Positions 1 to 64,000 of a stretch of DNA of 64,000 nt are shown piece after piece. The stretch comes from Oopsacas minuta (Eukaryota; Animalia; Porifera), in the NCBI GenBank assembly GCA_024704765.1, contig JAKMXF010000361.1, forward strand, positions 77,289 to 141,288, given 5' to 3'. The stretch's first letter is position 1, and every line of letters starts with the position of its first letter. The notes under the pieces were generated by a model that was not told the DNA's origin, ran no database searches, and saw only the letters and a list, made by a program, of their open reading frames with translations. The position numbers and the translations under genes are program-made.

Positions 1-2575
1 TTGATGTTAGAATATTCTCAAATTTAATACACTGTTGAGAGAGGTAATCAGCCTCTCGCTGCTTTTCTTTGAAACTCAAGTTCAGCTGATTGAAGTTCTT
101 CTCAGCTAACTTAAGTCTTTCTTCTTCGATATTAATTACTTCCATCTTCAAATTTGCTTTGAGTTTCCCAAGCAAATCTTTTCTTATACCAGACATCTTT
201 TTAGTTCCAACCTCTAGCGGTTGAGATATACTATACAGATCAGCTGTAGCATCCGATGTAGCTTGTAGATCAACACGCAGCTGTTTTAGTGTATTTTCCT
301 TCTCTTTAACACTATCCTGATAATATCTGAGATCTAGCTCTAAGTCTTTGATCTGATCTTCTCTCTCTACCACTTGTCCCTCAGTCTCTATTAATATACG
401 GTTCTTCATAGCTAATTCAGTACGAACAGCCTCCAACTCTGATTTATGACTATCGATTTGTTTTTCAACCTGACTGGTTAAGTTAGTGATCCGTTCCTGG
501 TCTCCCGAAGGGCTGTGTAGGTTCTCTTCGCTCTGTGTAGAGTACATACGGAATTGTCCCAGAATTTTCTTAACTTTAAGCTCTGATTGTCGATTGTTAC
601 GTTTGTGCTTTTCCAGATCTTTCTCCATATCTCTGATAGTAATCTTCATCTCGTTGATACTAGACTCAGCATTTGATAGATTCTGGAAAGCTATCTGAGC
701 ATTGCTTTTCATCTCAGTGAGATATATCGTTAGTTTCATAAACAGTTCTTCGTTCAATTGATTGTCAATTGAATTGGGATCGAACATAACTGTCTTTTCA
801 GATTTAAGAGTGCTACCTAGAGTTCTTAGTTCTGAGAATAGAGTTGTTAGTACTTGGACTATCTTGGATTTGAAAGTTTTGAAAGTACTCTTTACAGTAT
901 CAGAAGATCTCTTCTCTTCCACAAGATTATATTCCAACTCAGAACATCGCTCACTCATTGTTTGGTTAGTATTAGATAGCTCTTCAGTAGTTAGAGCTAA
1001 TGTTTGTAGCTCAGAGATAACCTGTAGTAAATCATCCTGACTCTTCACTACGTCATTCTTGGTCTCCTCCAGTTTATTTTTCAGCGTATCATTCTGTGAT
1101 TGTAGTTCTTCTGCTTTCTCCTGATACACCTTCCTCTCCTCTTCAATCTCGTTATGACTCTCCTGTACTTCCTCCAGTTCCTGTCTCAAATCATTCAGTT
1201 CTTCTTCCTTCTTGTCTACACTGCTGATCAGCTGAGCTCTCTCCTCCTCCCAGTCGGGAGGAGCAGCTGGTGCCTGGGGGAGAGGACTGATGTGAGTTGA
1301 GTTCACTGAACTGTCTGATGTCTCATTGAAGATAGAATTTAAATCTGTTTTTGTATCAGTAAGAAGTGAGCCTGCTAGAGAAGAAGATTTATCATCATCT
1401 CCAGGAGTAGAGGTGGAAACAAGTTTGGCCCAATCTTCCTCTGGAACCTTTTCCCCTAAACGCCACCGTTTAACCTCCTCCTGTACTGAGTTAAGATAGC
1501 TGACTATTCCTCTGTACTGCTTCTTTAATTTGTTGTAGCGCGCCTTCCATTCATCAGCTGTCAGCTCTTCATTACGGATTATAGTGTTTTTGATTGTCTT
1601 AGCTCTGCTCCCAAACAAGATAGTATTCTTAGTCTCCATCTCATTGAAAGAGGAGGGAGAGCAACAAATAGCTATTGTAGTGCGAGCATTTCCTCCTAAG
1701 CTCTCCTGGAGAATTCGTGTCAGCTTACTATCCCTGTATGAGATATGAGCCTTCTTCAGAACCAATCCTTCAATCACGTTACCCAGACAGAGGAGAGACA
1801 TGTTTATATTCTTAGCTTCATTTAGTGTGCTGCCCTCTGCTCCCGTCTTCTTGGCTTTCTCAGAGCCGGCTAAGTCAACTAGATACAGCTTTCCCAGGAG
1901 TTTACGTTTTGATTCAATATTCTCCTGACAGACTTGGAAGATGAACACAGAGTGACTCCGTGAGCTATGCTCGTTCATGTTAGTGACAGATACATGTCTG
2001 TTAGATTTGCCCTCTTCAATAAGCTCCATCACCTCCTCTGGAGAAGCTACTGCATGATCGCTGAGGCCCTTCACGAATGGCTTACCCGACCTGTCTTCAT
2101 GGATGGAAAGCTTGCCTTTCGTCAGATCGAGGAGATCGCGAATTTCTTCGTTATAAACCTCGAAATATGACACTTTGAGTGTGAATTCTACATTACATTC
2201 AGGGTCCATGTTGTAGATGTAATCAAAAATATCGTTTACTATGCGTGGAGTTATTCCGAATAATTCTGGTTTTGATAGATTGCCTTCCATTGTATGAGTT
2301 TTTCCACTTGCAGTTTGTCCATAAGCGAATATTGTTCCATTGAAACCATTCAATACATCCTTGATAATCGGTTTAGCTGTGAAATCATACACATCGTATT
2401 GTGTTGAATGAGGTTCGAAGACCTTGTCGAATGGATAGTATGCGCCTAGGAGAGAAATTACGTTAGGCTTTGGGAAAGTGACGCATTGTTCTCCTCCTAG
2501 AGATATTTCATTGTTATTCAAGGGCCTCACCCGACATACTACACGAATATTGCAAGAACCTGCGTCTTCACTCAT
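1..2575 (-). CDS. KIF5: Kinesin-1 heavy chain (KIF5/KHC-like), intronless in window, 3' end beyond left edge
   Basis: Not in ORF track because it has no stop in the window. ATG at 2575: MSEDAGSCNIRVVCRVRPLN; P-loop GFNGTIFAYGQTASGKTHTMEG; switch I NEHSSRSHSVF; switch II LVDLAGSEK; ESLGGNARTT; neck VKRWRLGEKVPEEDW; then coiled coil, still in frame at position 2. Confidence 0.93.
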   Translation of the reverse strand, partial: MSEDAGSCNIRVVCRVRPLNNNEISLGGEQCVTFPKPNVISLLGAYYPFDKVFEPHSTQYDVYDFTAKPIIKDVLNGFNGTIFAYGQTASGKTHTMEGNLSKPELFGITPRIVNDIFDYIYNMDPECNVEFTLKVSYFEVYNEEIRDLLDLTKGKLSIHEDRSGKPFVKGLSDHAVASPEEVMELIEEGKSNRHVSVTNMNEHSSRSHSVFIFQVCQENIESKRKLLGKLYLVDLAGSEKAKKTGAEGSTLNEAKNINMSLLCLGNVIEGLVLKKAHISYRDSKLTRILQESLGGNARTTIAICCSPSSFNEMETKNTILFGSRAKTIKNTIIRNEELTADEWKARYNKLKKQYRGIVSYLNSVQEEVKRWRLGEKVPEEDWAKLVSTSTPGDDDKSSSLAGSLLTDTKTDLNSIFNETSDSSVNSTHISPLPQAPAAPPDWEEERAQLISSVDKKEEELNDLRQELEEVQESHNEIEEERKVYQEKAEELQSQNDTLKNKLEETKNDVVKSQDDLLQVISELQTLALTTEELSNTNQTMSERCSELEYNLVEEKRSSDTVKSTFKTFKSKIVQVLTTLFSELRTLGSTLKSEKTVMFDPNSIDNQLNEELFMKLTIYLTEMKSNAQIAFQNLSNAESSINEMKITIRDMEKDLEKHKRNNRQSELKVKKILGQFRMYSTQSEENLHSPSGDQERITNLTSQVEKQIDSHKSELEAVRTELAMKNRILIETEGQVVEREDQIKDLELDLRYYQDSVKEKENTLKQLRVDLQATSDATADLYSISQPLEVGTKKMSGIRKDLLGKLKANLKMEVINIEEERLKLAEKNFNQLNLSFKEKQREADYLSQQCIKFENILTS

Positions 2576-4101
2576 TTCTTATCATTTGAGATGGCTAACT
2601 AGAGATAATATAAATATGTTGAAAATTTATTGGTCGAGTATAGTTTGCAAGTGGTAGCATTTATACAAACTTAGAAATGTGTGAATTAGTATAAGTTGTC
2701 TACCTATACTGATTTCATCAATGTATCCTAAATATATAAATACCAAGTTCTACTTTGCCACGTTATACTTTCCAAACACAACACAAAAAGCCTTCCAATC
2801 AATTCACTACAATATAAGGATGCCACACGAACAATCCTATTGTTAACAAATACAAGTAAATATATATACGTATAGTTACACAGGACTATTAATTAATTAA
2901 TTAATAAGTATAAATGGGTGGATACTGTTACAATGAGGTATGACGTAGGTGGGTTAGAAAGAATTACACATACATTACCTACGTAACAAATTTCAGTCTA
3001 TGAACGATTAAATTAATCACTGATAACACATCCTCCAATTGGTAGAAATATATATTTACATAACCATATGATAATACGTAATGATCAATATTAATGTGTA
3101 ATAGTATTCTGGTCACTAAATGTGTAGAGCAAAAGTTTTATTCATGCTGCAATAATACCGAAAGTTTAGTGGTGTAATTCTTAAATAAATAGATGCTCGT
3201 TTGTCTTCAAACCGTATATCCACAATTCCACATATACATATAGCTTAAATTTAACCTATAAGGGTTTGTAGCTGAATTATTCATTCAACCTTGGTTGGGA
3301 TAATCAATCTAATTAGTAGGGCAGATAAAGCAGGTACAGTAATTGACGTATTATGATTTCTGAATCGATACGGTAGTACTGATATGCCATATCGTGAACA
3401 CGGCCATTCAAATTTTTAGATTATATTATTACATTGCATTTCTAGAGCTGATTACCGTGGCTAGAACGTAATTTAAGCCCCACTCTATCCTTATTACATT
3501 ATTTCTTTGTAATATTATCTTCTATTAATTCATTAACCATATTGCACATATTAATATAACTGAGAATCAGCTTTTATGAGATGAATAAGATAAATTGTTA
3601 ATTATAGTAATGAATAATATAAATATAGTTTGAAATCGTGATATCTGGAAGTACATTATCGATACATAATCATAATTATATAATTATGTAAAGTATGTTG
3701 GTGGAATTGTCATTAGTTATGAACTGAATTAATTAATTAATATACATAAATTACATAATAAATATTGGTTTGATGAATATGAAAAACTATTTACGAAAGT
3801 TCAGTTACCAATACTTGACTGATTTCCAAACTCTCTGTAAATTATATCATTAACAGATCCTGTGTATGATATAAAGAAATATAATATTTCTAATATATAA
3901 TGATAGCAACCAGTTTCACATCTTTCCGTAAACTTATCCTCAACTAAAAGACCATAAGTATACAATTTATAAGATGTCAAGCATTAATATCTTAGTATTT
4001 TTTCTAAATTGATAATATTATGCGAATTATAACTACTTAGTACACCAAAGACAAATAAATAAGAGCAAAATAGCTAATAGAAGGAAAAATTGCATACTTT
4101 A

Positions 4102-4196
4102 CAGGGACGAAGGAAGCAAATAATTATTTGTGAAGTGGGGTATATTGTATTGGTGCGGCAATCGCCGCACCTGCCGCACCGGCTCCTACGGTCCTG
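4102..4196. mobile_element. 95-bp MITE-like element
   Basis: GC-rich island with imperfect TIRs CAGGGACGAAGGAAGC / (rc) CAGGACCGTAGGAGCC, flanked on both sides by CTTTA. Confidence 0.5.
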
Positions 4197-5215
4197 CTTT
4201 AGCTTTAGCAGTTCAGCAAGTATATATATTTGACTTGAAATTACGAAGTGTAGTGAATATTTGAGCAGGATAGATGAATAAATATATTACTACGTAGAAC
4301 AAATTTGATCAGCAATTATGTGTGTTGACATATGAATATTAAATGTTGTTAAATTTTGAAGTAAAAACCTAGCATTAAGATCTGTACCGACAGTATAGTA
4401 TATTACATTAATTTATTTATAATGGAATTATTCATTTGAGGCACTATGTGTATTGGGAGTAAATTATACATTCTATAGTGACTCCAATTAATTACGCCAC
4501 TTCAAATAAATTCAATTAATATAATATGATGTCGGCAGGGATATACATTTTAGACTGGTCACAATAGATTCCTTATACGTATGATGAGTCCCATTTGGAA
4601 CTATCAAGAAAGTCCTGTTAGGATTTTAATAATTCTGAACTCCTCATATATCTGCTTAATCTATTTTAGAACATATGTTTGTGGCAACGATTAGAAAAAC
4701 TCTTCAAAAATAAAAACGGATATATCGACGTTTATCAATTACCCCAAAGCTATAAATGAATTGATTTCCTTCGCATAAATCGAACTGCAGCTGCAATGGG
4801 CTTTTCCTTTTAGTCAATTTGCAATTATAGCCAGACAGTTACGTATATCAATTATGCATTTTGTGGAATTTTAAACTTGCATTTAAAACATTTGAAGAAA
4901 TTATATTTACCCACTTCCACTATTGAAGCAGGCTCTATCAAATTTGTATGCCGATAGTAATTAGTGTTAATATCACGTCTTTAGGTGATCACTTCATTCA
5001 CCTGAATAATGTAATACTCATGCGATAAAATAAATATACGGCTCGAACTTCCTATAAATTGATAATCTAATCTGGATCATCATGGAATACAAAATACAGA
5101 CTACATTAAATGGTGATTTGTATAATTCTTCGACTTTAATTCGATGGTTAAATGCGAATAAATTAGGTTAATACATTAATGATATAAAACAGTTTAGTGT
5201 AACAATATTGAGAGC

Positions 5216-8200
5216 TCAGTTTATAGGATGCTCGGATATTAAGCTAATCTCAGAGTGTTGAGCTGTCATAGAGCTGAATATGGTAGTGGAAGGATCGAAT
5301 AAATAATAGAGAGCACTAGAGTGTATTACCTCAGTAAAGAGAGGATATGAGAGTAACTGTGCATATGTTAGTTCATTCAGTCCTAAGGTATCAAGTTGAG
5401 AAAATACCTGTCCTATATCAAGGGGGGTGGTATGTAGAGAAATGTCCGATTGTTTCATCTCTATTTGATTGTGACAGAATACTTTGAAAAGTTCTTCTTG
5501 AGAGAAAGAGATTGCTGACATCATCTCGGGTGTAGTGGATTCTGGTAAAGGAACTTTTATTCCCTTCAACAGACTGAGGGCGTTAATCAGTCCCGTGTTA
5601 GCGGATGTGTCTGCACAGAAGTACAATAACATATCCTCATAGTCCAGTAGGTCTGTCTCAGGATCAGCGTATATATCAAAGAACACCTTCCTTATCATAA
5701 AGTTTCTGTCAAACTTTGACAGAGCATCAAGATTCTCATATTCACTGGGATCTCTAGGGTAGGAAAGGAACCACAAATGCTCCTGGAGGTATTCCTCCTT
5801 GTTCACTTGTCCTGATGGGTATCTGTCTCTGAACCTCATTAAGGTTTCCATAAGGCTGTCTAGCGTGGGAGCAGGATAAGGACGGGATAAACTAACGATA
5901 AAGTTTTTCCAGTTGATATAGTGGCCATCCCAAGATATCTGAGTTAGAACTGTAGACAGCTGGTCTGTAGAGAATTCGGGTAATAAATTAGATTTAGAGG
6001 AATTGTCTGATAGAAACTGTATGAACTCCTGTATACTGATTACACCGGATGGAGCAAAAAGAGAAAGGGAAGTAGCGAGGGATTCTAGCTGTAAGACAGA
6101 AAGAGATCCATTAGCTGTATCCTCCGGGGGTGTAGTAGGGCGAAGTCTAGGAGGCTCTTCATATGTTACCATAGAGGATTCTATTAAAAACTCAGTACCA
6201 CTCAGATTCAAAACTGGTTTAATTTTAATCTCATTTTCAATAGCTTGATGTATGTATTGGCATAATTGATTAATGCTTGAGGTCTCTTCTTTGAATCTTA
6301 TACCAATCCAACCTTTCATCTCATCATACAGACTCCCTACTTTAGATTTCAACTCACGTATCACAGATATTCCCCTATACTTCAGCTGCTCTAGTCTGTA
6401 TTTAGAATAATTCTCCTCTAATTTAATCGCTTCCATAAACTCATCCAATAAATTATCCTCTTCCTTTCTAGCTTTAATAACCTCAGGAGGTAGTTGTGCA
6501 TCTGGCAAGACAGGCTCTGGAGTTACTTCAGCCGGCTTGGTACCTTTCTTACCCACAGGAGTAGCCTTGCCTCCCTTTTTAGCAGGAGTAGATTTCCCTA
6601 ATTTACTCTTATCATCCACTTCCCTCTTATCTTTCTCTACTCGTTCCTGCTCCACCTCTTCCTTCAGCATGTACTCACTATAACACATATTGTGGATGTT
6701 ATTATATGTCAGGCAGTATGCTTGTAACAGCTGGTGCTCGTCTTGATCAGCTGATTCCAACTCTAATACATTTGATACTAACGATTTCTCTGAGGCTCTC
6801 TTGTCTAACTTTTTCTTCCCTTTATCATCTTTAGACGACACAGATTCTACTTTATACTCGTAGCGTGGCATCAAGGCAGGTCTCTGTACAGACTTACTTT
6901 GCTCCTCTACCCCCTCCCCTTCCCCTGTACCTCCCTCTCCATCCTCATTAAGTAGGATACAAGTCCCACTGATTGACTCCAGTACAGCTTGAGCGTCCGG
7001 CAGCTCCAGGAGAGGTACTACTATCTGAGCAGGAGTCTCTGAGAGAACACGTCCACGCATTGACTCGTAGTAGTCGTGTACGAGTCGCATGGTGTCTTGG
7101 AACCTGCTGAGTTCTGCCTGTAGCAGAGATATGAATAGATTGATCAGAAATCCTGAGTTATCTTCAAGCCAGTTATTCTCCATAATGTGTGCTCTCTCTA
7201 GCTCTGCATCATGTTTCCGCTTATCACTAATATCCCCTAGACAATTCTTTTTTAAGTCATCTACCTGTTGATGGAACTCAGCCTTCACTTCCTTATCAGC
7301 TCTCAGGTCAGTAGTCAGATCGTTATACTTCTTTTGGAATTGAGATACTATAACTTGCTTCTGGTCTGGCCTCCTTAAATACTCTCTAAATTCTTCTCTT
7401 GTTCGATATATATACTTACAAGATATGTGTTGTGCTTGTCGTATAGAAGAGAAAGCTTCCTTACAGGTATTAATATAATAATCCTCTGTAGCATTCCATA
7501 GTCTAGCTAGATAGTTAGATACTACGTTAGGAATAGGTTTGTCACAATAATCCCATCCAATCTCTCCTGGCTTCACTACAGACTCTTCCTGTATATCAGA
7601 GCCTTGTTCAGAACTCATAATCTGGTCCTGTGTATCTAGATAGCTACTGGTAGCTTGTCGTTGAGGTGACGTAATAGATAGAGTCAGTATTTCCTCCACT
7701 TTGTGTGTGAGATCAGTCATAGTGTTAGCTCCCTCGATAAACTTGACATTACCAAATCTTGTGAACCATTCCTCAAGTGCTGGTTTGCTCTCAGTATAAT
7801 TAGCTAGCATGTACTGTAGCATGTCTAGTCTATTGGTGTTACAACGTGATAATTCGGCTTGTTTTACACTTGAGGGAGCTGGATTGAATTCTATATGGTA
7901 CTTATCCTTGGTTCTTGTGTTCACTTGTTGACCTAGTCCTCTTCTGATTGCTACCTTATCTGGGAGATTGAGGAATATAATCTTTTTGAAGTAGCTGTTG
8001 GGAGTAGTGAGGTTCTGTTCATGTTCTAGACCGTGTACTAGTATAGATAACTTGTTCCCGCACCATTCCCTAGCCTCACGAGAGGTTCGTAGTTTAGGAG
8101 GATCGGATGGCGGTTCATACCCAGAGAGCTGTTTCTCAAGCAGCTGAGCTTGATTCAGAGTTTTAGGAAATCCATCAATTATCCAGGAAGATCCATCAGG

Positions 8201-11109
8201 CAGCTGTCTAATCTTATGAATAAGAATATCTATCAAGAGGTTGTCATCTATGCTATCTCCTCTCCTCAGCATATCGGAGGCTTGCTTTCCTAGCACGGCT
8301 CGAGGGGTGGGGACCAGTTGAGACACGAACAAGTCTTGAGAAGGAGGTTCCTCCTGGCTAGGAATCTGTGCACCTATAGTCTGCTCTTCCTCTTTCTTAG
8401 CACTGACACGAGAAGACATATTCCTGGGAGATACAGCACCAGGTGATAATCCTTTAACCTGTTTTTGTTTCTTACCACTCATAGATTTAGGTTTTCCAGG
8501 TTTCTCTTTAATTGATTGGGTTGCTATTTCTGAGGGGATTGGGATACATTCACACTTGACCTCCTCCATCTCATTGTTCTTGTGAGCTGTTATCGCTTCA
8601 TGCACCAGTTTGACTAAGTCAAGTACTACTATCCCAGTACGCTGAGCAATGTAAGTGAGGATTGTACTCTTACCAGAGAATGGGGGTCCTATTATACAGC
8701 CTGTGAATAGGAATGTGGGGAGATCAGGAGGTGTGGGAGGAGGAGGAGGAGGGAAGGCTACAGAGTAGAGTCTAGAGATCATATGTTGTAGTATTAGATT
8801 AGAAGGAATGCTTATTAGAGACCCATCTTCAGTCTTGCTCCACTCTTCCCTCCAGTAGAGATAGGATAGGAAGTCCTGTTCATCTAGCAGAGACTTCTGC
8901 TCTATGTCCTGCTGGTCATCAGGAGGGACAGGGCAAGTAGCAGGATTAATTATAGGGGGGTAGTCCTCTTCCGTCTCGTTTTCAAAAGGAGAGTATCCAG
9001 CCAATACGAGTGCCTTCCAGCTCTTGAACACCTTAGAAGGGATCTGTTTATCTGTCATCTTGCGGTAGTCAGCTATCTTACAAGCTAAATCCGCGAAAAG
9101 TATCACTATTTCCTGGCAAGCTATCCTACTCTTTTCTGCATTTTTCTTCTCTTTCTGATGAAGCAGTTCTTTATGCAATTCCTGTTGCTGTTTTATCTAT
9201 GAGACAGTATACTATCTACTAATGATTATATATAATTATAATATGACTAAAGTTATGCTGTAATAATACACATTTGTATAGAAATCTTAAACAAATGTAA
9301 AACACACAAGCATGTGCTAGCCAAAACTTTCCAAAAAGGTCACACATACGTTACGTCATGTAAATTCAGTTCAGCTCAGAACTGACATTTTGATATTTGT
9401 AGATAAGCATAAATTAATCTTATTAGCTTCATATGGTACAGTAATTGAGAATACTTTTTCTGAATAAGAAGTAAACTAACCTGTTCAGCATACAATTCCT
9501 TCTCAGCAGAAGCTAGCTGAGCCTCTCTATCCAATGCCTCGCTAAACTCTCTCCTTCTCTCCTCCTCCAGCTGTTTCTGCTTATTAGCTCTATTCTCCCT
9601 GATAACCAGTTTGTTCTGCTTAATTTGTAACAGCTGAGTAGCTGCTCTCTGCTCCTGTTGACTCTGTCGCATCAATCTCTTAACAAGCAGCTCCTCCTTC
9701 TGCTCGTCAGCTCTACACTCCTCACGTCTCAGCTGTTCAGCTAATATGCGACGTCTACGGGCAGCCCGTTTCTGAGCCATTTCTCTCCTTTTATGTCCTC
9801 CTGTTTGCAGTCTAGCTACATATCTAATGAGTAACATTATAACAGCTGATCTATAAGTCAGCTATAAGGCTAGTCACCTATTATCTGGCTCAGCTAAACT
9901 ACCAGTCTCTGAGGATGGAATGGAGGAGGTTAGAGAACACTCACTCTCTGTACTAGTCACAGGAGGCTGCAAGTCAGCTGTTTGAGAAGTTTGTGAGATA
10001 GGTGGGAGTTCTGTGGTATCGGGACGTATAGAATGAATCAGCTGTTGATTCTCAAAATCCTCCAACAATTCTGACACCTCTCTTGCCTCTCTGTGCTTGT
10101 TCTGTCTAACAGTCAGTGACCTATACAACATAGTTAAGTATATTCTCGTTGCTATGCAGTATAATCTATGAATTCACATACCTTAACCTCTTATTAGAGC
10201 CTCCAGTACCAGAGGAGGATGTTACAGGACCTAGGGAAGTCTTGAGAGGACTTAGTCTCATGCTCTTGTATAACTGGGCCTGTCTCTCTCTCTTCATTCT
10301 CCCCTCTGTCAGCTGTTCTGCTATTTTCTTCTGTCTCATCATAATCTCATCCTTCTCCAACTGAGCCTCCGTCTCTCTCAATCTCTTTTCTTGCAAACTA
10401 CGCTTCTCCTCGTATCTATGCACCAGTGCTTCAAAATCTAAGTCAGACTGTCGTAGAGTCTGTTGTCTGAGTCTGTCTTTGTACCACGTACTCTCAGAGC
10501 TCTCTAGCTGTCCTCTACCTAACGTCTTACGACCCTAACACTTCAATAAACTCTATCCCTATTTCCCTATCATATATCATACAGTAGAGTTCGCCTATTA
10601 GCAAGTCGTATTGTGCACGAATTTCGCTTGCTAATACCTATGCAATCTTGCTACGTATTAGACTATTAGAGGGTTATTTCCACTATAAGTTCCTAAAAAA
10701 AATTCTTATTAGGTGAATACCGCTAATAGGCAAACACGACTGTATATCTTATACTAACCTGTACTAAACTCCTCTTCAGCTCACTACGAGAACTCCCCAG
10801 AGACACAAACAGTCTGTACAGCAACTGAACAGCAGCATGTCCCTTCTGATTGATAATATCACTCACTGCCTGAGGCTTCAGATGTATATCTAGCAGTCGT
10901 AAGCTATGCTCCAGTCTAATGAAGTTATTCAATTTAGCTTCAGAGGAGTGAGCCTTATGGAAACTGTTAAAATCCTCCTGCATTCCATATCTGAATAGAA
11001 TCAGTCCGTATGGATACCCGTTACTGAGCTGAAATGACAAGTTATCGCTTTCTAGCTGGGTGTCTGGTTCTATATCTTTGTTTACCCAACGGCACAATAT
11101 CTCTGCCAT
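5216..11109 (-). CDS. SPEF2: Sperm flagellar protein 2 (central apparatus), 5 exons, about 1756 aa
   Basis: Exons 11109-10759, 10534-10182, 10120-9878, 9823-9481, 9196-5216 join in phase with GT-AG introns. N-terminal CH-like domain MAEILCRWVNKD...AKLNNFIRLE matches SPEF2; coiled coil; P-loop IIGPPFSGKST of the AK-like domain; WIIDGFPKT. Confidence 0.92.
10580..10744. mobile_element. Tc1/mariner(pogo)-type MITE in SPEF2 intron 1
   Basis: TIRs TACAGTAGAGTTCGCCTATTAGC / GCTAATAGGCAAACACGACTGTA with TA ends. Confidence 0.7.
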
Positions 11110-11260
11110 GAGTAGATAATATGATGTATAACTAAGGTAATTGAGCTAAAGTATTGAAAAGTTAAATCTGAGTCCTTACCGCTACGTATTATACCAGTTG
11201 GATACTAGAGCAGAAATAGAAATTTCAAAATATATTACTATGCAAAGGTAAATCCTAAAT

Positions 11261-14200
11261 CTATATGTTTGTATCTCGAATATTGGAACTAATTTTGTTT
11301 TTAAGAAATGATCTTTGCGCCTCCTTTTCGAGCCGTGTGAGTTTATCAAGAGAGGGTCGTACTATATCTACATGTCCCTGGTAACATGAACCAGAAGTCT
11401 CCCTCTTAACTCCATATGCTACCTTTCCATCAAACTCATTCTCAGGTACATACAGATTGCTATCAATCTCAGGTATAGTCACACCTAAATGCTCCTCAAT
11501 ATCTCCGAGATACTGCTCTTCATCATACCATATACAGCAACCTCCTTCATCCTTCAAATTAGTGTTATAACAATTCTTACCACGACTAACACATGTATGG
11601 TACCACACTTTTTCTGGTACCTTAGAGGCGAAAGAAATCGCGAGTCCCATCCTCTCTGCCCGTCCCACTCGTCCGATACGATGCACATAGTTCATTTTAT
11701 CGTCTGGCATCATGACATTGATTACGTAGGGGATTCCTTTCATGTCGATACCTCTAGCTGCTACATCTGTACAGATTAAGAACTTTACTTTGTTTGCTTT
11801 GAAGAGTTCAAGGTTCTTCTTACGTTCCTGCGGTCTCCTGTCGGCGTGTAGACACACACAGGTGAAGAGAGTTGGATTCTTTTCTATTTTAGTGCCCCGG
11901 TATCCTAGATAACGCTCCATGTTGTCACAGTCTAGTTTAGTGCGACAGAATATAATGCCTTGATCCATTTTAAGATTCTTTATTGCTTTAACAACAAGAT
12001 CACCTGTATATGATACAGTACAGAAATATTATCGTGCTAATAATAATACAGCAAGGTTGGAACCGAATAGTTCAATAATTGGCTGGCTCCCGAATACCAG
12101 TATTCAGTGTTTGGTTAGCAAACAATTATATTTCATACTTGCCAACCCTCATGGGACCTGTGGATTATCCCTGGTTTTACAAGAAATCTATGGAAATATT
12201 CCAAAATCCAGGAAAAATAATTGGTAAGTATAACATTTGACCAAATATTTGATTGAAGTATTCGGTAGGAGCGGTTTCAACCTTGTAATACAATAAACTC
12301 TGGTTTTAACGAGATGTTAGAGACCCAGGTATCATTTCTTTGTATTCGGAGTAAAATCAACTTAGTTTCATATAATAGGGAGTAAAGAATCACTTGGTTA
12401 TAACGGGAGTTCACTGTAATTATACCTTTGATTAATTTGATTGCTTCAGATAATGCTTCCGCCGGTTGAGTGCCGCTTGGATTAGTATCGTCGTGAATAT
12501 GCACTCCATCCGTCCTAATTGTATTCTTCATATTGTGCCAGCTGATGTCCTTTTTGGGATCCACTCTATACACCACGTGATGGACAGTTTCAGGTACAGA
12601 GTCCTGTCCCTTCAGGTCTACCCAAGTAGGGAAGTACATGAGACGCTGTGCTAGCTTCTTAACCTCGAAATTATGGAGTGTAGCAGAGCATACTATCATC
12701 TGCAGTCTCTGACCGTCAGTGTGAATCTGTGGTTGAAATGTTATCATTGAAAATACTCAAAATAGTCATAAATTATATGCCAACTTGGACAGGAAGGGAT
12801 GTCCAGCAATTTGGATTTGTGCGTGGATCCAATATCCCGCCGAAAATTGCAGAAAATAATACCGATTTTGTAGCCAGACAATAGAAATAGCCAGTCTAAT
12901 GCTAATACTGTATGCTAGGTCCCGACATTCTACAAATGTCTCGCTAAACTACTTTTGAGTGGGAAAGATGTCATATTTCCCACCCAGACGCAGGAGCCTA
13001 ATTGCGGCTATACTTCTCACTTTGTTCTTCACCTAAGTTGGCAATTATGTAATACAAAAGGATAGTAAATTGACAATATATATATACACATATAATACAT
13101 GTATGTAGTGTAAATAATATTACCTTAGGAATGTTATTATTTATTTTGTCAATAACCTCTCCGTGTCCCTGGCTAAGCAGACCATCAGCTTCATCTAACA
13201 CTAAGAACTTAACTTGATCCAGACACAGTACACCACTAGAGATGAGATCTTCCAGTCTTCCAGGAGTACCACACACAATATCAACTCCCTGATTTAATTT
13301 CTCTACCTGCATCTTAGCAGGGTCTCCTCCTACTATTGCTAGCTCCTTCACTTCAGGATGAGTCATGTGACGCTTGAATAACATTATCTGATCTATAGTC
13401 TGGTGTGCTAGCTCTCTGGAGGGCTCTAAGATAAGACAAATAGGGGACCGTTTGTTCTTCTTAGGGTTAGAGGATATCTGAGAGAACTCTGTGAATTTAG
13501 AAGAGACATGATTACATTTACTGAGACCCTTATACCCTTCTGGTGGATCTGATAAGAACTGTTTGTCTCCAAAGTTAAAACTCAGTTCTGCATTCTTAAT
13601 CGTACAAGCTGCGTATAAAGGAACTCCGATAATATCTTTGTCTATTCTGAAAGCAATCCCCAGATCTTTGCCATTCTTAGAATAACTAATCTCTTTACTA
13701 TATAGATCTAGGTAGCAGCCTAACGTGTCATTCTTCCCGAACTTCTCTCCATAATCCTCAAACTGAGAATTATATGACTTCTTACCAGTACCCCCGAATC
13801 CGTACCCCATCTCATCTTTCCCCAGTTCCAATCTCCCGTTTAGTGTGGACCAACCAATACGACACAATCCCTCATCAGTAATTGTAGCTTCGAAGTAGTA
13901 GCGACCCTCTTCAACCACTCCCCAGGTGGATCTGCACCCCTGCCAGTTCCTGTCCCTAGACTGACATACGAGTCCGTCCCGTGAAATAGCGATCTTCTCT
14001 TCTCTGTCCCAGTAGTTTAACATGCATTTCTGTGGAGCATGTTGTGATTTACCCTCCAACTGGTTCAGTAGGGTTTCCTGTACAATTTGAAGAATAGGAA
14101 GACAGAAAGCTCCTGTTTTCCCACTTCCAGTTTCCGCGGCCATCAACACATCTCCACCTCCCAGTATAAGAGGAATAGCTTCAGCTTGTACGTCTGTTGG

Positions 14201-14272
14201 GAGTAGCCAGTCCATCTCCTCGATAGCCTGAACGATCTCTGGTATAACTCCGAATTGTGAAAATGCACTCAT
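11261..14272 (-). CDS. DDX1: DEAD-box helicase DDX1, 3 exons, about 730 aa
   Basis: Exons 14272-13124, 12726-12426, 12003-11261. [53 protein letters not shown]; SPRY insert; DEAD in LVLDEADG; SAT; [13 protein letters not shown]; C-terminal [12 protein letters not shown] typical of DDX1. Confidence 0.96.
12052..12285. mobile_element. hAT-type MITE in DDX1 intron 2
   Basis: TIRs CAAGGTTGGAACCG / CGGTTTCAACCTTG; 8-bp flanks TAATACAG and TAATACAA (7/8 TSD). A related left end CAAGGTTGAAACCG occurs at 57630. Confidence 0.75.
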
Positions 14273-14683
14273 CACTTCCTAACCTGCTATTATAATCATA
14301 TAGTATAAAATCGATGAAGCGCATGCACCTCGTTGATTTTAATAGCTCACTATAATATACGAATTTTGTATAACTAATGAAGGGTGAAAATATAAGAGGT
14401 AGTAAATTAGAAAAGTTACTTGCGAACAGAACCATTTGGCCTTGGATTAGAATCTATTATAGTTAATAAAGAGACAGATCGGGGGTCTTAAAACAATAGT
14501 AAATAGGTTCCAAAAATTTTATTGAATTCTAAACACGATAAACAAATAGTAATACCTACAACGAATCTGAATTGTAAATATTAATTTCAAAATAGCATAC
14601 CATAGAAAATATATTCTTATAAAATATCAAATAGAAATTTTACATCAATAAAACAGTTTCATTACTTTGTCCTGGAAAACAGA

Positions 14684-17600
14684 TTAAGATCGAGCTGCGT
14701 TAGTCAGGGCAACATCTAGATCCTGAATGAGATCACTTACCTCCTCTAGACCTAATAATTAATTAACACATATTTACTAGTAATAATTATAAACACTCCA
14801 CAAGGGGTGATAATAGCAAAAACAGTCATATATATATATATATATACTCAGTTACTCACAAAATCAAGTTGATCAATTAGAGTACAGTAGAACCTCCCAA
14901 AGTGGGGTATCCGGGAAGTACTAACGAAATTCTGCAGCCCACTTTGGAAATACCTCATGCACCAATTCGGACATAATATATTTCAGCGGTTTTTCATACA
15001 TTTCAATAAGTGCTTTTTTAGATTGCATTTGAATATTATGACTACCGAGCAAAACCCAATTGATTTTAAAGAGAAAGTGGAAATAGCGAAAGTTCTAACA
15101 AAAGCAATGACCCAGCAAGGTGTTGACAAGAAGTACAAGACCTAAAAGGCACTGTTTCCCGTATTAGTAAGGTAAGGAACGATGGGTAGCTATTAATTCT
15201 GAAACTCCTGACAGAAGGGGTTGATACAGGAATTTATAGCTCGACACTTTTGGACAGTAACAAACTGATCCTGTACAAATTTGGGTCAACCCCACTTTGG
15301 GTTGCACCCTACTTTTGTCATCTCACTTTCTGAATTTCCACTTAATATCTACCCCACTTTGGGAGTTTCAATTTAAAATTTTGTATACAACTATACACAA
15401 AATTCCTGCAGAGCACCCCCATTCCCACTTCTGACAAATTCTCCACTTTGGAAGGTTGGTTTAGCTGAGGTTTCCATGCACACCCCTTTATACACCCACA
15501 CTTTGGGAGGTTGATTTAGCTGTGGTTGGCCATACACACCCCCACTTTTGAGATTCTACAGAACGTAGTTAACAATACAAACCTATTGACAATCTAACGA
15601 GATTGCCAGTAATTCCTAACTTCAGCTTTACATCTACTGGAAAATATGCGTGAGTCGTAATACTAGGAATACATGCCACACTCTCACAACCTCCCAAACT
15701 AGATGCAGAAAGAATTACTTTCAAACTCTTCAGAAATATCTTAGCAGTATCGATTGTTCCTTTCAACCTAGAATATGATGTTTGTAGAATCTGTAGATTA
15801 GTAGCGGAATGTCACGCTGATAGCAAAATAAATAGAAATATTGTAGTATGTACAGTAGTGGAGCTTCTGAGGATAGTCTAGCATTGTGGATTGGTTAATT
15901 TGACCGATTGGCCAAACTTATTTACTTTTATCGGTTAAAGAATTAACATACAACAGCTTTGTATTCATGCAATGTCATAGATTGCTGATTTAATATTAAT
16001 GGGAATTATAGGCTTTATAGCATAATTAGATACCGGTTTTTATGAATAAATATTATGAGTTATAACCAGTGGCGTCGTATTATATGTGCCTGGAGGGCCG
16101 GGACCCCCCAAATATTATCCTAATTCCCACATCATTGCTCCAAGAGACCAGAAATGGCAACTTTCTGTGCTACTGTAATTGCAAATCAAACGTTATTTCT
16201 TGCGATGGGTTTCACTCCTGAACCTTTCTGATTGTTTAAAGCGCCCAGAGACTCTCATACAGAACTTGTTGCACAATAGATTGAATTTGTGCCCCTCAGA
16301 TTTCAAAGCCACACGACGCCACTGGTTATAACCGATATAAATATGAACTAAACTACTATATCAGAACCGTTGACCAGAAGATTATTCTATACTATAATTA
16401 TTCATTACTATTACTATATCTGATGATCTTATCACTGCATTTTCTACGAATGACAAATTCGAGGTAAATGCTTAGGCAATTAAATCGCATACCTGAAAGT
16501 AACAATACCAGAAAATCCATAACACTGTTTCTTAGCCAGCTCGTGCTGGGGATGAGAAGGAAGACCAGGATACAATACTAAATCCACTTCTTTGTGAGAT
16601 TCCAAGAAATTAGCAACAGCTAGTGCGTTACGTTGATGCTCACGCATCCTCAGGTGTAGTGTCTTTAGTCCTCTGATCATCAGGTAGCAGTCAAATGGAG
16701 TAGATACTGACCCTAAAGAAATGTTAGAATAAGCTTTACGCATGCATAATCACTAAAACTCGAAAAGGAAAGCATCCAATAAAGAAAAGGGTTTGTCTAA
16801 CCAGCAACTTAGGTTGTTGACTGGTTTCTAACAACCTAGGAGGAGGACTTTGTATATAGTAAACTAGGAAAGACATATAATTCAATTATTCTTCTTTTTA
16901 TATCTCAAATAGAGTTATTGTAATTGTATATGTCAATCAACATATATAATAGCGAAAGAATGTCCATATACGTGGATTCATAATAATGACCCTGACTTTG
17001 TGTTTTGTAGATGATCCTATTGCGATTGGAAAAATATTTTCATTTATTTTCGTTCTAAACCACTTTTTGGTCAATTTTCGCTACCGAAATACAGCCTTGA
17101 AAATATATGCCTTTTATATCAAATTGACCTAGAGCTTCATCCAACGTGCTGCAGGCAAACAAGAAGAAAAGTTACTTACCATTGCCGACACTCTAGTCAC
17201 AGAGGGATAGGTCTAAGCATCGCGATGCTTTCCTCGAGGTCTCACTGGTCTCACCTACAGGGCGTATGAATAGGTGAGACCAGTGAGGCCATGGCACGAC
17301 TAAAATTTATAGTAGACTTCCCCGCTCCCAATATTTATGAATGATGATTAGAGTGTGTTTACTGTGCCTCATGGGGCACGGATACAATGGGTCAGATGGG
17401 TCATGAGTCACCAATGGTCCACTCTGTTCCACAAGCAAGCCAAATTTCAAGTTTGTAGTACTTATCAGTTATTTAATATATATTCGAAAAAATAATTTTA
17501 ATATAACACACAAGTGCAATCACAACACTCAAATTGATCCATATAGGAGAATAATCATAAAACGAGAAAAGTCTTACCAACAGACATCTGTATAGACTTG

Positions 17601-19501
17601 AACTTGTCTGCTAGATCATGTCGGTTGGTTACGAGACAGCCCATCAATACATCAGAATGCCCACCCATATACTTGCTAAGAGATTGCATAGTGACGTCAG
17701 CTCCCAAACACAGAGGCTGCTGGAAGTAACTGGACATGAATGTGTTATCTACTACCACTACTGGGTTGCTAGGATAAGACTTAGCTATGCGAGCTAAAGC
17801 AGCTATGTCAATTATCGTCAACATAGGATTAGTAGGACACTCCAACCAAACTAGGCTCGTCTCTGGCGTCAGGGCTATATAAGATCGTTAATCATTAAGA
17901 AATACAGGTGGCCAATTCTGTGTTCACGATGCCTGAAATGATACAACCAGTTTGTCAAGATTGTATATCAGGGTGATGCAGTTGGAGTCTAATCTCTATG
18001 TTATGATAATTTGAATTACACACAGTATTCCCCAAATATGACATATGAACATGGACAAAACATGTGAAATGATGAAAAATTATTTCTGCCCTCAGGCATA
18101 CAAAAATAGCCAAAAACATAACCATGGCATAGACATCGCATATAGTTAATAGTGAGTATATACCATTAGGAGTTTAGTACATCTAGCAACATAAGAGTGT
18201 ATCATAATTAATATTATCTCAGTGGTTACAGTGTGTATTTAATCCAAGTTGGTGGGATGAAATTCTCCTGACAAAATCACTTTTCAAATAGATTTATATA
18301 AATAACCTACTAACCAGCTTTGAAGGTGTCGAGATTTGTAACATCCACGAACTCAACACAAATTTTGTAATCTTTTGCATATTGACAGAGATAGCTAAAA
18401 TATTGATGAATGTACATATATATCAATCAGAATTAAATTAGATTGGTTGGAGTATAGGGGCGGATCCAGGGGGGATAGGGGGGATATACCCCCCACCAGA
18501 CTTGTTACTTCAATTATCCTGGAGATATATTTCTTGTATCCTGACCAATTGTTCAAAATCAATTAATTTGGTGCTTACATTTTTGAGTTATGAATAAAAT
18601 AGATTGTGTTAAACTGTTATTCGTGTATTCTTCCAAAACTGCCAACTTACTATTTATAAGAGGTTAAGAGTTTTTGCTTCCAGCACGACTATTATACCCT
18701 CCTACCAACATATTCTGGATCCGCCCCTGGGTAGACAGATACGGGAGATGCTCGATACATTGAGTGAGAGATTAGTTACTCAGATATTGCTTACCACCCG
18801 TAATAATATCACTGTAACACCACCTCTGAGGTAATACCTATAAGTCCCTCCATACACAGCATTCGTAGCAAGAACTCTGTCACCAGCATGAACAAGTGCA
18901 CTAACTGCAGTAGAAGTAGCAGACATTCCAGAAGAGAACACATAAGCGTGATTAGCATTCTCTAGCATAGCCAGACAAGTCTCTAGAGAATCGCGAGTTG
19001 GATTCTTCATACGTGTGTAAATGTATTCATCTTCATTGAATTCTACAAACAATAATACTTAAAATTATTAGTGAAGGGGGTGATACAATCATTATGAGCT
19101 ATCATACTTGTAGATTTTCTATAAAATCAATATAACCTTTCATTTAATGAGAAATAGCCCAGAAAAATGGCCAGGGTCTACAAATAGGGGGATTGATGCA
19201 TTTTTCTACAAGAATAGTGCAACGTTTACAAAACACCCTCTGTAGAGAAAAGTAGCACTAGCCTTGTAGAGAATTGTACTTCATACACATAAACCCAATA
19301 CATATACAAGTATTGACATGAATTGCTAAATCTCAATTCACCAGGATTATCTAACTTGAATATTGTAGAATTGATGATAGGTGGCATAATAGCCTTACTC
19401 TTCCACTGTTCAGGTTCATATCCAGCGTGAATAGCATTAGTACCAAAGTGCTTTATGTGTTCTGTTCCTTGAGTAGATTTATCTGGTAGCTTAGTAGACA
19501 T
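14684..19501 (-). CDS. CTH: Cystathionine gamma-lyase family PLP enzyme, 7 exons, about 404 aa
   Basis: Exons 19501-19342, 19042-18838, 18394-18315 (absent from ORF track), 17874-17578, 16712-16493, 15767-15583, 14751-14684, all phase-consistent. Motifs HFGTNAIHAG, YTRMKNPTR, VVDNTFMS, PLP-lysine motif SLSKYMGGHSD, YPGLPSHPQHELA, LVRLSIGLEE. Confidence 0.92.
14883..15562. mobile_element. Degenerate pogo-type MITE in CTH last intron
   Basis: Left end TACAGTAGAACCTCCCAAAGTGGG; many internal CCACTTTGGGAG copies; decayed right end CCCACTTTTGAGATTCTACAG. Confidence 0.5.
16067..16324. mobile_element. hAT-type MITE with perfect 8-bp TSD
   Basis: TIRs CAGTGGCGTCGT / ACGACGCCACTG; GTTATAAC duplicated on both sides (16059-16066 and 16325-16332). 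Confidence 0.85.
18455..18729. mobile_element. MITE (hAT-like) in CTH intron 2
   Basis: TIRs TAGGGGCGGATCCAG / CTGGATCCGCCCCTG; the same right end recurs at 52934-52948; no clean TSD. Confidence 0.65.
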
Positions 19502-20273
19502 AGCGGCAGCGTGGATACGGATATAGGCGATAGGAATGTGACTAATATTATAATATAAGGTGATAAAGCCACGAAATTGCACCCTAAACACTAATATTAA
19601 AGTAATTTCTGTTAAATATTGACGCAGATGTTTAGTTAAAGTTTGAAGACAAGCGTACCTTGAAAATTGCAAATTAAAAAGTGTATCGCAGAGATTTATG
19701 CTTGCAATTAGAAAAAGGTTGAGAAACACACAATGACTTCTTAAGCTAAACTAAATATTGAATCAATTATATTATTATAATGATCAAATAGAGCTGGAGT
19801 TTGTTGAAAGGTTAAACTTCGACCAGTAAAAGAGGTTAACTAGCTAATCGCCGATATTGTATCTATTCAACAAATGAGGTCTTATTTTATTAAAATCAAA
19901 ATTATATCCCTATAGCTATTAGATATGCAACTGTGATGCGATTATATCTTTGACAAAAGGATTGAAATTTAGAATAAGAACCTAAATGTAATATCGCACA
20001 ATACCTTTCTAGAAGAATCCTCCCCCTTACCAAACTATTAATTGAGATGGTAGGAGACAATTAAAATAACTGACTAGTACAGGTGAGTAGAATAATTTCA
20101 TGAATAATTTGATATAATAACAAAGCTAATGAAATTGCCTACCGTACTAAGAATAGAAAAGTCAAATAGCCTTGTGACCTGTAGCATTTATAGGTAGTTT
20201 GGTTCAATAGAAGGCTAATAAATACACAAAACACACTAAGCTATACAAATATCCACATCAGTTCATGTACAGA

Positions 20274-31913
<11,640 letters not shown>

Positions 31914-32192
31914 ACTTCCTAGTCTAACTTCTTATAATGTATAAACTATTATATCGCGTACAAATCTAAAATTAAAATAATCTTAAAGTGTATAATAGAG
32001 CTAGCATAGAGTCATTATTAAATATAAATAATATTAAAGAATTTAGTTAATGGAATTAAATATTGTAAGAAGTAATTAAACTGAAGATAAAATAAATATA
32101 AAATAAAAATATATTAAATAATTATTAAGTGTGTAAGATGAGTGCATTAGTAGAAAGCGTTTGTTATTCCATTGAATAAATAGTCAAATATT

Positions 32193-35100
32193 CTAAATTA
32201 AAGTTTCTTCTGATTCAATATCAATCAGTCCTGCAGCCTTCTTATAAACCTCAGTCTCTGCCGGACTGTACTCATTATATTTTCTAGACTTCCAATAACG
32301 ACAAGAATAATAGCAGGAAATGACAGCTATTAGGATAGCCAAAATAGCTATCAGAATTAAGCAAACTGAGAGTATTGATATTAGAATTACAGAAGTAGTG
32401 GTAATAGGGATATCGCATAGGGAGCCGGTATATCCATCTATACATTCACAGAGATAATGAGTAGAATTGAGATTACTGCAACCACCGTTTTGACACGGAT
32501 TTAAATAGCAGAAATCGGTCTTGTTACAAAATGTACCTCTCATACCGGGATTACACACACACGAGAATGTCCCACTATTCAAATCTTCACAAGTAGAATT
32601 CTCATGACATGTATGGTTATGACAAGCATCGATGTATTGGCAATATTCCCCCCTATATCCTAAATCACACTTACACATAGACTCATTATAAGTAATCTTC
32701 AGACAAGTACCATTATTACAATCTACCTCATCACAAGGATCAATTTCAAACTCACACATTACACCTGTATAACCAGGCTTACAGACACAAGAGTATGTAG
32801 TATTACCATCTACACATGAAGCATTGTTCTCACAAGAATTAGATATACAATTATCTAGTATTACATCACAATTGGTACCTGTGTAATCAAGGTAACATGA
32901 ACAGAAATAGTATGTACCACCCCCGTTACAAGTACCATTCTGACAAGGAGAGCTATCACACAGGTCCAATTCTGTTTCACATTGATCTCCAATGAATCCA
33001 TCAAAACATGTACAATCAAATCCGTTTACTCTATCAGTGCAATTACCATTCCCATTGCAAGAATCAAGCAAGCAATCGTTAATGTTCATTTCACAATCTT
33101 TCCCAGTGTAACCTACTTCACAAATACAATTGTAATCGCCGAATATTGGACTACAAGATCCTCTGATGCAAGGAGATGGTGAGGTGTTGCAATAGTTTAT
33201 TTCTGACTCACACTGATCGCCTGTGTATCCGGAATTACACACACAACTGAAGTCATTGAGGAGATCAAGACACTCCCCTCTCATGTTACAAGAGTTTTCC
33301 GTACAGTTAATTACGTCCATATCGCAATCGTTACCTGTGAACCCTACATCACAAGTACACATGTAGTTGTCAACTAGATCAGTACATGTTCCATTCACAC
33401 AGGGATCAGGAGAGCAATCATTGGTATTAATCTCACAAAACATACCAGTGTATCCAGGTTGACATTTACATCTGTAGCCATTAATTACATCCATACACTG
33501 TCCACCATTCATACATAGTACAGATTTGCATTCATCTATGTCTATTGTGCAGTTCCTTCCTGTGTAACCAGCAGCACACATACAAGAATAGTTCCCGTAG
33601 GTATTGGTACAATTACTCTGATTCTTACATGGATTAATTGATGACTCACACTCGTCTACATCTACTGTACAATTATTCCCTTTAAATCCTAATGTACAAT
33701 CACATGAATAACTCCCGTCATGGTTAGTACAATTTCCTTCATTCTGACAGGTATTATACAATGTACACTCATCCACGTCTACTGTACAATTATTCCCTGT
33801 GTAATTAGCAGGACAAATACACATGTAGTCACCTTCTGTATTCATACAAACACCTCCGTTCTCACAGGGCTCTGTATTGCATTCGTCTATGTCTATGGTA
33901 CAATTCGGACCTGTGTACCCAGAGAAACATTCACAGTAGTACGCACCCTGTGTGTCAGTACAGTTACCGAATAAACAAGGTTGTATAACTGTACACTCAT
34001 CAATATTAGAGTCACATAAGTCACCAGTATAACCAACATTACATACACAATTGAATGGAGTTGTTCCAATCATTTCACAAGTTCCGTTAAAACAGGGAAA
34101 AGCTTCACAAGGATTGACTAGATTATCACAATGCATTCCTGTGTAACTAGGAGTACATACACAAGTGTAATCGTTCACCCCGTCAATACAAGTACCGTTA
34201 TTCAAGCAGAGATCTAGATCACAATCGTCAATATTTATTTCGCAATTATTACCACTGAAACCATCCAAACATTCGCACAGCTTTTCAAAAATATCTGTTA
34301 ATGTATCTATACTACAAGTTCCGTTATTGTGACAAGGTTCTGCCTCACATAGGGTAAGTGAGCATGTAGGGGAAGTATATCCAGCTGTACAACTACAAGT
34401 ATACCCATCTGGTATTTCATTACATGTTCCTCCATTTTGACATGGAGAAGATTTGCAGGATTCAATTTCACAACTCTCTCCTTTATAAGTAGTGTTTGTA
34501 CACGTGCAATTAGCGTCTATAATTGTTGACAAGTTAGAGTACATAGGAACACACGTACCTCCGTTAAGACAAGAGCAATTGAAACAAACATCTAACAGAT
34601 CTAATCTCTCTATACTGCAGTTAGTACCATTATAGGAGCATGGACATTCACAATAGTATGAGTTTATACCGTCAATACAATTACCTCCATTCTGACAAGG
34701 ATTATGTATACAGTTATCTGTATTTATCTCGCACCTATTCCCTTCAAACCCTGTGTTACAATCACACATGTAACCAGGTGAGAGATTCATACAAGTCCCA
34801 TTCTCTGTACAGGGGAGCTGATCACACTCGTTAATATCCATATCACAGTAATCTCCTGTATACCCAGTAGAACAGTTACATAATACAGAAGAACTGTTAG
34901 ATATACATGTACCGTTATTACAGGGATCTATAGAACAGGGGTCTACTAATAACTGACAGAATGTACCAATCCTTCCTTCCTCACAAAATAATTCTCTGCC
35001 ATCATCTTCTACCAAATTATTTGATACGATATTGAAAATAGAATTATTATTACTGAATAGAGAGAATAGTGTATCCTGTACTATCAGTTGTCTTACTCCA

Positions 35101-38100
35101 CCAACATAACTATCTAATAGAACAAATAAATTAGATAATTACAGTAGAAACTCGTTAATAAGAAGAATACGGTTAATACGAACTAATACGATATCAGGTC
35201 TATAATGGATATCCAATAGGTATAACTCCGGTTAATAAGAACTCCAGATAAGGCGAACGACAAATTACTATAATAAAGGACTGAAGACTGCCAGCCTCAT
35301 AGCTTACTAGACATAAGACCTCACAGTAACTTGTGAATTTTGGACTAGGGATGTTGTTATCGGCCGAGGTATTTTTATGGGAGTTACAATATTGCAGAAA
35401 CGGAGCATTTTTGCCTGAATACGTTTGTAGAACAACAAATTTTCAAACATTATATGTTAAAAATTTCTTGAATATGCCATTCCACAAATATTTAGTAAGG
35501 CAATCAGCTATTCAACAATAATACATTTTCGTAGTCTAGCTTTAGCGGATTAGGAGATATCAGGAAAACATCATGGACCCAAGTTCCAGGAGCCGGCTTG
35601 GCAGCCTACAGTCCTTTATTATTGTAGTTTATGAGGGGAACAAATTTTGGCCGAGCACGTATTAACGAGGTTCCACTGTAACAGTTTACAATTCGTAGGT
35701 ATAATAGTCTACCTGCATTCATAATAGTACTATTAGCTCCAAGAAGTATATGTATAGAATAATTAGCATCTATTGGTAATGTGAAGTTGATCTTATCTGT
35801 AGTTTCATTCCCATCAATCCTGTATACAATCATATCAGTGTATAAACTCCAGCTGACTGAATGCAGTACTCCATTAGTTACATAATTGTCTGTACGTCGT
35901 GCAAAAAGAACTAGACATAACAACAGTTAATAAATAACCAATACAGTCAGCATATAAAAGGCAGACAATAAAAGATTTAATTAAGAAAAATGTGCAAAAT
36001 ATGGAGAGCTATGAAATATTATGCAGAATAGGGGAGGGTGCTCACGGAGTTGTATTCAAAGCTAAACATATTCAATCCGGCTACCACGTAGCCTTGAAGA
36101 AGATAGCCTTGAGGAAGATAGAGGATGGTATACCGAACAATATTCTTAGAGAAGTGAAGACATTAATGTCATTAGAAGAACACCCAAATATAGTACGGCT
36201 GTTTGAAGTGTTCCCACATGGTATGGGGTTTGTATTGGTATTTGAATTCATGCTCTCTGACCTATCCGAAGTATTACGTAATCACAGTATATTGCTATCA
36301 GAGGCTCAGATAAAGTGCTACATGTTGATGCTATTACAAGGAGTATCACATTGTCATAAACATAATATAATCCACAGAGACCTCAAGCCTGCTAACTTAC
36401 TGCTCAGTAGTTCTGGTCACCTTAAGATAGCAGACTTCGGTCTAGCACGTGTGCACTGTCTGGCAGAGGATAGACCTCAGTACAGTCACCAGGTAGCGAC
36501 CCGTTGGTACAGACCTCCTGAACTGCTCTATGGTGCTAGGGTGTATGATGAGGGGGTGGATCTATGGGGAGTGGGGTGTATCCTGGGAGAACTAATCAAC
36601 AGTTCTCCTCTGTTTCCTGGAGAAAATGATATCGATCAGCTGTGCTGTGTAACCAGGATATTGGGAACTCCGAACGAGCAAGTTTGGCCAGGGCTCTCAG
36701 ACCTACCGGACTATAAGAAGATTACATTTCCTGAGCTCCTTCCGATCCCACTCCACAAAATAGTCCCAGACGCTGCACCCCTTGCACTGGACCTCCTAGA
36801 AAGCTTCCTGGTATATGTGTCAAAGAGGAGACTCCCAGCTGTTAGAGCTTTGATCCATCCTTACTTCTTCTCCGAACCTATCCCAGCGCACCACACACAA
36901 CTCCCTTCACCTAGGACACTCCCCAAGAGGGATCTGTTCCAGATATTTAGCAGTGCTGAATTTGACCCCAGCCTCCTAATCCATCCCTCTAAGATCCCCT
37001 CTCATGTAATAGCAGTAACCACACCCACTCAAACACGAAAGATACCCAAGCAAATAACAAGCAAAAAGTCTACTACCGACAAGAATAGTAAATTCTAACA
37101 TGCACTTATATTATGTTACTATATTAATCGTAAAATATTTGTAATTCTAACAGGTTCACTCACTCTGATTATTCACTGATACTATCATTACAAGAAATCC
37201 TTCTTGTACATGGAAAATAACAATAAGAGATTCATTCCCTGTAATATAAATTGTAATCAGGAGTTGAGCTTCAAAGTCTCTTGTCCTGAAAGCAAAGCTT
37301 CCGCTAAACTTTGTTACAACAGGGAACATATCCAGACTTATGTAGACGTAAGAATCAGCTGAGAATAATGCAGGAATATCTAAAACAGAATATAGTACTA
37401 GTGATATACACAGGAAAAAGGACAACATACAAGGCCGTTGCAAGCAGATTAAAATTGGTCAGGTTAACTATACAAAATACATGGAGCTACCAAAAGTTGG
37501 TCCCGTTTACTAATTGAATTAGTAGTTCTGTTGTATGACAGTTTAACTACCTCTATTACCAGAACCATAGATATTTGAATTTTAGGACAGTATAACGGGA
37601 GCCCCAGTTTAACTACCCTAATTTTCTCGTATTATACTTACAATTACATATACACTTCAAAATATCATAAATACGAGCCGCTTCGCTTGCGAACATTATG
37701 TGTTCGTATGTAACTCGGCACTTCGTGCCTTGTCAAAATGGAAGATCATGTAATGAAATTCGGAATCAGCGTATCTTGTTTCCCGATTGCGGCTGTTAAG
37801 AGCAAGTCTCTACGTTTATTTTAAGATTTCAACTATTTGTTTAATTTATATTTGTTATGGGAAATGTTGGCGATGTACACAATATAGCTTCAATTATGCA
37901 TTAGTATGGGTTTAAGACGAACTACATGGCTCCTGATTATTCAATCCGTAGACTCCAGCACTATTCATTAATCATTTTACCCTAAAAACGTTCATTGTCA
38001 GACTGTATCAAAATTGTGAAAATTGGAAAAACACTTCCTTACGTCCTATGTGAAAATTTATGATATTTAAGTATAACATGTGAAAATTATGGTAGGTAAA

Positions 38101-41100
38101 CAGTCATACAGTTCGTCTGATTGCAAGGAATATTGAAATAACGTTGTAGAGAATAACTACTGAAAATTACTTAATGAAATTACCAAATTTCCCTATAACC
38201 AGGTGTGTTTGCAGGAATATTAGGAGGGAAGGGGGTTGAAACTACAAACCCCTAATAGACCACACTGGGTTGAAACCTGACCAACCGGACCGTCTCCGAC
38301 GACCATGACATATAATATACACTATTCAAATTTCGTACTAGTCCTCACCTTGTTCACACAATTCTCCAATATATCCAGCAAAACAGTTGCAGGTGAAATC
38401 AGTAGTAGTGATTCTAATACAATCTCCGTTTCCACTACAAGAGCTGTATTCACAAGGATCTATCATAATTTCACACGTAGGTCCTGTGTAGTTAGAGTTA
38501 CAGTCACAAGAGAAAGAACCTAATGTGTTGATGCAAGTACCAGCTGATGAGCAGGGAGATTCCATACACTCATTTACGTCATCAGTACAAGTTAATCCTG
38601 TAAATCCTTCTAAACAAGAGCAAGAGTATGAGCCATTATTATTCATACAAATTGCATTGTTCTGGCATGGAACAGGTTGTATACTGCATTCATCAATATC
38701 AAATTCACAATGTGGCCCTAAAGAGAAGTAGATAACTACTCTTATGAGCCCTGGGTAATAATTTCGAAAAATTATTAGCAAGGGCTCAACCAATATACAG
38801 TGATAGAAGTTTGAAATTTGAATCACAGGTACTCCTCAATGTGCCAAATGTTCTGACGTCGTGATTTTGGCTAAATTAAATTAATTATGGGATTATTACA
38901 TCACCATGACTGTACAAAAAGATATTTTGAGAATTTAATAGTACTCGAAGCACAAAGTGCAGATTACTACCGAAGAAGGCAAATAAATGGAATTTGGATG
39001 GACCATGGATAAAAAGTACATTTCTGCCATTTCATACACTCGAGGCAAGAAGTGCCGAGTATATTCCGTCGCATAGCGACCAGAAGTACTAAGAAAATTA
39101 GCTTTTAAATACTTAAGCTAACCTGAGGTACTAAGCTGTCGCGTAGCGACCGAGCAAGGGGAGCACGCTAGTATTGTCATAAGACCAAAATAGGCCACTT
39201 TAATCACAGAGATATTTGTGTAACTTTTTGTCAGTTGATCTTCTATGGGCAATTAACCAATCTAAACCAACAAGACAAAACTTGGAACCGAGACCGACTA
39301 GTCAACTTGGGTGTGGTCATGATAGTTTAGAATTTTATACAAGGTGTGACCATAGCCCGCAAGAGTTTGAAACCTTGCTGTAATTGTTAGTTAAACAAGT
39401 ATATACTACGTAGAATGTTAGCAACCCACCTGTATACCCGATAGTACAATTACAAGTGAAATTCCCTCCGTCATCCTGCTGGCAAATTGCTCCATTCTCA
39501 CAAAGAGAGTACAAACAAGGATACAGAAACACGTCACATAGACTGCCAGTGAAATTCTCACCGCAAACACATACAAATCCATTAACAACATCTAAACATG
39601 TAGACCCATTCAGACAGGGGTTACCAATGCACTCATCGATATCAAGTTGACAGTCTACACCCGTGTAACCGGGGTCACACTGACAAGTATAGGAATTCTT
39701 CCCGTTAACACACAGGCCGTTTAAACAGGGAGAGGATGAGCACTCATTAACATCTTCCTGACACATCAACCCTGTGTAGCCAGAAGGACAGTAGCACTCA
39801 AATCCAGACCCTACTGGAACACAGTGACCTCCATTCACACATGGAGAGGAGAGACATTGATTCACTTCTTCTGTACAGTTTGTACCTGAGATAGAGAGAG
39901 AATGATAATCGCTCAGTAATAGTTTTAAACATTGATTACATATTAGCCATTGGATAAGTCGTTCCTTATCCGAGTTACATGCTATTCATATTCGTAATAA
40001 CGAGTCTACTGTAGTGAGCATCGAGAAACATCAATAATAGATTAATAAATATGAATAAATCAAACAGACTATATTAAGATAAATAAGACTGAGTAGCAAC
40101 GAGTATAACATAATATTATTTTAATTCCCCTTCATCTTCTCTTTGAGACTCAGCAGGTGTTTCAGGAGGAACATATAGAGGATTCTGCTTAGCAAGGAGT
40201 GATACTAGCTCAGTACATACATGCTCGTCCTCCTGGAATAGATTGTTTTTCAATGAGACTCTCAATAGTCCTGGTTTATATGTATTCTTAGGTTCTGTTG
40301 TCTGCCACATAACAGCAGCTATTAATAAAGATACACTCTCTACTGACATTAAGTTATAAGATAGGTTTAAGCTGAGTAGAGTCATATTCCCTGGAATAAA
40401 TATCTGCTTTTCTCTCATAGATACCTTCTCCAGGAGAGGGTTAGCATACTCAATAGTATCTTGTTTATCAGAATCTATTTGTTCCTGAGGCCTCTTAGCT
40501 ATCTTACTGCCAGCACGTTTCTTAGCACTTTCCACATGTTTAGCTTTTGTTCTTTCAACAGGTTTGGCAGATTTTTCATCTTTTGGTAAGTTCTTTGAAG
40601 TAGCAGTAGCCTTATGTGTAGTAGAGCGTAGTTTAGCAGAACTAGTGCCATCAGGAATAGGGGAGGGAGTACCTTGATGGATACCTAGCTTATTAGGACT
40701 GTCTACAAGTTCTCTTGTGTGAGGATTTTCAGCTGTTAGAGTAGCAAATATGAGAGTTCTACGCTCCATTATTTCTTCATGAGTTAGTGGAAACTCTTGC
40801 AATACAGACTTAGATAAGAAATCTGTCATAACATCAGTGAGAGCGTTACCAGCTAGAGAGATACCGTGTAGAGTTCTGTTTGTTCTAAGTCCCTTCACTA
40901 TATCAATACTCTTAGTGTCATCCAGTTGGTTGTTGGATAAATTCAAGAATATCAGAGATTTATTCTTCCTAAGAGCATTACCTATAGCTATACACTGAGA
41001 AGATGAGAGAGCACATCCACGTAATGAGAGAGTATCAAACACAGATCTCTCTTGTGTGAGGAGAACACTAAAGTCTCCCTCAGGGATAGGGTTACCGTCT

Positions 41101-44100
41101 AGATTGAGCCGTTTAAGAGAAGTGAGACTAGCAGTTAGTGTAGCTAGCTCAGATAGAGTCCTCTTACTCATTCCTACATTCCATAGAGAGAGAGATTGTA
41201 ATTGAGGATAGAAAGGAAAACATACAGACAGTATATTTAACAGCTGGGAGGTTAGCTTATAGCCTCTGAAAGAGAATTGTTTCAACGTAGACAAGTCATG
41301 TTCATCTTCATAACAAACTTCAATACGTGGAGATATATATTCTGCATTAGGAACAAGTTTGTAGCTGTGAAGGGATGAGATATCTTCGTGCTTTGCTCCG
41401 TTAGAAGAAGAAAGTTTTTCTTCAGAAGATCGAGGCTTATGAACTACAGGTATTTCATATATTCCCTCTTTCTTACAGAGTTTAGTGAAGTCTTCAGGGA
41501 ATATACCTTTAGGAGTGTAGACAGAGTCATCTTCTGTGCCCTCTTGAGTGGGGTTAGGCGTTTTTAACTTTTCACTTTTCTTGCGCATTCTACTCTTTGT
41601 TAATTATGTAATTTGTTAGAACACCCTCACTGATCCGAACAACACTCCAATTACAAATAAATTGTTAGGATTCGTGAAATGCATTGAATTAATGCTATAG
41701 TAAGCTTCGGATTTAACAACATTGGTTCTAGCGACAAATCGCTTATAACGACACTTACTCTAGCCCATATATCTCCAGCAATATTTCTACACACCATACT
41801 TCAGGTATAATGACATGTTAGATAAGGACACTTCGGATATATCGACACTTTTCCATGCCTGATGCATCTAAATTACATCGGAAATTACGACTTTGGCGAA
41901 TTTTATACTGTGTAATGCAGAAATGCTTTCTGTATATGCAGGAACTTAGCAAAATCAGTCTAATTTGTAAATAATTGGGTTTGTATTTATCTAACTATAC
42001 AGAATATACCATTAAACTTCTCTTGTTTTGAATCATACATTTTCCGTCTAAACAAATGGAAACGCATTTAAATATAGTCATTATGTACAATGTAATTTCG
42101 AATAATTTCTAAACCTACATATCATCATCCTTATAGATTCAGGCGGAGTTGGCTAACGGAAGCGACAAGTATTGAGTAATCTATATTACACTTACATGTA
42201 CATACAGCCTTTATGCAACTATATATTACTCATTATACTAATATCACCAAACTTGTTCGTCATATGTATAGTTTGGTTTTCGCATGAGCGTTGCAACATA
42301 TTAAAATGAATGTATTTGGAGTCCATCAAAGTATATACTATATACAATACATTCGGAGTAACTTCGGATTTAGCGACACATCCTATATAACGAGCTATTT
42401 TGCTTGCCCAAATGAGTGTCATTAAATCCGAAGTTTACTGTAGTTCAGTTTTCCGAACAAACGATGAAAAGGGTGCCAACATGTGTAATTCAGTATTATG
42501 TATTTGTTCGCAGTAGAATTGGACACAGCACGGGAAATAAAAAGAACATTATTGAAAATTTTCCAAAGGTTTTGTATCAATTAGGGCCTGTTCGGATTAG
42601 CGAGGGTCTACTGTAATTAAAATAATTAGACATCAAACTAACATTAAATAAATGAGAATTATTGATACAAATATAAAGTAACCAGTTCATTCTCATTAAT
42701 CAATAACATTACTGTTAATATAATATATTCACTTCTCGTAGGGAGAGGATTCATTGTCAGGATGTTCAATATCACTTTCTGAGTCTGATTCATTCGGACC
42801 ACGAGCCTTATGGTGAATACAACAACAATTAGATTTCTTCTTCCCCATGTGTTCGTTATCAATCACATCTTCTGACCATTTAATCTCCTTTTTAGGTTTC
42901 TTCTTAAGTATCAATATTTGTTTAGAATCAGTGGGTTCAGTAATCTTAGTAGTAGTAGTGGTAGTAGTAGTAGCTGTAGTGGGAGTCTTAGTGGTCTTTG
43001 TTCTTGTTGACATTTAGCTAGTTTTACTTAATTAAACAAATAAATATTTAAATAAAAATAAATGCCCAGCTATAATAATAAAGAGAACACAATACTCAAA
43101 TAGGCAATTTAATATACAAATGTGAGAGTAGTGGCCAAGTACATTACATCACTACCTACTGAGTCTGGTAAAATTCGCTACTCACAAGGGTGATCATATA
43201 ATCGACAACTACATTACCACACTTGCATATAATATATACGTTAAATTTGTTTATATCCATAATTGTCCACCAGTGAGTTAGGACTTAGGAGTCATATATG
43301 CACTATTAGGGGAACTGATGTTTTATGAAATTAAGTAACCAACTTGAATGAACTATTGAGTACAGATTATGGATAATTACTATTAGACAACACTTATTGT
43401 AGTGAGTAAATAATTACAAGACTAAGCATTTAACTTTAATACATAGCACATCGTGACTTACTACAATAAATGTACGAATAATAAACATCAGAGGCTAGGT
43501 AATCAAATACGATGTATGCAGGAGAGCATGAGAGACAGAGAGACAGCTGTTGTAATAAACACAAACAGAGCAAATAGGATAGACCAGATAGGTTCACGAT
43601 AACAGTACACATACAGAGTACGTTGGTAGTAATATTCGGTCGAGACGAAGCTAGAATTATAGTAAATTACGTCAAAATTTGAATGAGATAATTCTGAAAA
43701 GGAAACAATATAATCGATTGTTCTTAAAGATGAATTATTCACAAAAAAGTGGTATTTTTGTCCTGATATCGCGACATTGCGTAATAATAACCAGTATCCG
43801 AAGCTTTACAATATGATAGATAACAGTGAATATATCGAGGATATACGCAAAAATCTAAATCGAAGAGAAACAACTTAGGAGCCACGTATCTATCAGATGT
43901 GTTATGAAATGGATTCAGCTGGAATACAGTAGAGTTAGCAATCATCCAAATACACATGTAGGTTATATTCTGATATTTGGTAGTAAATGGTTGTAGCTTT
44001 GCTTGTATTATTGTCATATTTCAAGCCTTGTAGGTAATCTAAACAACCATAATTCGAATTAGGCAGATGATAAGAAGAATTAAATTTATATTTACATATG

Positions 44101-47100
44101 ATTGGCTGGTTGTTCAACTGAGAATTCTATGTAAGGACAATCTTGTGATGGTTTATATACTTCACCTCTTGCTATTGGGACTCTACTAGAATATGTCTGT
44201 ATCATGAGCGGAGATAGAAGCAAAGAATACAATACACTAACAGTAGTAATGATAGATATATAAGCTACTAACATAGCTCTATCTTTGAGCTTTTAGAAAG
44301 TATGATGAAGATGATCCTGATTAGTCAATGTAGGTGTGTCGTCAGTTTTCACATCAGCTGTGTGGAATCCTGAGAACTTTACCTTAGTACGGTCACGGAA
44401 AACTAACCATACAATAACAATAAAGAGAGAGCATAGGATGCTTGGGAGGAATGACAAGATGGATAACACCATCATAGCGTATTTATCACAATTTGAATCA
44501 AGCTTAGATGACCGGATATGTAATCTCCATCGGTTGAGGAATTTCCTATTAATAAGTTTCAATACCATTTGCTAAGACATAACAGTAACCAGAGAAGAAT
44601 ATTAACGAAATTATAAACATTTCAATGAAAGAGAAAACGTTTAGAGAGTAAGTTCCCCAGGCGACTGTCCTTAAGAGTCTAAAAGCGCGTACTTTGTCTT
44701 CATAGCGATATCTCTCCAGGTACTCCGTGTTTATACCTCTAATGAAATCCTTTATGTACTTAGTAGCAGTTCTTAATGTCATTCTTACAAATGTGAATAC
44801 AAAGAAAAGTCGACTGAATGTGTCAAATAGATAGAATATGCCGAATATAACCGAAGATAGAGAAAATAATCAAAAATAAAGATGGTTACGAAATATGAAA
44901 TTAACAAAGACAATACATTCCCAATGTTGAATTCCAAAAGAAATAAGTACACCAATCGGAAGATAATAAAAGTCAAAATTCTACTGAAATAAAACTTCTT
45001 CCTTTTCAAATAGTTAGCGATTTGTAACAACAAACTAGGACCAAACAACACTATTCCTTCTTGGAGAGCGAAAGAAATGGAACCTACAACATAACTGATT
45101 TGGAATTGATGGTCTCATACGTTATTAGTAACAGAGACTGACAAATAGATTTGAAATATTACATTAAACACGTTGAACCCTGAAATGCATAGAACTATTC
45201 CTAAAGAAACGCTTGAAAATGTTGGTAGTAGGCAGTTATTATCTGCTTACCATCAGGATCAGGAGTGTGGTATTTAACTATGTTACGATATTTTAAAACT
45301 TGCATAATTAACTGACCAGCTAAACGTGTGTTGACTGGGATAGTAAGGAAACAGAAACGGAGAATAGGATAGAAATGACCAGCACGTAGTATTGATTTTC
45401 CGTGTTATTGCAAAGATCATAATTGCGTTCTGTAACACAAACAAGAAATAACTGGTAAACATTTCAAATTCTAGTATCAGTAGTCAATGATAGTACTTCA
45501 TAAGATGAATCACACAACTCATAATGCATACTGTAGATATATGGAGTATCGCATTCCATTTGCTTGAATTCCTTAAAGGACTAGTGTACCAACAGGATTA
45601 TAGGAGGTGTGTACCTCTTTATCTGATGTAAATGGTGGAACGACGAAATTTGTATTCTTAATTGGAATACGTATTAACTCATTGAAAAGTGTACAACAAA
45701 TATGTCTATTATCAATCCGGATCAGAGTACTAACCCTGTTGGAAATAATAAAGTTATATTGCATTAAATAAAGATTAAGCGGGCACCAAATTAATATACT
45801 CTGACATAACTCTATGTAAAATATATTAATTAAGTATAATGGAGAATTATGTTGGGTACTATATTGACTTGTGCGTCCCTTGGAGATTGAGACCCGACCA
45901 AATGGCCCCCCATAGCGCACAGAGGTACTGTATAACAGTGTATATACAATAACAATATATAAAACTACCTGTGTATGTCTCGGTACAAGTACAGTTATAA
46001 CTGAACTCAGTAGTAGTACACACTCCACCATTCTCACAAGGAGTAGGGTCACAAGGATTGAATATTGATTCACAGCGGGCACCAATAAATCCACTAGGAC
46101 AGTCACAAAAGAGTTCGGTTTCTGACAGCTGACATGCGCCATTATTCTCACAAGAATCTGGTTGACATGAAATACACGAACTACCTAAACAAATGGTCAT
46201 AACTGTTAATACAAATACAAAATCTTACTAGAGAACATGGGAGGATATCGTATATATAAAATAATACTATAAGAGTATATGCTTATGTGAAAAATTTGTA
46301 AATACAGTGATATTCTCAAAAAAATGAGCACTTTATATAAATTTCATCTAGTTGGGCTTTACAAGGCAAACATCAACATTCACAAAAGTTAAACAAATAT
46401 TATTCCCCTGCATATGATCCTGGGTAGCTCGTAAAGCAGTAATACATACCGGATTGTATAGAGTCCTGTGGACAGCTGCAGGTAAAGTTACAGATAGAAT
46501 TGTTGAGTAAGGTATCACATGAAGGATCACAAACTGAATCTGATTCACATTGAGAGCTTGATAAAATGCTATAGAGAAACAACAAATTTAGGTTTAACTC
46601 AAACTTAAATGAAATACAAGAATAACTACAATCAGTCAATCTGAATACTAATGTTAACCTGCTATTAGAAGTAGGTGTAAGAACATTAAGGAATACAGGC
46701 TGATCTAAGTAGACAGGGTTGCTGATACAGCCTCTACACGCAGAAGAGGAAGTGGAAGGGAAATAAGTTAGTGTTGAATCGTAGCCAAGAGTTATTTCAT
46801 TCTGAGGGGAGAATATATTACTGAGGCTTGGGTCTACAATACAATAAAACATAATATATCAAATGTTAATACATACGCATGATTTCTTGTGGTCAAGGTC
46901 ATGAAATTATGTTTGGATCGCATAATATCTTATATTATTGGTAGCGAATTCGCTAAGAATAACCAATACAGTATTACTAAATGATTTGAAAGATCTCGAA
47001 TAAAACAGAAATATTAAATCAATATACGAGACCTTTAAGTTTGACTATGTAGGTATACTTCCAATTTTTCACTTTCTAAATTAGCATACGTCCATTATTG

Positions 47101-50100
47101 TCGCCCTTAATCTAGGAGAACGCCACACAACCATGGCCATGATATGGCCGCAAAATTGAAGGAATAATGTATATGGGGTGAAAACCCAAACATATGTATA
47201 GGAGCAAAAGATGTGTCCCAAGCGTGCGGAATAATATTATAAGATGACATAATGTAGGATATTAAATATTATTATTACCTGTATACTCTCCTATCTGGTT
47301 ACTATCCAACAGTAGAATAACATAATTATCAGATCTAACAAGTAGTATAGTGTGAGGAGAGGAATCATTTATAAAGACAGAAGACTGTCTAACATATAGC
47401 TGGTTAATCTGTAAGTTTACCAAACCATCTGTTAGAAAAACGAGTAGATGAGAAGATGAGTTAGTACCAAGCTGTATCAAGATGCAGTCACTCACTCTAC
47501 AAGATGCAATGACTATTGAGTATATTCAGATAGTATATAGTAATGCTGGTAATCCTGCCATTGGATATTTTGAAATGTTATTCTTTCGTATATATCTATA
47601 TTATTAAATCTCAATTGTTGTTTGTTTGTTTGTCCGTTGTCAAGGAAAGGATTTAAGGTACGGTATGCAATTTTGAATTTTCGCATAGCTATGTATTTAT
47701 CGTGTTTATCAAGGAAGTAATTAGAATTCAATAAAACTTCACAGAATATATCGAAAATGCTGAATCCGATTTTCACACTTTTGGATTAATCATATGTAAA
47801 TTTAATGTTGTTTTTATGAATATAAAGTAAAATCTCAAAATTGAGGGAAAATCATACTTTCGACGACTATACTGGGGTATTCGAGTATGTTGAGGCTGAA
47901 TATTGTAAACAATATCAATGCGTTGAATACCTCGAGGGGCGATCTGACGAGCCAAAGGCTCGTTGTTTTGTATATTTTAAGACAAAATGAGACTGTTAAA
48001 TTAAAGATGGAAATTAATCAAGAATAACACTGGTCGTAGTTAGTGTATCAGACCTGGGCCTGACCAATGGCTATGGGACTTCTGGGGAATTTCTCGGCTG
48101 CCACACGCTAATCCGTCCCTGCTTGTAGGTATGCATAAGTTGAATATTCGATAAGTGATTTATTACTAAATACAATACATATATTGCAAAATACAAGTAA
48201 CTAAGAATTGATTTCTTCTCGTGGCTGTGTAACTATATCTGAACAGATCTCAAGTCTTGATAAGACCCTCTCCTTCCCTAGAATACTAACCAGATTCCCG
48301 ATAGTTGGACCCTTATAACAACCTGATAAAGCTAGACGTAACAATGTAAGGAGCTCTTGAGTACTAACGTGTAGCTCCATGGCCCATTTTGAGTAGGATA
48401 CCTCAGCCAGGTCCTGAAAGAAATCCAGATTCCTGAACTTGCTAATTACATTCAGTAATAAGTCAGGGAGTGAATCAATAGAGATAGAATCAGTGTATGC
48501 TAGCAAGAGATCAGGTGTAGGGTTCTTCCAGAAGTAGCTGTGTTGTTCTGTTATCTCCTTCAGCAATATTATGCGAGTAGGGAAGGCTTGTAATACACTT
48601 TCTATATACTGTATGTTCCTATATTCATCTGGAGCTGAGGGATAGTAATCTGTTTGTGAAAGAAGTTCTTCTAATTCAGATACCAAACTACCTCTTAGTT
48701 TGTCATCTGTTATCAGTCTATCTAAATGCATCTTATTATACCAACCAAACTTCCTAAGAGAAACTCCAGCATTGCTAGTGTGAATATCATTCAGATTAAA
48801 ATTCTCAATCAATTCCTCACGAATGAATAACTCTACCTTGTTCTTCGGTTTGAATGTAATGAGAGAGACTGCATTGATCACAGCTTCGGGTAGGTAACCT
48901 TCGTCCCTAAAGAATTGTATGCTCGTGTCAGCACGTCGCTTGGATAGTTTAGTTCTGTTTGTCTCGTCTACGAGTAGAGGGAGGTGGGCATAGATAGGTA
49001 GTTCCCAAGATAAGTAATTGGATAAAACCGCGTGTATTGGCAGAGATGATATCCACTCAGCGCCTCTTAACACATGACTTATTTCCATTAGATGATCATC
49101 CACTACGTTAGCCAGGTGGTATGAGGGAAATCCGTTAGATTTCAATAAGATGACGTCATCTAATTTGGAGTGATCAAAACTAATACAATTGAATACTTTG
49201 TCATTTACAGTTACGAATCCAGATTCTGGGGTCTTCAATCTGACCACGTGACTAACATCCTCAGCCTTTTTCCTAGCCTCTGAGGGATCTATACGTCTAC
49301 AGCCACAACGTTCTACTTTCAAAAATGTAGGTATAAATATATCCCTCTTCGGAGGACAGAAACATTGATAAGCATTATTCTCCTGCAATAATTGGGTAAC
49401 AAATTTCTTGTAAATGTCAAGTCGTTGAGATTGGTAGTAAGGGCCATGCCCTCCTTGAGTAGGAAGGTGAGGTCCTTCATTGAACTCTATTCCAAGCCAT
49501 TTCGTTACGGATACTAGGTTTTCAACAGAATTGGGTACTGTACGAGTTGGATCAGTGTCGTCAATCCGGAGAATTAACTGCCCCTTGTTCTGAACTGCGT
49601 AGAAATAGTTGTACAGAAGCGTGCGAAGGCCTCCAATGTGTAACAGCCCTGTGGGACTAGGAGCAAAACGGAGACGATGCATATTTGCTAATCCTCAAAA
49701 TTAATACAATATAAATAGAGCTAGTCACATACAACTAAATTACATGTATAGTCCCACATAGATATAAACTATTAAATATACTCATATTTTTTATAACTAT
49801 AGTACAATATGGAGAGAGCCAAGCATCTAATAGCTATAGTTTTCTTACATTCTCGAGGTTATTCCGAGTTTCTAAAACTATGTACGGGGGCGCTGCATTA
49901 GGTCGAATTCTGGTGTTGGCATCAGGTCGAATTCTGGTGTTGGCATCAGGTCGAATTCCGTGTGTTGGTATTAGGTCGAATTAAGACATTGTGATAGATA
50001 GAATTTATTTTAGCTATGTTGTCGATAGATCGATATAGAAAATGGATTTATGAAAACGAGGACGTGATAGGACATTTTATTGTATTAATTATAAACCCGT

Positions 50101-51187
50101 ACCATTGGGAGGGGATTAGGGATTTTGTTCACTACCTTATCGGTCTGGGAGTTTTCACTTGTACTCGTTATTAAATTACCTAGGGGCGGGGATGTGGAGT
50201 CCATGCTAATTTTGTGTTTGGATGGACCTTTGTTGGATTAATTATTAGAAAAATTTGCAAAATGGGGGATCGCTAGATGTTTTGCTTTTAAAACGTTTGT
50301 GCAGGTTTTTTAGATATTTAAGGAAGCATTCAGTGTTTCTCAAAATATGTATTGGCCTTAAAAAAGAGATATTCATAGCTAATATACATTCGCTCTATCG
50401 ACAACATAGCTAGAATAGAATCCGACTAATGCAACATATTTAATTTGACCTAATTCATACATATTAAATTCGACCCAATGCCAACGCCATAATTCGACCT
50501 AATGCAGGCGCCCCCTATGGGCATGTGACATTCGTGGAAATCTAATTCTATTTCTTGTAATATAACCTTGAATCATTGGCGCCAAGTTTTAGGAAACAAA
50601 ATCAAACCTTGGGGGTCTCGCTCTCCAGGTATCCAAAACTCGGCAAATATACTTTGAATCTCTCAGCCACTCTCACATCTGAACCTGCATCTGGAGTAGC
50701 CATAGGAGGTACAATTAGAATCAAATAAATCTAGTGTATAAAATTAGAGCGTGTTTCGAGGTATTACATAAATATACCCATAATTATTTCTACTTGGGCA
50801 GTCTGTATTAATTCGAGTTCTTTTGAAATCGAATTGAATTGAATTACCATCGAAATTTGTCTAACGATGACTAAAAGCAGCTGTTAGCTAAATAGGTAGT
50901 GTAATATTAATTGATTATTGAGTAGTGACGAAAATATTCAATTCAATTCAGAATAGTATAAACGGATATCTCTTCTTCAATTTTAGGTTAATTTTCTTGA
51001 TCTTTGGCAGATATTATCATCACATCAAGTTCTATCTACTCAATGCTATTTATCATTTCCGGTGTTATCACTTGGGTAATTCTGACAGTTTCCCGATTTA
51101 ACAAAAAGTGGATATTTTAATGATAAATAATGTAAAAAAAAATTAGGAACGCTTCACGATTATGCGTGTCATCCTTGCGCAGGGGCC

Positions 51188-51227
<40 letters not shown>

Positions 51228-61321: not shown

Positions 61322-61645
61322 TTAATCCAGAGAAGGCACTACGATAGGAGATGGTGCTCCTAACGTGTCCAACTTCTCAGGAGATGTCAGTGTAAGTACT
61401 TCCGCAATAAATTCAGAATTGGATGATTCGTAAGTAGGTTGGTTACACAGATAATCATGTTGCATGGAGTGAAGAGGAAGGAGGGTGAAAGAGCCTTGAG
61501 ATAGACGGGTATTAGCAAAGGGAGGAAGATCATCGGAAATAGAAGAGGAGTAATCATCCGGAAGAGAAGGGACGGCTTGAGGAGAGTCTATAGTAGAATT
61601 GTTAAAACGAGGAGGAGAGAGAGGGTTGCCACTTCTATTATCCAT
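61322..61645 (-). CDS. Possible small Ser/Pro-rich protein or orphan exon (107 aa)
   Basis: Base composition resembles nearby coding sequence; ATG start; no recognisable domain; an in-frame TGA lies just upstream of a GGGA repeat. Confidence 0.3.
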   Translation of the reverse strand: MDNRSGNPLSPPRFNNSTIDSPQAVPSLPDDYSSSISDDLPPFANTRLSQGSFTLLPLHSMQHDYLCNQPTYESSNSEFIAEVLTLTSPEKLDTLGAPSPIVVPSLD

Positions 61646-62644
61646 CCTCCCTCCCTCCCTCCCTCAGCACTGCTCAAGGAGACAGCTGTTTATTTCAGAA
61701 ATAAGAATTCTATTACTATAAATAGCTACACGTCTCGGATAGTTCATTATCCTTTCACCTTCTTAGGTGACAAAATTTAACAACATTTCACACAGTGATT
61801 GAATTGATCTGCTACATAAATATTTCTGTTGTATTATCATAAATTGTAATAATTTGTTCATAAAGGTGATCAACTCATTTCCAAACTCAATTAATTACGA
61901 CTAAATAATCCAATTAATGAAACAGCCAAAATTCACACGGAATCAACCCTTACTTCAATACTTGTAAATCTTACATACTTTCAAATTGTCTTAATTGCTA
62001 ATATTGTGCAAATTTCATGACGTTATCATAATTCTCACTCAGGAAATGATCCAAAGCGTATTCGACCCGCATACAAGCGCAAAAATTCTCAGCTAATATT
62101 TCTCTAGGCGGACGTAAAGTTGGCCAAGACTCCGAGAATTAGTATGCAATTCTAGGCATATGTTTAGCGTTTTCTTCCTCAATTAAATTATAGTTTACAA
62201 TTATTAGATAGAATATAGTATAGTAGGTAGTAAATAAACTCATTGTATTTGACTTTACCTAACACTATTTCAATTCAGAAAAGTAAATATATGGTATGAT
62301 AAATAAAAGTGAGTATAACATAGCAACAATGAGTCAATGATATAATGAGAACATGGTTTCGTCTAGGTTCTCAGGGTCATATATTAGGGTTGGCAGCCCT
62401 GTGCATGTAACAAGGTAAAATATACGGTGCAACAATGTTGTATTAAAAATACAATCTTCATGTCAAATGTTAGCAGAATAATTCAATATGTTCCTATTTC
62501 CATGCAAGAAGTTGCTCGCAACAGTTGCATCGTGTATATGATGTCTTTATAGATATACGCTTCCAAAAATGCTACTTATACGTATGTTTGTGAAATATAA
62601 TGATTGCGTCATAATGTTCGGTGATATCAAAATGCATTACATAT

Positions 62645-62877
62645 AAGGGTATGGGAAGAACAGTTTTCTCTAATAATGATTAATAGCCTAAAAATTGGAA
62701 CATCTAAAAATGGGGATGGGATGGGCTGGGAACCCTCATGGGCCATTGGAATGGAAATCATTATCTTGCAATGGGAATTCCTATATGGGAAAACCCAGGG
62801 AAATCCCCACAGAAATCATGTGGGAATGGGATGGAGATGGGAATGGCAAATGTAATTCCGTACCCAGGGCAACCCTG
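62645..62877. mobile_element. hAT-like MITE remnant
   Basis: GGGA(A)T-rich interior and a right end GGGCAACCCTG; left boundary uncertain. Confidence 0.4.
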
Positions 62878-63356
62878 CTGGATTGTTGACATGAATTTCT
62901 ACAATTATATTTAATACATCCTGAACCTACGCCATAGCCATTTCACGAGGTTACGATTGTGTGTAGCTTAACTAATAAAATAATATCACAGCAAAAAGAA
63001 TTCCAGGCATGAATAATGATGGATTTAACCGGTCTTTAACCCAGAGGGTAGTTAGCATTTCATCTTTGGGCTTGAATTGGGCATGCAGGAGTACCGTTGT
63101 GAGCAACCTCAATAATACACATTTCTAATCCCAGTATTACAGGAGTTGCTACTAGAGTTCCAAGTAATTTCCATGGGACTGCCAGCGACCCTCATGCTAC
63201 ATCTAAAATTCAATATAGAAGGGCCAGGTAAATAGATAACAGGGAAAGTAAAACAAATCATAAAGTTAAGATTACATGCATTGTGAAGATCGGAACAAAT
63301 GAATACTATGGATAGAAAGGAGATAGCTATTAAAATATTATAGATAGAACGCTAAA

Positions 63357-63464
63357 CTAAGCACTAATGTATGAATCTGCTGTGACAGAGGCGAGTGCGT
63401 CATCTCTAGCCTGATCTCTCATGTCTCGCTCAGAACCTTCTTCATCCTCACTCTCACAAGAAAG

Positions 63465-63534
<70 letters not shown>

Positions 63535-64000
63535 AACGAGTTAGAGGGAGTGAGGAACTCAACCCCCTGTGAGAAGAATAGCTCAGTCATGTCTACCGAC
63601 AACTTTCTTCCACAATCCCTCAGCTTCTGAGACGTGTAACGAGACACAACACCCTCCTCAAAGTCACCCTCACTTAGATAGGAAGTGACCTCTGAGATAT
63701 CACTATCATCTTCATCAGAAACAGCCATTCGTATTGCCTCAAAGTCATGAGGTTTGTCACCTAGTGAGTAGTGCTGGTCTACTGCTTCAGACACAGAGAA
63801 GGCTTGAGCATCGATCAGATCAGGATTCTGATAATTATTGATGACACGATTCAGAGAACTCAGACCAGATTGTATTAGATAATCACTATTGAGTGATCGA
63901 GCTGCACGAAGAAACTTCAGCATGTGGTAGAGACGTGTTTCATTCTCTGATACCAGAGAGGCTACCTCTGAGTATATCTCTTCCCTCACTTGATCGAATG
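63357..64000 (-). CDS. PCM1: Pericentriolar material 1 (PCM1) C-terminal region, 5' part beyond right edge
   Basis: FDQVREEIYSEVASLVSENETRLYHMLKFLRAARSLNSDYL resembles PCM1 TIYSEVATLISQNESRPHFLIELFHELQLLNTDYL; SRYTSQKLRDCGRKLSVDMTELFF resembles AKFAGRKLKDCGEDLLVEISEVLF. The frame is open to the window edge. Confidence 0.82.
63465..63533 (-). repeat. (CAA)23 microsatellite encoding poly-Gln in PCM1
   Basis: 69 nt of uninterrupted TTG on the plus strand, in frame as CAA codons. Confidence 0.95.

What the first reader, a model, noticed from the sequence alone, without database searches (positions are those of the whole stretch)
32193..59903. One 27.7-kb Crumbs-like gene hosts five protein genes, two Pol III genes and a pseudogene in three introns
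Exon phases join perfectly across an 11,097-bp intron (47497-58593: EARS2, U6, actin-like, tRNA-Met), a 6,083-bp intron (39886-45968: LRRC71, PPP1R11, membrane-protein pseudogene) and a 1,253-bp intron (CDK20). The guests include presumably essential functions (mitochondrial translation, splicing, PP1 regulation), so host and guest transcription must coexist. Nested genes as such are known; this density and the mix of strands and polymerases in a single host is unusual.
Basis: seen in the sequence. Interest (0 to 1): 0.75.

Follow-up and report, generated by a model that had tools for sequence, protein, structure and literature searches.

The report
Glass-sponge Crumbs gene hosting nested genes
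In the glass sponge Oopsacas minuta, the single Crumbs cell-polarity gene spans 27.7 kb because three of its introns hold five other protein genes, a U6 gene, a tRNA gene and a decayed gene. This gene-within-gene layout is already known to be common in glass sponges.

Summary
The window is the end of a 141,288-bp contig of the glass sponge Oopsacas minuta (61.46 Mb, 365 contigs). On the minus strand, 11 GT-AG exons (59903-32193) give an open 5,625-nt CDS of 1,874 aa with three LamG domains, about 30 EGF repeats, a membrane span and the published hexactinellid Crumbs tail ending in ETLI.

No RNA could be reached. Support for the joins is structural:
- The two exons flanking the 11-kb intron are the top two LamG matches among 1,902 six-frame segments. 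They abut on adjacent positions of a Crumbs LamG profile.
- The 6-kb intron cuts an EGF repeat just before its sixth cysteine, at the same position as an ordinary intron.

All guests are real: CDK20, LRRC71, PPP1R11, mitochondrial-type GluRS, a divergent actin, U6 (the only copy found in the assembly) and an elongator tRNA-Met. The 'pseudogene' is a run of frame-broken ORFs of unknown family.

The claim that this density is unusual fails. Nested genes are published as common in glass sponges, and this scan already found hosts with 5 to about 15 guests on other DNA of this genome. This is an ordinary new example of a known layout.

The parts
59397..59903 (-). Host exon E1: start codon, signal-like hydrophobic stretch, most of LamG-A
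   Evidence: ATG ORF. Donor CAG|GTATTG. Best LamG3-profile hit in the window. No paralogue in the genome.
58594..58823 (-). Host exon E2: end of LamG-A and first strands of LamG-B; last exon before the 11,097-bp intron
   Evidence: Acceptor TTTAG|ATT, donor AGCAA|GTAAGT. CRB2 LamG2 profile positions 6-37 align to its last 33 full codons.
47279..47496 (-). Host exon E3: middle of LamG-B; first exon after the 11,097-bp intron
   Evidence: Acceptor TCTTGTAG|AG, phase 2. Pfam Laminin_G_2 positions 6-76, E 2.6e-4. CRB2 LamG2 profile positions 40-99, E 4e-5 over 1,902 segments.
46659..46833 (-). Host exon E4: end of LamG-B (..ACRGCISN..)
   Evidence: Phase-1 acceptor TTGTAG|AC and donor AGCAG|GTTAAC. 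Weak profile match to the LamG C-terminal end.
46450..46568 (-). Host exon E5: cysteine-rich, EGF-like
   Evidence: 90-nt intron upstream, GT-AG, frame kept.
45969..46184 (-). Host exon E6: two EGF repeats, the second lacking its sixth Cys; last exon before the 6,083-bp intron
   Evidence: Pfam EGF. Ends ..CTCTETYTG| with donor CACAG|GTAGTT.
39430..39885 (-). Host exon E7: supplies |TNC.. (the sixth Cys) and four EGF repeats
   Evidence: Acceptor TCTCAG|GT, phase 1. Pfam EGF and EGF_CA. Ends ..GYTG| just like E6.
38349..38717 (-). Host exon E8: |PHC.. and three EGF repeats
37164..37379 (-). Host exon E9: first half of LamG-C (..FAFRTR..)
   Evidence: Second-best LamG3-profile hit in the window.
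35713..35910 (-). Host exon E10: middle of LamG-C
   Evidence: Acceptor GTCTAG|TT, phase 1. Colinear weak profile match. Donor GCAG|GTAGAC.
32193..35113 (-). Host exon E11: end of LamG-C, about 22 EGF repeats, membrane span, 35-aa tail ..[14 protein letters not shown], stop
   Evidence: Pfam EGF 4.6e-89. Tail read; it matches the hexactinellid Crumbs variant described in PMC5968619.
36001..37098 (+). Guest 1: intronless CDK20, antisense to the host; fills 1,098 of the 1,253 intron bases
   Evidence: Pkinase 7.8e-63. Atlas first hit is cyclin-dependent kinase 20, score 1.00, TM 0.83-0.85. This exact protein is in NCBI/UniRef for this contig.
40116..41588 (-). Guest 2: intronless LRRC71-like, same strand as the host
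   Evidence: Weak LRR Pfam hit. Atlas top clusters are all LRRC71, score 0.97, 212 of 256 shared features.
42729..43013 (-). Guest 3: PPP1R11/Ypi1 phosphatase-1 inhibitor, same strand as the host
   Evidence: PF07491, 7.2e-19.
43506..45114 (-). Run of seven ORF pieces in shifting frames: probable decayed gene, family unknown
   Evidence: frames 0,1,0,0,2,1,2, with one in-frame stop. No Pfam match. No paralogue.
48201..49682 (-). Guest 4: intronless mitochondrial-type (bacterial-like) glutamyl-tRNA synthetase, same strand as the host
   Evidence: tRNA-synt_1c 9.9e-81 plus Anticodon_2. Single copy in the genome. Six relatives at 63-78% identity, then bacterial GluRS at about 40%.
51138..51241 (-). 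Guest 5: U6 snRNA gene (Pol III), same strand as the host
   Evidence: Rfam RF00026, 112.6 bits. Only copy found in the 61.46-Mb assembly. Upstream TATATAAATA and a T9 terminator.
55836..56981 (+). Guest 6: intronless divergent actin, antisense to the host
   Evidence: PF00022, 4.7e-116. Full-length match to actins in the PDB, 492 bits.
57476..57549 (-). Guest 7: elongator tRNA-Met(CAT) gene (Pol III), same strand as the host
   Evidence: ARAGORN and Rfam, 67.2 bits. G1:C72, TTCGA T-loop and a T5 terminator read.

Best explanation
This is the single Crumbs gene of the glass sponge Oopsacas minuta. It is one transcription unit of 11 exons over 27.7 kb, and three of its introns each hold independent genes.

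Shown here:
- The exon chain is open.
- All borders are GT-AG and in phase.
- Protein domains run across each guest-bearing intron.
- Every guest is an intact gene of a recognisable family.

Inferred:
- RNA polymerase II reads through the whole span, and the spliceosome removes the guests together with the introns.
- The protein-coding guests are made from their own starts. In glass sponges these starts are probably capped by spliced-leader trans-splicing.
- U6 is made by Pol III from its upstream TATA-type promoter. The tRNA is made by Pol III from its internal boxes. Both end at T runs that do not stop Pol II.
- Host transcripts must ignore the poly(A) sites of the three same-strand protein-coding guests.
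- CDK20 fills its intron so tightly that its untranslated ends must overlap host exons in antisense.

The layout is one more case of the nesting that is general in compact glass-sponge genomes. It is not a special device of this locus.
For: Genome identity:
- G000 has 61,460,524 b in 365 contigs. O. minuta is 61.46 Mb in 365 contigs (PMC5968619; PMC10282587 Table 1).

Host identity:
- EGF and LamG ectodomain, a membrane span, and a 35-aa tail with Y-S-P and a C-terminal ETLI. This is the hexactinellid Crumbs variant published in PMC5968619.
- No paralogue in the genome.

Gene model:
- 11 exons, 5,625 nt, no internal stop.

11-kb intron:
- E2 and E3 are the top two LamG2-profile hits among 1,902 segments.
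- E2 covers profile positions 6-37 and ends at its last full codon. E3 covers positions 40-99 and starts one residue into the exon. This leaves exactly two positions for the split codon and the first residue.
- No other segment inside the intron matches.

6-kb intron:
- It splits ..CTCTETYTG|TNC.., so the EGF repeat gets its sixth Cys only after the join. The position and phase are the same as at the ordinary E7/E8 intron..GYTG|PHC...

CDK20 intron:
- It splits LamG-C between ..SVNNQ and ILFARR...

Other points:
- E3 and E7 start in mid-domain, with no start codon or signal peptide.
- Guests.
- Linkage is old.
- Nesting is general in glass sponges (PMC10282587).
Against:
- The E2 profile match is weak on its own (8.9 bits, E about 0.1 over the window). 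Its weight comes from rank and exact adjacency.
- No Crumbs orthologue from another glass sponge was found, so conserved nesting in relatives is untested.
- Three same-strand guests carry their own 3' ends, which could cut host transcripts short. Shorter isoforms from internal starts cannot be excluded.
Confidence: 0.88

Rival explanations
1. The exon groups E1-E2, E3-E6 and E7-E11 are two or three separate EGF/LamG genes that merely lie in a row, with ordinary genes between them.
For: - No RNA evidence for the long joins was obtained (closed; empty).
- The public annotation holds CDK20 as its own gene and lists few nested genes (PMC10282587), so it probably does not model one long host.
- Same-strand guests with their own 3' ends lie in the way.
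Against: - LamG-B would be cut after about 35 residues, and the rest would have no start codon or signal peptide.
- An EGF repeat would lose its sixth Cys.
- All phases match and the 11-exon chain has no stop.
- Reading through the E2 donor hits a stop at once.
- Sponges have one Crumbs gene (PMC5968619).
Confidence: 0.06
2. Assembly misjoin: unrelated DNA carrying the guests was spliced into the Crumbs locus by the assembler.
For: The window is the terminal 64 kb of its contig. The long introns carry dispersed repeat pieces that could mislead an assembler.
Against: - No gaps in the window.
- Host exons on both sides of each long intron are in the right order, strand and phase.
- CDK20 and GluRS are linked on the same contigs in at least six other assemblies.
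- The assembly used PacBio plus mate pairs at 381x coverage (PMC5968619).
Confidence: 0.02
3. Operon-like use: the same-strand guests (GluRS, PPP1R11, LRRC71) have no promoters of their own. They are cut out of the Crumbs primary transcript by spliced-leader trans-splicing and polyadenylation, in competition with cis-splicing of the host.
For: - Spliced leaders are reported in glass sponges (PMC10282587; scan notes).
- An AG lies 1-15 nt before each guest ATG and before the host ATG.
- The PPP1R11-LRRC71 spacer is 1.1 kb and partly repeat-derived.
Against: - An AG within 15 nt is expected by chance in more than half of cases.
- No leader sequence or RNA was examined here.
- The antisense guests and the Pol III genes need their own promoters in any case.
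- The earlier follow-ups listed saw no need for a new mechanism.
Confidence: 0.15

Closest known systems
Nested genes of glass sponges (Francis et al. 2023, Aphrocallistes vastus genome, PMC10282587)
   Same: - Mostly single-exon guests lie inside introns of a multi-exon host in a compact hexactinellid genome.
- The paper counts 2,432 nested genes (12.4% of genes), many of them conserved with O. minuta.
- It notes that the O. minuta annotation under-calls them (83).
   Different: This particular host (Crumbs) and its guest set are not described there, as far as the text searched shows. Two of the guests here are Pol III genes, and one of them is the only U6 found in the assembly.
Oopsacas minuta Crumbs (Belahbib et al. 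2018, PMC5968619; GenBank MF959458)
   Same: Same genome (61.46 Mb, 365 contigs), single-copy Crumbs, ETLI instead of ERLI, and a FERM-binding motif reduced to Y-x-P.
   Different: That paper treats the protein and its motifs, not the gene's layout. Its record could not be fetched here to compare exon content.
Classical multi-guest host genes (Drosophila dunce, human NF1 with OMG/EVI2A/EVI2B; from general knowledge)
   Same: Several complete genes on either strand lie inside introns of a long host, each with its own transcription.
   Different: The scale is far more compact: 27.7 kb in all, and the guest CDS (5,484 nt) nearly equals the host CDS (5,625 nt). One guest fills 88% of its intron.
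Other multi-guest hosts found by this scan in the same genome (NUP205, Twinkle, Dicer, VPS13, EXD2)
   Same: Same genome, same layout, 5 to about 15 guests, guests on both strands.
   Different: Those are unchecked AI notes on other DNA. None of the summaries shown mentions Pol III guests.

Membership tests
Crumbs | Ectodomain of EGF repeats interspersed with laminin-G domains | tested here: met
   Pfam EGF on E6, E7, E8 and E11, and Laminin_G_2 on E3. Profiles built from 71 Crumbs proteins hit E1, E2, E3 and E9. 29-31 EGF cysteine motifs.
Crumbs | Single membrane span followed by a cytoplasmic tail shorter than 40 residues | tested here: met
   Read from the E11 translation: a hydrophobic span, then 35 residues. 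The criterion comes from PMC5968619.
Crumbs | FERM-binding motif RxxxGxYxPS | tested here: not met
   The tail has [10 protein letters not shown], so only Y-x-P is kept. This is exactly the reduced form published for hexactinellid Crumbs (XxxxXxYxPX). It fits the lineage's orthologue but not the canonical motif.
Crumbs | C-terminal PDZ-binding motif ERLI | tested here: not met
   The tail ends in ETLI. This is the hexactinellid-specific replacement published in PMC5968619.
Nested (intronic) gene arrangement | Each guest lies wholly between a donor and an acceptor of the host | tested here: met
   Coordinates. All guests fall inside introns 35911-37163, 39886-45968 or 47497-58593.
Nested (intronic) gene arrangement | Host exons are really spliced together across the guests | not testable with these tools
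   No RNA was reachable (closed; empty). Indirect support only: domain continuity.
U6 snRNA gene | Match to the U6 covariance model above the gathering score, with an ACAGAGA box, upstream TATA and a T-run terminator | tested here: met
   112.6 bits against 44, model positions 1-105. GATACAGAGAAGATTAGC, TATATAAATA at about -30 and T9 read.
Mitochondrial glutamyl-tRNA synthetase (EARS2) | Bacterial-type class I GluRS catalytic and anticodon-binding domains encoded in a nuclear genome, with a mitochondrial presequence | tested here: inconclusive
   Domains are met, and the nearest non-sponge relatives are bacterial GluRS at about 40%. No N-terminal presequence is visible: the ORF starts [12 protein letters not shown], as do six relatives of equal length.

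The most novel reading that the evidence does not exclude
The Crumbs transcription unit could double as an operon-like precursor. On this reading, the three same-strand protein-coding guests are released from the host's primary transcript by spliced-leader trans-splicing, in competition with host cis-splicing. Crumbs output and guest output would then be mechanically coupled. In addition, the genome's only detectable U6 gene sits in an intron that U6 itself must help remove.
Probability: 0.12. Interest if true: 0.55.

Novelty: new member of a known kind. Interest (0 to 1): 0.25.

Why it matters
The value is mainly practical.
- It gives a checked 11-exon model of the only Crumbs gene of a glass sponge.
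- It places seven real genes inside that gene. At least one of them, the mitochondrial-type GluRS, seems absent from the public protein set, and probably three more are too.
- This matters because the O. minuta genome paper argues from missing genes, and nested genes are where its annotation is weakest.

Biologically, the locus is a compact example of sense and antisense Pol II genes and two Pol III genes sharing one host. It could serve to study transcriptional interference, or spliced-leader processing, in an early-branching animal. It does not point to a new kind of system.

Tried and rejected
I could therefore fetch neither RNA-derived contigs nor the related sponge contigs.
- Word search with the 981-aa last exon and the full representative search returned only generic EGF proteins, at most 52% identical. 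No self hit, no ETLI-ended orthologue. The 52% hit, P0129, is an unrelated repeat protein.
- Word search with exon E3 found no candidate.
- The metagenome scan with CDK20 gave 79 loci, at most 71% identical. None has Crumbs exons beside the kinase, so it gave no synteny.
- Own-genome searches with E1, E3 and two pseudogene pieces found no paralogues.
- Pfam at E up to 10 sees no LamG in E1, E2, E9 or E10. Home-made Crumbs profiles were needed.
- I considered that intronless guests might be contaminants or retrocopies. I rejected this because most O. minuta genes are single-exon (9,872 of 16,340) and the guests have orthologues in relatives.
Exons were searched one by one. They were concatenated only inside a local script, to count length, stops and cysteine motifs, and the sequence was not printed.
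- The contig is not human.

Full report
**What the window is.** The sequence is AT-rich (about 36% GC) and eukaryotic. It is the last 64 kb of contig C361 of an assembly of 61,460,524 bases in 365 contigs. The contig is 141,288 bp long. Two papers give exactly these figures for the glass sponge Oopsacas minuta: 61.46 Mb in 365 contigs (PMC5968619; PMC10282587 Table 1). I take the genome to be O. minuta. It is not human.

**The guests.**
- Rfam finds a full-length U6 at 51138-51241(-), 112.6 bits against a cut-off of 44. Rfam and ARAGORN both find a tRNA-Met(CAT) at 57476-57549(-).
- The U6 has the ACAGAGA box, a TATATAAATA about 30 nt upstream and a T9 terminator.
- The tRNA has G1:C72 and a TTCGA T-loop, so it is an elongator tRNA. 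It ends in a T5 run.
- Pfam identifies a protein kinase (35992-37098, +), a PPP1R11/Ypi1 inhibitor (42729-43013, -), a class I GluRS with the bacterial-type anticodon domain (48201-49682, -) and an actin (55836-56981, +). It gives a weak LRR match for 40116-41588(-).
- The Atlas look-alikes name the kinase CDK20 (score 1.00, TM 0.83-0.85) and the LRR protein LRRC71 (0.97).
- The actin matches solved actins over its full length at 492 bits, so it is a divergent actin and not an Arp.
- GluRS has six relatives at 63-78% identity and equal length on long ENA contigs. After those come bacterial GluRS at about 40%.
- U6 and GluRS are single copy in the assembly.
- The 'pseudogene' is seven minus-strand ORF pieces of 63-109 codons tiling 45114-43506. 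They lie in frames 0,1,0,0,2,1,2 with one in-frame stop. It has no Pfam family and no paralogue. A decayed gene is the likeliest reading. 'Membrane protein' is unverified.

**The host model.**
- I rebuilt the model from the sequence. It has 11 exons with canonical GT-AG borders: E1 59903-59397, E2 58823-58594, E3 47496-47279, E4 46833-46659, E5 46568-46450, E6 46184-45969, E7 39885-39430, E8 38717-38349, E9 37379-37164, E10 35910-35713 and E11 35113-32193.
- The introns are 573, 11,097, 445, 90, 265, 6,083, 712, 969, 1,253 and 599 bp.
- The chain is 5,625 nt (1,874 aa) with no internal stop and 29-31 EGF cysteine motifs.
It was built only inside a local script for these counts and was not printed.

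The case rests on domain continuity, tested exon by exon.
- *11-kb intron.* I built profiles of the LamG domains from 71 Crumbs proteins returned. I searched all 1,902 six-frame stop-to-stop segments of the window with them.
  - For LamG2 the two best hits are E3 (20.0 bits, E 4e-5, profile positions 40-99) and E2 (8.9 bits, E about 0.1, positions 6-37).
  - E2's alignment ends at its last full codon. E3's alignment starts at its second residue. The two profile positions left over are exactly the split codon and E3's first residue.
  - No segment inside the intron matches.
  - Reading through the E2 donor gives a stop at once.
  - E3 starts in mid-domain, without a start codon.
- *6-kb intron.* E6 ends ..CTCTETYTG and E7 begins [10 protein letters not shown]. 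The EGF repeat gains its sixth cysteine only after the join. The ordinary 712-bp intron E7/E8 cuts at the same place and phase (..GYTG|PHC..).
- *CDK20 intron.* E9 carries ..FAFRTR.. and the first half of a LamG. E10 carries the middle of it. They match the profile colinearly, though weakly.
- *Misjoin.* There are no gaps in the window. The order, strand and phase of the exons argue against a misjoin.
The neighbourhood is therefore old. Whether Crumbs exons flank the guests there could not be checked.

**Which gene is the host?** It has LamG-LamG, then EGF repeats, then a LamG, then about 22 EGF repeats, a membrane span and a 35-residue tail..[19 protein letters not shown]. Belahbib et al. 2018 describe exactly this for hexactinellid Crumbs: ETLI in place of ERLI, a FERM-binding motif reduced to Y-x-P, and a single Crumbs per sponge. 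Their O. minuta record is MF959458. So the host is the known O. minuta Crumbs. It departs from the canonical motifs in the way already published.

**How it most likely works.**
- *Shown:* intact host, intact guests, guests wholly intronic.
- *Inferred:* Pol II crosses the 27.7 kb, and cis-splicing removes the guests with the introns. The protein-coding guests use their own starts. U6 uses its TATA-type upstream promoter and the tRNA uses its internal boxes, both with Pol III. Host transcripts must pass the 3' ends of three same-strand protein-coding guests.
- CDK20 occupies 1,098 of the 1,253 intron bases, 90 and 65 nt from host exons E10 and E9. Its untranslated ends must therefore overlap Crumbs exons in antisense.
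- Guest CDS (5,484 nt) nearly equals host CDS (5,625 nt).
- An AG lies 1-15 nt before every guest ATG and before the host ATG. This fits the spliced-leader trans-splicing reported for glass sponges (scan notes). On six genes it is not significant, and no RNA was checked.

**Comparison with what is known, and novelty.**
- Francis et al. 2023 report 2,432 nested genes (12.4% of genes) in Aphrocallistes vastus, many of them conserved. They list only 83 in the O. minuta annotation, and they attribute low counts in some genomes to the gene-modelling programs.
- This scan has already reported, on other DNA of the same genome, hosts with 5, 6, 8 and about 15 guests. I did not test those notes.
- The density here is therefore ordinary for this organism.
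- What is particular to this locus:
  - The host is the single polarity gene Crumbs.
  - Two guests are Pol III genes.
  - The U6 is the only copy found in the assembly.
  - The exact ORFs of GluRS, LRRC71, PPP1R11 and the actin are not in the 15-billion-protein collection. CDK20 and the non-nested neighbour at 30108-31430 are there, from NCBI, for this contig.
  - No O. minuta GluRS of 271-863 aa appears in the word search.
- These guests are probably missing from the public annotation. That matters for a genome whose paper argues from missing genes. It remains a probable reading, because the tools may leave out records of the window's own genome.

**Verdict.** This is a new member of a known kind, of low to moderate interest.

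Noticed in passing
window 35911-37163: The CDK20 CDS (36001-37098, +) fills 88% of the host intron. Only 90 and 65 nt separate it from Crumbs exons E10 and E9, so its promoter and 3' end must overlap host exons in antisense.
   Followed up: partly
window 51138-51241: This U6 is the only U6 found in the whole 61.46-Mb assembly, by both Infernal and BLAST. Either the sponge has a single U6 gene, sitting inside an intron, or a multi-copy array was collapsed in the assembly.
   Followed up: partly
window 48201-49682: The mitochondrial-type GluRS ORF starts directly at the catalytic core ([12 protein letters not shown]), with no visible presequence. Six relatives have the same length. How it reaches the mitochondrion is open.
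   Followed up: no
window 48201-49682, 40116-41588, 42729-43013, 55836-56981: The exact ORFs of GluRS, LRRC71, PPP1R11 and the actin are absent from the public protein collection. CDK20 and the neighbour at 30108-31430 are present from NCBI for this contig. These are probably unannotated nested genes.
   Followed up: partly
window 41655-41700 and 42582-42637 versus 52561-52606 and 52359-52414: Pieces of one dispersed repeat (80-87% match, inverted) lie in both long introns. One copy sits between PPP1R11 and LRRC71.
   Followed up: no
window 49883-49982 and 50419-50517: Two tandem arrays of 24-25-nt units in inverted orientation, 533 nt apart, lie 200-800 nt upstream of the GluRS start.
   Followed up: no
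window 54146-54305: Three 59-60-nt repeats, each holding a near-palindromic GGGGCACCCCC core, lie in the 11-kb intron.
   Followed up: no
window 59904-59925; 49683-49700; 43014-43025; 41589-41600; 55820-55835; 35980-36000: An AG lies 1-15 nt before the start codon of the host and of each protein-coding guest. This is compatible with spliced-leader acceptors but not significant on six genes.
   Followed up: partly
window 63357-63989: A minus-strand ORF with a run of 22 glutamines sits at the very end of the contig. The window's end is the contig's end.
   Followed up: no
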